Source of the DNA: Vulcanimicrobiota bacterium | GTDB lineage: Bacteria; Vulcanimicrobiota; Vulcanimicrobiia; Vulcanimicrobiales; Vulcanimicrobiaceae | Length of the DNA stretch: 64,000 nucleotides | Assembly (NCBI GenBank): GCA_963833095.1 | Contig: CAWHWQ010000002.1 | Location: 256,001 to 320,000 of the forward strand | Direction of reading: 5' to 3' | Part shown: in pieces, positions 1-64,000 of the stretch | Layout of the letters: the number at the start of each line of letters is the position of its first letter | Position numbering within the stretch: the first letter of the stretch is position 1 | Made by a program: the position numbers and the translations under genes | Notes under the pieces: model-generated | What the model saw: only the letters and a program-made list of their open reading frames with translations | Database searches by the model: none | What the model was told of the DNA's origin: nothing

Positions 1-41
1 TTCCTTAAGAGCAGAATACCCCGGCCGCGTCCGCTTGTCAA

Positions 42-1022
42 CTAATAGCTTAGTTCGCCGTAGGCGACCACCGGGCAGTTGACCACGAACCCGGCAGCCT
101 TGGCTAGCGGGGCAACCTGCGCGTAACTGGTCAAACGCGTGGTTTGGGGAGCGCCGACCACCATCACGTTCCAAAGCGGGCTGTACCCATTGGCTGCATA
201 GGGGTGCGCGAGGTCCGGAGCAAGCGAGAGCACGTTGAAGGGCGAGCCGATCTCGGCTGCGTTTGAGAGTGTCGCGTCCTGGTCGAGGGGTGTACCAAGG
301 CTGAGATAGGCCAGCCCCTGCGGCGCACTCCCGGTCTGCGGACCGTTGACCACGACGCCGATCGGAATCTCTGCGCTCGCCGACGCTTTCGCCAGATTCG
401 GCGCGAAGGTCGCGCGTTCGACGCTCGATGCGACCGGATCTGACGCTTCGGGGCTAAAGTAGTAAATCGGCTGACCATTAAAAAAGCCGCGTGCGAGGGT
501 GAGCGTAACCGTCATCTTCGCCGGGTCGATTGCAAGCACGCGATCTTCGGTATTGCTATGCGTCGCAACGTCGAACGGTCCGTCGCCGGTGGCAACAATC
601 GGCGCGTTGAGGACGCCTGCGATGCCTTGCGCATGCACGAACGGTGAATATTCGGAATCGGCTTTACCGCCCGGTGTCGCCGACGCCGGCGGGAAACCCG
701 TCGCGCTCGCGACGTAGGTTCGGGTTGCGCCGAAACTCGGCGCACCCGCGAACGTGTATGTGCCGTCGGAATTCTTCGTCGCGCGCTGTGTCGCAGCCGT
801 ACCAATCGAAGCCAGACTGGGCGCAAAATTCACACCGAATTTTCGCGCGACGGCGGGATCCGACGCATCGGTGAGGATGTACCACACGGTCTTACCTTCC
901 TCGATGCCGCGATGGAGCGGTAACGTCGCTGTGTGGTTGGTCGTATCAACCGCGAGCGCGCTCGTAATCGTAAACTGTGAATGCGGCAACAACACCGCAA
1001 GTAATGCGAATAATACACTCAT
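42..1022 (-). CDS. Secreted hypothetical protein
   Basis: Long ORF; likely start MSVLFALLAVLLPHS (ATG 1022) with a hydrophobic signal-like N-terminus; no family recognised with confidence. Confidence 0.7.
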   Translation of the reverse strand: MSVLFALLAVLLPHSQFTITSALAVDTTNHTATLPLHRGIEEGKTVWYILTDASDPAVARKFGVNFAPSLASIGTAATQRATKNSDGTYTFAGAPSFGATRTYVASATGFPPASATPGGKADSEYSPFVHAQGIAGVLNAPIVATGDGPFDVATHSNTEDRVLAIDPAKMTVTLTLARGFFNGQPIYYFSPEASDPVASSVERATFAPNLAKASASAEIPIGVVVNGPQTGSAPQGLAYLSLGTPLDQDATLSNAAEIGSPFNVLSLAPDLAHPYAANGYSPLWNVMVVGAPQTTRLTSYAQVAPLAKAAGFVVNCPVVAYGELSY

Positions 1023-1057
1023 GCTGGTTGGTACGCTCGCAGAAGGCGAGCGGTTTA

Positions 1058-1309
1058 CTAGCCACCGGCAATTTTCGCGCGGCGCCCCTGCGCGACAAAC
1101 CACGCAACGATGCGCTCGCGGTGATCGCCCTGGATCTCGACCACGCCGTCTTTGCTCGTTCCACCGGTTCCGCAATGGCGTTTGAGCGCCTTAGCGATCT
1201 CGTCGGTCTCTTGCGGCGCAAGACCATGGACGAGGCTGACCACGCTGGCCCGGCGCCGTTCGCGCGCGACGCGAATGACGCCGTCAGAGGGCATTGAGGG
1301 TTTGGGCAT
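1058..1309 (-). CDS. yciH: SUI1/eIF1-family translation initiation factor (YciH)
   Basis: IRVARERRR..VSLVHGL...LKRHCGTGGTSKDGVVEIQGDHRERI is the SUI1 signature; start ATG 1309 or 1294. Confidence 0.85.
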   Translation of the reverse strand: MPKPSMPSDGVIRVARERRRASVVSLVHGLAPQETDEIAKALKRHCGTGGTSKDGVVEIQGDHRERIVAWFVAQGRRAKIAGG

Positions 1310-1325
1310 GCAAAGACCCCTTCGC

Positions 1326-1862
1326 ATGGCTCGACTCTGTATCTTCTGTGGCGCGCACGCCGGATCGAACGGGCAATATCGCGACCTTGCCGGCCAGGTC
1401 GCGCGCGCCGTGCACGGCGCCGGATTCGGCGTGGTGTACGGCGGCGGGCGCGTGGGCTTAATGGGCGCGCTTGCCGACGCGGTGCTCGCGCTAGGCGGTG
1501 AAGTAATCGGCGTGATTCCTAAAGGCCTCGCGACCAACGAGATCGCGCATGACGGGGTCGAGCAATTGCACGTGGTCGAGAGCATGCACGAGCGCAAGGC
1601 ACTGATGGCGGATTTGAGCGATGGCTTCATCGCGCTGCCGGGCGGTTACGGAACGATGGACGAGTTTCACGAGATCCTTACGTGGCGCCAGCTCGGCATT
1701 CACAACAAGCCGATCGGTCTGCTCAACGCCGGCGGCTACTACGATCATCTGCTTGCGCTCTACGATCGAATGGGCTCAGAAGGATTCGTCACGCTCAAAG
1801 CGCGCGAACTCTTCGTTAGTGCGCCCGAGATCAGCGCGTTGTTGCGCGCAATGGGACGTTAA
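1326..1862 (+). CDS. LOG-family (TIGR00730) nucleotide phosphoribohydrolase
   Basis: CIFCG N-terminus, VYGGGRVGLMG, MHERK and PGGYGTMDE (PGGxGTxxE) motifs. Confidence 0.9.
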   Translation: MARLCIFCGAHAGSNGQYRDLAGQVARAVHGAGFGVVYGGGRVGLMGALADAVLALGGEVIGVIPKGLATNEIAHDGVEQLHVVESMHERKALMADLSDGFIALPGGYGTMDEFHEILTWRQLGIHNKPIGLLNAGGYYDHLLALYDRMGSEGFVTLKARELFVSAPEISALLRAMGR

Positions 1863-2260
1863 CCGTGCTCTTCGCGGTACTTCTTGTAACGAGGAATCGC
1901 TCGCGCCATCGCCGGCAGTAAACGCATGGCGGTAGCGAGATCGCCCTGCGCTTTCGCGCGCCCGGTCATTAGGGCGCTCGGCGCCATTTCGCCGCGATAG
2001 AGCGCGTCGAACGTGTCGGCCCGCATGAAGAGCTCGACCGTCGGCTTGGGCGCGTTCGGGTCGTCGACGTACACGTCGTACCGATGGCCGGGTTCCGGTT
2101 TGCGCGTTGTGTCGAGCACGATCCGGAGGACCGGGTCTTTCAACGAGTATGCAAGCACGACGCCGTTCCCCCCGAAGAAGGCGTCGTCGACCTCCGCTTC
2201 ATACTTGAAAAACGCTTCGAGCACGTCGCGCGCGTGCGCACTATCTCGGAATGCAGCCAT
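1859..2260 (-). CDS. SCP2 sterol/lipid-binding domain protein
   Basis: C-terminal MRADTFDALYRGEMAPSALMTGRAKAQGD resembles SCP2. Confidence 0.6.
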   Translation of the reverse strand: MAAFRDSAHARDVLEAFFKYEAEVDDAFFGGNGVVLAYSLKDPVLRIVLDTTRKPEPGHRYDVYVDDPNAPKPTVELFMRADTFDALYRGEMAPSALMTGRAKAQGDLATAMRLLPAMARAIPRYKKYREEHG

Positions 2261-2331
2261 AGCGCCTCCTCCAAAGGGAAGGACGTCTCCGCGAACGTAC
2301 GCACCCGACGAGGACGCGGAAGGAGATCACT

Positions 2332-4503
2332 GTGACGTTTACCCTTCGATCCCTAGGTATTGTATCGGTTCTTGGGGCGCTCGTGCTTACCCAGCGTGCC
2401 GTACTTCCGGCGCAGGCGCAGTCGGCCAACGCAGCGCAAACGACGGTCGCCAAAGCGCCGCCGACAATGCCCGACGGATCCGATCCATATCTCTGGCTCG
2501 AGGACAAGGACGGCGCGCGAGCGATGGCGTGGGTCAAGGAGCAAAACGCGAAAACCCTTCCCGTGCTCGAAGGCGATTCACATTTCCAACACCTCTACGC
2601 AGCTGCGCTCCAAGTCGCGCAATCCAAGAGCCGCATACCCTATCCGCGAACGATTGACGGCCAGATCTACAACTTTTGGCAAGACGACCAGCACGTCCGC
2701 GGAATTTGGCGCCGCACGAGCGTCGCAAGCTATGCCACCGCGACGCCGCAGTGGACGACCGTGCTCGATCTTGACGCAGTCAGCGCATCCGAAAAAGCCA
2801 ACTGGGTGTGGCACGGCGCGCAATGTGATTGGCCGGCGGAAACGCGCTGCTTGCTATCGCTCTCGAACGGCGGCGAAGATGCCGACACCGTGCGCGAGTT
2901 CGATCTGACGAAGAGCGCCTTCGTGAACGGCGGCTTCGACTTGCCGCGCAGCAAGCAGAACGTGGCGTGGGAGAACGGCAACACGATTCTCGTCGCGCGC
3001 GAATGGACGAGCGGTGACCTTACGGCCTCGGGCTATCCCTACATCGTGAAGCGTCTTCGCCGCGGACAGCCACTCTCGAATGCCGTCGAAATCTTTCGCG
3101 GCGAAAAGAGCGACGTTTCGGTCACCCCCTTTAGCCTGCACGACGGCACGGGTCACAGCGTGACGATTATCGATCGTGGCGTTACGTTCTTCACCTCGAA
3201 AGACTATATTGTGACTCCTGCCGGCCCGAAAGAGCTTGCAACGCCGGAAAAAGTCAATATCCAGGACATGGTCGACGGCCGCATCATCATCTCACTCAAT
3301 CAAGATTGGGATGTTGCGGGCAAGCATTTCGCGCAGGGCTCGCTGGTTGCGGTCGACGCGGCTGCGGCTGCGGCTGACCCGGCCCATCTCTCGCCGGTGC
3401 TGATTTATGCGCCCGGCCCGCGCGAATCGATCCAATCCGTCTCCGCGTCGCACTCGCGGTTGCTCGTGACGATCTACCAGAACGTGCGCGGTCGCGCGTT
3501 TGTGTTCACGCCCGGAGCGCAAGGATCGTGGACATCGCGCCAATTACCGCTGGCCGACAACTCCTCGATCAACCTGATCGATAGCAGCGATCGCGCGAAT
3601 GCCGCCTATGTCAGCGTGACCTCATTCCTCATTCCGACCACGCTCTGGTCGGTCGACACGGCATCTGCGTCCGTTGCTCGCGTCAAGGCGCTTCCACCGC
3701 TTTTTGACGCCTCGAACGACGTGGTCGAACAGCACGAGGCGACATCGGCGGACGGTACCAAGATCCCGTACTTCATCGTGCATCCGAAAAACATGCAACT
3801 CGACGGAACCAATCCCACCGTGCTTTACGCGTACGGCGGTTTTCAGATCTCCGAGACGCCCTACTACTCGGGTATTCTCGGAAAGCTCTGGCTCGAACGC
3901 GGCGGAACATTCGTGCTCGCCAACATTCGCGGCGGCGGCGAATTCGGGCCGGCGTGGCATGAGGCCGGCTTAAAAACGAATCGGCAACGCGTCTACGACG
4001 ATTTTTATGCCGTCGCGCAAGATCTCGTTGCAAGCAAAGTCACCTCCCCTCGTCATCTCGGCATTCAAGGTGGGTCGAATGGCGGGTTGCTCATGGGCGT
4101 GGAGTTCACCGAGCATCCCGACGAGTGGAACGCGGTCGATATTCAAGTGCCGCTGCTCGACATGCTACGCTTCGAGAAAATTCAAGCCGGTGCATCGTGG
4201 GTCGGCGAATATGGAAGCGTCTCGGTTCCAGCCGAGAAAGCGTTCTGGGAAGCGCATTCACCTTACAACAACCTCAAAGGCGGCGTTGCATACCCCGAGC
4301 CCTTGATTTGGACGACCACCAAAGACGATCGCGTCGGACCACAGCACGCCCGCAAGTTCGCAGCGAAACTCTCGGCCATGGGTGTCCCCTATTTGTTCTA
4401 CGAGGTCACCGAAGGCGGCCACGGCGCCGGCGCAAACCTCAAAGAGAGCGCGCACACCTCCGCGCTCGAGTGGACCTATTTCACGATGAAGCTCATGCAG
4501 TAG
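2332..4503 (+). CDS. Prolyl oligopeptidase (S9A), secreted
   Basis: DPYLWLED, YAYGGF, NIRGGGEFG, GGSNGGLL (catalytic Ser), DDRV and GGHG motifs; signal peptide. Confidence 0.95.
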   Translation: MTFTLRSLGIVSVLGALVLTQRAVLPAQAQSANAAQTTVAKAPPTMPDGSDPYLWLEDKDGARAMAWVKEQNAKTLPVLEGDSHFQHLYAAALQVAQSKSRIPYPRTIDGQIYNFWQDDQHVRGIWRRTSVASYATATPQWTTVLDLDAVSASEKANWVWHGAQCDWPAETRCLLSLSNGGEDADTVREFDLTKSAFVNGGFDLPRSKQNVAWENGNTILVAREWTSGDLTASGYPYIVKRLRRGQPLSNAVEIFRGEKSDVSVTPFSLHDGTGHSVTIIDRGVTFFTSKDYIVTPAGPKELATPEKVNIQDMVDGRIIISLNQDWDVAGKHFAQGSLVAVDAAAAAADPAHLSPVLIYAPGPRESIQSVSASHSRLLVTIYQNVRGRAFVFTPGAQGSWTSRQLPLADNSSINLIDSSDRANAAYVSVTSFLIPTTLWSVDTASASVARVKALPPLFDASNDVVEQHEATSADGTKIPYFIVHPKNMQLDGTNPTVLYAYGGFQISETPYYSGILGKLWLERGGTFVLANIRGGGEFGPAWHEAGLKTNRQRVYDDFYAVAQDLVASKVTSPRHLGIQGGSNGGLLMGVEFTEHPDEWNAVDIQVPLLDMLRFEKIQAGASWVGEYGSVSVPAEKAFWEAHSPYNNLKGGVAYPEPLIWTTTKDDRVGPQHARKFAAKLSAMGVPYLFYEVTEGGHGAGANLKESAHTSALEWTYFTMKLMQ

Positions 4504-4531
4504 CCGATAACCTGAAGTAGGAGGGCCTGCG

Positions 4532-6721
4532 ATGCGCCTGCGAGTCAGCGGTCTCTTTTTTGTCCTCGGTGTTCTGCTGGTCGCGTGCGGCGGCGGTGGA
4601 AAATCCGGCGTTCTGCCAAATTCAGCACAGTCGAACGGCGGCGGTTCGCAACCCGCGCAAGCAACCAAGCAACTTGCCGTGGTGCTGAAGATCCCTCCGG
4701 CGGACCAACAATCGCGCGCGCGTAGGCCCTTCTTCGTGTCGTCGAATACGCAATCGATCGTCTTCGCGGTTGTGCCCAATGGTTCGGGCACGCCGACACC
4801 GGCGCAGGAGCAAATCTTTCCGGTTACAACACCGAGCCCGTGCGCAACGACCGGTGCGGGCGGTGAAACCTGCACTTTTACGGTCGCAGCACCATACGGG
4901 ACGGATGTTTTCTACGTCGCGACGTTCGCTGTGCCGAGTCCCAACGCGAGTTCATCGCCGCTTGCAAGTTTCGTCTCCGGAGCGATCGCGGTTGCAAGCC
5001 CCGCGCCCGGTGTCACGCCGTCACCGCTTGCGTTTTCGATGAACGGCATCGTTGCAAACGTGGCAATAACGGTCCCGAGCCCCGATCCGAACAACACGCC
5101 GAACACGCGAGTCTTTCTCGCCGGCGTTGTTGCTGCGCCTATTCCGCTTGGAATCACGCCGTACGACGCAAGCGGCGCGGCGATTCTCAGCGACACCTTT
5201 CTTGTGCCCGTTATTCTCGGCGTCAACCCCGCTGGGGAAGGCGTCGGCATGACGCTGAACGCGACATGCCCCGGTGCGCCAAGCTTTGCGACGCCCAGTC
5301 CGATTGTCGACGTGAGCTGTGCCTCGGATCTCGCAAATGTGAAGCTCTCGTACAGCGGTGGCATTACGGCCGATAGCAACGACCACATCGTTGATACTTT
5401 CGCGGTTGCCGCCGTGCAAACGGCGTCGCCCGCGCCGTCGCCGGCGAACGTCGTCCTCGCGAGCAACGTGGTAACGTTCGTACCCAGCACCGGAGGCAAC
5501 GCGTACAACGCCGGCTACCTCCAAGCGTTACCCAATAACCTGATTGCTTACATGTTGATGTCGTCATCGCTCACGACCGCGCAATACGGCACGATCAACG
5601 TTTCCACCGGTGTGGGGTCAACGCCGATTACGCTCAACGGCGCGACGCCAAGCGGTTTCTACGCAATGAGCGACGGCAGCATCTGGGTAACCGACAGAGT
5701 GAACGACGATATGCTCTGCTTCGCCGCGGGCAGTAGCGCTGTGACGAACACCATCAGCCTCTCCGGCTTCATGACGTATGCGAGCGATGTGACGTTCGAC
5801 GGGACCAAAATCTGGGCGAGCGGGTCTTCGTCATCGTCGCCGTTAGATGTGGTCGTTTATGCGCCGCTTACCGGAACATGCACCGTCGGCGCGCTCGCGA
5901 GCAGCGCGCTGACGGGTGACACCTATTCCGACAACGATCTCCTTATGGCGCCGCAGAGCGCCGGCGGAGTACTGGTTGACGGCGTCTCGGACGGCGGCGC
6001 GTGGACGGTGACGTCGAATGGTGTAGCCACATATCTCAACCCCGGGTTCCCACCGGGCAGTGCGTTCGGCGGCGGCGTCGGCATCGATGGAACCGGCGTC
6101 GGCTATTTCTCATTCAACACCGGCCCTGCGGGCGAGATTCTGACTCTCGCGAACGGCGGCAGCGCATTCTCACAGACGCTCGCTGCGCCACCGGTGCACT
6201 TCGCCGGCCTCGCAGCCTTTGGCCCCAACGGTGGCGCGGCCGATAGAATCGGATACGCAGATACAACGAATCAAACGCTGGGCGTGCTCGAAGGGCCAAA
6301 CAGTGCGACGCCGCTCAATATCCTCACGACGCTGGGCTATGCGGCGTTCGAGGTCACCGGTCAAAATGTTGCGATTTCCACGAAGGGAGCCGGGTTCGTT
6401 GTCTACTTCGATCTCACGGCGAACGCCGTCACGCTCGCGCGCACCGAGTTTACGTCGACGTGGTGGATTCCGGTGACGACCCTGCCGCTCGCCAACGTGC
6501 TAAGCATCGACGAGCGCGGCGACAGCGGGCCATTCACGTTAACACCGGTCGGCACGCCACCGTCGTGTCTCGGAACGATCACCGCGGTGCCGAATACCGA
6601 TCACGATTTTTACGTGCCGGATACCTCAGGTTCGTCAACCTGCGTAGTCACGCTCAACGTGACCGACAAGAACGGAAGATCGCAGACAGTAACGATTACG
6701 GCCCAACCCAACGCCGGTTAG
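4532..6721 (+). CDS. Large lipoprotein, beta-rich, function unknown
   Basis: Lipobox LVAC-GGGG; Ser/Thr/Pro-rich; 729 aa. Confidence 0.75.
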   Translation: MRLRVSGLFFVLGVLLVACGGGGKSGVLPNSAQSNGGGSQPAQATKQLAVVLKIPPADQQSRARRPFFVSSNTQSIVFAVVPNGSGTPTPAQEQIFPVTTPSPCATTGAGGETCTFTVAAPYGTDVFYVATFAVPSPNASSSPLASFVSGAIAVASPAPGVTPSPLAFSMNGIVANVAITVPSPDPNNTPNTRVFLAGVVAAPIPLGITPYDASGAAILSDTFLVPVILGVNPAGEGVGMTLNATCPGAPSFATPSPIVDVSCASDLANVKLSYSGGITADSNDHIVDTFAVAAVQTASPAPSPANVVLASNVVTFVPSTGGNAYNAGYLQALPNNLIAYMLMSSSLTTAQYGTINVSTGVGSTPITLNGATPSGFYAMSDGSIWVTDRVNDDMLCFAAGSSAVTNTISLSGFMTYASDVTFDGTKIWASGSSSSSPLDVVVYAPLTGTCTVGALASSALTGDTYSDNDLLMAPQSAGGVLVDGVSDGGAWTVTSNGVATYLNPGFPPGSAFGGGVGIDGTGVGYFSFNTGPAGEILTLANGGSAFSQTLAAPPVHFAGLAAFGPNGGAADRIGYADTTNQTLGVLEGPNSATPLNILTTLGYAAFEVTGQNVAISTKGAGFVVYFDLTANAVTLARTEFTSTWWIPVTTLPLANVLSIDERGDSGPFTLTPVGTPPSCLGTITAVPNTDHDFYVPDTSGSSTCVVTLNVTDKNGRSQTVTITAQPNAG

Positions 6722-7110
6722 CGTTCGAGCGTGGCCTTCATCGCCGCGCCGCCGCCGTTCATGATGCCCTCGATCGCTCCAGCGATCTCGTTGGGTAAGA
6801 CGTCAACGATCCACACGACGCGGCTGCCGCCGCCGGCGTTTGCGAAGACTTGCAGCGATGCATTGTAGTGCGTTGCGCGGCCACCGACGGCCGTCCAGGC
6901 AAAGCGCATCTCCTGATCGTCGACGCTCACGATCGGCTCGCGCACGACCATGCCGTTTGCAAAAGTTACGATACGAACATCGCCTTCGAGCCGGCAGTCG
7001 CTCAACGCCCCGGGGAAAAGCCGCGTATTCGCCGCACCGACATCACGAACTGCGTCCCACACTTTCGCGGGCGCGACGTCGACGTCGATCTCCTTGCGAA
7101 TGCTAGCCAC
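6718..7110 (-). CDS. SRPBCC/START-domain (polyketide cyclase-like) protein
   Basis: IDVDVAPAKVWDAVRD N-terminus; typical 130-aa length. Confidence 0.85.
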   Translation of the reverse strand: MASIRKEIDVDVAPAKVWDAVRDVGAANTRLFPGALSDCRLEGDVRIVTFANGMVVREPIVSVDDQEMRFAWTAVGGRATHYNASLQVFANAGGGSRVVWIVDVLPNEIAGAIEGIMNGGGAAMKATLER

Positions 7111-7116
7111 GCGCTC

Positions 7117-10100
7117 TTATTCGGTCAAGGCCATCTTGACGACGCGCTCCTGTTCGGCCGCGTGCGCGCCGGGATAACCTTCCGACGGTGAGGCGCGATA
7201 GCCGCGACCCGCATAGCCGATATCGAGCGGCTTGCGCAACTTCTCGAGCAAACGGCGGCGCGCGTATGCGCGCGCGCCCATGTTCTTGGGCTCTTCTTGC
7301 ACCCATACCAGCGATTTGATGTTCGGGTAGGTGTCGAGCAGCGCGTTGATTTCTTCCGAGGGCATCGGCGAGAGCAACTCTAGGCGCACGATCGCGGTCT
7401 TCTTCAATTTCGGATAGAGTTCGGACGCGATCAGATCGTAGTAGATCTTGCCCGAGCACAACAAGATGCGTTCGATCTTCGTTTTGTCGGTAATATTCGG
7501 GTCGTCGATGACGGCCTTGAACGAGCCGGTAGCCATATCATCGATCGTTCCCGATGCAGCCTCGGCGCGCAGGAGCGACTTGGGCGTCATCACCACCAGC
7601 GGCACCGGATTCGGGGAGCTTGCCTGCTGGCGCAACAGGTGATAGTAGTTGCCCGCCGTCGAGGGATACGCGACGCGCAAGTTGCCCTCGGCCGCGAGCT
7701 GCAAGAAGCGCTCGAGTCGCGCGCTCGAATGCTCAGGCCCTTGACCTTCGTAGCCGTGCGGCAGCAACAACGTGAGGCGCGAGGTCTGACCCCACTTCGC
7801 CTGACCCGCGGCAATGAATTGATCGATGATAATCTGCGCGCCGTTGACGAAGTCGCCAAACTGCGCTTCCCACAGAACCAGCGACTTCGGCACCGCCGCC
7901 GCATAACCGTATTCGAAACCGACGCAGGCGTACTCCGAAAGCGGCGAGTTATGAATCTCGAAGCTCGCTTTAGCGGCCGCGAGATGCTGGAGCGGTATGT
8001 ATTCGCTGTTGCTCGTTGGATCGTGCAGCACCGCGTGACGATGACTGAACGTGCCGCGCTCGGTATCCTGACCGGTAATGCGAATCGGGACGCCCGACGA
8101 AAGCAGCGAGCTAAACGCCAAGGCCTCGGCCATGCCCCAATCGACCAGTCCCTTTTCCGCGATGGTCGTTTTGCGCCGCTCGAATTGCGTGGTGAGTTTT
8201 TTGTTGACCGCGAACCCGTCGGGGACGGTGACGAGATCCTCCGACCAGGTCAGTAACTGCGCCTTGTCGACCGGCACGAGCGTCGCGGTCGGCAACGGCG
8301 CCGATTGCGAGATCTTCTCGATCATGCTGCCGCTATGCGATTCCTTGACGCTCTTGTAGGCCTCTTGCAGACGCGCCGTTGCTTCGGTCACCATCTCGCT
8401 TGCCTGTTCGGTCGTGATCACGCCTTGCGCGATCAATTTGTTGGCAAAGAGGTCGCGCGCGGTCGGATGCGACTTGATCTTCTCGTACATCGACGGCTGC
8501 GTGTAGGCCGGCTCGTCTTGCTCGTTGTGACCGAAGCGACGGTAGCCGATCAGATCGATCACCACATCGCGCGCAAAACGCTTGCGGAATTCTTCGGCCA
8601 AATGCACTGCGGAGATGCACGCATCGACGTCGTCGGCGTTGACGTGAATGATCGGAGCGTCGAAGCCTTTGGCGATATCCGAGGCATACCGGGTCGAGCG
8701 CGAGTCGCGCGTATCTGTCGTAAAGCCGATTTGGTTGTTGGCGATGAGATGCAGCGTGCCGCCGGTTGCATAACCGGGCAGCGACTGGAGATTGAAAACT
8801 TCGGAGATGATGCCTTGGCCTGTGAACGCTGCATCGCCGTGGATCAGAATCGGCGCGGCCTTGCGCACGTCTTGGATCGGCATCGGATTGGTGTGATCGG
8901 TCTGCAGCGCGCGCGCGCGTCCTTCGACGACCGGGTCGACTGCTTCGAGGTGACTGGGGTTGTGTTGCAGCGTCACCATGATCTGCTTGCCGCTGCTCGT
9001 GTTGTACACGCCGGTCGCTCCGTGGTGATACTTCACGTCGCCGGTCACGTCATCATCGCTGCTCACGTCGCCGCGCTGGTGTGCCGCCTCAAATTCGCCC
9101 AGCAGTTCCTCGTAGGGCATGTTGACCACGTGCGCGATCACGCTCAGGCGCCCGCGGTGCGCCATACCGAGTACCGCGTTGGGCGTATCTTCGTCGGCCA
9201 GCATCTCGAGCGTCTCCTCGAGCATCGGCACCATTACATCGAGTCCTTCGCCCGAAAAACTCTTCTGGCCGAGAAACGTTTTGCGAACGAACCGCTCGAA
9301 GGTCTCGACCTTGGTCAAGCGCTGCAAGAAGCGAACCTGCCGGTCGGGCGAAAGCGAGATCTTGTGCGCGCCGCTCTCGATCGTTTCGCGTAGCCAGCGG
9401 CGCTGTTCGGTATTGGAGATGTGTTCGAACTCGTACGCGATCGTGGAGCTGTAGATCTCGCGCAGCTTGGGCAGTACGTCAGCGAGGGTTGCACCCGGCA
9501 CGAACACGCGCAGCACCGACGCCGGAATCGCGGCTTGCAGCGAAGGCGTCAGCCCGTAGCCTGCGGGATCGAGTTTGGGATCGCCCACCGGCTCAGAACC
9601 GAGCGGATCCAGGTGTGCGGCAAGATGCCCATGCGTGCGATATCCGGAGACGATCGCCATCGCCGCCGCAACAGCGCGCAGCATTTCGTCCGTCGGCGCG
9701 GCTTTATTGTCCAACGCGAAAGCCTTGTCCACTAAAGCCCCGTCGCCGCCTCGCGGCGACTCCAGCTTCCCGACTGACAACCCTAACTGCTTAAACAGCG
9801 TTTCGTAGAAATTGTCGGCGCCTTGCAGCAGCGCATCGACGCGACGCAAATATTCGCCCGATTGCGCGCCTTGGATCACACGATGATCGTAGGTGCTCGT
9901 CATCTGCATCACTTTGCTGATGCCGAGCTGACGCAGCGCGGCTTCGGACGCACTCTGGAATCCCGCCGGATAGCCGATTGCGCCGGTTGCAAGAATCGCG
10001 CCCTGACCGACGAGCAGACGCGGCACCGACGCGACGGTGCCGATGCCGCCCGGATTGGTCAACGTAAACGAGGCGCCTTGCAGATCGTCTGCGACGAGCT

Positions 10101-11397
10101 TATTGTCGCGCGCTTTGGTGACCAGCTCCTGATATTTTGCGTAAAAGCCCGCAAAGTCGAGCGCGCCTGCATTCTTGATCACCGGAACGATTAAGAAACG
10201 CGTGCCGTCCTTGCGTTCGGAATCGACGGCGAGCCCGAGATGAATGCCCGGCTCGAGCCGCTGCGGCGCGCCGCTTTCATCGCGTCGGAAACTGTAAGTA
10301 ATAAACGGCATCTCGCTCGCTGCGCGCACCAACGCGTAGGCGACGAGATGCGTGAACGAAATCTTTTCGCTTCGCCCCGCGGATTTGATCGCCGTATTGA
10401 GTTCTTTGCGGCGCGCGTCGAGCACGTCGACCGGCAGCGTGCGAAAACTCGTCGCGGTAGGAATCGTGAGCGACTGTTCCATGTAGCCCGTCAGCGCGGC
10501 AGCCGGACCTTTGAGCGGGGTGAGTTTCGCGCCGGCAGGCGGTGGCGGTAACGGCGCTGCGGCGGACGGGGATACGGTGCTGAGCTTTCGCGCGCCGTTG
10601 GCTTGCGTGGAAACGTCGCCGCGCAGAATCAACCCGTTCGGACCCGACCCCTGAATCGACGCAAGATCGAGTTCGAGTTTGTTTGCAATGCGGCGCGCCT
10701 GATGCGACGCGGTGATTTCGCCGGTCCCCCGACTACGCGGCTCCGCCGCTACGCTCGGGATGACAACATCGGGCTTCGCTGCGCTTGGTGCAGGCGCAGA
10801 TGCGCTTGCGGTGGCGGTGGCATTTGCGTCAATCTCGGCGAGCTTTGCGCCGACTGCAACAGTGTCACCGGCTTTGCCGAAGAGCTGCGTCACGACGCCA
10901 CTCGCAGTGGCCGGCACTTCGACATCGACTTTGTCGGTCGTCACATCGACGATCGTATCGCCTTCGCTGACGCTTTGACCCGGCTTCACGCGGAACTCGA
11001 CGATCGAGCCTTCGGTCACCGATTCGCCCATCTCGGGCAGCGTCACTGCAACGATTTTCTTTTCGGAAGCCTGTGCTGCCTTACCGTTAGTGAGACGCGC
11101 CGCGTCAGCGGCGGTAGCTTTAGACGGCAAAGGTTCACCTTTGACGGATAAAGCTGTGTCGATTTCGGCGAGGGTCGCGCCGACGGCGACAGTATCGCCT
11201 TCTTTGCCGAAGAGCTGCGTGATCACGCCCGCGGCGGTGGCCGGTACTTCGACGTCGACCTTGTCGGTGGTCACGTCGACAAGCGTGTCGCCTTCGCTGA
11301 CGGCATCACCGACGCGCTTGCGCCACTCGACGATGGAGCCTTCGGTGACCGACTCCCCCATTTCGGGGAGGGTTACCTTGACTACCGGATCGGCCAC
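7117..11397 (-). CDS. kgd: Multifunctional 2-oxoglutarate dehydrogenase: 2 lipoyl domains + E3-binding + E2 succinyltransferase + E1 (Kgd-type fusion)
   Basis: Two LPEMGESVTEG...TDKV lipoyl domains, TYDHRVIQG (E2), GMAHRGRL, HGDAAFTGQG (ThDP), WEAQFGDF, LPHGYEGQGPEHSS (E1). Confidence 0.95.
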   Translation of the reverse strand: MADPVVKVTLPEMGESVTEGSIVEWRKRVGDAVSEGDTLVDVTTDKVDVEVPATAAGVITQLFGKEGDTVAVGATLAEIDTALSVKGEPLPSKATAADAARLTNGKAAQASEKKIVAVTLPEMGESVTEGSIVEFRVKPGQSVSEGDTIVDVTTDKVDVEVPATASGVVTQLFGKAGDTVAVGAKLAEIDANATATASASAPAPSAAKPDVVIPSVAAEPRSRGTGEITASHQARRIANKLELDLASIQGSGPNGLILRGDVSTQANGARKLSTVSPSAAAPLPPPPAGAKLTPLKGPAAALTGYMEQSLTIPTATSFRTLPVDVLDARRKELNTAIKSAGRSEKISFTHLVAYALVRAASEMPFITYSFRRDESGAPQRLEPGIHLGLAVDSERKDGTRFLIVPVIKNAGALDFAGFYAKYQELVTKARDNKLVADDLQGASFTLTNPGGIGTVASVPRLLVGQGAILATGAIGYPAGFQSASEAALRQLGISKVMQMTSTYDHRVIQGAQSGEYLRRVDALLQGADNFYETLFKQLGLSVGKLESPRGGDGALVDKAFALDNKAAPTDEMLRAVAAAMAIVSGYRTHGHLAAHLDPLGSEPVGDPKLDPAGYGLTPSLQAAIPASVLRVFVPGATLADVLPKLREIYSSTIAYEFEHISNTEQRRWLRETIESGAHKISLSPDRQVRFLQRLTKVETFERFVRKTFLGQKSFSGEGLDVMVPMLEETLEMLADEDTPNAVLGMAHRGRLSVIAHVVNMPYEELLGEFEAAHQRGDVSSDDDVTGDVKYHHGATGVYNTSSGKQIMVTLQHNPSHLEAVDPVVEGRARALQTDHTNPMPIQDVRKAAPILIHGDAAFTGQGIISEVFNLQSLPGYATGGTLHLIANNQIGFTTDTRDSRSTRYASDIAKGFDAPIIHVNADDVDACISAVHLAEEFRKRFARDVVIDLIGYRRFGHNEQDEPAYTQPSMYEKIKSHPTARDLFANKLIAQGVITTEQASEMVTEATARLQEAYKSVKESHSGSMIEKISQSAPLPTATLVPVDKAQLLTWSEDLVTVPDGFAVNKKLTTQFERRKTTIAEKGLVDWGMAEALAFSSLLSSGVPIRITGQDTERGTFSHRHAVLHDPTSNSEYIPLQHLAAAKASFEIHNSPLSEYACVGFEYGYAAAVPKSLVLWEAQFGDFVNGAQIIIDQFIAAGQAKWGQTSRLTLLLPHGYEGQGPEHSSARLERFLQLAAEGNLRVAYPSTAGNYYHLLRQQASSPNPVPLVVMTPKSLLRAEAASGTIDDMATGSFKAVIDDPNITDKTKIERILLCSGKIYYDLIASELYPKLKKTAIVRLELLSPMPSEEINALLDTYPNIKSLVWVQEEPKNMGARAYARRRLLEKLRKPLDIGYAGRGYRASPSEGYPGAHAAEQERVVKMALTE
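10724..10765 (-). repeat. 42-bp TGTCATC palindromic repeat inserted in frame in the kgd linker
   Basis: Minus strand TGTCATCCCGAGCGTAGCGGCGGAGCCGCGTAGTCGGGGGAC; reads VIPSVAAEPRSRGT. Confidence 0.9.
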
Positions 11398-11531
11398 GTT
11401 GTTACTGCTCCATGCTGCTGAGGGAAAGTATAAGCTTCCCTGCTATTTTAACCCCACCCTCGGGCGGCCGGATACGACCAGGGAAGCGGCGAGTCCGCCT
11501 AGGCCCCTGAGCCGCCCCACCTGGGGCTCGG

Positions 11532-12242
11532 CTAGATCGTCAGGGCAGCGTAGGTGTAGCCGTATACCTTCTGGATCACCGCGACCGTTGCGACGATCGA
11601 GGGGTTCACCAGCGCCCGAGGGATCAAGTGTGTGAGTATGTCTGCGGCTACGTCCTTGGCGGACATGCCGGCCGGCGCGAGCCCGCGCTTGACGATCTCA
11701 CGCGACTGCTCTTCGACGCCCGTATGGCACGTCAAAAAGATCACGCCGCGTCGCTGCAGCATCTCGCTTGAAGCGTCTTGATACATCCCGTGCTGGTCGT
11801 CCGGATCCACGGCCGGGTCGTACGCACTCTTCGCTTTGAACCAAATGTTGCTTTCGATCGGCCTACCTTGCGCGTCTTCGATCTTGAAGAGTTCGCCGAA
11901 CCGGTATTTCTGCCAGACGTAGTCGCTATAGGTGTATCCAGCCGACGGGCCGTGGCCGGCGATTGCGATCGTAATTTGATCGGCCGAATGACCGAAGCCG
12001 AACTGCAAACCGTTAAAGCAGTTCTTGACGTTGCCAAGCATCGTGGGCCGAAAGGCCACGGCCTCGATGACTTGCCGAATCTCCGCGGGGCGGCCGACGA
12101 CGGCATCGAACGCGCCGGCGTCGAACTGCGCGCGGCGCTCGACAAAGTTCGTGCCGCCTGGGACGGCTGCGGCGGCGGCGGGGGCAACTGCGCCCGCGAC
12201 CATCGTCGCGGAAGCAGCAAGGAAACGGCTGCGTTTGATCAT
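11532..12242 (-). CDS. Tat-exported protein, possibly DsrE-like fold
   Basis: KRSRFLA Tat-like signal; HGPSA and GVIFLTCH motifs. Confidence 0.6.
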   Translation of the reverse strand: MIKRSRFLAASATMVAGAVAPAAAAAVPGGTNFVERRAQFDAGAFDAVVGRPAEIRQVIEAVAFRPTMLGNVKNCFNGLQFGFGHSADQITIAIAGHGPSAGYTYSDYVWQKYRFGELFKIEDAQGRPIESNIWFKAKSAYDPAVDPDDQHGMYQDASSEMLQRRGVIFLTCHTGVEEQSREIVKRGLAPAGMSAKDVAADILTHLIPRALVNPSIVATVAVIQKVYGYTYAALTI

Positions 12243-12275
12243 CGATCGTACTTACCGCGTCGAAGCACTTCGAAC

Positions 12276-13247
12276 CTAGACGATCTGGAGCGCGCGAGCG
12301 ATCAGTAGGCTCGACACTGCGATCGCCGCCCACAAAATCGCACCGAGTACGAGCGGGCGTACGCCGGCGGCGCGTATCCTTTGAACGTCGGTGCCCAGGC
12401 CAACGCCCGCCAGCGCGACGGTGATCGAAAAGAGCGCCAGCTCTTGCAACGGCGATTGCAGCACCGCTGGAATCAAGCCAAACGAATTGATGGCCGCCGC
12501 GACGAGAAACCACAGAATGAACCACGGAACGATCGCGCGCCAGTCGATCGCGCTCGCGCCATCTCGCGCTTGTTGGACCTTGCGCCAGGCATAGTACAAC
12601 ACGATCGGAATGATCAGCGTCGTCCGCGTGAGCTTGACGATCACCGCGTCGTTTCCCGCGTCATGACCGTACGCGAAAGCAGCTGCAACCACCGACGACG
12701 TGTCGTTGATCGCGGTGCCCGCCCACAACCCGAACGCATGTTGCGAAAGCTGCATCAGATGGCCGAGCGCCGGAAAAATCAGCACTGCCACAACGTTGAA
12801 AAGAAAGACGACGCCGAGCGAATACGCGATGTCGGCCTGGTCGGCTTCGATCACGCTTGCTACTGCGGCGATCGCTGAACCGCCGCAAATCGCCGTGCCG
12901 ATACCGACTAGACGCCGAATGTCGCGATCGAGTCCCAACGCGCGACCGACGACATAGGCGAGCACAAGCACGATCAGCAGCGTGCCGAGCATGACCGGGA
13001 GCGAGCGGGCGCCGCTTTGGATAATTTCCGTAAGACTCAAGTGCGCCCCGAGTAACACGATCGACCATTGCAAAAGTTGCTTGCTCGCAAAAGCAATTCC
13101 CGGACGCAGCGCCAATGGCGGCGTGCGCACGCTTGCAATCAACGCGCCGAGCACAATTGCAAAGACCGGTGCACCGACGATTGGTGCGGCACGCCCGAGC
13201 AGCGCCGCGACGATTGCAACGGCAAGGGCTAGAAAAAACCCGAGCAT
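12276..13247 (-). CDS. YeiH/PSE-family membrane transporter (putative sulfate exporter)
   Basis: GTAICGGSAIAA, GLWAGTAINDTSSVVAA and VKLTR motifs; many TM segments; start approximate. Confidence 0.9.
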   Translation of the reverse strand: MLGFFLALAVAIVAALLGRAAPIVGAPVFAIVLGALIASVRTPPLALRPGIAFASKQLLQWSIVLLGAHLSLTEIIQSGARSLPVMLGTLLIVLVLAYVVGRALGLDRDIRRLVGIGTAICGGSAIAAVASVIEADQADIAYSLGVVFLFNVVAVLIFPALGHLMQLSQHAFGLWAGTAINDTSSVVAAAFAYGHDAGNDAVIVKLTRTTLIIPIVLYYAWRKVQQARDGASAIDWRAIVPWFILWFLVAAAINSFGLIPAVLQSPLQELALFSITVALAGVGLGTDVQRIRAAGVRPLVLGAILWAAIAVSSLLIARALQIV

Positions 13248-13351
13248 CAACGGGGAAGAATGATCAAGGTTATCGCTCCAGTAGGAATTTAGTCCCGACT
13301 TCATTTCTTCGGTCAGGAACGCATCGCCCTGGGTCCGAAGGCACGTGGACG

Positions 13352-14176
13352 ATGATGAACCGCCGTGAGTTTGCCGGCCTGGCCGCCGGCGCAGCAGCGA
13401 CGGCATCGGTCCCAGCTCATGCGGCGGCGCAAAGCGGGTTTGGCGCTCCCCATCCGCCGATCGTGCCCGAAGACGACCCGTCGATCGTGGTCGATCGTCC
13501 ACAACTGCGTCGCCCCGACGGCGTGGTGAACGCTTACGCCGCCGTTCCGAAGCAAGTACGCGCGAACACGCCCGGTATCGTGCTGGCGATGGCGATCTGG
13601 GGCGTGGACGACCAGCTACGCGATACCGTGCGGCGCTTCGCGAAAGCCGGTTTCATGTGCATCGCGCCCGACCTGTATTCGCGGATGGGTGCGCCGAGCG
13701 GCGACGGGAGCACCGACGTCGCTACCTTCAAGCCGTTCGCCGCGCAGCTGCAGCGCAAGCAGTACGACGGCGATTTGCGTGCCGGCGGCTTGAATTTACT
13801 CTCCCGAGCCCCAAACTGCAAGCTCGGCGTCGTCGGCTTTTGCATGGGCGGCCACCTCGCGCTCATTCAAGCCCTCGATAATGCGGACGTCTTTGACGCG
13901 GTGGCACCGTTCTACGGCGCGGTCAAGGATATCGATCCGACGGAAATACACATTCCCGTCTGCGGCAGTTACGGCGAGAAAGACACGAGCATCCCCGCTG
14001 AGGATGTGCGGACGTGGCGTAGCGCGCTGCGCGTCCCAAACGACATCCGCATCTACGGGTCGGCCGGGCATGCATTTTTCGACGATACGCGAAGTTCATA
14101 TGTGGCTTCTGCTGCCGATGACGCGTGGAAGCGCGTTTTGGCCTTCTATAAGGATCAGCTCGGACTGCAAACGTGA
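13352..14176 (+). CDS. Dienelactone hydrolase family protein with Tat signal
   Basis: NRREF twin-arginine signal; GFCMGG nucleophile, GEKD, AGHAF. Confidence 0.9.
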   Translation: MMNRREFAGLAAGAAATASVPAHAAAQSGFGAPHPPIVPEDDPSIVVDRPQLRRPDGVVNAYAAVPKQVRANTPGIVLAMAIWGVDDQLRDTVRRFAKAGFMCIAPDLYSRMGAPSGDGSTDVATFKPFAAQLQRKQYDGDLRAGGLNLLSRAPNCKLGVVGFCMGGHLALIQALDNADVFDAVAPFYGAVKDIDPTEIHIPVCGSYGEKDTSIPAEDVRTWRSALRVPNDIRIYGSAGHAFFDDTRSSYVASAADDAWKRVLAFYKDQLGLQT

Positions 14177-15360
14177 CCCCTCTCGTCGATCTCCTGTTTC
14201 TGCTCATTGGCATCGCCCTCGGCGCCTTCGTGATGTATTCGCGCCAGCGCGGCGAACGCGCGGCGATCGACGCGCTGCTCGAACGAGCCAAGAACGACCT
14301 GCGTGAATCCACGACTCATCAAGCGGGTGAACGCGTCGGGCAGATCGTTGCACCGATCGCCGAGCGTCTCACCGAGTTCGACCGCGTGGTACGCGAGATG
14401 GAGAACAAGCGCAGCGAGGACAGCGGCGCGCTGCGAGCGCAACTCGAACAACTCCTTGGCCGCGCCGACAAAATCGAAACGGCAGCCAACGCGCTCTCGA
14501 ATCAAACGTCGACGCTGGTGACCGCGCTACGCAGTCCGACGACACGCGGCAAGTGGGGCGAATTTCAGCTCCGTAACGTGGTCGAAAAGGCGGGCATGCT
14601 CGCTTACTGCGATTTCGACGAGCAGCAGACAATCGCGTTCGAGTCTGGTCGCGGGCGTCCCGACATGACGATCAAGCTGCCCGGCAACCGTTGCGTCTTC
14701 GTCGACGCCAAAGCTCCCACCGATGCGCTACAGGCAGCGCTGGAATCCGCCGACGACAACACACGCCGCGAGCTGATCAAGCGCCATGCGCGCGCCCTGC
14801 AAGATCACGTCGATGCGCTCTCCAAGCGCAATTACCAATCCAGCGAGGGGTCGGCCGACTTCGTGGTGATGTTCGTGCCGGGCGAAGCATTCCTGAGCGC
14901 CGCCTGCACCGAGAACCCGATGCTGATCGAATACGCGCTCGACCGCAACGTGCTTATCGCCGGGCCGCTCTCATTGATACCGCTCTTGCGCTCGTTCGCG
15001 ATGGGGTGGCAGGCGGTAAAACAAGAAGAGAATGCCAAGCGCATTGCGATGCTAGGCCGCGAACTGTACGAGCGCACCGCGCGCTTCGCCGATCGCCTCG
15101 TCAATCTTGGGCGTCATTTGGAACGTTCGGTCGGTGCGTACAATGAGGCGGTCGGCACGTACGAATCGCGTTTACTTCCGCAGGGTCGCAAACTCAAAGA
15201 TGAATCAGCGATCGGCGGAGAAGAGCTTCCCGAACCTAGCGTGATTGATCTTGCGCCGCGCACCGTCACCGCGCTCGACGCTGAACCGCGCGACCGCCGC
15301 GCACAGCGCGCGCCCGCCGAGCCGAATCTCTTCCAAAACCAAAACGATCAAGCCGGCTAA
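14173..15360 (+). CDS. rmuC: DNA recombination protein RmuC
   Basis: RGKWGEFQL, RPDMTIKLP..VFVDAKAP, DFVVMFVPGE; N-terminal TM plus coiled coil. Confidence 0.9.
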   Translation: MTPLVDLLFLLIGIALGAFVMYSRQRGERAAIDALLERAKNDLRESTTHQAGERVGQIVAPIAERLTEFDRVVREMENKRSEDSGALRAQLEQLLGRADKIETAANALSNQTSTLVTALRSPTTRGKWGEFQLRNVVEKAGMLAYCDFDEQQTIAFESGRGRPDMTIKLPGNRCVFVDAKAPTDALQAALESADDNTRRELIKRHARALQDHVDALSKRNYQSSEGSADFVVMFVPGEAFLSAACTENPMLIEYALDRNVLIAGPLSLIPLLRSFAMGWQAVKQEENAKRIAMLGRELYERTARFADRLVNLGRHLERSVGAYNEAVGTYESRLLPQGRKLKDESAIGGEELPEPSVIDLAPRTVTALDAEPRDRRAQRAPAEPNLFQNQNDQAG

Positions 15361-15977
15361 CGCAGCGCCGCGCGCTCGAGGATCGTATCGCCGTCGCGTA
15401 GTTCGAGGGCGTCCGCCGCGGGCGCGTGCTCGACAAAGAGTGAGCTGGTCGACCCCTGTGATTGCAAATCGCCCAGGCGCCTCGCCGCACTTCCATTGAC
15501 GGCGTAGACCGCGTAGTGCTCCGAACCGTTGGCTACAATAAAGAGCCAACTCCGATCGCGCGCGTAGATCACTTTCGCCGGCGGCGCGACGGTCGAGCCA
15601 ATCGGTGCGAACTGCGCGTGATTGAAATGGTTCGCAATCATGGCGACAAGCGCATGCTGCGTCTCTTGCGTGCGCAGATAACCCGGCACCATCGTGAGCA
15701 GACCCAGCACCAAACCGGCCGCAGCGGCCAAGGCAAAACCGGCATAACGCCGCACCCGCGGCGGCGCGCCGAAGCGCATGCGCCGGTCGAGTAACTCAGG
15801 TGTCGGTTCTGCGAGATCGCCGCGCTCGAGCGCGAGCAGCGTCTCTTCTGCCTCGCCGACGTGGCGTAAACATTGCATGCAGCTCGCGATATGGGCTTCC
15901 ACGGCCGCGCGCTCGCGCTCATCGAGTTCACCGAGCACGTAGAGTTCGGCCAGATCGCCGATATGCAGTTCAAACAT
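15357..15977 (-). CDS. Zinc-finger (HxxxCxxC) anti-sigma factor, RskA-like
   Basis: YVLGELD...HIASCMQC, one TM helix; follows an ECF sigma gene. Confidence 0.85.
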   Translation of the reverse strand: MFELHIGDLAELYVLGELDERERAAVEAHIASCMQCLRHVGEAEETLLALERGDLAEPTPELLDRRMRFGAPPRVRRYAGFALAAAAGLVLGLLTMVPGYLRTQETQHALVAMIANHFNHAQFAPIGSTVAPPAKVIYARDRSWLFIVANGSEHYAVYAVNGSAARRLGDLQSQGSTSSLFVEHAPAADALELRDGDTILERAALR

Positions 15978-16498
15978 CAGCCGTCACCAGGGAGCCTCGC
16001 AGCGTACGTAATGCAGCCGAGAGGCGGCTCTTGATTGTTCCAACCGGTTCGCCCAGCGCACTCGCGATCTCGGTGATGGGTCAGGCCCTGGTAGTACGCA
16101 AACTGAATCGTCTGCGCTTGCGCCGGCGGCAACGCATCAATCGCGCGCGCGATCCGCTCGCGTTCAATCGGGTCGGGCATCAACTCTTCGCCTTCCTCCG
16201 ACGGGGCCGCGCGACGCATCGCGTCGGATTGCCGCCCCACACTGCGCAGGCGTTCGAGGGCGCGGTTTCGCGAGCAGGTCACAAGAAACGCCTCGAGCGC
16301 GCCGCGCTCGGTTTGATACGCGTCACCGCGCCTCCAGAGATGGAGCATCACTTCGTGCACACAATCTTGCGCTGCAAGGCGATCCGCGAGCACCCGCAAC
16401 GCGGTCGTGTACATACGCGCGCCGAAGCGGCGATACGCTGCTTCGTACGCCCATGACTGCCGTTCTGCAAACGCGCGTTCGAGCGCAGATTCTCGCAT
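15970..16498 (-). CDS. ECF sigma-70 factor (frameshift near 16075)
   Basis: Region 2 and LPPAQAQTIQFAYYQGLTH; region 4 continues in a shifted frame as TEIASALGEPVGTIKSRL...ADV* ending at 15970. Confidence 0.85.
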
Positions 16499-16504
16499 TG
16501 CCTC

Positions 16505-17389
16505 CTAGCCCAGTGGATGTTGCTCAATGCCTGCCGTGCCGTTATCGAGGCGCACCGTCCGATAGCCGATCGCGTGCAGTAATTGATCGTGGGGAAGGGT
16601 CAGCGGACCGGGATTCGGCGCCGTGCCCGGTTGTGGCTGCGGATACGCCGTCGCGGTCGCGGATGCAAAGTGGATGTTGCCCTCGACGTGAGTGACGATC
16701 TGGTGGATATGCCCGTTGAGCACCGTCACGTGGTCGAAGCCGGTGAGCATCGCGAGGGCGCTTGCACCGTCCTCGGTCGTCCAGCCCCACTGCGGAAAAA
16801 GCGCGTAGAGCGGCACGTGGGTGAAGACCACGATCGGCGTCGACTGGTACTGCGACTGAAGATCCTTCTTCAGCCACGAGAGCTGGTCATTGCCCATCAA
16901 GCCCATCTTCTCGAAATTGAAGACATTGAGGAGCACGATGTAGTGCACGCCGCCGTCGTCCCACGAAGCCCAACCGCCCGGTTCGGCCTCTTTGATCCCA
17001 AAGTTGGTGCGATAGGTCGCAAAGTCGTTGCCCAGCACATCGTGCTCGCCGGGAAGCGCAATTAGCGGTGCTCGGAGTTGACTCAAAATTGCGCGCGCAT
17101 CGTCGAATTGCTGTTGCGTAGAGAGATGCGTAATGTCACCGGTGTGCACGACGAACTTCGGCTGGACCGGCATCGAATTGATCGCATCGACCGATGCCTT
17201 CAACGTGGCCGAAACGTCGGGGTTGGCGGATTGATGAAAGCCGATGTGGCTGTCGCTGATCTGCACGAATTGCGTGGCCGGTGCGGCGTCGGCGAGCGCG
17301 CGGCCAGTGAAGATGCCGGCACCGGAGAGCGTGTAGGCGATACCGCTGCCCGTCCAAGCAACGTGGCTCAAAAAATCGCCGCGTCTCAC
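16505..17389 (-). CDS. Calcineurin-like metallophosphoesterase, Tat-like signal
   Basis: ISDSH, HTGDI, PGEHD, HVP and NGHIH motifs; MRRGDFL N-terminus. Confidence 0.9.
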   Translation of the reverse strand: MRRGDFLSHVAWTGSGIAYTLSGAGIFTGRALADAAPATQFVQISDSHIGFHQSANPDVSATLKASVDAINSMPVQPKFVVHTGDITHLSTQQQFDDARAILSQLRAPLIALPGEHDVLGNDFATYRTNFGIKEAEPGGWASWDDGGVHYIVLLNVFNFEKMGLMGNDQLSWLKKDLQSQYQSTPIVVFTHVPLYALFPQWGWTTEDGASALAMLTGFDHVTVLNGHIHQIVTHVEGNIHFASATATAYPQPQPGTAPNPGPLTLPHDQLLHAIGYRTVRLDNGTAGIEQHPLG

Positions 17390-17718
17390 GATTGCCCATC
17401 CTTTACGGTCACGGTGCCTTTCATGAAAGGATGCAACTCACAGAAGTAGTGATATGTCCCGGCGTGCGTGAACGTATGGCTCCAGGATCCGTCCGTGTCC
17501 ATGCCTTTCGAGTCGAACGACCCGTCGGTCGCGGTGACGGTGTGAGCATCGTCGTCGTTGTTGACGAACCGTACCGTATCACCGGTGTGGATCGTGATGT
17601 TTGGCGGCATATACGCATCGCCGTGGAGATGCACGGTGACGACGGGACTCGCCGCGGCTCCGTGCGCAAGGACGGGCGCGAGCGCGAGAAGCGCGAGGCC
17701 GATCAGAAAGTGTTTCAT
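17386..17718 (-). CDS. Cupredoxin (plastocyanin/amicyanin-like) protein
   Basis: AHTVT and YFCELHPFM type-1 Cu ligands; signal peptide. Confidence 0.9.
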   Translation of the reverse strand: MKHFLIGLALLALAPVLAHGAAASPVVTVHLHGDAYMPPNITIHTGDTVRFVNNDDDAHTVTATDGSFDSKGMDTDGSWSHTFTHAGTYHYFCELHPFMKGTVTVKDGQS

Positions 17719-17741
17719 ATCCGGTATATGCCGCCCGAGCG

Positions 17742-18128
17742 CTAACGGTTCGCCGAGGCCGGATTCGCCTGATCGTTGGGCGCCATCCAGGCCGAACCGT
17801 CGGCAAACAGGACCGATGCGACGTTGCAGCTGGCCTCGTCCCCGTACATTTCCCCTCGGAATGTGTGTGCGATAGCGACGCCCGGCGAGAAAGTGCCGCG
17901 ATCGACGATCGTCGTCTTCTTGCCGTCCTCGGAAACGTCGAATGCGACGGAAGAGATCGGCGTCGGCCCATTGTTGACGAACCGGATGTTTAGAAGGGTG
18001 CCGAAGACTTGATACGTTGGGGCATCGCCCGACGAGGACTCAGCGACCTCAGTATTGACTGAGCAGGTTGAGATCTGCACGGGGTTTGTAAGCGCAAGCG
18101 CAAGTGTGACTGCTGGTAGTGTAATCAT
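17742..18128 (-). CDS. Secreted hypothetical protein
   Basis: Signal-like N-terminus, two Cys, co-directional with the cluster. Confidence 0.6.
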   Translation of the reverse strand: MITLPAVTLALALTNPVQISTCSVNTEVAESSSGDAPTYQVFGTLLNIRFVNNGPTPISSVAFDVSEDGKKTTIVDRGTFSPGVAIAHTFRGEMYGDEASCNVASVLFADGSAWMAPNDQANPASANR

Positions 18129-18167
18129 GACCAGTATATGCCGCCGCGCGCCGTTCGGTTCGCATTT

Positions 18168-19079
18168 CTATGCCACGACCGGAAAAATTGCGATGAACGA
18201 CGCGCCTTTTTCGCGTTCGTCGAGTGCAAGCGTCCCCTCATGCGCGCGCGCAACCCAATGCGCGATTGCGAGTCCGAGCCCACTTCCACCCGCGCTGCCG
18301 CTGACGAAGCGCTCGAACAAACGCTCGCGCAACTCGGGAACGACGCCTTCACCGTCATCGCTCACCCGCAAGGTGGCGCGGCCGGCGTCGACGCCGGTCG
18401 CCACTGTGACGCACGATGCCGCATGACGTATCCCGTTTTCGAGCAGATTGCGGAGCAATTCTTGCAGACGCCGCGCGTCGCCGTCGACGATCGCGGGCTC
18501 CAGCTTTACGACGAGCTCGATGTCACGCTCGCGCGCGCGTGCCTCGAGTTCACGGACACACCGCTGCGCGATTGCTGCCAAATCGACCGGCTCACGTTGG
18601 AGTAGCGCGGGTTTGGGTGAGCGTGCCAGCGTGAGCAGATCGCCCACCATGGCGCTTGCTTCGAGCGCTGTCTTGGCAATCGTATCGAACATATCGTGCA
18701 ACTGCTTTGGATCTTGGTCCCCGCGCGCCGCCTGCGCGACGGAGGCGATGGTCGCCAGCGGCGAACGCAATTCGTGGGCAGCATCAGCAATAAACGCGCG
18801 CTCGCGCTCTTGGGCCGCAAACAGGGGGCGCAGCGACAGTTGCGCGAGACCCCACGCGGCAAAGCCAACCAGGACGAGCAGCGGCACGTCGGCCGCGACG
18901 ATCTCAAGCGCGACCCGGCGCATGTCCTGCGCGTAGACGCTTGCGCCCTCCGGCGTCGAAAGCGCCGGAAGAAGTAAGCTGTGATATTGAGTCGCCAGCA
19001 CGAAGTAGAGCGCGAAGGATGCGGCCGCAAGGACTACCGTGAAGATCGCGAGATACGCTCCGACCAGCCGCGCGATCAC
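18168..19079 (-). CDS. Sensor histidine kinase
   Basis: Two TM helices; DAAHELRSPL H-box, NLLENG, DDGEG, GSGLGL. Confidence 0.92.
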   Translation of the reverse strand: MIARLVGAYLAIFTVVLAAASFALYFVLATQYHSLLLPALSTPEGASVYAQDMRRVALEIVAADVPLLVLVGFAAWGLAQLSLRPLFAAQERERAFIADAAHELRSPLATIASVAQAARGDQDPKQLHDMFDTIAKTALEASAMVGDLLTLARSPKPALLQREPVDLAAIAQRCVRELEARARERDIELVVKLEPAIVDGDARRLQELLRNLLENGIRHAASCVTVATGVDAGRATLRVSDDGEGVVPELRERLFERFVSGSAGGSGLGLAIAHWVARAHEGTLALDEREKGASFIAIFPVVA

Positions 19080-19744
19080 TTCTCGAACTTATACCCGACG
19101 CCCCACACCGTGGTGATCACGTCGCCGGCACCGGCTTTTTTCAGTTTGCGTCGTAGCTGGCTGACGTAGACATCCACGATATTGCTCGACCCTTCGAACT
19201 CATAATCCCAGATGCGCTCGAGCAAGTCCGCGCGGGTAAACGCAATTCCCGCGTTGCGAGCAAGAAACTCCAACAGGCGAAACTCGGTAGCACCCAGATC
19301 AATCGCTCGTCCGTCGAAAGCGACGCTTCGCGCCGACACGTCGACCACCAGAGGCCCCGCAGTGACGCGATCGATAATCGGCCGCGGCGCGCGCCGCGCG
19401 ATTGCGCGCAAGCGTGCAACGAGCTCCTCCTCGGCAAACGGTTTTACGAGATAGTCGTCGGCCCCGCAGTCCAAACCGGTGACGCGATCTTCGATACCAT
19501 CGCGTGCGGTCAACATCAAGATCGGCGTGGTGATACTGAGCGCGCGAGCCCGGCGCGCAATCTCGAAGCCATCGCGATGAGGGAGGCCAACGTCGAGGAT
19601 CGCCGCGTCGTAGGCGTCGCGCAAGAGAAAATCGAGGCCCGCATCGCCGTCGGTGGCAATGTCTACCGCGTACTTGCGCCGTTCGAGCATCGCACGCACC
19701 GCGTTTGCAACCGGCAGACTGTCCTCGACGACAAGGATGCGCAT
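19076..19744 (-). CDS. OmpR-family response regulator
   Basis: ILVVED, ILDVGLP, GADDYLVKPF, C-terminal TVWGVGY. Confidence 0.95.
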   Translation of the reverse strand: MRILVVEDSLPVANAVRAMLERRKYAVDIATDGDAGLDFLLRDAYDAAILDVGLPHRDGFEIARRARALSITTPILMLTARDGIEDRVTGLDCGADDYLVKPFAEEELVARLRAIARRAPRPIIDRVTAGPLVVDVSARSVAFDGRAIDLGATEFRLLEFLARNAGIAFTRADLLERIWDYEFEGSSNIVDVYVSQLRRKLKKAGAGDVITTVWGVGYKFEK

Positions 19745-19748
19745 AGAT

Positions 19749-20870
19749 TCAGAGATTCGGCGGCCAGGGAAAAGCTACTGTTAGCGCTCCCCCAAAGCTG
19801 CCCGTGCCCCCGATCGTCTGCACTTGCTGGAACAGTATGCGCGCATGCTTGAACAGCATGAACGCGCCATAGTATGTGACGTCCCGCGTAATGATGGGAT
19901 TCTGGTAGGCATCGTACCGCACGGCGAGATACGCGTGATCGCCGTCACCGACATAGTATTTCGCGCGCAAATAGCCGCCCGAGCTCCCGACAAGCGTACC
20001 GAAGCCGTCGGCATCGAAGTCACGCCCAAACCACTGCTCGCCCTGGAGTTGAAGCTGGCCGGCCGCAAACGATGTCCAAAAGCCGCCACGGGTGTATCCA
20101 TCGTCGAAGGGCGCCTTGCCGTTGAGTACGATCCGGCGCGTGCCTTCAAGACCCTCCACGCCGAAGACGAACGGCCCGCTGAGGACATGCGCGAAGAGCC
20201 CAACTTCGGGTGTTTGCGCGGACGTCGTTTCCCCGGTTGGAACCGGAGCGCCGCCGTACGCTGCGCCTTTGAACTCTCCCGTGTCCAAAACCGCATCGAC
20301 GACGGCGTTTCCGATTGTGCGCTCCACCTGCGCTCCGTAGCGTGGTGAAGACAGTGGCAAATCGTTGAGGCCTACGTGCGCGCCGTAGTAGCCGTATTGC
20401 TGCAAATCGTCTAAGCGTTGCCCCGGCGACTGTGACAGCGGGAGTTCGAAAAGGCCGGCGCGATAGAGCGTCTGCGTATGTCCGTTGTACGTCGCAAGAT
20501 AGCCCAAATACAGGCCTGCGGGACCGCCCTGCGCGCCCAAATTGTAGTGCACGAACGCACTGATCTTGCCGAAATCGAAGTTGCTGAGCACGATGCCGCC
20601 CGGGGTGTAGCGCGGGCCGTTCACCGGATCGACTTGATATTGCAGCTGGTAGCGAATCGCTATTCCGGTCGTTCCGTGGCGCGGCAGCGGCAGTTGATAG
20701 CCGTGCTCGCGAAAGGAGCGACCGAACGCATTGAGTTCGGGGATGACCGTGTGGCATTGTTCGCATTGGAACTGATAGCGCTGCGCATAGAGCGGGATCG
20801 CGGACGCAGGTTCGGCGCACGCGAAACCCGCGCACATCGCTACGATCGCGATGAGCAGTTTACTTGGCAA
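19749..20870 (-). CDS. Secreted protein with N-terminal CxxCH and probable beta-barrel
   Basis: Signal peptide, AIPLYA...CEQCH..PELNAFGR motif, followed by alternating aromatic-rich strands. Confidence 0.65.
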   Translation of the reverse strand: MPSKLLIAIVAMCAGFACAEPASAIPLYAQRYQFQCEQCHTVIPELNAFGRSFREHGYQLPLPRHGTTGIAIRYQLQYQVDPVNGPRYTPGGIVLSNFDFGKISAFVHYNLGAQGGPAGLYLGYLATYNGHTQTLYRAGLFELPLSQSPGQRLDDLQQYGYYGAHVGLNDLPLSSPRYGAQVERTIGNAVVDAVLDTGEFKGAAYGGAPVPTGETTSAQTPEVGLFAHVLSGPFVFGVEGLEGTRRIVLNGKAPFDDGYTRGGFWTSFAAGQLQLQGEQWFGRDFDADGFGTLVGSSGGYLRAKYYVGDGDHAYLAVRYDAYQNPIITRDVTYYGAFMLFKHARILFQQVQTIGGTGSFGGALTVAFPWPPNL

Positions 20871-21315
20871 CGATCACCCCTCGCATGCCGCCGCTGTAGT
20901 GAAAGAAGCAGCCGAAGAAATACGTGCCGGGCGCATCGGCGATGAAGACGCCCGAGGATTGTCCGGCTTGGAGCGTTCCCGCTCCCCAGCTGCCCGAGAT
21001 ATCCGCGGTGCTACTGGGCTGTAAGGCCGTCGACGAGAACGGCGATTGCGCCGGGAAGGTGGTCGCGCCCGGAATCGCCGTGACGGTGTGCGAGGTGTTG
21101 TCGACGTTGACGAAGCGCACGCCCGATCCAACCGGGATCGTGGCGACTTCGGGCGAGAAACCAAGGCCAGTCCCGCCCGGCGTTGTCTGCGCGCCGAATG
21201 CCGCGATGCTAACGTCGACCGTCGTAATGCTTGTCGCACCCGAACCGCCGCTTGCACCGGTAAGCTCGCCACCCGCAGTACATCCGCTTAGTAGCAGCAG
21301 CGCTAGCCACCTCAT
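20860..21315 (-). CDS. Cupredoxin-like lipoprotein
   Basis: Lipobox LSGC; HTVT and GCFFHYSGGM Cu ligands. Confidence 0.8.
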   Translation of the reverse strand: MRWLALLLLSGCTAGGELTGASGGSGATSITTVDVSIAAFGAQTTPGGTGLGFSPEVATIPVGSGVRFVNVDNTSHTVTAIPGATTFPAQSPFSSTALQPSSTADISGSWGAGTLQAGQSSGVFIADAPGTYFFGCFFHYSGGMRGVIVAK

Positions 21316-21818
21316 GAATGTTGTCTCGGCAACATGGTGCCGGCCACTCGGCCGTCGCTGCCGAGCACCGTGATGAAGGTGGTGTGCGCTTCCGCGTACC
21401 CATCTTTATCGCGCGCTACTCCGACCCCGAACTCGTGCATCAACTGATGCACCGATACGACATCACCGCCGGCGATGAGCCAATACGAAGGGTCGGCATC
21501 GAACGTGTGGGCAATGCGCACGAGATCGGCGTGCGTATCGCGTTCGGGGTCCAGCGTAATCGTCAAAAAGCGCAGATTGCCGTGCTCGCTTTTCTGGCGC
21601 TTCGCTGCAGCGGCAACCTGAGATTCGATAAGTGGACATACACCGTCGCAGTGCGCTGAAATGAACGTGACGATGAGCGGGCGCCCGCGTAGGTCATCGA
21701 GGGTGAAGTGTCGCCCGAGTTGATCGATCAGCTCCGGTGAGCGCTGAGCATGCTGTCCGCCGCGCGCCGCGGCGACCGCAACGATCAGTGCCGCGGCGGC
21801 GGCGAACATGCTGCGCAT
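21312..21818 (-). CDS. SCO-family copper chaperone
   Basis: CDGVCP (CxxxC), ITLDPERDT, conserved His (AHT); start ATG 21818. Confidence 0.9.
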   Translation of the reverse strand: MRSMFAAAAALIVAVAAARGGQHAQRSPELIDQLGRHFTLDDLRGRPLIVTFISAHCDGVCPLIESQVAAAAKRQKSEHGNLRFLTITLDPERDTHADLVRIAHTFDADPSYWLIAGGDVVSVHQLMHEFGVGVARDKDGYAEAHTTFITVLGSDGRVAGTMLPRQHS

Positions 21819-21819
21819 G

Positions 21820-22392
21820 TTAGCGCGGATTCCGGCTATGGATGTACGTGATGGGCGGCGCCGTCGGGCCGGATGTGGCGGCCGCAGGGAGCGCTGTGCT
21901 CCATGTCCCGCCGAAGCTCGTGATGCCGTTTCCGTTGTCCTGTCCCGAAGCAGAGTCGCCGCTGTACTCATAGAGTGGTGCGCCGCTATTGGCCCATTGC
22001 AGCGTTCCGTCGCCGCGCGTGATGATGGTAAACGACGTTCCCGCTGGGACAGTGGTTCCGGCAGGTGCCGCGTACGGCGGCCACACGCCGGTGCACCCAT
22101 TTGACGCTGTGCAATTCGAGACGCCGCTTGTATCGGCGCCGAACACGTAGAGTGTGTGTCCGTTCTGGCCTACGAGAACCATCGTGCTACCGACCGTCGC
22201 CGTTTGGGGCATGCTCGGCGGGTTGGTCGCTGCGGTCGTCGGGGCCGTGGTTGGCGACGTAGTCGGTGCCGTGGTCGGCGCAGTCGTCGCGGGTGTTCCC
22301 GTAAACGGCGTACCGCTGCTGCTTCCGCCACCACCGCAGGCTGCAAGCGTCGCGACAAGCGCGAATCCTGCGAATAAAGCTGCGCGTTGCAT
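21820..22392 (-). CDS. Secreted repeat lipoprotein (COG4315-like)
   Basis: LAAC lipobox; TLYVFGAD, C..WPP, RGDGTLQW, PLYEYSGD repeats. Confidence 0.8.
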   Translation of the reverse strand: MQRAALFAGFALVATLAACGGGGSSSGTPFTGTPATTAPTTAPTTSPTTAPTTAATNPPSMPQTATVGSTMVLVGQNGHTLYVFGADTSGVSNCTASNGCTGVWPPYAAPAGTTVPAGTSFTIITRGDGTLQWANSGAPLYEYSGDSASGQDNGNGITSFGGTWSTALPAAATSGPTAPPITYIHSRNPR

Positions 22393-22473
22393 ATTAAAAA
22401 GAGCCTCCAATGAAGTGTTGAGGCTCGCAGCGTACCGGTCAGTTCTGAAGAAAGTGTAAAGTCGTTTTACGGA

Positions 22474-23286
22474 TTACGGCGCGGCGATCGCGTTGCGCAT
22501 TTCAATCGCTAGACCATGAAGCGCGGGATCGTCGCTTGCATCGGCGGCAGCGCGGTCGAAGCACGAGCGAGCAGCCGGGCGATCCCCCTGATGGAGTAAC
22601 ACCGTACCAAGTGCAAACCGCGCTCGCGCGTAGTTTGGGGCGAGCGCCAGTGCCGCTTGAAATTCGCGCAGCGCGTCGGCGTAGGCGCCGGCGCGTACCT
22701 CGGTGAGGCCGAGATCGTAGTGCGCGACTGCATACTGAGGATCGTTTTGCAAGAGCTTGGAAAAATCGTCACGCGCCGCGCCGAGGTCACCGCTTTGCAG
22801 CGCGACCAGGCCGCGCGCATAGAGCGCGCGTGCCGAGTCGGGCGCAAGCGCAACGAAACGATTGGCCACCGTACGAGCAGCGGCCAGATCGCCGCGGCTC
22901 ACGTCGACGGCGATCAAGTTCGCCATAGCAGCAAGAAAGCCGGGATCGAGCGCAATCGCTCGCTCGAACGAACGAGCCGCATCGCCGTACGCAGCACTCT
23001 GTGCCTGCGCTATTCCTAAATCGTATGCCGCGGTCGAACCTTGCGGTTCGCGCGGACCCAGCGCCAGGATGCGCGTAAACTCCGCGCTTGCATCGTTCCA
23101 CCGATGCGCGTCGAGCGCAGCAAGGCCCAGATGAAAGCGTTCGATGATTTCACGCTGCACCGCTTGCGCGTGCATCGTTGCGGGCGAGGTACTGCGGGGC
23201 AGCGGCGATGCACCGTACGTTTGCGCAACGGCCGGGCTCGCAACGAACGCAAACGCGGCCGCGATTATAAACCAACGCGGACGCAT
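22474..23286 (-). CDS. Tetratricopeptide repeat protein, secreted
   Basis: Multiple AxYDLG/ARFALG TPR units; signal peptide. Confidence 0.85.
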   Translation of the reverse strand: MRPRWFIIAAAFAFVASPAVAQTYGASPLPRSTSPATMHAQAVQREIIERFHLGLAALDAHRWNDASAEFTRILALGPREPQGSTAAYDLGIAQAQSAAYGDAARSFERAIALDPGFLAAMANLIAVDVSRGDLAAARTVANRFVALAPDSARALYARGLVALQSGDLGAARDDFSKLLQNDPQYAVAHYDLGLTEVRAGAYADALREFQAALALAPNYARARFALGTVLLHQGDRPAARSCFDRAAADASDDPALHGLAIEMRNAIAAP

Positions 23287-23292
23287 TGGAAT

Positions 23293-23544
23293 CTAGCGCC
23301 GTAACCCGAGTGGAAGTTCCGCGCTCATCGCGTTCTTCGATGCGGCGGCTTGTTCGGGACGGCACAACCATCCGACGCGGCCGTCTTCGTTGATCGCACC
23401 GAGCAGAGGAGCCTGTGATGAAGGCACGAGCATGTCCGAACTTGCCGTTAGAACACCCGCCTCGACATAGGCGTAGCGCAGGCTTACTGCCGCGAGGAGC
23501 AGTAGACCCGCCAGGGCCAATCGAGCAACGAGGCGGCTGAACAT
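23293..23544 (-). CDS. Small membrane-anchored hypothetical protein
   Basis: 83-aa ORF with N-terminal TM, directly upstream of the TPR gene. Confidence 0.5.
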   Translation of the reverse strand: MFSRLVARLALAGLLLLAAVSLRYAYVEAGVLTASSDMLVPSSQAPLLGAINEDGRVGWLCRPEQAAASKNAMSAELPLGLRR

Positions 23545-23577
23545 CAGGATCAGTATAGACCAAAACCTGAGGAATCG

Positions 23578-25335
23578 ATGAAGCGCTCGTGTCTCGCATG
23601 GGCTACTAAGAGTGTGCTCTGCGCATTTTTGCTACCGCTCCTGGGCGCCGCACCGGCGCCGCTGGTCGTCGGGAGCGTGCGCGACCAAGAAGGCGCCCCC
23701 ATTGCTGGAGCACGGGTGCGGTTGGTCGGTTCGCCGGCATCGGGCGTCCAAACCGCTGCCGACGGCACCTTCGCGATCGAAGGAGGCGGGAACGCGGTGC
23801 AGATCCGCTGCGATTACTGCCGCCCGACCCAGGCTCCGGTTGCAGCTGACGGCACAGTTACCGCCGTGGTGCAGCGCTACGACGCAGTTCGCTTGGAGGG
23901 GCCTAGTCCAAGCGATGTGCGCAGTCTGCCCTACACCCATGCAGAATCGGACGTCGCGTTAACGCCGTTCGTCGTGCTCGAGGAGAGTACGAACCCGCTC
24001 CTCGGCGCCTCGCTGCGCGACCGCAGCGTCACCACTATCGGCGGATTGCTCGTGCTCGACGGTGTGCCGGATTACAACAGCGCGGTCGGGCTCTCGACGT
24101 TTTCGACGATTTCGTATGACAGCGCCGCGAACGTCGAGGTCGAACGCGCACCTCAGGGATACGAGTACGGCGACATCGCGAATTCGGGAACGTTTTCGAT
24201 CGACACGATCGGAGGCACCACGTCGTTCGCCGGGGGATCGAACACGATTGCTACGCTGGATGCAAACGGCCTAGGAGCCGGCTATTCTTCGGCTCCGCTT
24301 GACACGCGCAGTCGCATCGCCGCGCAAATTTCGGTTCCGGTGACGAATGCGTCGGCGCAAATTGCCCTCGCCAGCGGATCGGGCAACGTCAGCGGCGGTA
24401 ACGACAATCCACTGCAAAGCGCGTTCTCATCGCTTCACCTCTCCTACGAGCGCACGGCCGGGACCGACCTGTACGCCAGCTTTATCGCCGACCGCGGCAC
24501 CGATGCGTACACCTCTCCACACTACGGGTTGGATGACGCGTGGTCCGACGTTGACGCGCGGGTCGGCGTGCGCTCGCACGCTGTTGTTGCGCCCTTTGCA
24601 GAGATCGACGCACGCGAAAGCAGCGGCTGGTATTGGTCGCCGGCGCAAACACCCTATGTTGCAGGCGTCATCGATCAGCTGCGCGCCTACGCCGGCGTCA
24701 GCGCGAACCTGCCGTGGTATTCCGCGACGGTCGCGTACGGCGCCGACGCAATCCACTTCACCAATCGCTACCCCGGTGGAGCCAGTAGCGCGCTAGCCGG
24801 GCACGACGCGTCGGCATCGATCGACGTGCATCCAAGCCCCGTCTGGGATCTGGCCGCAAGCACGAGTTCGGGATACGTGCTCCAAACCGTCGTCGGCTAC
24901 TACGAGGCCAGCGACAACGACTATCCGCCCTCAAACCTGGTCAGTACCGACGAACTCGATCTCACGTTCCACGACTTGGCGCGTCTGCGCATCGGCTTGA
25001 CGACCTTCGGCACGCGCAGCACCTCAGGCGTCAACGATGCCAGCACCGGTGCACAGCTCGCCTGGCAAATCGCGCCGACCGTGAGTCTGCGCACGTGGTG
25101 GCTCGACGTGAATACGCATACCGCAGGTTCTGCGAGCGTCGGTTCGGCGTGGTTGACGGCCGTCAGCGGTGTCGTGCGCATCGATGTGATCTGGCGGCGC
25201 GATTTGCTCGATCTTGCCGGTGATGCACATCTCGATGGATCGATTAGCGGTCCAATCGGCGTCCGCACGCATTGGTTTGCACAAACCGAACAATTTGCAC
25301 ACACGCGCGTAACAGACGTAGGTATTCGCCTTTAG
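23578..25335 (+). CDS. Carboxypeptidase-regulatory-like domain plus probable outer-membrane barrel (TonB-receptor-like)
   Basis: GSVRDQEGAPIAGARV...TAADGTF N-domain; LVLDGVP plug-like motif; ends VGIRL. Confidence 0.6.
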   Translation: MKRSCLAWATKSVLCAFLLPLLGAAPAPLVVGSVRDQEGAPIAGARVRLVGSPASGVQTAADGTFAIEGGGNAVQIRCDYCRPTQAPVAADGTVTAVVQRYDAVRLEGPSPSDVRSLPYTHAESDVALTPFVVLEESTNPLLGASLRDRSVTTIGGLLVLDGVPDYNSAVGLSTFSTISYDSAANVEVERAPQGYEYGDIANSGTFSIDTIGGTTSFAGGSNTIATLDANGLGAGYSSAPLDTRSRIAAQISVPVTNASAQIALASGSGNVSGGNDNPLQSAFSSLHLSYERTAGTDLYASFIADRGTDAYTSPHYGLDDAWSDVDARVGVRSHAVVAPFAEIDARESSGWYWSPAQTPYVAGVIDQLRAYAGVSANLPWYSATVAYGADAIHFTNRYPGGASSALAGHDASASIDVHPSPVWDLAASTSSGYVLQTVVGYYEASDNDYPPSNLVSTDELDLTFHDLARLRIGLTTFGTRSTSGVNDASTGAQLAWQIAPTVSLRTWWLDVNTHTAGSASVGSAWLTAVSGVVRIDVIWRRDLLDLAGDAHLDGSISGPIGVRTHWFAQTEQFAHTRVTDVGIRL

Positions 25336-25368
25336 ACTTTCTTCATTCTTTCCGCAGATCGTGGAAGC

Positions 25369-25764
25369 ATGAAGCAACTTGCACTTACTCTCACGCTCCT
25401 TGCCGCGTTCGCAGTCCCCGCGGTGAGTCAAGAGCCTTCCACAATAAATATACCCATGCATGCGCTCAACGGGAGCGGCGAAGACGGTATGGCAACCGTC
25501 ACTCAGGGAACCGGCGGAATCAACGTCGTCGTCAATCTATCGGATGCATCTGATGTGTCGCAACCAACGCATATTCACATCGGGACGTGCGGCGCGATCA
25601 ACAAATCGCCGGAATACGCGCTACGCGACACGGTCGGCGGCAAAGGCGATTCGTTCGTGGCAGGCGTCAACCTCAGCGACCTGCTCAAAGGGCACTACGC
25701 GATCAACGTGCACAAGAGCGGCACGGATCTTGGCACCTACGTCTCGTGCGGAAATATCCGCTAA
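25369..25764 (+). CDS. Secreted CHRD/Cu-SOD-like His-rich protein
   Basis: PTHIHIGTC, INVHKS, VSCGNI; signal peptide. Confidence 0.65.
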   Translation: MKQLALTLTLLAAFAVPAVSQEPSTINIPMHALNGSGEDGMATVTQGTGGINVVVNLSDASDVSQPTHIHIGTCGAINKSPEYALRDTVGGKGDSFVAGVNLSDLLKGHYAINVHKSGTDLGTYVSCGNIR

Positions 25765-25768
25765 GAGA

Positions 25769-26311
25769 TCACTGCTTGTTTTCGAGCGTCTTGAGTGCCG
25801 CGATCGTGTTGGCTACGTGCTCGCTTGGATCCAGCGACGTGTAGCTATACACGATTGTGCCGTTCTGCGCGATCACGTACGACGTCCGATTGGCGTACTG
25901 CGGCTTCACCGCGAGAATCGAATCGTACGCCTTTTCAACTGCCTGATCGGTGTCCGCAGCGACGGCAAACGCGCTCCGGCATTCGCTGACCGAGAACTTC
26001 TGCAACGTGTCGAGCGCATCGTGCGAGACGCCGATCACCGTCGCATTCAAAGCTTTATATTGATCGATCGCGTCGGCAAAGTCGTGCGCTTCGATCGTGC
26101 AGCCCTTGGTGAAGGCCGCGGGATAGAAGTACAACACGACCGGCCCTTTTTTGAGCGCGTCGGCGAGATTAAACGTAAAGACATTGCCCCCGAGCGTCGC
26201 TTGTAGCGTGAAATCGGGCGCCTTGGTGCCGTTGGAAAGCGCGGCAAGCGCGGGAGCGCTCATGCAGACGGCAGCAAGCAAACCCGCGAGGAGGGATCGA
26301 TAAAACATCAT
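25769..26311 (-). CDS. Peroxiredoxin (BCP/PrxQ), secreted
   Basis: APDFTL, YFYPAAFTKGCTIEA (PxxxTxxC). Confidence 0.9.
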   Translation of the reverse strand: MMFYRSLLAGLLAAVCMSAPALAALSNGTKAPDFTLQATLGGNVFTFNLADALKKGPVVLYFYPAAFTKGCTIEAHDFADAIDQYKALNATVIGVSHDALDTLQKFSVSECRSAFAVAADTDQAVEKAYDSILAVKPQYANRTSYVIAQNGTIVYSYTSLDPSEHVANTIAALKTLENKQ

Positions 26312-26363
26312 ACACCCATTGCGCCCGACATGGGTTTTTGCAAGTGCGGAGAACCGTCGGGCC

Positions 26364-27113
26364 ATGTCTGAATGGATTCCCTACGAGACCGGCGATGCCC
26401 CTTCGCTCGAGGTTTCGATCGACGTCGACTTCGACGGTGATGATGACTTTAAGAAATCGCACCCGTTCCTGATACGAGTCAGCATCACGCACTTCGCCGT
26501 CGACGACGGTGGACAACCGACCGAGGCTGCCGCCGAAGAGCTCTTCGACCTCGAACAGCGCCTGGAATCCGCCTGCGAAGAAAATGATGCCGAGTCCGTC
26601 TGCACGATCAGCGGCTCGGGCAAATACGAGATCTTTATCTATGCCGCCGGCATGGAAGCGGCCGCTTCCCTGAAGGAGGACGCGGCGACCGCATCATTCT
26701 CTATCGACGTCACCGTCGATCGCGACGACGCATGGAAAGCCTACGACCGCTATATTCTGCGCGGCGAGGAGCTCGAGGACGCGCGCGACGCCGATCAAAT
26801 CGCACAAATGGACGAGGCAGGCGAGGATCTCACGCAAGAATTCGACGTCACGTTCGATTGCGAAGTTTCCGAAAAATCGGAAAGTGCGGCGAAACGCGCC
26901 TTGAATGACGCCGGCTTTGAGACACCGGCTGACGTCTACGACGGCGTCATTCCGGCGACACGCACGATGCTCGTGACCGTTGAGAATCTCAAAACGGCGC
27001 GCACGCAAGTCCTGCGCGCGATTGCGCCGTTTGACGGGACCTACGACGGTTGGGGCATCGACCCCGATGAACCTGAAGACGACGAAGACGACGACGAAGT
27101 CGAAGAAGAGTAA
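26364..27113 (+). CDS. Acidic DUF695/RraB-like protein
   Basis: DDGGQPT..EELFDLEQRL, D.D.W..Y and C-terminal YDGWG motifs; very acidic. Confidence 0.6.
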   Translation: MSEWIPYETGDAPSLEVSIDVDFDGDDDFKKSHPFLIRVSITHFAVDDGGQPTEAAAEELFDLEQRLESACEENDAESVCTISGSGKYEIFIYAAGMEAAASLKEDAATASFSIDVTVDRDDAWKAYDRYILRGEELEDARDADQIAQMDEAGEDLTQEFDVTFDCEVSEKSESAAKRALNDAGFETPADVYDGVIPATRTMLVTVENLKTARTQVLRAIAPFDGTYDGWGIDPDEPEDDEDDDEVEEE

Positions 27114-27118
27114 CCGTT

Positions 27119-27317
27119 TGTCATCCCGAGCGTAGTGATCCTGAGCGAGCGAAGCGAGTCGAAGGGGAACGTAGTCGAGGGACACACGCGACCCCCCAGC
27201 TCCAAGCATGAACAGCATACAAACGTCCTATCGCGTGCGTGCCCAAGAAGTTTCTCGTCGGTCCCTCGACTTCGCGGCTGAACGCAGAGCGTTCACCCCG
27301 CTACGCTCGGGATGACA
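27119..27317. repeat. Inverted pair of TGTCATC palindromic repeats (REPIN-like), left copy with a nested second repeat
   Basis: + copy 27119-27183 and - copy 27261-27317 between convergent genes. Confidence 0.9.
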
Positions 27318-27323
27318 AGGCGC

Positions 27324-28472
27324 CTACAAACCCATCATGCGGGCAAGCACCATGCGCTGCACTTCGTTGGTGCCTTCGCCGATTTCGTTGATCTTCTGAT
27401 CGCGGTACATGCGCGAGACCGGATACTCGTCCATAAATCCGTAACCGCCGTGGATCTGGAGCGCCTCGTTGACGACACGGTGCGACACCTCGCCGGAATA
27501 GAGCTTCGCTAGACTCGCAGTTTGTTCGAACTCGCGGCCTTCATCTTTTTCCCATGCGGCTTTGAGGACCATGAGCTTGGCGTGCTCGATTTCAGTCAGC
27601 ATGTCGACCAGCTTGAAAGCAATCGCCTGGAACTTGCTGATCGGTTTACCGAAGGCGACGCGATCTTGCGCGTATTGGAGCGCCTCGTCGTATGCACCCA
27701 TGGCTAGACCAACCGAGAGCGCCGCGACCGAGATCCGGCCGCCGTCGAGAATCTTGAGAAACTGGGCGAAGCCTTCGCCTCGCTCGCCCAGCAGGTTGCC
27801 CTCGGGCACCTTGGCGTCCACAAAGCTCAGCTCGCGCGTGTCCGACGCGCGCCAGCCCATCTTCTTATACTTCTTGCTGCGGGTGAAGCCGGGGGTGTCT
27901 TGGGGCATGATGAGGTTCGAGATCTCGGGTTTCCCATCGGGCCGCGTGCCGGTGACCGCGGTGATTGTCGTACCGCCGGTGATCGTAGTTCCCGAATTGG
28001 TGATGAAGGCTTTGGTGCCGTTCACGATCCAGCCGCCATCCCGTAGCGTCGCCTTGGTCTGGACGTTGCCGGCGTCGCTGCCCGCGTTGGGCTCGGTCAG
28101 GCCGAAGCCCCAGAGCATTTTTCCCTGTGCGAGCGGCACGAGGTAGCGCTGCTTCTGCTCTTCGGTCCCAAAAAGGTAGAACGGCGAGGCGCCCAGCGAG
28201 ATGTGCGCGGCCATCGTGATCGCGGTCGATGCGTCGATGCGCGCGATCTCCATCACCGCGAGCGCGTAGCTCACCGTGTCTGCGCCTGCGCCACCGTACG
28301 CTTCGGGAAACGGCAAGCCCATGAACCCGAGTTCGGCCATCTGCGCGACCAGCTCGTACGGGAAGGCTTCGTCCCGATCCATCTCCTCGGCACGCGGTCG
28401 CACCTCGTTTCGCGCAAAATCGCGCGCGAGGCGTTGGATTGCCTTCTGATCGTCGGTCAGGTCGAAATTCAT
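27324..28472 (-). CDS. Acyl-CoA dehydrogenase
   Basis: FGLTEPNAGSD, NGTKAFITN, QIHGGYG, IGEGTNEVQR. Confidence 0.95.
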   Translation of the reverse strand: MNFDLTDDQKAIQRLARDFARNEVRPRAEEMDRDEAFPYELVAQMAELGFMGLPFPEAYGGAGADTVSYALAVMEIARIDASTAITMAAHISLGASPFYLFGTEEQKQRYLVPLAQGKMLWGFGLTEPNAGSDAGNVQTKATLRDGGWIVNGTKAFITNSGTTITGGTTITAVTGTRPDGKPEISNLIMPQDTPGFTRSKKYKKMGWRASDTRELSFVDAKVPEGNLLGERGEGFAQFLKILDGGRISVAALSVGLAMGAYDEALQYAQDRVAFGKPISKFQAIAFKLVDMLTEIEHAKLMVLKAAWEKDEGREFEQTASLAKLYSGEVSHRVVNEALQIHGGYGFMDEYPVSRMYRDQKINEIGEGTNEVQRMVLARMMGL

Positions 28473-28519
28473 AGCCCGGAGGTATAGCTCGTGCCTTTAA
28501 GAAAAACCCTTTTGCAGCG

Positions 28520-29230
28520 ATGATTTCTCTGCGTAATGTCTCGCTGGTCTATCAGAACGGCGTACGAGCCCTTGATAACGTCACGTTGGAGATCGGCAAG
28601 GGCGACTTCGTGTTCCTCGTTGGACACTCTGGAACGGGCAAGTCCAGCCTTCTGCGTCTCCTCTATCACGAGCAACTTCCCAGCAACGGTGAAATCACCG
28701 TCGACGGCATTCGCGTCGAGCGGCTGCGCCGCAGCCGCGTCCCCGCACTGCGCCGACATCTGGGCGTCGTCTTCCAAGATTTCAAACTGCTCAGCGACAA
28801 AACGGTCTGGGAGAACGTCGCATTTGCAATGCAAGTGACCGGCGCGCACACCAAGGACGTCATGCGCCAAGTTCCTCGCGCACTCGATCTCGTGGGACTC
28901 GCGCACAAGAGCCGTATGTATCCGGGCGAACTCTCCGGCGGCGAACAGCAACGCACGGCCATTGCGCGCGCTCTGGTGAACAATCCGAAGATCTTACTCT
29001 GCGATGAGCCGACCGGCAATCTCGATCCCTCGAACACGACCGAGATCATGGAGCTGTTGCTGCGCATCAATCTCAAGGGCACCACGGTGCTCGTCGCTAC
29101 TCACAACCAAGCCGTCGTCGATCGCATGCGCCGCCGCGTCGTGCGCCTCGAAGACGGCAGGATCGTTACCGACGAAGAACGGGGCTATTACTATCTTGGA
29201 CTCGGGCAAGGTCAAATTCTTTCTGGGTGA
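28520..29230 (+). CDS. ftsE: Cell division ATP-binding protein FtsE
   Basis: GHSGTGKS, VVFQDFKLL, LSGGEQQR, DEPTGNLD; upstream of ftsX. Confidence 0.95.
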   Translation: MISLRNVSLVYQNGVRALDNVTLEIGKGDFVFLVGHSGTGKSSLLRLLYHEQLPSNGEITVDGIRVERLRRSRVPALRRHLGVVFQDFKLLSDKTVWENVAFAMQVTGAHTKDVMRQVPRALDLVGLAHKSRMYPGELSGGEQQRTAIARALVNNPKILLCDEPTGNLDPSNTTEIMELLLRINLKGTTVLVATHNQAVVDRMRRRVVRLEDGRIVTDEERGYYYLGLGQGQILSG

Positions 29231-30080
29231 GGTGTTGCGCAATTTCACGCGCAACGCCGGCATGCAAGCGACCGCGATAGGCACGGTCGCCATGACCATC
29301 GTCCTCCTTGGCGCCTTTCTCTTCGTTCATCAGGCACTCGCCGGACTCGGCAACAATCTACTCAATCAGATTGAGATCTCCGTATACTTCAAGAGCGACG
29401 TCTCGAACGCGCAAGAAGACGCGTTGCGAACCGCGCTCACGCACGATCCGCGCATTGCCTCGACGCAATTCGTGCCGAAGAAACAGGGCCTGAGCGAACT
29501 TAGCGCCGAGACACACGGCTCGATCGACGCCTCCTCGTTGTTAACGGAAAACCCGTTGCCCGACAAGCTGCGCGTGTGGGTGCACGATCCGCAAGGCGTC
29601 GCGGCAATGGCGGCCGAGCTGCAAACGCGGCCCGGCGTCGACAAGGTTTTCTATCCGCAAGATGTCGTCGCTCGATTGCTCACGCTTGGAGCCGTGCTTC
29701 GCCGCCTTGGCATCGGCGTGATTGCATTGTTCTTGGTCGTCGCCGGCGTCATTATCTCAAACACCATTCGTTTGACCGTCTTCGCGCGGCGCCGCGAGAT
29801 CTCGATCATGCAGTTGGTAGGCGCAACGAACATGTACATCCGCGCGCCGTTCATCTGCGAGGGTCTGCTCGACGGCGTGCTGGGATCGCTCATCGCCGTG
29901 CTGATCCTCGTCGCCGCGCGTTATGCGCTCTGGCCAAAGCTGCTGCTCGCCCTTCCCTGGATTCAATTGAACGCTACGCCGATCGACGGCCCGGTGCTCG
30001 TTGCGCAGCTCGTCGCCGCCGGAGGAGCGATCGGCATCGTGGCGTCCTGGATTTCCGTCGGCCGCCATCTGCGGACATAA
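29196..30080 (+). CDS. ftsX: Cell division permease FtsX
   Basis: Probable TTG start (MDSGKVKFF); ENPLP, ISNTIRLTVFARRREISIMQLVGAT. Confidence 0.93.
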   Translation: MDSGKVKFFLGEVLRNFTRNAGMQATAIGTVAMTIVLLGAFLFVHQALAGLGNNLLNQIEISVYFKSDVSNAQEDALRTALTHDPRIASTQFVPKKQGLSELSAETHGSIDASSLLTENPLPDKLRVWVHDPQGVAAMAAELQTRPGVDKVFYPQDVVARLLTLGAVLRRLGIGVIALFLVVAGVIISNTIRLTVFARRREISIMQLVGATNMYIRAPFICEGLLDGVLGSLIAVLILVAARYALWPKLLLALPWIQLNATPIDGPVLVAQLVAAGGAIGIVASWISVGRHLRT

Positions 30081-30085
30081 CGGCC

Positions 30086-31096
30086 ATGCATCTTCGCGTC
30101 GACGTTGATTTCGATGCGCTCGCTGACTGCATTTCCGACGGCATCGCCTACGTCGGCGCCGAAGGTCTCGTCGCCGCCTGGAGCACCGGTGCCGCCGCTA
30201 TTACCTCCATTCCGCGCACGCACGCGGTCGGGAAATCGCTCGATGAACTCTTTGAGCGCATCGAGCCGCCGCTCGGCCTCGCAGTCGTCCCCGAGCCGAT
30301 CGTGCTCTTTAGCCAGGACGATCGGCGCCGCGGCCTGCACGCAACCGTTCTGAGTGTCGACGAGGGCTGGCTCATTTCGTTCGGCCGCGAAGTGCGTTTT
30401 GCCGCAATCGAGCAGTTGAAGGAAGAGATCGTTGCCGCCGTATCCCACGAGCTCAAGACACCGATCGCGACTATCAAAGCCTTCGCCACCACGATGCGCG
30501 CCAATCCTGAAGCGCTCGCCGGCGATCGCAACGAATTTCTCGCGACGATCGAAGAGCAAGCCGACCGACTGACACGCGCTGTCGACGACCTGCTGTTGGT
30601 GGGCCGCGTGAACGCGCAACACTTGCTCTCAACGCGCGCAAGTTTCTCGCTCGATCGCTTGCTTGACCATGCTGCGCAGCGCCTCGGGCCGACTGCAGCC
30701 GAACGCATCGAGCGACGCACGACAAGCATTACGCTCAGCGGCGATCCGGATTTACTCGGCAATGCATTACTGCATCTGCTCGACAATGCGCTGAAATTTT
30801 CGCCCGATACTGCGCCCGTCGTCATTGAATGCCAGGATGACGGATCCACGGTCGCGGTGCGCGTAAGCGATCGCGGCGTCGGCATCGGCGAAGAGCACCT
30901 TCCCTATATCTTCGAACGTTTCTATCGCGTCGAGCGCAATCTCACCGCCGCAACCGGCGGGAGCGGCCTCGGGCTGACCATCGCGCGCGAGATCGTGCAA
31001 GCCCACGGCGGAACGCTCGCAGTTGAAAGCGTCCCGCACGGCGGAAGCACGTTTATCATCTCGTTGCCCGCGCCAAGCCCGCGAGACCACGCGTGA
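30086..31096 (+). CDS. Cytoplasmic PAS-like histidine kinase
   Basis: PAS-like N-terminus; VSHELKTP, LLDNALKFS, DRGVGI, FERFYRV, GSGLGL; no obvious TM. Confidence 0.9.
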   Translation: MHLRVDVDFDALADCISDGIAYVGAEGLVAAWSTGAAAITSIPRTHAVGKSLDELFERIEPPLGLAVVPEPIVLFSQDDRRRGLHATVLSVDEGWLISFGREVRFAAIEQLKEEIVAAVSHELKTPIATIKAFATTMRANPEALAGDRNEFLATIEEQADRLTRAVDDLLLVGRVNAQHLLSTRASFSLDRLLDHAAQRLGPTAAERIERRTTSITLSGDPDLLGNALLHLLDNALKFSPDTAPVVIECQDDGSTVAVRVSDRGVGIGEEHLPYIFERFYRVERNLTAATGGSGLGLTIAREIVQAHGGTLAVESVPHGGSTFIISLPAPSPRDHA

Positions 31097-32049
31097 AAGA
31101 CCTTGCACAAGGCGCGGGACATCGCGTTTTGGTCGTTGATGACGATCGCAATTTGCGCAAAATTATATCGACCAACCTCGAGCTGGCAGGTTTTGCTGTC
31201 GAAGTGGCCGCTGACGGCCCCGAAGCGCTCTCGCTTATCGAACACGTGCAGCCTGACATTGTCTTGCTCGACTTGATGATGCCCCATATGGACGGATACG
31301 AAGTCGCCCAGCGCATCCGCAACCATCAGAATCCGACGATCGCCAACGTGCCGATTATTATTCTCACTGCCAAAGGCGAAACCGAGGACAAATTGCGTGG
31401 TTTCGAAGCGGGCGCAGACGACTACATCACCAAGCCCTTCGGACCTCAGGAGCTCCTAGCGCGCGTGCGCGCCAAAATCCGCCGCGTAGAAGTCGACTCG
31501 TCGCTCTCTCCGCTTACGCGTCTGCCAGGCAATCTCGCGATCGAGGCCGAGCTTCGCCGGCGCATCGAATCGGGCGAGCCGTTCGCGGTGATCTACCTCG
31601 ATCTCGACAACTTCAAAGCATTCAACGACGTATACGGCTTCACGCACGGCGACGAAGCGATCGTGCTCCTCGCGCGCGTCACGGTCGACGTTGTGCGGCG
31701 TCGCGGAACCCCGACCGATTTTGTCGGCCATATCGGCGGCGACGACTTTATCGCGGTAACGATCACCGAGCGCTCCGAGGAGATTGCCAGAGAGATCATC
31801 GCCGAGTTCGACAGCGACATTCGCAATCTTTATTCGGCCAAGGATCTACGCGCCGGATATATCGAAACGCGTGACCGGCGCGGCGCACTCAACCGTTTTC
31901 CGATAATGACGATTTCCATGGCGATCGTGAGCAACGATCGCAGTCAACTCAACAACTACGCGCAGGTCGGCGAGGCCGCCGCCGAACTCAAGCGCTATGC
32001 CAAATCCATCGCCGGCTCCGTCTACGTGAAGGACAAGCGTCGCCAATGA
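31093..32049 (+). CDS. Response regulator with GGDEF domain (REC-diguanylate cyclase)
   Basis: VLVVDD, LLDLMMP, KPF; LTRLPGN, DLDNFKAFNDVYG..GD, GHIGGDDF. Confidence 0.92.
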   Translation: MKDLAQGAGHRVLVVDDDRNLRKIISTNLELAGFAVEVAADGPEALSLIEHVQPDIVLLDLMMPHMDGYEVAQRIRNHQNPTIANVPIIILTAKGETEDKLRGFEAGADDYITKPFGPQELLARVRAKIRRVEVDSSLSPLTRLPGNLAIEAELRRRIESGEPFAVIYLDLDNFKAFNDVYGFTHGDEAIVLLARVTVDVVRRRGTPTDFVGHIGGDDFIAVTITERSEEIAREIIAEFDSDIRNLYSAKDLRAGYIETRDRRGALNRFPIMTISMAIVSNDRSQLNNYAQVGEAAAELKRYAKSIAGSVYVKDKRRQ

Positions 32050-33242
32050 GCAGCTCGCAATTGAGGGCGATCCTAAGCATTCTGTTGATCTTCGCCTTCG
32101 TTCCGGCGGCCGCGGGGGCGAAGGGCACGACGCTGCAGCAGCGCATCGACGCGCAACGCCGCAAAGCGGAGGCGCTGCAAGCGCAGCTTCATGCAAAAAA
32201 GCAGTTGCTCAACGCGGCAACCGTGAAGGTGCAGGGTCTGCAAGCGCAGCTCAATGAGACCAACACCGCGATCACGCAAGTCAGCGGGCATCTTGGCGAG
32301 CTCAACGCGCAGGAGCATTCGACCGAGCACAAGGCTGACTGGAACGCCGTTCAGCTCCGTGCCGCGCAGCAATCGCTCCAGCTCCACGATGACTTGTTAC
32401 GCCGCCGGCTCGTCGAAATTTACGAAAACGGCGATCTCAGCTACGCCTCGGTATTACTGTCGGCGCACTCGTTCACCGAATTCGTCGAGCGTTGGCAAGA
32501 CCTCCATCTGCTGATCAGCGCGAATGAAGATGCCGTGCGCGAGCGACGCGCGGCCGAGGGTCGCGTGGCCTCCGTGCAGGCCGAACTGCAGCGTACGGCG
32601 CTCGAGCTCACGGCCGAGCAACAGGATCAGCAACGCACCCGCAATCAACTCGCGGCCCTTGCCGACGAACGACACAACCTGGTCGCCGTGGCGGATAACC
32701 AGCGGCGTCATGTTGCGGGGGAAGTTGCGCAAATCGAGGACCTCTCGGCCTCGGAAGAAGCGCAGCTCGAAGGCTTGATTCGCGAGCGCGAGCGCGAACT
32801 CGAAGCGCAGCGCAAGGCGCAGGGCATTACCGGCTACCAAGCGCCATCGGGCGCGCGGGGCGCGTTCGCGTGGCCGGTTTCGGGAACGATCACCTCGCCC
32901 TTTGGCTGGCGCTCGAATCCGTTCGGTGGCGCACCCGAATTCCACCAAGGTCTCGATATCGCGGCACCGACCGGCACGACGATCACCGCCTCTGCCGGCG
33001 GAACCGTGCTGATGGCACAGTGGTACGGCGGTTACGGAAACTACATTTTGATCGATGACGGCGGCGGCTATTCGACCGGGTACGGCCACCTGTCCGCGTT
33101 CTACGTTTCTGCTGGGCAGCAAGTCAAGCAAGGGCAAGCGATCGGCGCGGTCGGGTGCACCGGTGAATGCACCGGGCCGCACGTCCACTTCGAGATCCGC
33201 GTGAACGGCAAACCGGTCGACCCCGCGACAAGATTGCACTAA
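32046..33242 (+). CDS. Coiled-coil M23 peptidase (EnvC-like murein hydrolase/activator)
   Basis: Signal peptide, long coiled coil, HQGLD, YGH, GPHVHFE with intact Zn ligands. Confidence 0.9.
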   Translation: MSSSQLRAILSILLIFAFVPAAAGAKGTTLQQRIDAQRRKAEALQAQLHAKKQLLNAATVKVQGLQAQLNETNTAITQVSGHLGELNAQEHSTEHKADWNAVQLRAAQQSLQLHDDLLRRRLVEIYENGDLSYASVLLSAHSFTEFVERWQDLHLLISANEDAVRERRAAEGRVASVQAELQRTALELTAEQQDQQRTRNQLAALADERHNLVAVADNQRRHVAGEVAQIEDLSASEEAQLEGLIRERERELEAQRKAQGITGYQAPSGARGAFAWPVSGTITSPFGWRSNPFGGAPEFHQGLDIAAPTGTTITASAGGTVLMAQWYGGYGNYILIDDGGGYSTGYGHLSAFYVSAGQQVKQGQAIGAVGCTGECTGPHVHFEIRVNGKPVDPATRLH

Positions 33243-33295
33243 GACGGCAGGCCAAAGAAACGGAATACACCCCACCCGTCGTTAAGGTAGGCGGG

Positions 33296-33301
33296 TATGA
33301 T
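33296..33301 (+). promoter_or_regulatory. Putative -10 box (TATGAT) for a leaderless ctpA transcript
   Basis: TATGAT lies 7 nt upstream of ATG 33309 with no SD in between. Confidence 0.35.
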
Positions 33302-33308
33302 CGATCCC

Positions 33309-34715
33309 ATGGCCGGTAAATTTAGGGTGCTGATGGCGGCACTTGTGGTTCTCATCGTCGCGATTGTCGCCGGGCTCTCTTTGGGTTTGCGCAACATCGA
33401 ATCCGTTTCGGTGCGCCCCGTCGTGAACGTGAGCGTCAACGATGCGGGCGTCGCGCGCGACGCGAGCGATGCGAACGTTTCACCGGCCGAGCTCTTCCAA
33501 AAGGAGCTCGCGGCTCTGGAGTCCGAGTATTACAAGCCGTTCGATCCGCAGACACCTTTTGTGGGTGAGAACGCAGCCCTCACCAAGTACCTTCAACACA
33601 ATCACGTCGCGCATCCGCGCTTGCCGGACGAGGTTGCTAGCGGCGATCCGAATTCCGACGCGCAGCGCATGGCCAGCGTGGTCGCCTATGCTGAGCACAC
33701 CTATGGCAAGCGTTTGGGCGCCGACGGATCGACGGCGCTGACCGAAGCCGCGTTGAGCGGGGTCATGAACTCGGTCGACGATCCGTACACCGTCTACCTC
33801 ACGCCAAAAGAGATTCAAAGCCTGAACGAATCGCTCAACGGCGGCGATTTCGGCGGCATCGGCGTGTACATTCTGCAGCTCAAAGACGGCGAAGTCGTCC
33901 TCCAGCCGATCGAAGGCGCTCCGGCGTCGCTTGCCGGCATGAAGCCCGGCGCAGTCGTCGATTCCGTCGACGGTCGCGCGGTGCACGGCGTGCCGATCGA
34001 TTTGGTCGAGCGCTGGATTCGGGGCGAGCAAGGCTCGCGCGTCGTGCTCACCACGCACCCGTACAAAAAATCCACCGAACAACGCTGGTCGATTACGCGC
34101 CAGATCATTCATGTGCCGACGGTTTCCAAGCACATGGAAAACGGCTACGAATACATCCGCCTCACGGACTTCGGCTCGACGTCGCCCGACGAAATCAAGT
34201 CCGCTCTGCTCTATGGGAAAGCCCACAATGCCAAGGGCTACATTCTCGATTTGCGCTACAACGGCGGCGGGCTGGTCTCGTCGGCGATCAAAATCTCGAG
34301 TTTCTTTATCCCCCAGGGGACCATCGTGTCGACAATCGACCGCGAGGGTCACCGCCAGGTCGAAGAGGCTTTGGGCGACGCCATCGGCGGGCAGCCGCTC
34401 GTCATCCTGGTCAACCGATATACCGCCAGCGCATCCGAGATTACCGCGGGCGCGTTACAGGATTACCACCTTGCCAAGCTCGTCGGCACGAAAACTTTCG
34501 GTAAGGGGGTCATTCAAAGCATCTATGATATGCCCGACGGTGGCGCATTGAAGATCACAACGCAACGGTATCTCACGCCGCTCGGGCGAGAGATTCAACA
34601 CATCGGCATCACGCCCGACGTTGTCATTCCACAAAGCGACGATGTGCTGCTCGACACCCCAGCCGACAAACAACTCGCCGCCGCCAAAGCCCAACTTGCA
34701 CAGCTCCTACAATAG
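33309..34715 (+). CDS. ctpA: S41A carboxyl-terminal processing protease (copy 1)
   Basis: DPYTVY, GIGV PDZ, LDLRYNGGG, TASASEI, TFGKG; start 33309 or 33297. Confidence 0.92.
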   Translation: MAGKFRVLMAALVVLIVAIVAGLSLGLRNIESVSVRPVVNVSVNDAGVARDASDANVSPAELFQKELAALESEYYKPFDPQTPFVGENAALTKYLQHNHVAHPRLPDEVASGDPNSDAQRMASVVAYAEHTYGKRLGADGSTALTEAALSGVMNSVDDPYTVYLTPKEIQSLNESLNGGDFGGIGVYILQLKDGEVVLQPIEGAPASLAGMKPGAVVDSVDGRAVHGVPIDLVERWIRGEQGSRVVLTTHPYKKSTEQRWSITRQIIHVPTVSKHMENGYEYIRLTDFGSTSPDEIKSALLYGKAHNAKGYILDLRYNGGGLVSSAIKISSFFIPQGTIVSTIDREGHRQVEEALGDAIGGQPLVILVNRYTASASEITAGALQDYHLAKLVGTKTFGKGVIQSIYDMPDGGALKITTQRYLTPLGREIQHIGITPDVVIPQSDDVLLDTPADKQLAAAKAQLAQLLQ

Positions 34716-34725
34716 ATCGGTCATC

Positions 34726-36093
34726 ATGAAGCGCCTCCTCTCCCTTTTCCTCGCCGTCGGCATCGGTGCCGCGCTGCTCGGAGTTCACGCGGCGAGCGCC
34801 GCTACGGCTCCGGCGCAGGCCACACTTAGTGCGGCGCAGGCCGGTGAAATCTCGACGAGCTATCACTACCTCACCGGCGAGTTTTACAAGCGCGTCGACG
34901 ATCAGCAAGTGCTCAACGGCGCGCAGGCGGGTCTGATAAACGCGCTGGGCAAGCAGCACGTCAGCGGGAAAATTCCGTCGCTTCATTCATCCAGCGACGA
35001 CGCCAACGTCCGCGCGATCGAACTCGACGTCGAAGATGCGCAGCGTGCTGCCGGCAAACGCGTTTCCAGCACCGATCTGACCTATGCAGCGATCTCCGGA
35101 ATGCTCAACTCCGTGCATGACCGTTACACCGTGTTTCTTGACCCCAAGGATTACGCCGAGCTCAATAATGGCTTGGACGGCTCGGACTTTGGCGGCACGG
35201 GCATCGTGATTCAAGAGGATGACGCCACCAAATACATTGCGGTCAGCAATGTCGTCCCCGATGGGCCGGCCGATAAAGCCGGAATCCAGCAAGACGATCT
35301 GATCACCGCGATCGACGGCCAATCGACCAAAGGTTGGACGGTCGATCGCGCGAGCGCCCATCTACGCGGCAAGGAAGGCACGAAAGTTTCGATCACGGTA
35401 CTGCGCGACGGTAAGACGCTAGCGCCCTACGCGCTCACTCGCGCGAAGATCCACCAAATGAGTGTCTTCGACAAGCTCTTACCGGGCAACATAGGCTACG
35501 TTGCACTCACGGTCTTCGGCAAAGATACGGCAAGCGAATTGAGCGCTGCGCTAAGCCGCCTGCAGAAGAAGGGCGCGCGCGCATATATTCTCGACCTGCG
35601 CAACAACGGCGGCGGCTATCTCAACGCAGCAGTTGGCGTGAGTTCGAAATTCATCTCATCGGGGCCAATCGTGTCGGTGGAATCGCGCGGTTCGAATATC
35701 ACGACGCTGGAAGCCAACGATACGGCGATCGCGCCGGTGCCGCTGGCGGTGCTGGTGAATCAGTTTACTGCGTCGGCCTCCGAGATTACCTCGGGTGCTA
35801 TCCAAGACAGCGGCGTCGGTACGCTCGTGGGTACGAAGACCTTCGGCAAAGGCGTCGTGCAGACGATCTATCCGCTTCCCGACGGGTCAGCGGTGAAGAT
35901 CACGACGGCACGTTACCTCACGCCACACAATCGCGACATCAACCACTTGGGTATCGATCCGGATATCATCGTGAGCGAGCCGCGCACGGCGCGCTTTGGC
36001 GATCCCAAGAGCGATCCGCAGCTTCGGCGCGCGATGCAGTTCGTTGACGACCGCATCGCGCACCTCAGCGTGATCAACGGAAGCGCAGAGTAA
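34726..36093 (+). CDS. ctpA: S41A carboxyl-terminal processing protease (copy 2)
   Basis: Signal peptide; LDLRNNGGG, TASASEI, TFGKGVVQ. Confidence 0.92.
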   Translation: MKRLLSLFLAVGIGAALLGVHAASAATAPAQATLSAAQAGEISTSYHYLTGEFYKRVDDQQVLNGAQAGLINALGKQHVSGKIPSLHSSSDDANVRAIELDVEDAQRAAGKRVSSTDLTYAAISGMLNSVHDRYTVFLDPKDYAELNNGLDGSDFGGTGIVIQEDDATKYIAVSNVVPDGPADKAGIQQDDLITAIDGQSTKGWTVDRASAHLRGKEGTKVSITVLRDGKTLAPYALTRAKIHQMSVFDKLLPGNIGYVALTVFGKDTASELSAALSRLQKKGARAYILDLRNNGGGYLNAAVGVSSKFISSGPIVSVESRGSNITTLEANDTAIAPVPLAVLVNQFTASASEITSGAIQDSGVGTLVGTKTFGKGVVQTIYPLPDGSAVKITTARYLTPHNRDINHLGIDPDIIVSEPRTARFGDPKSDPQLRRAMQFVDDRIAHLSVINGSAE

Positions 36094-36098
36094 GAACT

Positions 36099-36130
36099 TG
36101 TCATCCCGAGCGTAGCGAAGCGTAGTCGAG
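36099..36130 (+). repeat. TGTCATC repeat, left arm of an inverted pair
   Basis: TGTCATCCCGAGCGTAGCGAAGCGTAGTCGAG, 5 nt after the ctpA TAA. Confidence 0.9.
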
Positions 36131-36144
36131 CGAGGCGCAACTAA

Positions 36145-36177
36145 AGAAGAGCCCGGCAAAAACCGCCGGGCTCTTCT
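36145..36177 (-). terminator. Rho-independent terminator-like hairpin
   Basis: Perfect 13-bp stem AGAAGAGCCCGGC/GCCGGGCTCTTCT; T-rich tail on the minus strand. Confidence 0.75.
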
Positions 36178-36178
36178 G

Positions 36179-36331
36179 TCATCCATTATCGATGTTTTTG
36201 GAAAAGTACTCGCGTAGCGCATCAGCGTTCTCACCGAGCGCCCGCTTCGGGAAGATAAACATCCCCACGCCCTGCGAGTGCGCCACGGTACATCCTTGGC
36301 GGTACTCAACGCGGGTAAGTGTATCGATTCG
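36179..36331 (-). pseudogene. Gene remnant resembling a YcxB-like C-terminal domain
   Basis: Startless 50-codon frame RIDTLTRVEYRQGCTVAHSQGVGMFIFPKRALGENADALREYFSKNIDNG*, preceded by an in-frame TGA and ending at the terminator. Confidence 0.4.
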
Positions 36332-36450
36332 TCAGGGTGAGCGAAGCCATCGTGTCCATGGTTAAGGCATGATCCGACTGTCCCCTCAGACCTTCGCGCA
36401 TAGTCCAAAGGAACGAGCCCGGTGTTTCCGCCGAGCTCGTTGTTTGCGCT

Positions 36451-36475
36451 TCCCTCGACTACGCTCGGGATGACA
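36451..36475 (-). repeat. TGTCATC repeat, right arm of an inverted pair (minimal form)
   Basis: Minus strand TGTCATCCCGAGCGTAGTCGAGGGA, 5 nt after the rne TAG. Confidence 0.9.
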
Positions 36476-36480
36476 AGTTA

Positions 36481-39179
36481 CTACGTAGCTTTCTTCTTCC
36501 GGGTGGTGGTAGATGTCGACGCCTTTTTACGCGTCGACGTTTTCTTTACGCCGCTAGGAACCGCGCCATCGGCGTCGGCCTTTTTTACGCGCGTGCGCTT
36601 GACCGCGGTGGTTTCCTTGGTTTCGACTTTCTTTGCGCGAGTGCGCTTGGGCTTTTCGTCGACCGGCGCCGGCAACGCGACGACGACAGTCGTTTCCAAC
36701 TCACCGGCGACACCGCTTACCCGCGTGCGACGGCGACGTGTGGGCTTCGCCTGATTGAATTCTTCGGCGGGGAACGTGAGGTGCGGCGGCGGCGCATCGA
36801 CCGCCGGCGGGCCGGCTTTACGTACCGGAGTAATCGCGCGCGACGGTTCGCGCGGTGCGGTCATCCCGGTCGGCTGCGCCGAACCTTGCGGGTCGACGCG
36901 GAACACGTGACGATCCGGAACCGACGAACTCATCGGCAGCGTGCCGGTCAGCCCCTCGCGACGTTCGCCGTTGCCGCCTCCACCGCCACCGCGTCCGCGG
37001 CGACGACGCCGGCGCCGGCGCTTGCCGTGTCCGATCTCGCCGTTGGTGCTCGGCACCGCGGTCTGCACCGGCGGCTGCGCCTCGTCTTCTTCCTCTTCGT
37101 CTTCGTCGAACTCGCTTTGCGCTGCGGCGCTCGCCGGCGTAATGCCGACTTGCGCTGCCACGTCGAAGCGCTCCGCGCCTCCCTGGCCGCCGCGTCCGCG
37201 ACGGCGCCGACGGCGGCGGCGTTTGCCGCGGCCGGCTTCGCCGACAGCTTCGCTTTCATTGATGATGATCGCGTCGGGCTGATGTTCGCCTTGGCCTCAG
37301 CTGCGAGCGCGGGATCCTCGGCCTCTTCCTCTTCGGTCACCGTGGTGATGCCGATCGGTGGACGCGCCTGCTGCTGTGACGCCGCCTCTGCGGCGAGTTC
37401 GCGCAGCTCGGCGGCTTGTTCCGCCGCGGTAAGTGCGACTTTGCGTCCCTTGCCGCCGCGACGGCGTTTCTTCTTGGCTTCGCCGACGCTTGCCGCAATG
37501 AGCTCGGCAAGCACGTAGTCGTCGACGTCGTCGACATCGAGCACGCGAATTTTCGCGGAATTGCCCGCGTTGTTCGCGGCATTTTCAACTTCGACGATGC
37601 GATCGCCGATCACGGCCGTCGCCGACGTCGGATTGGGCAGACGCCCGGGCAGCAGATCGACTTCCACTTCGTCGCCGACGCGAATTGGGCGCAGCTGCTC
37701 GATGGGCTTGGTGATCCGTTCGACGCGCGAGCGCTCGGGATGCAGCAACGGGTCGACGCGAACGTGAATCTTCGTGTCGAGTTCTTTGGCGAGCTCGAGC
37801 ACTTCGTCTTCGTACCAGAACTCCATCTGCGCTGCAACCGTCGGCGCGGCATGCACCAGAACCGGCTGATGATTATGATTGTTGTGAGCGCTCTGGCGCA
37901 CGTGACGCAGCGTGTCGATCGCAACCGACTGCGGCGACATAACCGAGCCGATACCATTACACGTTGGACATGCGCCGCGAAGCTGCGCGCCAAGATCCTT
38001 GCCGATGCGCTTGCGCGTGAACTCGAGCAAGCCCAGGTTCGAAAACGACTGAATCGTTGCGCGCGTGCGGTCGCGTCGCAGCCCATCTTCGAGTGCCTTG
38101 ATCACCTTACTGCGCGCCGATTCTGACGCCATGTCGATGAAGTCGACGACGATGATGCCACCGATATCGCGCAGCCGAACTTGGCGCGCGATTTCCACCG
38201 CGGCTTCGACGTTCGTCTTGACGATGGTATCTTCGAGGTTCTTACCGCCGGTGAACTTTCCCGAGTTGACGTCGATGACGGTCAGCGCTTCGGTCGACTC
38301 GATGACGATCGATCCACCCGATGGAAGATTGATCTTGGGCTTGAGCAAACGCTCCAGCTCGTCGTTGACTTTGAAATCGTCGAAGAGATCGCGGCCATGA
38401 TTGTAATGCTGCACGCGATCGAGATATTGTGGTCCGAGCAATTGCAAGAACTCGCGAACCTTGCGATATTCTGCTTCATCGTCGATCAGCACGCGCTCCA
38501 CGTCGGACGTGATAAAATCACGGGCCGCTTTATAAACCAGATTCATGTCGCGGTGCAACAGCGAGGGAGACGGCGCGCGCTTGAACGTTTCGAGAATGCC
38601 GTGCCACATACGAATCAGCACGCCGAGGTCGGCGATCAATTCAGCTTCGCTCACGCCGGCTGCCGCGGTGCGAACCACGGTTGCCATGCCTTCGGGGCGA
38701 ATGCGTTTCATCACCGCCTTGAGGCGATTGCGCTCGTCGGCCGACTCGATCTTTCGCGAGACGCCGGAGTATTTACCGGTCGGCATCAGGATCAGGTAGC
38801 GGCCGGGCAGCGAGATGTTGGTGGAGATGCGCGCGCCTTTGAGGCCGCGCGGCTCCTTGACGATCTGCACCAGCACATCGTCACCCTTCTTCACCTTCTC
38901 ACCGATGGTGAAGCCGCTATGGCCGTGGGTGATCTCGACGTCGCCGATATTTAGCGGCTGTTTGTTAATGTCGTCGACGTACAGAAACGCGTTGCGTCCC
39001 AGTCCGATGTCGACGAATGCCGCGCCCATACCGGGCAGAACGTTTTGAACTTTTCCTTTGTATATCGAGCCGATGACTCGTTCTTCGCGCTCGATGTAGA
39101 GTTCGGCAAGGGTGCCGTTCTCAAGTATGGCAACCCGATTTTCCCACGGGTCGCTCGAGATGAGAATCTCGCTTGGCAA
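36481..39179 (-). CDS. rne: Ribonuclease E/G (frameshift near 37276)
   Basis: GSIYKGKVQNVLPGMGAAFVDIG (S1), IDVNSG, RLRDIGGIIVVDFIDM, CPTC; Arg-rich disordered tail continues in a shifted frame to 36481; TTG start. Confidence 0.92.
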
Positions 39180-39471
39180 ATTGTCCTCTGTTGTCTAGGA
39201 ACGCCCTTTGAGACGCGCTGCAAGCGCACCTTACTCTGACGGGACGCGTCTCCGCGTCTAAACGACGGCACATGGCCACCAACCGTGAACGGGGCTCCTG
39301 GTAGAAATCTTAAAACGCCTGCGAAGTTCCGGAGAGCCACCAAGCAGACCTGCCAAGGAGTCAAAGAGCCATTGGACCCTCGACATCGTGGCCCATATGG
39401 TCCATGATGCAAAGGAGACGTCCCGCGTGCCTTATGAGCCGCGCTTTTCGCCTATGACAGGGACCCCATAG

Positions 39472-40263
39472 ATGGCTGCTCCGTCGAACCGCCGGGTGTT
39501 TTTCCGCCAACCGATGTACCTGCGAATCGATCTGCGGGTCTCGGGGGTGCGCGCTCCGGTGGCAGCCACGCTGGTCGACCTCTCCGGCGGGGGCGGCATG
39601 GTCATCGCCCGCACCATGCTCAGGAACCAATTGGCGGTGGAGTTCGATCTCCCGCGGGAAGGCCAGCCCCATCTACGGCTCCCCGGGAAAATCCGCAAGG
39701 TTAGTTACTCAGCGGCCGACCGCAGTTTCAAGTATGCGGTCGAATTTGAGACCCTCGACCACGAGACGCGCGAGGCGCTCCTGCGTTTCATCATCGATGA
39801 GCAGCGACGCACGATCAGTGTGGCGCGACGCGGCGATCACGCAACGGCAAAGCCGAAGCTCTCGCGGTTACAGGAGCAGCGCGCCCATCGCCGGATCGAT
39901 GTCAACATTCCGGTTCGCATTTCGCTCGTTGACGTGCCCGGGTCGATGGAAGCCGTCGCGATCGACGTGAGCACCGGCGGCTGCCGCATCCTCATCGAGC
40001 ACGTGCTGCGCCAGGAGTGGGAGGTCATTCTCCGCTTCACCTTTCCCAATGACGTACTTCGCGCCCAGCAACCCGGGCGCGCCGATGGGCGCGCAGCCTC
40101 TCCGTTCCAAGAACTCAAGGTCAATGCGCGCGCACTTCCGGGCATCAAGCAATTGCGCGGGAAATATATTCAAAGCTTGGTTTGGGTGCATCCCGATCCG
40201 AAGATTACCGAAGAGATCAGCCGCTTCGTGCAGGCGGCTCAACTCGCATCGCTTCGAAAATAG
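39472..40263 (+). CDS. Tandem PilZ-domain protein (c-di-GMP receptor)
   Basis: RRVFFR...DLSGGG and QRAHRR...DVSTGG: two RxxxR / DxSxxG pairs. Confidence 0.85.
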   Translation: MAAPSNRRVFFRQPMYLRIDLRVSGVRAPVAATLVDLSGGGGMVIARTMLRNQLAVEFDLPREGQPHLRLPGKIRKVSYSAADRSFKYAVEFETLDHETREALLRFIIDEQRRTISVARRGDHATAKPKLSRLQEQRAHRRIDVNIPVRISLVDVPGSMEAVAIDVSTGGCRILIEHVLRQEWEVILRFTFPNDVLRAQQPGRADGRAASPFQELKVNARALPGIKQLRGKYIQSLVWVHPDPKITEEISRFVQAAQLASLRK

Positions 40264-41069
40264 GACGATTCGGATGGCCTGCATCGTGCAGCTACGAGGT
40301 CAAAAGGCCATGGGTAGGCCCAGTTGGCTCGCTTGTAGAGTTCGACGTTCTTGCGCCGTCCGCCGATGTCGATCTCGGCGCGCACCAAATTGCGCAACGC
40401 CAGCAGCGGCATGACGTTCTCGAGTTCCAGTTGCCAAAAGCCGTGCAACTCCAGCTGCTCGAGTGAGTTGCACTGTGCGAGCGCTTCGACGCCGCGTAGT
40501 TCGCGAAGCTGCTCGAGCGCGAGCGTGTGCAGAGGAAGCGCCGCAAACGCGCGCGCATCGACCGGCGTTTCGATCCGCACGAGCCGCAATGCACGGAGCG
40601 ATCGCGGAAAATCCAGCGAGGTCAGGGCAACGCCCGAACATTCCAGCACTTCGAGCAGCGGATAGTCTCGCGTGAGTTCGCGCGGATCGAGCGAGCGTCC
40701 GCGGCCGGCAATGCGAAGGTAGCGCGAATCGGGCGGAAACGCTGGCTTCCAGCGATTGCGCACAACGAGCGGCGGAAGTTCGAGGTTGGCAATTCCGAGG
40801 TGCGTTGCAACGATGCGCTCCGCATGCGCGGGGCCTATCCAACCGTTGCTCTTGTCATCCCGAGCGTAGGCGCGGAACGACGAAGTCACGGGACGGATCA
40901 CACGCCATCGATGGAGGACCAATGCGCGGTCGCCGACGCCCCGTAGCACGATATCGCCGATCGCGATATCGACCGTGTGATGCTCGCAATGCAGAATCGT
41001 CGCCGGCCTGGTTGAGCCGTCGCCGAGCGGGAGGGCGAATGAGTCGCCCGCGCGATAGGGAAGTTTCAC
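40239..41069 (-). CDS. Hypothetical protein, Imm26-like N-terminus and leucine-rich-repeat-like C-terminus
   Basis: GDSFALPLGDG...DRALVLHRWRVI; LEVLEC, LRALRL, LHTLAL, LEQLEL periodicity. Confidence 0.55.
   Translation of the reverse strand: MKLPYRAGDSFALPLGDGSTRPATILHCEHHTVDIAIGDIVLRGVGDRALVLHRWRVIRPVTSSFRAYARDDKSNGWIGPAHAERIVATHLGIANLELPPLVVRNRWKPAFPPDSRYLRIAGRGRSLDPRELTRDYPLLEVLECSGVALTSLDFPRSLRALRLVRIETPVDARAFAALPLHTLALEQLRELRGVEALAQCNSLEQLELHGFWQLELENVMPLLALRNLVRAEIDIGGRRKNVELYKRANWAYPWPFDLVAARCRPSESSYFRSDAS
40853..40894 (+). repeat. 42-bp TGTCATC repeat inserted in frame, antisense to the host ORF
   Basis: TGTCATCCCGAGCGTAGGCGCGGAACGACGAAGTCACGGGAC; reads PVTSSFRAYARDD in the minus-strand ORF. 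Confidence 0.85.
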
Positions 41070-41071
41070 GC

Positions 41072-41689
41072 GTGCCCAAGTCGCGCAGCGGTGGACGGCG
41101 GTTCGATCACGACTACGGTGTTACCACACACGCCGTACTCTTCCTCACCGATCTCGATCCTGACGCGGTGGGTGACGCCGGGGCGCACGCGACGCACTAC
41201 GAAGCCGTCCCCGTCGCTGATTTTCGCGCGTTGCTCTCGCTCGTGCCAAGTGACACGATCGCGAGCGCAACCTTTGTCGACGTCGGCGCGGGCATGGGCC
41301 GCGCGATGATCCTCGCCGCCGAGTACCCGTTCAAGCAAGTCTCCGGCATCGAACTCTCGCCCGGCCTCTACGAAGTCGCCAAAGAGAACCTTACCATTGC
41401 GCGTGCCCGCGGCTTGCGCTGCCACGACATTCGACTTGTGCGCGGCGATGCACGCATCGCGAACTATCCACCCGGCGACCTGATCGTCTTTCTTTTCAAT
41501 CCGTTCGACGGTGACGCGCTTGCCGTGACGTTGGCAAGTATTGCAAAGCGGCGCGACGCCGGCGAAACGTGGTTGCTCTATCACACACCAGTCGAGCGAG
41601 CGATCATCGACTCCACGCCGGGATGGAGGCTAGAAGCAGAAATAGCGTGTGGGATAGCGTACAGCGCGAGCGAAGCCGCGCGGCTCTAG
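41072..41689 (+). CDS. Class I SAM-dependent methyltransferase
   Basis: FVDVGAGMGR, GIELS, GDA, FLFNPF; GTG start uncertain. Confidence 0.85.
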   Translation: MPKSRSGGRRFDHDYGVTTHAVLFLTDLDPDAVGDAGAHATHYEAVPVADFRALLSLVPSDTIASATFVDVGAGMGRAMILAAEYPFKQVSGIELSPGLYEVAKENLTIARARGLRCHDIRLVRGDARIANYPPGDLIVFLFNPFDGDALAVTLASIAKRRDAGETWLLYHTPVERAIIDSTPGWRLEAEIACGIAYSASEAARL

Positions 41690-42823
41690 TCAAGCGTTGC
41701 CTAAAACGTCGCGGTCCTTTTGCGAGTAGATGTTGAGCAGCACGCCGACGGCGGCGAAGTCGGTAAGGATAGCCGAGCCGCCATATGACATAAACGGCAG
41801 CGGAATACCGGTGATCGGCATGATACCGATCGTCATCCCGATGTTGACGAGAATGTGAAAGAAGAGCATCGCAACGATCCCCGAGGCAAGCAGAAACCCG
41901 AAACGATCGCGCGACGCGATCATCGTGCGAATTCCGCCGTAGAGGAGCATGCCGTAAAGCACCACCAGCGCCGCGGCACCCAAGAATCCGAACTCTTCAG
42001 CCAGCACGGTAAAGATAAAGTCACGCGAATGTTCCGGAACGAAGTTGAGCTGTGTCTGCGTACCGTGATGTAAGCCTCGTCCGAACCACTCGCCGTTGCC
42101 GACCGCGATCTTAGACTGATTGAGATTGTAGCCCGCGCCCTGCGGATCGGCGTGCGGATTGAGGAAGACAAAGAGCCGAGCTTTTTGGAATGGTTTGAGA
42201 ATCGCGTTGGTGCCGACGGCGGCCGCCCCTGCCGTCAGCACGGCCATCGCGTAGATCAAAAAGTCGCCGAGCTTGGGCAAGCCGAAAAAGAGTTGCACGG
42301 TAAGGATGGCGCCGATGACCAGCGAGGTTCCCAAATCCGGTTGCTTGAGGATCAAGAGCGCCGGAATCGCCGCGGTGAGTAGCGGCTTCCACAGGTCTTG
42401 AATGCGGTCGTAGGTATGACGGCAGAGCACGAACGCGATCGAGATCGCCAGCACAAGCTTGGCCGGCTCCGATGGTTGAAACGTGCCGAGCGGACCGAGT
42501 GAGATCCAACGCTGCGCGCCAAGCGCCGAATGGCCGCCGCGCAAAATAAAACCCAACAAGAGAAGATTGACGATGTACAGGCCGGGCGCCCAGCGTCGCC
42601 AGTTGCGGTAGTCGACGAGCGAGAAACCGAACATCAACGGCACGCCGAGCAAGATGTAGAGAAATTGCTTTTTATATTCGCCCGCCGCGTCGGGGTCGTG
42701 CAGATCGGCGGACTGAATGCAGAGCACGCCAAGGATCGCGATGAGCAGCGGGGCGATCGCGAGCGGCCAATTGAAGTTGCGCACGAAGCGCCGGGAATCG
42801 ATACCGAGGGAGAGGACCGCCAT
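41690..42823 (-). CDS. rodA: SEDS peptidoglycan polymerase RodA
   Basis: GAQRWI, FQPSEPAK, QPDLGT, QSKIAVG, PITGIPLPFMSYGGS; downstream of minE. Confidence 0.93.
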   Translation of the reverse strand: MAVLSLGIDSRRFVRNFNWPLAIAPLLIAILGVLCIQSADLHDPDAAGEYKKQFLYILLGVPLMFGFSLVDYRNWRRWAPGLYIVNLLLLGFILRGGHSALGAQRWISLGPLGTFQPSEPAKLVLAISIAFVLCRHTYDRIQDLWKPLLTAAIPALLILKQPDLGTSLVIGAILTVQLFFGLPKLGDFLIYAMAVLTAGAAAVGTNAILKPFQKARLFVFLNPHADPQGAGYNLNQSKIAVGNGEWFGRGLHHGTQTQLNFVPEHSRDFIFTVLAEEFGFLGAAALVVLYGMLLYGGIRTMIASRDRFGFLLASGIVAMLFFHILVNIGMTIGIMPITGIPLPFMSYGGSAILTDFAAVGVLLNIYSQKDRDVLGNA

Positions 42824-42835
42824 TGCGTCGAGCGA

Positions 42836-43186
42836 TCAGTGCGCGGTCGCGGGACTTTGCGACGGCGGCTTCTTTCGCCGGCGACGCCGTGGCGGCGGCC
42901 CGGACTGCGCCGGTGGCTGCGGCGGCGGACTGGGCCGATTGACCGAAACGATCGGAATATTCGCAAGCATCGCAAGCGCCCGGTCCTCACGTTCGAAGTT
43001 CACTTCGACTTTGTCGCGATCGACTTCGACGTAGCGGGAGATCACGTCGACGAGATCGCGCTTCATGTTCTCGATGATATCGGGCGCGAGCGCAAGGTGA
43101 TCGGTCATCAGCACGAGGCGCAGCCGCTCTTTTGCAGTCGAGCTCGACGTCGGACCGCCGAACATCTTTTTGACCCAGTCGATCAT
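42836..43186 (-). CDS. minE: Cell division topological specificity factor MinE
   Basis: SSTAKERLRLVL, MKRDLVDVISRYV, ANIPI; extended Pro/Arg-rich tail. Confidence 0.92.
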   Translation of the reverse strand: MIDWVKKMFGGPTSSSTAKERLRLVLMTDHLALAPDIIENMKRDLVDVISRYVEVDRDKVEVNFEREDRALAMLANIPIVSVNRPSPPPQPPAQSGPPPRRRRRKKPPSQSPATAH

Positions 43187-44022
43187 GCGCGCTTCCCTCC
43201 GAAGATCGAGCCGAGCTTGTCCATGAACGACTCTTTGAGTTCGGGGGACGGCGCGGGCACGTCTTCGCCCGCGACACGCGCGGCAATCGCGTGGTACGCG
43301 CTCGCGGTCTCGCCCTCGTGGCGCAGTGCAAGCGGTTCGCCTCGGTTGGTGGTAATGATAATCTCCGGTTCGTCGGCAATGACGCCTAGCAGCGGCAGGC
43401 GCAGGATTGCGTTGACATCTTCGACCGAGAGCATCTTGCCCTTCTTTACCAACTGCGGGCGCAGACGATTGATGATCAACTGCGGCTTGAAGCGGTTGCC
43501 GAGCAAGCCAACCACGCGGTCAACGTCGCGGACCGCCGAAACCTCGGGCGTGCAGACAACGATTGCTTCGTCAGCACCGACGATGGCGTTCTTGAAGCCC
43601 TGCTCGATGCCGGCCGGACAGTCGATCAACACGTAGTCGAAACGTTCGCGAAGCCCCTGAACGAGCGCGCGCATCTTCTCGGTGTCAACTTCGTCTTTCT
43701 CGCGCGACTGCGCAGCAGCAAGAAGCACCAAGGTCTCGCTGTGCTTGTCGGGCACGAGCGCCTCGTCGAGCGAGACCTTGTCCTCGAGCACGTCGAGCAA
43801 ATGGTATTTCACGCGACTCTCGAGTCCGAGCACGATGTCGAGATTGCGCAGCCCGACGTCGGCATCGATCAAGGCGACGCGCGCCCCCCGCTGCGCAAGC
43901 GCGGTGCCCAAATTGGCAGTAGTCGTCGTTTTGCCGACGCCGCCCTTGCCCGAGGTCACGACGATCGCCCGCCCGAGCTTCGCTGCGGGAGTTGCGACTT
44001 CATGAGGAACTGGTTGGTGCAT
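43183..44022 (-). CDS. minD: Septum site-determining ATPase MinD (copy 2)
   Basis: TSGKGGVGKTT, DADVGLRNLD, DCPAGIE, C-terminal amphipathic helix. Confidence 0.93.
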   Translation of the reverse strand: MHQPVPHEVATPAAKLGRAIVVTSGKGGVGKTTTTANLGTALAQRGARVALIDADVGLRNLDIVLGLESRVKYHLLDVLEDKVSLDEALVPDKHSETLVLLAAAQSREKDEVDTEKMRALVQGLRERFDYVLIDCPAGIEQGFKNAIVGADEAIVVCTPEVSAVRDVDRVVGLLGNRFKPQLIINRLRPQLVKKGKMLSVEDVNAILRLPLLGVIADEPEIIITTNRGEPLALRHEGETASAYHAIAARVAGEDVPAPSPELKESFMDKLGSIFGGKRA

Positions 44023-44029
44023 CGAATGA

Positions 44030-44821
44030 TTACCCCGCCTTGAGAGCGCCGAAGAGTTTGCCGAAGAAGCCTTGCGCGTCGAAGGTCGTGAACGGCACCA
44101 TCTCGCCTTCGAGACGCCGCGCGATCTTCTCGTAAATGCCGCCCAGCCGCGCGGCCGGATCGAGCACAATCGGCTCGCCGCGGTTCGTGGTGTCGATAAC
44201 CTCGGGATCTTCGGGGATCACCCCGACGAGCTCGACGGCGAGAATCTCGCAGACGTCTTCGACCGAAAGCATGTCGCCGGTACGCACCATCTCAGGGCGC
44301 AGGCGATTGAGAATCAATCGGATCGGCAGCCCGCGGTCGTTGAGTTTGCCCACCACGCGATCGGCATCGCGAATCGCGCTGACTTCCGGCGTCGTGACGA
44401 CGATTGCTTCCTTAGCGCCGGCGACCGCATTACGGAAACCGCCTTCGATGCCGGCCGGGCAATCGATCAGAACGTAGTCGGCATTTTGCGCGATCTCTGC
44501 TACCACCGCCTCGAATTGCGACTCGGTGATCGCGTCTTTGTCGCGGGTTTGCGCGGCCGGAAGAATCGAGAGCGATTCGAAGCGCTTATCCTTGATGAGC
44601 GCCTGGCGCAGTTGGCAGCGTCCCTCCACGACTTCGACCAAATCGAACACGATTCGCTTCTCAAGACCCAGCACGAGATCGAGATTGCGCAGTCCGATGT
44701 CGGCATCGACCAACACCACACGCAATCCGCGTTTCGCGAGCGCGGCGCCAAGATTTGCCGTGGTCGTGGTCTTACCCACGCCACCCTTGCCCGACGTGAT
44801 GACGATGCGACGTCCTGACAT
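44030..44821 (-). CDS. minD: Septum site-determining ATPase MinD (copy 1)
   Basis: TSGKGGVGKTT, DADIGLRNLD, IRDADR, GFFGKLFG membrane-targeting helix. Confidence 0.95.
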   Translation of the reverse strand: MSGRRIVITSGKGGVGKTTTTANLGAALAKRGLRVVLVDADIGLRNLDLVLGLEKRIVFDLVEVVEGRCQLRQALIKDKRFESLSILPAAQTRDKDAITESQFEAVVAEIAQNADYVLIDCPAGIEGGFRNAVAGAKEAIVVTTPEVSAIRDADRVVGKLNDRGLPIRLILNRLRPEMVRTGDMLSVEDVCEILAVELVGVIPEDPEVIDTTNRGEPIVLDPAARLGGIYEKIARRLEGEMVPFTTFDAQGFFGKLFGALKAG

Positions 44822-44822
44822 G

Positions 44823-45617
44823 TTATCCGGCTACCTCCGCTGCCTTGGAAAATGGTGCGATCGCGATCCGCCCGTCACGCACAAACGCTACCTCGGGTTC
44901 CGACGAAGTGCGCGCATGCTCCTCGTCGACGGCGATCACACTTGCAATACGCAATTGCGTGGCGTGCAATTGCAACGCGTAGACTTTTGCTTCACTATCG
45001 CCTTGCGCGCCGGCGTGCGCAACACCGAGCAAGCGTCCGAAGACGACGATATCGCCGGTTGCGACGAGTTCGGTTCCTGGGTTGACGTCGCCGACGACGA
45101 CGATGTTCCCAGCATGGTGCAAGGCTTGCCCACCGCGCAGCGTTCCGACGTGATACAGCGTACCGGGCGGCGGCGGCGGCGCGACTTGCAACGCAGACCC
45201 TGCGGCTGCCGCTGCAGCAGCGCTTGCATTCGCGCGCCGGACGCTGGTCTCGCCGCGTTTGCGCCGCTCGGCGATATCGGCGCGCGCGCCGTCAAAGTCG
45301 GCGACGAGCGATCGCGCCGCGTCCGAAAGCTTGAGCTCGCGTTTGGGACGCAGAGCCCGTCGCCGAGCCAACTCCTGCGCGTCGGGCGCCTGGGCCACGG
45401 CGCGCAGCTCGATGCCCGCCTCGCCCAGCACGGTGCGCAGCGTTTCGACTTGCTCGTCGGTAAGGGGCGATTCACCCAGGACGACTCTCGCCGTGGTTCC
45501 GCGATAGAAGTCGGCCCGCTCGCCAAGGCGAGCAGACAGTTCAGCAACTGCCGCGTCGAAATCCCAACCGGCGAGATGGACTTCGAGGCCGAGGCCTCGC
45601 CCGCGAATCAAGGACAT
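44823..45617 (-). CDS. minC: Septum site-determining protein MinC
   Basis: TLRGGQ, VVVGDVNPG, GVAHAG, QLRIA; start MSLIRG at 45617. Confidence 0.92.
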   Translation of the reverse strand: MSLIRGRGLGLEVHLAGWDFDAAVAELSARLGERADFYRGTTARVVLGESPLTDEQVETLRTVLGEAGIELRAVAQAPDAQELARRRALRPKRELKLSDAARSLVADFDGARADIAERRKRGETSVRRANASAAAAAAAGSALQVAPPPPPGTLYHVGTLRGGQALHHAGNIVVVGDVNPGTELVATGDIVVFGRLLGVAHAGAQGDSEAKVYALQLHATQLRIASVIAVDEEHARTSSEPEVAFVRDGRIAIAPFSKAAEVAG

Positions 45618-45690
45618 TGGCCTCCGTTTCAGACGCCCGCGGCGAGCGGCCCTTCGCGAATCCACAGGGACTCGCAAGTTCTTCCGGTTA

Positions 45691-45712
45691 TACACACATC
45701 GTACACACTTCG
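45691..45712. promoter_or_regulatory. 11-bp tandem direct repeat in the minC / M48 divergent intergenic region
   Basis: TACACACATCG TACACACTTCG. Confidence 0.4.
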
Positions 45713-45803
45713 TAACGGGGCACGCTCGTGGCCCGTTGTATGGGAGTCGAGCCCGCCATAACGTAACATTGATGGGGACCCACCGGTAAAGGACGTCAAA
45801 CCT

Positions 45804-47816
45804 ATGTTCCGCCGCATCAGCGCCTTTCTGACCATGTTGCTGCTCATTGGTGCCATATGCCCGGCACCTGTTCGCGCGACCTCAACCCAGACCGAGGTCG
45901 AGATGGGCCGTTCGGAAGACGAGCAGATCGTCGACACCAGCGTCGTCGAAACCGATCCGCTCATGAACGCCTACGTGCAAAAGATCGCGGGCAACGATTG
46001 GAAGCAAGTCGAGCGCAAAGACGTCCCCTACAACATCAAGATTCTCAAAGACACCGAAGTCAACTCGTTTGCGACGATGGGCGGCTACATCTATATCAAT
46101 GAAGGCCTGATCGATTTCGTCCAATCCGACGACGAACTCGCGGGCGTGATCGGCCATGAAACCGGGCACATCGAGCGCCGCCACGTGCTCACCTCGCAAT
46201 CCAAACTCGAAGCGCTCAACCTGCTCTTCGGCCTGGCCTCCATGCTCTCGCCCATCATCTACGAATTCGGGAATCTCATGGAGGCAGGCGCATTCGCGAA
46301 GATTGAGCGAGCCGACGAATTGCAGGCCGATCGCACCGGCTTACAATTGATGTCGCGGGCGGGCTACGATCCCGACAACATGAAGACGATGATGGAACAC
46401 TTGGGCGTGCTTGAAGACGAGCACAGCGACATGGTCACCAAGTATCTCGAGGACCATCCCAATCCCAAGGCGCGCGTCGCGCATTTGGATGGGTATCCCG
46501 AACTCGATCCGACCAAGGTGACCGAAGATCAGCGCGTCGTGCAAGCGGCATCCGACCGCGAACGCGGACGTTATGAATTCTCATCACTGAAGTTCCAGCA
46601 AATCCTCAAAACCGATCCCAGCAATGCAGAAGCCTTGCTCGGTCTCGGCCAAGATCAAATCGCGCTAGGCTTCCCGAACAAGAGCCAGCAGACGCTCGCG
46701 GAGGCGGCGCAAATCGGTTCGCCGCAGACCAAGGCGCTGGCCGAGCAAAAGATTTCGGACCTGCGCGAAGTGCAGGCGCAGCGCGTCACGCTGACCGCTC
46801 CCAATCTAGGTGGATTGCGCACCCAGTTCGCCGATGCGCAGACAGCACAGGCCGCAGCCAATGCGGCGATCGCCGCGCGTCACGATCAGGGGAAGGATCA
46901 GCTCAAACAACTGCGGACGCGTACCGACGCTTTGCAATACGAAGTTCCGAATTTCGGCAACCTCAACATCCCGCACGGCTCAAAGCTCGAGTCCGTCTTC
47001 AAGAATGTGATGTTGATGGGCCGCTCGCTCAACAGCGCCCTCGAGGACGCCAGTACGACGATCAACGGCGTTGGCTCCCTCGACCGCAATAAGCAATCGG
47101 GATTGCTCAAAGAGAGCAACACCATCCTCGATGAGATGCAGCAGACGCTCAATTCAACGCCAATCCCGACCGACCAGATCGCGATCTTGCCGTCGTATCC
47201 GGCCATCTTCAATGAGTTGCGCCACGCCGATAGCGATATGATTCGTAGCGTCGACGCCGCGCGGGCATCGCTGACCACGCTCGACCAGGCGTTGGGTGAC
47301 GTGGACGAATTCTTTCGCGAACTCAACCGCACGCAACCGAACTATCGCGGCGATTTCGGTCAGTCGCAATTCAACGACCTTCAGCCGCTGATGCAAAAGG
47401 CGATGACCGACCTCGACGCAGCGGCGACGCAAGCCTCGCAGGCGGCGCAACTCTACAACATGGCACGCACTCGCCAGCTTTCGTCGCGGATCACGCTGCT
47501 GGGCGTGGGCACCTCACCGGAGCGCTACGCCTCGCTACAGTACGTACTGCAACAACGCTTCGGTATGAACGGTATACCATACCAAGAGATGCTTCACGAT
47601 GCGATCACGCCGGGTGACGTGGTCGTCGCTACGATCCTCGCCGCCGACATCAAGTCGACGCCCGAGGATATCGTGGATCAAATGGTGAGCGAGAAAAAGT
47701 CACCGGTCGATCTAGCCGACGAGCATGGTATGCATGCCTGGCCGCTGGAGATCTTCACCGGCCTCGTGTATCTTGACTACACCGACGATCCGGCAAAGGA
47801 AATGGCAACAACGTAA
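45804..47816 (+). CDS. M48-family metallopeptidase with TPR and helical C-terminal region
   Basis: VNSFATMGG, GHETGH (HExxH), ELQADR, HP..RV; signal peptide. Confidence 0.88.
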   Translation: MFRRISAFLTMLLLIGAICPAPVRATSTQTEVEMGRSEDEQIVDTSVVETDPLMNAYVQKIAGNDWKQVERKDVPYNIKILKDTEVNSFATMGGYIYINEGLIDFVQSDDELAGVIGHETGHIERRHVLTSQSKLEALNLLFGLASMLSPIIYEFGNLMEAGAFAKIERADELQADRTGLQLMSRAGYDPDNMKTMMEHLGVLEDEHSDMVTKYLEDHPNPKARVAHLDGYPELDPTKVTEDQRVVQAASDRERGRYEFSSLKFQQILKTDPSNAEALLGLGQDQIALGFPNKSQQTLAEAAQIGSPQTKALAEQKISDLREVQAQRVTLTAPNLGGLRTQFADAQTAQAAANAAIAARHDQGKDQLKQLRTRTDALQYEVPNFGNLNIPHGSKLESVFKNVMLMGRSLNSALEDASTTINGVGSLDRNKQSGLLKESNTILDEMQQTLNSTPIPTDQIAILPSYPAIFNELRHADSDMIRSVDAARASLTTLDQALGDVDEFFRELNRTQPNYRGDFGQSQFNDLQPLMQKAMTDLDAAATQASQAAQLYNMARTRQLSSRITLLGVGTSPERYASLQYVLQQRFGMNGIPYQEMLHDAITPGDVVVATILAADIKSTPEDIVDQMVSEKKSPVDLADEHGMHAWPLEIFTGLVYLDYTDDPAKEMATT

Positions 47817-47820
47817 TATC

Positions 47821-48813
47821 ATGGCATCGGCACTAGGCGCACGCGATCTCTTCCGGCTCGTACGTAACGGCATCGACGTCAACAGCGTCCACGTGCGCAT
47901 CCGCAAGCCGTTCCGTTTCCTATTGTGCGGAGATCATGCGCTCATTGGGCAGATGCGCGCCATGCTGCTTTCCGGTCATGCGGATGACTCAGTGCCCGAT
48001 GATGCCGCGGCCTGTATCGAAACGATCTCGCCCAGCGCGCCGCTCATCACCGAGCCGAGCGAAGTGCGGGTGGTCATTTTCCTCGGCTATCCGGGCGATC
48101 GCGAGGGCGCGAACCTCGAACCGCTCAAGGTTCTGCGCGTGCCGATCCTTGCGCTGACGATCGATCCGCTCGAAACGCCGGCCGGACCTGCCGCCGTTCC
48201 CGCGCCGTCAACGGTCGGCGACTACGTCGTCAACGCGATCACCAAAGATGCGCTCAAGGGCCGCGTTTTCACGCACATCGTCGAGGCTTCGAAGGGCGTT
48301 GAGATCGCCGTAGGCCGTCGCCTTCCGCCGCTGCGCGAAACGGTCGCGGCCAAGCTGACGCGCGATGCTGCAAATAATTCGCTCAAAGTCGCACTGGCAA
48401 GCGCCCTAGTCGATCACATTCCGGTCGTCGGCGTCGTGCTCGGCGCCTTTGCATCGGCCGGCGACATGGTGGCGATCACCGGATTTCAGATGATGCTGCT
48501 GCTGCACATCGAGGCGACCTACGGCAAGGACCCCGACGTACAGCGCATGTGGAAACTGCTGCCGGTTATCGGCGGCGGCTTCGGCTGGCGCACGCTCGCG
48601 CGTGAACTCGCCGGCTTCGTTCCGGTGGCGGGCGTCGCGATCAAGGGCGCCATCGCCTACGCCGGTACGATCGTCGTCGGCGAAAGCGTCACGTTCTTTT
48701 TAGAGCACGGCTCGCACATGAGTAAGGCGCAGGCCTCGCAGCTCTACGACCGCACCAAAGCCGACGCGCTACGCTTCGCCCGCGACCTCATCCTCCGCAT
48801 CAAAAAGAAGTAA
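47821..48813 (+). CDS. DUF697-like membrane-associated protein
   Basis: IPVVG..ASAGD...FQMMLL, GFGWRTLAREL..VPVAG..IKGAIAYAGT. Confidence 0.7.
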   Translation: MASALGARDLFRLVRNGIDVNSVHVRIRKPFRFLLCGDHALIGQMRAMLLSGHADDSVPDDAAACIETISPSAPLITEPSEVRVVIFLGYPGDREGANLEPLKVLRVPILALTIDPLETPAGPAAVPAPSTVGDYVVNAITKDALKGRVFTHIVEASKGVEIAVGRRLPPLRETVAAKLTRDAANNSLKVALASALVDHIPVVGVVLGAFASAGDMVAITGFQMMLLLHIEATYGKDPDVQRMWKLLPVIGGGFGWRTLARELAGFVPVAGVAIKGAIAYAGTIVVGESVTFFLEHGSHMSKAQASQLYDRTKADALRFARDLILRIKKK

Positions 48814-48819
48814 CGCTCC

Positions 48820-48942
48820 TGTCATCCCGAGCGTAGCTGCGTAGCAGCGAAGTCGAGGGACCGGTGCAATCCCTTGTCATCATGAGCGTAGCCTCCCAAT
48901 TGTCATCCCGAGCGTAGCTGCGTAGCAGCGAAGTCGAGGGAC
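48820..48942 (+). repeat. Left array of TGTCATC repeats
   Basis: Full copies 48820-48861 and 48901-48942, partial copy 48875-48892; 13-bp linker CGGTGCAATCCCT. Confidence 0.95.
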
Positions 48943-48948
48943 TGGCAA

Positions 48949-49245
48949 CTACGTCGTGCGGTTGCGACCGCGGCTGTAACGTTTTATGGCTTTCCAATCT
49001 CCGTCGACGAACGCGCGTTTCTTGCGGTGCGACCACGCTTTGAGCTTCTTCTCGAAGGCGATTGCCTCTCCGACCCAGGTAAACTCCGAAACGTGCACGA
49101 GGATAAGCGGTCGACGATCAAAAGTGTAGCACTCGGGATCGATGCCGAAGGAATGTTCGCTCAGACGCCGCTCGATGTCATTTGTAACCCCGACGTAGAA
49201 TGTCCCATCAAAGCATCGCAAGACGTAGACGTAATAACTTTTCAC
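48949..49245 (-). CDS. Stand-alone GIY-YIG nuclease (UPF0213/YhbQ-like)
   Basis: YYVYVLRC.DGTFYVGVTNDIERRLSEH...EAIAFEKKLKAWSHRKK; probable GTG start 49245, 98 aa. Confidence 0.92.
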   Translation of the reverse strand: MKSYYVYVLRCFDGTFYVGVTNDIERRLSEHSFGIDPECYTFDRRPLILVHVSEFTWVGEAIAFEKKLKAWSHRKKRAFVDGDWKAIKRYSRGRNRTT

Positions 49246-49280
49246 GCCTGAGCATCTGCTTCGTCGCAGCGCATTGGCTA

Positions 49281-49493
49281 GCATCGGTCCCTCGACTTTG
49301 CTGCTAGGCAGCTACGCTCGGGATGACAAGGGATTGCATCGGTCCCTCGACTTCGCTGCTACGCAGCTACGCTCGGGATGACAAGGGATTGCATCGGTCC
49401 CTCGACTTCGCTGCTACGCAGCTACGCTCGGGATGACAAGGGATTGCATCGGTCCCTCGACTTTGCTGCTACCCAGCTACGCTCGGGATGACA
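49281..49493 (-). repeat. Right array: four tandem 55-bp units (42-bp repeat + 13-bp linker)
   Basis: Repeats at 49287-49328, 49342-49383, 49397-49438 and 49452-49493, inverted relative to the left array. Confidence 0.97.
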
Positions 49494-49502
49494 ATTGGAG
49501 CG

Positions 49503-50243
49503 TTACAGACGCTCGAGTAAGTCTTCGTCTTCAAGGCGTTGCAAGTCCGCCGGAAGACGCGGACGGACGCGCTGCGCAAGTTGCGATGCGAGGGCGGCGC
49601 GGCGTTGCGGCACAAGATCGGTGCGCCGCTCGAGGAAGCGCCGGATGATCGACCGTTCCTCACCGCTCACATACGCGGTCGCTGCGTACACGGGTTCCGC
49701 CACTTCGCGTAGCATCTTTTCGGGCGATTCCATCCGGGATTCGCGAATCACGATCGTTCCGGCCGCAAGATCGCCGATGCGTTTATTCTGTGGCGAAAAG
49801 ACCGCGACCACGGCCGAGAGGGCATAGAATCCGAGCGCCATCTCACCTACGCGAATCAAGTTGCGAATGACCGACGCCATGAAATCGATCGGATAGCCGC
49901 CGTCGCGGACCACGCGAATGCCCAACATCCGTTTTCCCGGCGTTTGCCCGTTCCACAGGGCTTCGAAAAGAATGAAGTAGCCAAAGAAGATCAAGAACAG
50001 CACGACAATGACCATCGCAATGGCGATACTCTCCACGAGGTGATCGCGGCTGCCCAGACGCATCGTCGCATACGTACCATGCGACGTTGCGGCGATCGCG
50101 GTCAAGCCCCAGACCAGCAGCAAAAGGAACGCGATTTGAATCGCGAGGTCAACGGCGAGCGCAAGAAACCGGCTACCGACGCCGGCGAGCTCGTAGGAGA
50201 AGGCGATCGATTCCGGCGTGCGGACCTCTAGGGTTCGATCCAT
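49503..50243 (-). CDS. RDD-family membrane protein
   Basis: TPESI..YELAGVGSRFLA..VD, GQTPGKR, RNLIR, KRIGDLAAGT. Confidence 0.92.
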   Translation of the reverse strand: MDRTLEVRTPESIAFSYELAGVGSRFLALAVDLAIQIAFLLLLVWGLTAIAATSHGTYATMRLGSRDHLVESIAIAMVIVVLFLIFFGYFILFEALWNGQTPGKRMLGIRVVRDGGYPIDFMASVIRNLIRVGEMALGFYALSAVVAVFSPQNKRIGDLAAGTIVIRESRMESPEKMLREVAEPVYAATAYVSGEERSIIRRFLERRTDLVPQRRAALASQLAQRVRPRLPADLQRLEDEDLLERL

Positions 50244-50264
50244 CGCCGGAGTACCTAAGACGGC

Positions 50265-51248
50265 GTGACGCAAGCCACCTTCGTTGAACGGCGGACGGCC
50301 GCGTGGAGCGAACTCGACGCACTGCTGGTTCGTGCCGGACGACGCGGCGTGCGCCGCCTGCAACCCGAAGAAGTCGAGCAGATCGGGCGCCTCTATCGAG
50401 CGGTTACGAGCGATCTCGCCTACGCCGAGGGGCGCGGATACGATGCTCGCTTGATCGCTTACCTCAATCGCCTGGTGGCGCGGGCCCACGCCTATGTCTA
50501 CGGCGCTGCGGCGACGACGGGGTGGCATCGCTTCGCGACCTTTTACTCGCAAACGTTTCCGCGCGAATTTCGCCGCTCGATTGGGTTCATCACGATCTGC
50601 ACCGCGCTCACCGTCGTCTCGGCCATCGTCGCGTACGTGCTCGTGCGCGTGCACCCCGGCGACGCATTCGCGATTCTGCCCGACGGGTTGATCCCGCCGC
50701 AGATCAAGAAAAGCTTGCACGACTCGAATTTCGCCTTCGATCCGGCCGCCTCGCCGGCGATGGCAACGGCGATAATCACCAACAACGTCAAAGTAGCGAT
50801 CTTCGCTTTTGCCGGCTGCGTGACGCTGGGACTCTCGACGCTCTACATCATCACGTTCAACGGTCTCATGCTCGGCAGTGTGGGGGCGCTGTTCACCAAC
50901 GCCGGCTTCGGCGCGGATTTTTGGGCGACGGTCGCGCCGCATGGCGTGATCGAGCTCACCGCGATTCAAATCGCGGGAGCTGCCGGCTTGCTGATCAGCG
51001 CGGGTATCGTCGCCCCCGGGCGTCTACGGCGGCGCGACGCGGTCGTGGCGGCAGCGCGCCGAGCCGGCGTGCTGATCGCGGGCGTTGCGTCAATGTTGCT
51101 GGTTGCCGGGACGATCGAAGGGTTTTTCTCGCCGCTGCGTTTGCCCGCGTCCGAGCGCATCGCGGTCGGCGTCATGACCGCGGTGCTGCTCGTCCTCTAC
51201 TTCGGATTTACTGGCCGAGGCCCGAGTCGGTCGTTAGGTTCGCCGTGA
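50265..51248 (+). CDS. Stage II sporulation protein M (DUF95) family membrane protein
   Basis: LYR..SDLAYA, YLNRLV, IITNN, PHGVIEL, AGTIEGF. Confidence 0.9.
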   Translation: MTQATFVERRTAAWSELDALLVRAGRRGVRRLQPEEVEQIGRLYRAVTSDLAYAEGRGYDARLIAYLNRLVARAHAYVYGAAATTGWHRFATFYSQTFPREFRRSIGFITICTALTVVSAIVAYVLVRVHPGDAFAILPDGLIPPQIKKSLHDSNFAFDPAASPAMATAIITNNVKVAIFAFAGCVTLGLSTLYIITFNGLMLGSVGALFTNAGFGADFWATVAPHGVIELTAIQIAGAAGLLISAGIVAPGRLRRRDAVVAAARRAGVLIAGVASMLLVAGTIEGFFSPLRLPASERIAVGVMTAVLLVLYFGFTGRGPSRSLGSP

Positions 51249-51864
51249 TGTCGACCGTGATCACCGACCGCTGCGCGCCCTGATTCACCCGAATCGTTTG
51301 GTACTCTTTGACCTGCGTCGAGACGAGTTTCGCGGTGTCGTACGCATAGGTCATCTCCGAATGCACGGTTGTCTGCGGCGATTTCTCGTCGCGGGTACCG
51401 CTGATGTCCACCGAGCCGGGCGTGGCGCTTTTGGCCGCTATATAATCGATCGTCACACCGCTACTCGCTGGGGTAGCGATGCTCCAGTGCCCTTTGGTAT
51501 CAAGCGCGGAAGGATCGAAGAATTTTGGATTGAGCGTGCGCAGAACGCTCGTCTCTTCGGGCGTTACGGTCGCTCCGCAGATGACGTTGGTGCTGGAGTA
51601 GGTGACGCAAGTCGCCGGCGCTACGCTGCGGTTCGTTCGCGCCGCCTCGGCGATATCGACAACCAGTCCGCCGTCGGGCTCGACACCCCGAACGGTGATC
51701 GTAATCGTTCCGAGATCCGAGGTCTGACCCCGCGTGTTATTCGACTGAGTGGCCATCGAAGCGTCGCTCGACGCGTTCGTCACGCCGACCGTGAACGAAT
51801 AGACCAACGTACGTACCGGCGTCGTTGCCACGCCGACCAGAACGGAAGCAAGAAGATGAATCAT
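51208..51864 (-). CDS. Secreted hypothetical protein
   Basis: ATGA-coupled to the DUF58 gene; signal-like N-terminus. Confidence 0.6.
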   Translation of the reverse strand: MIHLLASVLVGVATTPVRTLVYSFTVGVTNASSDASMATQSNNTRGQTSDLGTITITVRGVEPDGGLVVDIAEAARTNRSVAPATCVTYSSTNVICGATVTPEETSVLRTLNPKFFDPSALDTKGHWSIATPASSGVTIDYIAAKSATPGSVDISGTRDEKSPQTTVHSEMTYAYDTAKLVSTQVKEYQTIRVNQGAQRSVITVDITANLTTDSGLGQ

Positions 51865-53193
51865 AGCAAAGCTCGAGATTTGACGCGCAAGTACTCATCC
51901 ACTGCCGCAATCGAGAGCCGTTCGGCGGGCACATCGAGCACAATCACGCCGCTCCGCTGCAGCGTCCGAGCCGCGGTGTGGCGCTCGGCCGCAAGACCGA
52001 GCGCCACCGATAGGCCGAAAGACTCATCGACGCTTCGTGGGGTGCGCGCGAGGGCTCCGCTGACCACCGCATCGTTCATAAATATGCACAGGACTACGTG
52101 GCGCTTGGCCAGCGTGCCCAGCTCGGCCAGCACCACGCTCTGCGCGACCGGATCGATGACGTCGGTAAAAAAGGCGATCAGGCTGCGCCGGTGCAGATGC
52201 GAGCGCAGATAGGCAAAGGCGCGCGCGTAGTCGGATTCCTCGAACCGCGGCTCGACGTCACAGAGGGCGTCGGCCAGCGCCCGCACGGACGCGGCGGTCG
52301 AACGCGGCGCGCGCGCAACGAGGATGCGGCGGGCGAAGGCAACCACCCCCACCCGATCGCTGGCCAGCGAGGCGATCGACGCCAGGGAAAGGCCCGCGGT
52401 CACTGCGTAGTCGAGCTTGCGCTGGACGCCGATCCGCGCGGTCATGAGCCGCCCGCAATCGAGCAAAAGCATCACGTCTTGACTGCGCTCGACCTCGCGC
52501 TGCACCACCATCAACTTGCCGCGGCGCGCCGTGGCTTTCCAGTCGATCGCGCGGAACGCGTCGCCACTCGTGTAGTCGCGCACGCTCTCGAATTCGCTGC
52601 CGATCCCGCGCAAGCGCATGCGCCGGAGCCCGGCTTCGACGAGCCGGTTGCGCACGTGGAGCGATCCGTAGCGCTCGACGGCCGAAAGATCCGGATAGAC
52701 ACGAAACGCCTGCGGTGCATCGATCACGAAGCGCCGGCGCACCAACCCGAGCGCGGTTTCGTACCAGAGATAGATACGGGTGAACGTGTCGCTGCCCCGC
52801 GCGACGGGCAACGCCGCGAGCGACGCGCTGGCTTCGCTGCGCGCCGGGAGCAGCGTCACGAGTTCTTCTTCGCCCAGATCGAGCGTGCGCAGCGGCGCTT
52901 CGAGCAATCCGGTGCGCAGTGTGCGCTGCGACCGGTTCTCGATCGCATAGGTGAGTTGCGCACTGCGGCGCAGAGAAAAATGCGCCGGCAGACTCGCGGC
53001 GCACGTGCAGCGTGCTCGGGCGCGGTAAACGCGCGATATCGACCAAAAACGCCGCGGCCAGCAGCGCAGCGAGCCCGATCGCGATGGGAACGAAAAGCGC
53101 GATGCCGGGCGACGCCGCGAGCACGACGGCAATCGTCGCAAGCGCCCATAAGGCACGCGCCGACGGCCAAATCGGCAGAAACCTTTTATTCAC
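51861..53193 (-). CDS. DUF58 / vWA-like protein (frameshift near 52995)
   Basis: EFESVRDY.SGD..R.IDWKATAR, LLDCGRLM; TM N-terminus lies in a different frame from GTG 53193. Confidence 0.88.
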
Positions 53194-54150
53194 GCGGAAC
53201 CGGCACGCTGGCCAGAATCTCTGCGAGCACCGATGGCGCGGTTGCGCCTTCGATCTCGGCCTCGGGCTGCACGATCAAACGGTGCGCTACGACCGCCTCG
53301 GCAACGTCTTTCACGTCGTCGGGCGTTGCATAGTCGCGAGCGTCGATCGCAGCTGCAACTTGCGCTGCTACGAGCAGCGTCACTACCGCGCGCGGAGATG
53401 CGCCAAGGGCGAGTTTGGGATGCGAGCGCGTCGCCGTCGCAACGGCGTACGCGTACGCGCGCACTTCGGCGGCCACATGCACGCGGCGCACGGCGGCTTG
53501 CGCAGCGATGATCTCGTTCGCATTCGTCACTGGGGTGATGCCCGCAAGCTCGAGCGCGCGTGAGTCGAACCCAGCGGCGACGCGCGCGAGTAAATCCAGC
53601 TCTTGTTCGGGAGCAGGGTAGCCGGTAGAAATCTTCACCGCAAAACGATCCAACTGCGCTTCGGGAAGCGGATAGGTCCCTTCGTACTCGATTGGATTTT
53701 GCGTCGCGCAGACGATAAACGGCTGCGGTAGCGCGATCGGCGTACCGTCGATCGTCACGCGCCCCTCCTCCATCGCTTCGAGTAGGGCAGCTTGCGTTTT
53801 GGGCGGCGTACGATTGATTTCGTCGGCCAGCACGACGTTGGCATCGATCGGTCCGGGCCGCACGCTAAACGTGGCGCTCTGCGGATTGAAGACCGTCGTG
53901 CCGACCACGTCCGACGGCATCAGATCGGGCGTGAACTGAATGCGCCGGAACGGCAGGCCCAGCGCGGCGGCGAAGGCGCGCACCGCAAGCGTTTTTCCGT
54001 GCCGGGCACGCCTTCGATGAGCGCGTGACCGCGCGAAAGGAGCGCGACCAGCAGTCCAAACGTCACGCGCTCGCTGCCGACGACGGCCGTGCCGATCGCG
54101 GCGCGTAGGCGCGCGGCGACATCCGCGACGCGAGAGGGAGAGTCGTTCAC
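53186..54150 (-). CDS. moxR: MoxR-family AAA+ ATPase (frameshift near 53997)
   Basis: GHALIEGVPGT[G]KT, RIQFTPDLMPSD, DEINR..PKTQAALLEAMEE, ATQNPIE. Confidence 0.92.
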
Positions 54151-54956
54151 GCACGTTCCTTTCGTAGCGCAGCATAGATCGTTGCAGCGCGCAGCACTAG
54201 CGCACCGTTCGGTCGCGTCACCGCGGCGAGCTGCGCGAGTTCGTCTGATTTCGGATACGCGCGAGCAAACCGTTCGATTGCCGGCCGTCCCGCGCGTGCG
54301 CGGCGCAAGAGCGATCCCATCGATCGCAGGTAGGCGGACGAATCGCGATCGGCGGGCGGTTCGCGCGGAATCGCCGGTGCGAAGCGGACGTTCGCGTTGA
54401 CCAAAGCGAGCGCGACCGCGACGATGCTCAGGAAAAACGCCACGTGGACGGGCGCCGGCAGCACCGACCAGAGCGATTGCGTGCGGTCGTAGCCGTAGGG
54501 TCGCTCGTCGAAGGCCACCAGCCCTTTGCCTTCGACCGCGTCGTAGACCACGAGCGCGCGTTCGGGATGGTTACGCAGCGCAAGATTGCCGAACTGCTCA
54601 CCGTTAAAGGATCGCAGATGCGGCGAGGAACTCAAGCCCGGAATCTTGACGAACGTCAGCACCGTTCCGCCGTTGCGCATAAAGGCTTGCAGCCGGCGCA
54701 GATCGTTGCGGTCGTATCCCGGCGCGCTAAGAACCAGCACGCGTACGCGCGGATCGAGTTCACCCAGCGGCATTTCGAGACGCGAAACCGCGATCGATTC
54801 GCGCTGGAGCACATCGAAAAGCGCGCGATACCCGTTGCGTCCGGTATCGTAGCTCGAATGGTTCGATGGCGGACTACCGATCGACGAGACCGCAAGGAGC
54901 AGCAACACGCCGAAGAGCGCGAGCAGCGCAACGATTTCGACGACGCGCGTTCTCAC
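54147..54956 (-). CDS. DUF4350-like membrane protein
   Basis: SSYD..NGYRALF motif, TM segments, position in the MoxR cluster. Confidence 0.7.
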   Translation of the reverse strand: MRTRVVEIVALLALFGVLLLLAVSSIGSPPSNHSSYDTGRNGYRALFDVLQRESIAVSRLEMPLGELDPRVRVLVLSAPGYDRNDLRRLQAFMRNGGTVLTFVKIPGLSSSPHLRSFNGEQFGNLALRNHPERALVVYDAVEGKGLVAFDERPYGYDRTQSLWSVLPAPVHVAFFLSIVAVALALVNANVRFAPAIPREPPADRDSSAYLRSMGSLLRRARAGRPAIERFARAYPKSDELAQLAAVTRPNGALVLRAATIYAALRKERA

Positions 54957-55588
54957 GATGCGGCGCCCGCTGCAAGCTGGTCATAGGCCGCCCGAGCGCG
55001 CTGCCACGCATCGGGGCCGGCCGGCGTCTGCGCGTAAGCCGTCGCAGTGTATAGTCGCGCGATTTCGACGAAGGCCGGTTCGAGCGCGCCGTCGCGCGCG
55101 TGAAGACGGCGTCGCAACTCATTGACCGTCGCCGAGCGCTCGTCGCGCACCACCCCGCGCAGATCCAGCAGCGTTACTGCCGCAATGAATACCATACGCA
55201 CCGCGCGCGCATAATCGCCTGCGCTCGCGGCCTGCGCGGCAAGCGCGGCCAACGCGTGCGCGCTACGTGGTTGCGTCAGCGCGATTGCGCGCGCGCGCCG
55301 CGTCCGCTCGTTCTCGAGCTGCATCAGCAAATGCGCTCCGATCAAGGCGATGGCAAGAACGCACGTTACTACCAGCAAGTCGCCGATGATGGAGACGCCG
55401 GCCGACCCGATTTTTACGTGGCTCGTGAAGGCATTCCACAGATCGTTCCAGCGATCGTAGAACCATTGGAACACGAGCCCGAAGATCGAGGGGTGCGCGG
55501 GCGACGCTTTTTCCAAGTGATACCGGCCGGGGACCGCTAGCTCGGTTCGAACCGCCCGGATGATATCGATGGGCGGCGGCCTGGTCAT
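54953..55588 (-). CDS. DUF4129-like membrane protein
   Basis: A..GDYARAVR, TVNEL, F..Y.YA C-terminal pattern; MoxR cluster. Confidence 0.7.
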   Translation of the reverse strand: MTRPPPIDIIRAVRTELAVPGRYHLEKASPAHPSIFGLVFQWFYDRWNDLWNAFTSHVKIGSAGVSIIGDLLVVTCVLAIALIGAHLLMQLENERTRRARAIALTQPRSAHALAALAAQAASAGDYARAVRMVFIAAVTLLDLRGVVRDERSATVNELRRRLHARDGALEPAFVEIARLYTATAYAQTPAGPDAWQRARAAYDQLAAGAAS

Positions 55589-56520
55589 GATGGCGCCGTC
55601 AGGCGTTCGAGATCGACTTCGAGATCCAGGCCTTCGCTGCGCGTGCGCACGTCGTAGTAGTAGACGGCCAAAAGAATCGTGGTGAACGCCGTGACCGCGG
55701 CGTTGATAACCGTGCTGATCGCGAGCTGCACGATCGTGCTGTGGACGGCGGAGAGCGCGAGCAGCCCGGCGGCACCCGCGATAAAGGCCGCGCCGAATTC
55801 GATCGCCAGGTAGGCAAGTGAAATCAACGTCGCCTTTCCCAGCTCACGCCGGTTGAAGAGGCGCCGAAAGGCCTCGCCGATCCCATTTGCAGGCTTTAGT
55901 TCCTCGATGGTCGTCGCATAAAGCGCGAATGCGCAGCACATCAACAACAACAGAAAAAACAACACCACGGCGAGCAGCAACGCGATGGCCACTAGGGCGA
56001 GGGGAACGCCTAAAAACGGGAACGCCACCAACAACGCCCCTCCGGCCAAGGCAATGATCGTAGCGGCAACGACTACCGCCATGTATGCGGCCAAAAAAAT
56101 GAGCACGCACAAGACCATTGCTCCCACAAGCGGACCCCAGCGGCGCAGCACGCGCGCATATCCGTCTCGATACGTCGGCGTACGTCCCGCGTAGATCGAC
56201 GCGACACCGACTGCAACCGCGTTGTTGGTGAAGGGCGAGAAAATCAGCGCGACGGCGACGATGAGAAACAACGCGCTGTATTGCCCGGGCGAATAGGGTG
56301 AGAAGTGCGAGGTCGGGTGCTGGATCTGCGTCAAGAGCTGGGTCAATGAGTTGGCCGACGCATCCGTAACAAAATACTCAAGGATACCCAGCGGAACCAG
56401 CAGCGTGAGCACGATAAGCGTGAAGACGACGAAGTGGCGCACGTAGATCGTTACCGCGCGATCGAAGATCTCTCCGATCGAAAGTGCGCGTAACGAAGGC
56501 CGCCCCTGCAACTCGTCCAT
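55585..56520 (-). CDS. Integral membrane protein (first gene of the MoxR cluster)
   Basis: LRALSIGEIFD N-terminus; YYDVRTRSEGLDL C-terminus. Confidence 0.8.
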   Translation of the reverse strand: MDELQGRPSLRALSIGEIFDRAVTIYVRHFVVFTLIVLTLLVPLGILEYFVTDASANSLTQLLTQIQHPTSHFSPYSPGQYSALFLIVAVALIFSPFTNNAVAVGVASIYAGRTPTYRDGYARVLRRWGPLVGAMVLCVLIFLAAYMAVVVAATIIALAGGALLVAFPFLGVPLALVAIALLLAVVLFFLLLLMCCAFALYATTIEELKPANGIGEAFRRLFNRRELGKATLISLAYLAIEFGAAFIAGAAGLLALSAVHSTIVQLAISTVINAAVTAFTTILLAVYYYDVRTRSEGLDLEVDLERLTAPS

Positions 56521-56574
56521 TGCGCGGCCCCGTTCTTGAGGGTCATCGAGGCTTCCTAGCAGTAGCTATGGCCT

Positions 56575-57198
56575 ATGCAGATTGGGACGTTGCGTGCGAT
56601 CCGGCGCTATCCGGTAAAGAGTCTTGCGGGTGAGGTGCTGGATGCATGCGCCGTGCTTGCAAGCGGGCTCGAGGGCGACCGGGTCGAGGCGCTCATCGCC
56701 GAAGATGGTCCGCGTACCGGCAAAACCTATCGCGGGAAGGAAGACGACCGGCTGCACCGCCTGAGCTCCGCCGATGAAGCGCTCGCGCTTGCACCCGGCA
56801 CGCATTTGGAACAAAGCGATGACGAGGCGTTCTTTGACGACGCACCAGTCTCGCTCATCGTCGATCGCTGGCTCGACGGCGTTTCGTCGTTCGTCGGCTA
56901 TCGCGTCGAATTCGAGCGCTTTCGCCCGAATTTCTATATCGAGGCGGATCCCGGCGTGAAGATCGACGAAGCAACGCTCACCGGACGTGAATTGCAGTTG
57001 GGAGAGGTGACGCTGCGCGTACGCTATCCGATTGAGCGCTGCGTTGTGACGACCTACAATCTGCGCGGCGGTGAAGCCGACCCGCGCATTTTACGCTATG
57101 TCGCGCAGGCGCGGTCGAACTGGATGGGGATTTACTGCGACGTGCCGCGCGCGGGCGTCGCGCGCACCGGCGACTCGCTCGTGCTCATCGAACGCTGA
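56575..57198 (+). CDS. MOSC-domain protein
   Basis: RYPVKSLAGE, GDR, RFRPN, RCVVT, GIY. Confidence 0.9.
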   Translation: MQIGTLRAIRRYPVKSLAGEVLDACAVLASGLEGDRVEALIAEDGPRTGKTYRGKEDDRLHRLSSADEALALAPGTHLEQSDDEAFFDDAPVSLIVDRWLDGVSSFVGYRVEFERFRPNFYIEADPGVKIDEATLTGRELQLGEVTLRVRYPIERCVVTTYNLRGGEADPRILRYVAQARSNWMGIYCDVPRAGVARTGDSLVLIER

Positions 57199-57488
57199 AC
57201 GTCGTGCACGATGCGTTCGAGCGCATCGATGTACGCAAGAAACCGGTCGCGACCGGCGGGCGAGATGCGCACGATCGTTTGCGGACGACCCGAACCTGTA
57301 CGCCGCTGCGTTTCCACGATCGCTTCTTCGGCAAGCGCGTGTAAATGACGATTGAGATTGCCGTCGGTCAGGGCGCACGCATCCTGCAACTGCGTGAACG
57401 AGACGCCGTCGGGATGCGCAACGAGCATCGAGCAAATCGCCAACCGACCGCGTTCGTGAAAGACGCGATCCAAATCGGTTGCGCTCAT
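57132..57488 (-). CDS. Winged-helix transcriptional regulator (HTH_34/MarR-like)
   Basis: LDRVFHERGRLAI, LTDGNLNRHL, GRDRFLAY. Confidence 0.88.
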   Translation of the reverse strand: MSATDLDRVFHERGRLAICSMLVAHPDGVSFTQLQDACALTDGNLNRHLHALAEEAIVETQRRTGSGRPQTIVRISPAGRDRFLAYIDALERIVHDVQRSMSTSESPVRATPARGTSQ

Positions 57489-58090
57489 GGATGCTCCCGC
57501 CGGTCGCGCGCGACCAGCACGCCGATTGCAATTTGTCCCACACCGAAACCGATAGGCAGCACCCACCAGGCAAGCGCGATCGCCGAGGGCACGAAGAGCA
57601 GCGCGATTCCCGCCGCCAAGAAAAACGCCGCAATCGGTAACACGTCGCGCGGCAACATCGTGCGCGACGCGAAGAGACCGACGCCATAACATCCGTACCA
57701 CACGCCGGGCAGATACGAAAACGCACCGCGCGTGACGAGCGCAAGCGTGATCGCCGCGCCAAGCGCAATCGCCGGAAGAATCGCAAGGCCCACGGTGCGC
57801 GTTTGCCAACGATCGCGCGCGCTTGCGTCGCTCACGAACCAATGCGCGATCGATCCGTAATTGACGATCGCCGCAGCCGTTCCGCAGACGAGCCAAATCG
57901 ACGCATAGACGCGAGCTTCATACCCGTTGTGGGGCACCGCCACGAGCAACGCTTGCAAAACGCCCGCGGCGATGGCAAAACACCCTGAGGCAATTGCGGC
58001 GACGCCGGAGTACCCGCGGAAACGCTGCGTCATCGCCAGGCGTTCACGGACTTCGGCGATGTCGAGCACCGCGCGTTCCAGATCGGTCAT
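57485..58090 (-). CDS. Membrane protein coupled to the regulator
   Basis: About 6 TM segments; AVLDIAEVRERL...FRGYSG N-terminus. Confidence 0.8.
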   Translation of the reverse strand: MTDLERAVLDIAEVRERLAMTQRFRGYSGVAAIASGCFAIAAGVLQALLVAVPHNGYEARVYASIWLVCGTAAAIVNYGSIAHWFVSDASARDRWQTRTVGLAILPAIALGAAITLALVTRGAFSYLPGVWYGCYGVGLFASRTMLPRDVLPIAAFFLAAGIALLFVPSAIALAWWVLPIGFGVGQIAIGVLVARDRREHP

Positions 58091-58149
58091 GTTCTACTTT
58101 GTACCACAAAGTCCAAGCTCGCGGCAACGCGGGCACTCACCCGTGGTGC

Positions 58150-58836
58150 ATGGAGCGGCAAGCGGGCTTCACCTTGATCGAGACCCTGGTGGGAGCGGCG
58201 ATCGCGGTGATCATGATCGGGGGCCTGGTGGTTCTGGTCGACCGGATGGTCGTGTGGGCGAACGCTGCAAACCTTCGCGTGAACGGCAGCGCGAACGCGG
58301 CCCGCCTGATCGAGCGGCTCTCGAGCGATGCCGCCGGCGCTTGGGCGGTCTTTGTGCCTTCGACCGATATCCTCGGGCAGAGCAACACCGACGGCCACGA
58401 GATCGACTTCTTCTCCGAAGACGGCGCGCATCGCGTCTATGCGTGGGCGTACACCTTCGATGCGAGCACCAAATCGGTTACGCGCTACGCAATCGTCTCG
58501 GGCGGCGCGCCGGTTGCCGGCGACGTCATCGGCGACATCGATAGCTTGCGCGCAACGCCGGCGAGTGTCTCCGGCCTAAGCTCGTCCGCGAGCGCCGCAT
58601 ACGATCCGCTTTTTGCATCCGCAAGCGCAACCGATGTGCCGTACACGTTTTCAGCGATGCCGAGTGCCATCGGTGGTAATCGGTTGGTTGCGGTGCAGCT
58701 CGTCGCAAGCGGCGTCACGCGCGACGTTGCGCTAGCGAGCGAAGATGCACCGACCACGTTTACGGTAGTCGTCAATTACACACCGTCGCCGGCACCCGTT
58801 GTAACGCCATCACCATCGCCCGTCCCCTTGTGGTAG
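58150..58836 (+). CDS. Prepilin-type N-terminal cleavage/methylation protein
   Basis: QAG|FTLIETLV class III signal. Confidence 0.85.
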   Translation: MERQAGFTLIETLVGAAIAVIMIGGLVVLVDRMVVWANAANLRVNGSANAARLIERLSSDAAGAWAVFVPSTDILGQSNTDGHEIDFFSEDGAHRVYAWAYTFDASTKSVTRYAIVSGGAPVAGDVIGDIDSLRATPASVSGLSSSASAAYDPLFASASATDVPYTFSAMPSAIGGNRLVAVQLVASGVTRDVALASEDAPTTFTVVVNYTPSPAPVVTPSPSPVPLW

Positions 58837-58899
58837 GTGCACCACGCGGGAAAAGCCCATGCCGCAGCGCAGTAATGCCTTCCACGCTGGGAGGATGAA

Positions 58900-59643
58900 A
58901 TGTTCACAGGACGGGTTGCCATCGTTACCGGGGGCACGCGCGGCATTGGGCTTGCCATCACGCAAGCGCTCGCGCAAGCGCACGCGCATGTTGCCGCGGG
59001 TTACAGCAAGGACGCCGGAAAGGCCGAACGCTGCGCGGAAACGCAGCGCGCCGGTGGCCACTCCGTCTCCACGCATCAAGGACGCGTCGATGATTTCGAT
59101 GATTGCAAGCGCGTCTTCGACGAGGTGCTCAAAGAATATGGGCGCGTCGATTTCCTCATCAATAACGCGGGCATTACCTTGGACAAGACCCTGCGTAAGA
59201 TGAGCGCCGAAGATTGGTGCAACGTCATCAACGTCAATCTCTCCGGCGCATTCAACATGACCAAAGCCGTGCTCGAGCACATGATCGAACGCGGATCGGG
59301 CCGCATTATCAACATCAGCTCGGTCATCGGCTCGACCGGTAACATCGGTCAGGCCAACTACGCCGCCTCCAAGGCCGGCCTCTTCGGCTTCACCAAGTCG
59401 CTCGCGCTCGAGACGGCCAATAAGGGCATCACGGCCAACGTGGTGGCGCCCGGCTTCATCGCGACCGAGATGGTCGAGTCGATGCCGGAAGCTGCGCTCG
59501 CCAAGGTCGTCGAGAAGATCCCCACCAAGCGGCTGGGCAAGCCCGCCGAGGTGGCGCGGGTCGTGAAATTCCTCTGCGAGGACGACTCGGCCTATATAAC
59601 GGGAGCGGCGTTCCACGTCAACGGCGGCCTGGACATGGCGTAG
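58900..59643 (+). CDS. phaB: Acetoacetyl-CoA reductase / SDR (copy 1)
   Basis: TGGTRGIG, NNAGITLD, GQANYAASK; next to phaC. Confidence 0.85.
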   Translation: MFTGRVAIVTGGTRGIGLAITQALAQAHAHVAAGYSKDAGKAERCAETQRAGGHSVSTHQGRVDDFDDCKRVFDEVLKEYGRVDFLINNAGITLDKTLRKMSAEDWCNVINVNLSGAFNMTKAVLEHMIERGSGRIINISSVIGSTGNIGQANYAASKAGLFGFTKSLALETANKGITANVVAPGFIATEMVESMPEAALAKVVEKIPTKRLGKPAEVARVVKFLCEDDSAYITGAAFHVNGGLDMA

Positions 59644-59645
59644 TT

Positions 59646-59735
59646 CGTCATCCCGGGTGTAGCAAAGCGACGTCGAGGGCAGATCCCAGGCGGTGCTGCC
59701 GGCTCCGGTGCTCGGCGCCTACCCCCAGCATGACA
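59646..59735. repeat. Degenerate inverted pair of TGTCATC-family repeats
   Basis: CGTCATCCCGGGTGTAGCAAAGCGACGTCGAGGGC (59646-59680) and a decayed inverse arm CTACCCCCAGCATGACA (59719-59735). Confidence 0.65.
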
Positions 59736-59821
59736 AGCCTGGCGCCTTTGGCCATCCGGATAAAGTTCCTAAGGTTTTCTTCACCTTTTGCTAGGTAAGC
59801 ACAGCGGATGGGTACAAAGTA

Positions 59822-60610
59822 GTGCCCATGATAACCACCTCGACTGCCCCCTCGGGAGCGCTCACGCGCCTCGAAGGTCGAGTGGCGATCGTGACCGGCG
59901 GTTCGCGCGGTATAGGCGGCGCGATTTCGACGGCGCTCGCTGCCGACGGTGCGACTGTAGCCGTGCTCGGTATACCGGCCGATCGCGAACGTACGGAAAC
60001 GTTGCGCGCGTCGCTTAACGGTACCGCGAAACTCGTCCATTTTTATGAAGCCGACGTCGCCGATCCGCATGCGTGCGAAGCCGCGGCGCAAGCAGCGATC
60101 GCGGAACACGGGAAAGTCGACATCCTCGTCAACAACGCCGGCATCACCAAAGATCGCACGGCGCGCAAGATGTCGATCGAAGAATGGCAAGCGGTCCTGA
60201 ACGTGAACCTGTCAGGGCCGTTTTTTATGATCAAAGCCGTGCTCGATCATATGCTCGGACAAGAGTACGGGCGCATCGTAAACATCAGCTCCGTCGTCGG
60301 TCACATGGGCAACTTCGGTCAAGCAAATTATGCCGCTGCGAAAGCAGGGCTGCTCGGGCTAACCAAGACACTCGCACTTGAAACTGCGCGCAGTGGTATC
60401 ACCGTCAATGCGGTCGCGCCGGGTTTCATCGCGACCGAAATGGTCAATGCCATGCCGCAAGCCGCGATCGACGCCGCGCGCGGGCGCACTCCGGTCGATC
60501 GCCTCGGTCTGCCGTGGGAGGTCGCGCGCGTCGTGCGCTTCTTGGTCGACGACAATTCCGGATACATCACCGGCGCGACCTACGACGTCAACGGGGGCAT
60601 GTACATGTGA
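59822..60610 (+). CDS. phaB: Acetoacetyl-CoA reductase / SDR (copy 2)
   Basis: TGGSRGIG, NNAGITKD, GQANYAAAK; overlaps the phaC start. Confidence 0.85.
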   Translation: MPMITTSTAPSGALTRLEGRVAIVTGGSRGIGGAISTALAADGATVAVLGIPADRERTETLRASLNGTAKLVHFYEADVADPHACEAAAQAAIAEHGKVDILVNNAGITKDRTARKMSIEEWQAVLNVNLSGPFFMIKAVLDHMLGQEYGRIVNISSVVGHMGNFGQANYAAAKAGLLGLTKTLALETARSGITVNAVAPGFIATEMVNAMPQAAIDAARGRTPVDRLGLPWEVARVVRFLVDDNSGYITGATYDVNGGMYM

Positions 60611-62490
60611 TGATCGGCTCGGTACCGCTCGAAGAGTTCAGCTACGGTCTCGATCTTTCCGGTGCCGATCCGGCATCGCTCAATGATGCGCTGCGCGCGG
60701 TGACGCTCGACGTGATGAGCGATCCCGTGCGCATGGGCACGATCGTCACGGGTTTGATGTTCGCACAGCAAGGCGTCGCAATGAATGCGCTGCGCCGTAT
60801 GCAAGGCGAGAATCCGCCGCCCGCGGTCGATGTGCACGGCGACAAGCGCTTTTCGGATCCCGCGTGGACCAGCAATCCGTTCCTCATCTCGATGGTCGAA
60901 GAATATCTGCTCCGCCGGCAGTACGCGCAGCAATTGGTCGAAAGTTCGCGTCTTCCCGAAGCGACCAAACGCAAAGCGCGCTTTGCGATGAACATGATGA
61001 TGGACGCGCTAGCGCCAAGCAATTTGCCCTGGCTCAATCCTTCGGTGATTAAAGAAGCCGTGGACACCGGTGGCACCAGCCTCATCGAAGGGCTCACCGA
61101 AATGCTCGACGACGTGCAGAACAACGGCGGCTATCCAAAGCAAGTCGATACGTCGGCGTTTACCTTGGGTGAGACGCTCGCGGCCACGCCCGGCGAAGTG
61201 GTTTTTCGCAACGAGCTCATCGAGTTCATCGCCTATTATCCGCAGACCGAGACGGTCTACGAGCGGCCGATTCTGATGTCGCCGCCGTGGATCAACAAGT
61301 ATTACATCATGGACCTCGCACCGGGACGTTCGTTCGTCGAATGGGCGGTGCAGCGCGGCCATCAAGTCTTCATGATCAGCTATCGCAATCCCGATGAGAC
61401 GATGCGGGATTACACGATGGACACGTATTTCGAAAAAGGCATCCTTGCCGCGCTGGGTGCGGTGGAACGCATCACCGGCGCGCCGCAAGTCAATCTCGCC
61501 GCGCTCTGCGTCGGTGGGACGATGACGCTGATGTTTCTCGCATATCTAGCAGCCAAGGGTGAAGAGCATCGCATCGGTGCGGTCACGCTGACCAACACGA
61601 TTCTCGATTTCGCCGAACCCGGCGATCTGGGCGTGTTCACCGACGAAGCTTCGATCGCGAAGCTTGAAAAGAGCATGCAAGAACGAGGGTTTCTCGAGTC
61701 GAGCGAAATGGCCGGAACCTTCAATTGGATGCGCGCCAACGATTTGATCTGGAGCTACGTCGTCTCGAATTGGTACATGGGCAAAAAGCCGCCCGCGTTC
61801 GACATTCTCACCTGGAATGCCGACGCGACGCGGATGCCCGCGGCTATGCATTCGCAGTATCTGCGTTCGTGTTACCTGCACAATCTGCTCGTCGTGCCCA
61901 ATGCGTTCGTGCTCGACAACGTTCCGCTCGACATGGGCAAAGTCACGACACCGCTGTACGTGCTCGGCGCCGAAGCCGATCACATCGCGCCGTGGCGCAC
62001 CAGCTTTGCAACGTCGCAATACGTCGGTGGTCCGGTGAAATATACGCGCACCAATTCCGGACACGTCGCGGGCATTTGCAATCCGCCCGGCAATCCGAAG
62101 TCATGCCACTGGACGTGCGATACCGTCGAACCGGGTGAAGATCCCGACGCGTGGCTCGCGCGCAGCACCAAACACCAGGGAAGCTGGTGGGAAGATTGGT
62201 CGGCATGGGCCGACGCGCACGGCGGCGCACGCCGCGAACCTTATCCGCTGCCCAACGGCGGCGAACCGGCACCGGGCCGGTACGTCAGGAACGAAATGGG
62301 AACCGATCGATTTACTGCTCCTCAACCACAGAGGCCACCGTCGTATGATGAACAATCGCGACCACTTGAAGGGCCTGGGCGAGTTCATTCGCACGCAGCG
62401 CGAGCTGGCGAATCTCTCCCTCCGGCAGCTCGCCGACCTCGCGAAGGTCTCAAATCCGTACCTCAGCCAGGTCGAGCGCGGACTCTATAA
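60607..62490 (+). CDS. phaC: Polyhydroxyalkanoate synthase (class I/II size)
   Basis: DKRFSDPAW, TPGEVVFRN, PPWINKYYIMDL, LCVGG (Cys), ADHIAPW, SGHVAG, GSWW; true 3' end uncertain. Confidence 0.93.
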   Translation: MMIGSVPLEEFSYGLDLSGADPASLNDALRAVTLDVMSDPVRMGTIVTGLMFAQQGVAMNALRRMQGENPPPAVDVHGDKRFSDPAWTSNPFLISMVEEYLLRRQYAQQLVESSRLPEATKRKARFAMNMMMDALAPSNLPWLNPSVIKEAVDTGGTSLIEGLTEMLDDVQNNGGYPKQVDTSAFTLGETLAATPGEVVFRNELIEFIAYYPQTETVYERPILMSPPWINKYYIMDLAPGRSFVEWAVQRGHQVFMISYRNPDETMRDYTMDTYFEKGILAALGAVERITGAPQVNLAALCVGGTMTLMFLAYLAAKGEEHRIGAVTLTNTILDFAEPGDLGVFTDEASIAKLEKSMQERGFLESSEMAGTFNWMRANDLIWSYVVSNWYMGKKPPAFDILTWNADATRMPAAMHSQYLRSCYLHNLLVVPNAFVLDNVPLDMGKVTTPLYVLGAEADHIAPWRTSFATSQYVGGPVKYTRTNSGHVAGICNPPGNPKSCHWTCDTVEPGEDPDAWLARSTKHQGSWWEDWSAWADAHGGARREPYPLPNGGEPAPGRYVRNEMGTDRFTAPQPQRPPSYDEQSRPLEGPGRVHSHAARAGESLPPAARRPREGLKSVPQPGRARTL

Positions 62491-62701
62491 GCCCTCGGCC
62501 GAGGTCCTCAAGCAGATCGCCCGGGCGCTGCATCTGTCGGCCGAGACGTTCTACGCCCAGGCCGGGCTGCTCGACGACAACGTCCGCAACGAGGCGGCCG
62601 ATGCGGTCGAATCCGCGGTCAAGCTCGACCCGCGGCTGACGGCCGAGCAAAAGGACACCCTTATCCGGGTCTATCGAGGGTTTGCCGGCGACCGGACTTG
62701 A
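62345..62701 (+). CDS. XRE-family HTH transcriptional regulator
   Basis: LGEFIRTQRELANLSLRQLADLAKVSNPYLSQVERGL.KPSAEVL. Confidence 0.9.
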   Translation: MMNNRDHLKGLGEFIRTQRELANLSLRQLADLAKVSNPYLSQVERGLYKPSAEVLKQIARALHLSAETFYAQAGLLDDNVRNEAADAVESAVKLDPRLTAEQKDTLIRVYRGFAGDRT

Positions 62702-62727
62702 CAGACTACCCGTGCGCTTGGTACACT
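62698..62727 (+). promoter_or_regulatory. Sigma70-type promoter of the phasin-like gene
   Basis: TTGACA-N18-TACACT with extended -10 TG; SD-like AAGGGAG before ATG 62759. Confidence 0.65.
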
Positions 62728-62758
62728 TAGCGCACAACGAATGTAAGGGAGTCTATCC

Positions 62759-63013
62759 ATGAATAACTACACTGAAGTCCTCGAGAAGGCCCAAACCGAG
62801 TTTCTGAGCGGTCTCAAGCAGGCGCAAGAGCTGAACATCAAGGCGCTTACCACCGTGACCGAGCTGTTCGAATCGAACGGCGCGACGGCCCAGCTGCCGA
62901 CGCCGGCGGAGATCGTTGAGCGCAGCTTTGCGTTCACGAACCAACTGCTCGAGACGCGCAAAGAGTACATGCTCAAGCTCGCGGAACTTCTTCCGAAGAA
63001 CCAACAGAACTAA
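62759..63013 (+). CDS. Small amphipathic helical protein, phasin-like
   Basis: 84 aa, helical, PTPAEIVERSFAFTNQLL; strong promoter, RBS and terminator; in the PHA cluster. Confidence 0.7.
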   Translation: MNNYTEVLEKAQTEFLSGLKQAQELNIKALTTVTELFESNGATAQLPTPAEIVERSFAFTNQLLETRKEYMLKLAELLPKNQQN

Positions 63014-63037
63014 CGCAATCGTTTCGCAAATGTAAAG

Positions 63038-63065
63038 AACCTCGGCTTTTTGCCGGGGTTTTTTT
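63038..63065 (+). terminator. Rho-independent terminator
   Basis: AACCTCGGC-TTTTT-GCCGGGGTT followed by a T-run. Confidence 0.85.
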
Positions 63066-63185
63066 CTTAATCCTCATCCCCGACTAAAGTTAACATCCGC
63101 CAGACGTTGCAGATACATTCACTTAACCTGTGAACCGTTTGCCTGCCTAGTTTGTCGCATAGCCGAGCCCGACAACTTGAAGGTA

Positions 63186-64000
63186 ATGCAACACATCTTT
63201 GATGGCTTGCCGGTTTTGACATCATTCCTCAGCATCGTTCTGGGAGTGGTGGCCTGCTTTTTCGGAAGTCTCGTCGGCTTCGGCGGCGGCTTCATCTCGG
63301 TGCCGATTCTGCGGCTCTCAGGACACCTGACGCCGCAAGTCGTGGCGGCAACGTCGCTCTTCATGGTCGGCGTCAATGTCGCGGTTGCCTCATTCGCGCT
63401 GCGCAAGAAGAAGCGCATCAATCTGCGGATCGGCTGGTCGGTCGGCCTTGGCGGCATCGCCGGCGCGCTGTTCGGCGTCTTCGCCCTCAAGTTCGTCAGC
63501 TCGGGCCAGTTTGACATCCTCTACGGCGCGATGCTGTTGTTCATCGCGTACAACATGCTCAAGCCCAGCAAGCCCCTGTCGATTCCTGAAACGGCGATCG
63601 AGTCGGATCGTTCGCAGCGCACGAGCAATTACGAATTCGCGGTGATGGGCCTGCTGGTCGGATTTTCTTCGAGTCTGTTCGGCATCGGGGCCGGCACGGT
63701 CGCGATCCCGCTCTTGCTGTGGCGCTATAAGCTGCCCGCGTACGTCGCGATGCCGACCGCGTCGTTCATCGCCACGATCTACATTTGGCCCGGCGTCATC
63801 GCACAAATCCACGAAGCGCGCGTCGACTGGGCACTCGCCATTCCGCTCTCAATCGGCGCTGTGCTCGGCGCGTATTTCGGCGCCCGCTACTCCAACCGCT
63901 TGAAATCGCCGCAGCTCACGCGCATCTTCGGCGCCATCTGCGTCGTCACGTTCATCACCCTGAGCGTTCGGCATCTGCCGATGTTCCAACACCACGCAAC
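63186..64000 (+). CDS. TauE/SafE-family membrane protein (runs off the window end)
   Basis: My translation: MQHIFDG...GSLVGFGGGFISVP...ATSL...SSLFGIGAGTVAIP; open to the end of the window. Confidence 0.88.
   Translation, partial: MQHIFDGLPVLTSFLSIVLGVVACFFGSLVGFGGGFISVPILRLSGHLTPQVVAATSLFMVGVNVAVASFALRKKKRINLRIGWSVGLGGIAGALFGVFALKFVSSGQFDILYGAMLLFIAYNMLKPSKPLSIPETAIESDRSQRTSNYEFAVMGLLVGFSSSLFGIGAGTVAIPLLLWRYKLPAYVAMPTASFIATIYIWPGVIAQIHEARVDWALAIPLSIGAVLGAYFGARYSNRLKSPQLTRIFGAICVVTFITLSVRHLPMFQHHA

What the first reader, a model, noticed from the sequence alone, without database searches (positions are those of the whole stretch)
48810..49506. GIY-YIG nuclease gene bracketed by inverted arrays of a dispersed palindromic repeat: candidate RAYT-independent REP mobilisation system
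Seen: a 98-aa stand-alone GIY-YIG gene is flanked on the left by two full and one partial 42-bp repeats and on the right by four tandem 55-bp units in the opposite orientation. These are the most homogeneous copies in the window; diverged copies occur at five other loci, two inside genes. No transposase is present in the window. Established: REP/REPIN families cluster around their HUH (RAYT) transposase gene in this way, and CGTC-tagged palindromic repeat families have been catalogued in bacteria. Inference: the GIY-YIG protein is the cognate nuclease that nicks the hairpin and spreads or amplifies the repeat, making this an autonomous unit with non-autonomous satellites. I am not aware of a biochemical description of such a system, but cannot search to confirm novelty.
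Basis: partly seen in the sequence, partly recalled or inferred. Interest (0 to 1): 0.92.

Follow-up and report, generated by a model that had tools for sequence, protein, structure and literature searches.

The report
Hairpin-flanked small nuclease, Ssn cousin
A tiny DNA-cutting gene sits between copies of a hairpin repeat that is scattered through the genome; it has the same layout as the recently published Ssn nuclease system but belongs to a separate protein branch with a different hairpin, and it is a good candidate for the enzyme that spreads these repeats.

Summary
Observation confirmed. A 98-aa GIY-YIG gene (48949-49245, minus strand) lies between inward-facing arrays of a GTCA-tagged imperfect hairpin with 166 core copies genome-wide. 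The gene-repeat link is general: 64 of 74 homologous loci from about eight phyla carry the hairpin within 350 bp (3 of 70 at distance); 0 of 19 distant (mostly syntenic) homologues do. The unit occupies 18 sites in 20 related genomes, and 6 of 15 congeners have a repeat-free junction here. Repeat subtype and copy number track the gene subtype. No RAYT was found in this genome or 16 of 17 congeners. The layout is not new: Chenal et al. 2025 (PMC11893778) described hairpin-flanked GIY-YIG ssDNA nucleases (Ssn) and proposed a REP/IS200-like element. This protein fails the Ssn tests (SRM motif 0 of 74; separate clade, nearer UPF0213), so it is a new variant. Best model: it nicks the single-stranded hairpin 5' of the tag and host repair copies and inserts repeats. 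Cleavage and mobilisation were not shown; no target duplication was found, and congeners lacking the gene keep repeats. The scan noted this pairing before in at least 88 other genomes.

The parts
47725..48813 (+). Left host gene (362-aa ORF, no Pfam/NCBIfam hit); its stop codon is 7 nt before the first repeat tag. Not part of the element.
48820..48861 (+). Left array, full hairpin unit 1: GTCA tag, 4-bp stem, GAG...TCGA bulged motif, inner stem-loop
48874..48892 (+). Left array, partial unit (tag and 5' half only, two changes)
48900..48942 (+). Left array, full hairpin unit 2; 100% complementary to right-array units 2 and 3
   Evidence: I7, I8
48949..49245 (-). 98-aa single-domain GIY-YIG nuclease; Y7, Y17, G19, R27, H31, E65 invariant in 32 of 32 aligned homologues; dN/dS about 0.08 against G009
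49254..49281 (-). Conserved promoter-like stretch between the innermost repeat and the start codon; strict pattern met in 9 of 30 related elements; function untested
49276..49494 (-). Right array: four tandem 55-bp units, tags facing the gene
49503..50243 (-). Right host gene, RDD family, convergent with the left gene. Not part of the element.
10724..10766 (-). Satellite copy in frame in the Ala/Pro linker of a SucB-SucA fusion gene (7117-11397)
27118..27318 (.). Gene-less inward doublet between convergent genes
36098..36476 (.). Inward doublet between convergent genes, enclosing about 300 bp of unidentified DNA
40852..40898 (+). Satellite copy inside a conserved 276-aa gene (40239-41069, minus strand)
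59646..59690 (+). Degenerate single copy just after a stop codon

Best explanation
This is a small selfish unit, hairpin-nuclease-hairpin, with many gene-less satellites. It works like Ssn/NTS but belongs to a separate GIY-YIG branch. SHOWN: gene and hairpin travel together, the unit has changed location many times, the gene is under purifying selection, and repeat subtype and abundance follow the gene subtype. INFERRED from Ssn biochemistry: the protein binds the bulged hairpin on single-stranded DNA, on the GTCA-tag strand only, and hydrolyses the backbone a few nucleotides 5' of the tag. Because the tags face inward, the cuts fall at the two outer ends of the unit on opposite strands. INFERRED, weakest step: GIY-YIG enzymes form no covalent protein-DNA bond (recalled knowledge), so the enzyme cannot do strand transfer as RAYT does. 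The freed 3'-OH is extended and joined by host repair, with template switching between copies or arms. That would give tandem arrays, homogenised arms and new insertions, which survive mostly just after stop codons and in flexible linkers. Odds per step: cognate hairpin nuclease about 0.8; main driver of repeat spread about 0.55.
For: Flanks: 64 of 74 GTDB loci with complete flanks carry the hairpin within 350 bp, 51 on both sides, against 3 of 70 about 1 kb away. The 10 misses show variant hairpins by eye. In relatives 21 of 22 close homologues carry it against 0 of 19 distant ones. Structure: 115 of 182 stem pairs are fully complementary against 10.7 in shuffles (maximum 21), with 24 distinct stems. 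Mobility: 27 gene loci in 20 genomes fall into 18 sites; 6 of 15 congeners have a repeat-free junction here. Copy number: median 69 with versus 1.5 without the subtype-1 gene (9 vs 28 genomes), 153.5 versus 12 for subtype 2 (12 vs 25); in 19 other genera, 52-359 copies in all 9 with a gene and 0-32 in all 10 without. Repeat tag and stem labels cluster on the protein tree (3 changes vs 6.9 shuffled; 4 vs 9.7). dN 0.117 and dS 1.44 against G009. SsnA cuts upstream of a GTCA-tagged hairpin, on ssDNA only, using Y6, Y17 and E64, matching Y7, Y17 and E65 here.
Against: No cleavage or mobility assay. No target-site duplication of 4-6 bp in 0 of 19 doublets. No joints in contigs of four runs from one study. 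Seven congeners with no intact gene found keep 12-71 subtype-1 copies, including two single-contig genomes. The same hairpin subtype flanks Ssn-group genes in 2 of 80 repeat-anchored metagenome loci, against 1 of 80 for this clade, so the pairing is not exclusive. Doublets also enclose other DNA. Array boundaries give no fixed cut position (median shared flank 2 nt in 68 arrays). Genomes are related, so the P-values overstate, and gene subtypes were partly assigned by their flanks.
Confidence: 0.55

Rival explanations
1. Host gatekeeper, as in Neisseria. The enzyme cuts its hairpin on ssDNA but is kept because it limits recombination of incoming DNA; the repeats spread by other means or in the past.
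For: This is the only in vivo role shown for any such enzyme. The gene is under purifying selection and usually intact in one or two copies. DprA is present in G000.
Against: The gene is patchy (10 of 17 congeners match, several as remnants) and sits at 18 different sites, unlike a fixed host gene. ComEC was not found in G000, which is 81% complete; the congener check did not complete. This role and the selfish one can coexist.
Confidence: 0.2
2. Passenger. Hairpin doublets move or amplify by an unknown enzyme or by host slippage and recombination, and the nuclease gene is one of several small cargoes carried between them.
For: Other DNA lies between inward repeats in G000 (C5:394393-394867, C2:292100-292474) and at this very junction in G005. 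Repeats persist where the gene was not found. Only 3 of 80 repeat-anchored loci have any GIY-YIG gene nearby.
Against: A passenger should not be flanked in 64 of 74 loci across phyla, nor match repeat subtype to protein subclade, nor predict genome-wide copy number. The other cargoes were each seen once.
Confidence: 0.15
3. A RAYT or IS200-type tyrosine transposase elsewhere in the genome mobilises the repeats.
For: REP/RAYT systems have the same layout. G000 is only 81% complete. Other HUH or DDE families were not screened.
Against: Y1_Tnp was found in 0 of 1 (G000), 1 of 17 congeners and 2 of 36 family members. None of 17 Y1_Tnp loci has the exact repeat cores (loose pattern in 3 of 17). Di Nocera et al. 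report that CGTC-type repeats do not flank tyrosine transposases.
Confidence: 0.05
4. The repeats are RNA-level elements (3' UTR hairpins) and the gene is an ordinary UPF0213 repair nuclease that landed among them by chance.
For: 41 of 101 outer tags lie within 40 nt after a same-strand stop codon (12% for random non-genic sites). The nearest solved structures are UPF0213 proteins.
Against: The distant UPF0213-like homologues are mostly syntenic within their groups and have no repeats (0 of 19). No Rfam match. Chance is excluded.
Confidence: 0.05

Closest known systems
Ssn family (SsnA; CDD cd10448) with NTS/SRM hairpins, Chenal et al. 2025, PMC11893778
   Same: Single-domain GIY-YIG of about 95 aa; gene flanked on both sides by GTCA-tagged hairpins that are also dispersed in high copy; matching Tyr, Tyr and Glu residues; the authors propose an IS200/REP-like element that was domesticated.
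   Different: The protein is a separate group, joined with UPF0213 rather than Ssn at UFBoot 99. Its C-terminus reads WS-R-KK...W instead of W-R-WK...NP-W-DL. The hairpin has a 4-bp stem plus a GAG...TCGA bulged motif and does not match the SRM pattern (0 of 74 loci; 0 of 166 copies in G000). Activity untested.
CGTC/TGTC-tagged REP superfamily, Di Nocera et al. 2013, PMC3733652
   Same: TGTC(A) tag at one end, inverted dimers, location after coding regions, intragenic copies, no flanking tyrosine transposase.
   Different: Their four families have 8-9 bp stems and 4-5 nt loops; this one has a short stem with bulges and a variable inner hairpin. The authors say bulged types may have been missed and name no enzyme. 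Their Figure 2 consensus sequences could not be seen.
REP/REPIN with RAYT (REPtrons)
   Same: One enzyme gene between inverted repeats and arrays, with many gene-less singlets and doublets elsewhere.
   Different: The enzyme is a hydrolytic GIY-YIG nuclease, not an HUH tyrosine transposase; the tag is GTCA, not GTAG.
UPF0213 (YazA/YhbQ; PDB 1ZG2, 1YWL) and Slx1
   Same: Best sequence and fold matches (E 4e-13 and 6e-12; Foldseek ranks 1-3).
   Different: UPF0213-like genes in relatives are mostly syntenic and repeat-free (0 of 19) and form their own clade (support 0.98 and 99). They lack the conserved C-terminal helix motif of this group.

Membership tests
Ssn (cd10448) | Small single-domain GIY-YIG protein with the catalytic Tyr, Tyr and Glu | tested here: met
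   98 aa, PF01541 only; Y7, Y17, E65 invariant; model pLDDT 93.5
Ssn (cd10448) | Gene flanked on both sides by tagged hairpin repeats | tested here: met
Ssn (cd10448) | Flanking repeats match the published SRM pattern | tested here: not met
   0 of 74 loci; 16 SRM matches in G000, none at a repeat copy; positive controls L150, L153, L154 match on both sides
Ssn (cd10448) | Falls within the Ssn clade / passes the paper's homology thresholds | tested here: not met
   Separate from 27 Ssn-type proteins anchored on A. lipoferum 4B, a genome in the paper's Supp Data 5; 50 bits to that anchor. E. mollis, whose only small PF01541 genes are two of this clade, is scored NO for SsnA homology and NO for CDD score >100, but YES for the loose PSSM search. 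N. meningitidis SsnA and the CDD models themselves were not available.
Ssn (cd10448) | Site-specific cleavage of ssDNA only, upstream of the tag | not testable with these tools
   needs purified protein
REPtron (RAYT) | HUH/Y1 tyrosine transposase between the repeats | tested here: not met
   The gene is GIY-YIG; PF01797 not found in G000
REPtron (RAYT) | Inverted doublets and arrays dispersed genome-wide | tested here: met
   94 loci: 62 singles, 19 inward doublets, 11 tandem, 2 other
CGTC-tagged REPs | Unpaired CGTC/TGTC terminal tag | tested here: met
   T precedes GTCA in 142 of 166 copies, C in 17
CGTC-tagged REPs | 8-9 bp stem with 4-5 nt loop (families 1-4) | tested here: not met
   4-bp covarying stem, bulged motif, variable inner part; definition from passages of PMC3733652
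UPF0213 housekeeping nucleases | Sequence clade of YazA and syntenic, repeat-free genes | tested here: inconclusive
   Nearest group, but the housekeeping clade is distinct and nests within this group only with weak support; context differs
MITE / classical IS | Target-site duplication flanking terminal inverted repeats | tested here: not met
   0 of 19 doublets with a 4-6 bp direct repeat at offsets 0-5; copies may be too old to keep one

The most novel reading that the evidence does not exclude
A class of bacterial mobile element whose only enzyme is a 98-aa hydrolytic GIY-YIG nickase: it cuts a strand-specific, non-canonical DNA hairpin and host repair completes copying and insertion. This would supply the missing mobiliser for a whole branch of CGTC/TGTC-tagged REPs across many phyla. 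If the weakly supported rooting holds, housekeeping UPF0213 genes would be domesticated descendants of such elements.
Probability: 0.4. Interest if true: 0.8.

Novelty: new variant of a known kind. Interest (0 to 1): 0.5.

Why it matters
CGTC-type REPs were reported to lack a dedicated transposase (PMC3733652), and the Ssn paper raised but did not test the idea that hairpin-nuclease-hairpin units are mobile. This locus adds a second enzyme branch with a different hairpin, plus comparative evidence that bears directly on mobility: filled, remnant and repeat-free versions of one site, 18 locations, and two repeat subtypes whose abundance follows two gene subtypes within one family. That makes the open question testable with one small protein and short oligonucleotides. 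It would also widen the set of site-specific ssDNA nucleases for biotechnology.

Tried and rejected
Target-site duplications: none of 4-6 bp in 19 doublets; outward extension of the inverted arms was not significant (mean 2.5 vs 2.3, p 0.075). Cut-site mapping from array boundaries: no peak in 68 arrays; long values come from degenerate first copies. Energy-based folding of one unit: not better than shuffles. Sequencing runs: no RNA holder listed; contigs of four DNA runs from one study showed no joints, and none spans the stretch, so this is no evidence either way. Rfam: no match. PHROGs: one marginal hit of unknown function; NCBIfam: none over cut-off. Phage records: best 38% identity, 26 records. 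ESM Atlas gave only generic GIY-YIG clusters. DUF559 nucleases: none in G000. The Y1 queries were picked crudely; the single hit in G000 came from an apparently mis-picked frame. ComEC survey of congeners: not answered. The host tree cannot tell one old insertion with many losses from repeated insertion at a hotspot. No complex prediction was run, as DNA cannot be the partner. Literature: eight searches found only PMC11893778 on this pairing; none showed the bulged-hairpin clade, but most subscription papers are not covered.
Full report
OBSERVATION. The anatomy is as described. A 98-aa GIY-YIG ORF (48949-49245, minus strand; PF01541 E 4e-15) lies between two convergent host genes. Left of it are two full units and one partial unit, right of it four units of period 55, all with the GTCA tag facing the gene. 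The 13-nt core occurs 12 times in the window against 0.32 expected. The window is G000:C2:256001-320000 of a 2.8-Mb, 81% complete genome; the closest named homologues come from Vulcanimicrobiota/Eremiobacterota. Genome-wide there are 166 core copies in 94 loci: 62 singles, 19 inward doublets, 11 tandem arrays, 2 other. With a crude gene caller, 33 of 64 intergenic loci lie between convergent genes (background 465 of 2475 gene pairs), and 41 of 101 outer tags follow a same-strand stop within 40 nt.

THE REPEAT. It is not a clean palindrome; a single unit folds no better than shuffles. Across homologous loci the constant parts are GTCA, a 4-nt arm, GAG, a variable inner part, TCGA, and the complement of the arm. 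Taken without a pairing filter, 115 of 182 locus-distinct arm pairs (71 loci) are fully Watson-Crick complementary against a shuffled mean of 10.7 (maximum 21 of 1000), with 24 different stems. The fixed GA opposite GA and the GNA loops suggest sheared G-A pairs, which are stable in single-stranded DNA and form on one strand only. That reading is recalled knowledge plus inference, not a result.

GENE-REPEAT LINK. The motif rule was drawn from relatives' loci and then applied to these. Six loci with short flanks were dropped. Of 74, 64 carry the hairpin within 350 bp, 51 on both sides and 42 in the inward arrangement; control windows about 1 kb away score 3 of 70. The 10 misses show variants by eye, five with a GTTCG tag. 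Among relatives of G000, 21 of 22 close homologues are flanked (18 on both sides) against 0 of 19 distant, UPF0213-like homologues (one further distant locus gave no hit).

MOBILITY. The junction between the two host genes was fetched from 15 of 17 congeners: full element in G009, a 5' gene remnant between repeats in G001, a doublet around other DNA in G005, a left repeat at a contig end in G007, half repeats in four, a different repeat subtype plus an unrelated 1.4-kb ORF in G002, and no repeat in six (-4 to 20 bp between the genes). G000, G009 and G002 form a clade, so G002 lost or replaced the unit. Twenty-seven gene loci (remnants included) from 20 genomes fall into 18 sites by shared flanks (short contigs could hide some sharing); one site holds different subtypes in G004 and G008. 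The gene is under purifying selection (dN 0.117, dS 1.44 against G009), and its dS exceeds that of host genes (0.55-0.72), which fits separate transfer or weaker codon bias. One contig of run X1 differs from the window in the left array while its gene contig has 2 differences: a hint of strain-level array change from a single contig.

COPY NUMBER FOLLOWS THE GENE. Two subtypes occur in this family, with stems TCCC/GGGA and YCCT/AGGR. Counts came, gene presence, for 37 genomes. Subtype-1 repeats: median 69 in 9 genomes with the subtype-1 gene, 1.5 in 28 without. Subtype 2: 153.5 in 12 with, 12 in 25 without. In 19 other genera, one genome each, the 9 with a gene have 52-359 copies and the 10 without have 0-32. 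G000 itself keeps a decayed subtype-2 gene at C5:230434-230732 and 33 subtype-2 copies. Against this: seven congeners with no intact gene found keep 12-71 subtype-1 copies, the genomes are kin, and subtype labels lean on the flanks.

RAYT RIVAL. PF01797 was not found in G000, and was found in 1 of 17 congeners and 2 of 36 family members. None of 17 Y1_Tnp loci has the exact cores. In a repeat-first scan, 80 of 121 metagenome stretches were listed: 3 have a GIY-YIG gene within 700 bp and none hit my crude Y1 queries. Two of those three genes are Ssn-group proteins beside the same hairpin subtype, and several other Ssn-group genes have their own bulged GTCA hairpins. The hairpin type is therefore not exclusive to this clade.

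PRIOR ART. An earlier scan note led me to PMC11893778. I read its outline, parts 1-4 of the text, sections 12, 16, 17, 18, found passages, Supp Data 5 whole, part 1 and four rows of Supp Data 4, and a term search of 13 of 14 supplements; figures were not visible and could show SRM-free clades. SsnA is a 94-aa GIY-YIG protein that binds a GTCA-tagged hairpin as ssDNA only and cuts a few nt upstream; 42% of homologues are flanked on both sides; the discussion likens the layout to IS200/REP systems and suggests it explains repeat expansion, without testing mobility. Of PMC3733652 I saw passages only: CGTC repeats 'apparently lack a dedicated transposase'. Other papers were seen only as search listings.

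MEMBERSHIP. The SRM pattern matches 0 of 74 flanks and 0 of 166 copies, while three plasmid controls match on both sides. In a 156-protein FastTree (95 columns; 2 of 158 rows dropped, fragments and duplicates left out beforehand) the 27 Ssn-type and 25 housekeeping proteins each form a clean split (1.0, 0.98), and 100 of 104 of this group form a third (0.84). IQ-TREE on 52 rows rooted with UvrC joins this group with the housekeeping clade at UFBoot 99, apart from Ssn; the root is a long branch and deeper order is uncertain. S. wenxiniae and F. johnsoniae are scored YES; the former has seven PF01541 matches that I did not analyse. So the system works like Ssn/NTS but is not filed as Ssn.

MECHANISM AND VERDICT. 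Shown: co-occurrence, relocation, selection, subtype tracking, absence of RAYT in most carriers searched. Inferred: strand-specific nicking 5' of the tag (about 0.8), then host repair and template switching produce arrays and new copies (about 0.55). In this element both outer flanks share a 10-nt inverted stretch that includes the two host stop codons, and the left array repeats the right array's spacer, as arm-to-arm copying would produce; G009 lacks this. No target duplication, circle or joint was seen. Verdict: real, a new variant of a known kind, interest 0.5. The scan has 91 similar notes from at least 88 genomes; these are leads, not support. Unpublished genomes: G059 supplies 1 of the 19 distant controls, one tree row and one Y1 locus, and G048 and G059 count in the 61-genome tallies; no conclusion depends on them.

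Noticed in passing
window 10724-10766 in gene 7117-11397; L209-L225: The Ala/Pro linker of a SucB-SucA fusion (2-oxoglutarate dehydrogenase) holds in-frame repeat copies at different positions and of different subtypes in congeners; 7 of 16 aligned rows have the exact core and others degenerate ones. It looks like a recurrent insertion hotspot, in the manner of Rickettsia palindromic elements (name recalled).
   Followed up: partly
G000:C5:313236-313451, C1:139646-139872 and others: Two further ~100-bp self-complementary families fill many doublets: core A (11 BLAST hits, 4 without the flanking repeat) and core B (9 hits). They may be nested repeat families with their own unknown enzyme.
   Followed up: partly
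G000:C5:394393-394867 (L226): A doublet with two different stems encloses an open frame of about 120 codons with no Pfam hit: possible captured cargo gene.
   Followed up: partly
window 36098-36476; L037:264-739: Doublets enclosing 300-400 bp of apparently decayed coding DNA, one of them at the same junction as the nuclease gene in G005; no Pfam hit for the L037 frame tested.
   Followed up: partly
G000:C5:230434-230732 (L054): Decayed 3' half of a subtype-2 nuclease gene between subtype-2 repeats; the same site holds intact or decayed copies in five congeners.
   Followed up: yes
G000:C1:575932-576267; C4:196702-197080: Long arrays of half-hairpins (ten 24-bp units; twelve copies in mixed units), showing amplification away from the nuclease gene.
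   Followed up: partly
L104, L116, L119, L126, L136, L149, L206, L148: Protein subclades use other tags (GTTCG, CTCA) on the same bulged hairpin; the GTTCG group clusters on the tree.
   Followed up: partly
L247, L286, L157, L195-L199: Ssn-group genes flanked by bulged GTCA hairpins that the published SRM pattern misses, so the Ssn-repeat association is probably larger than reported.
   Followed up: partly
G000 and congeners: No syntenic UPF0213-type housekeeping gene was found in G000 or among the listed congener matches, although other genera of the family have one.
   Followed up: no
window 43183-45695: minC followed by two tandem minD-like genes (identified from sequence by eye, not scanned).
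   Followed up: no
G000:C5:260112-260234 (L002): The second GIY-YIG match is a UvrC-like N-terminus in an open frame of only 77 aa, possibly a frameshift or sequencing error.
   Followed up: no
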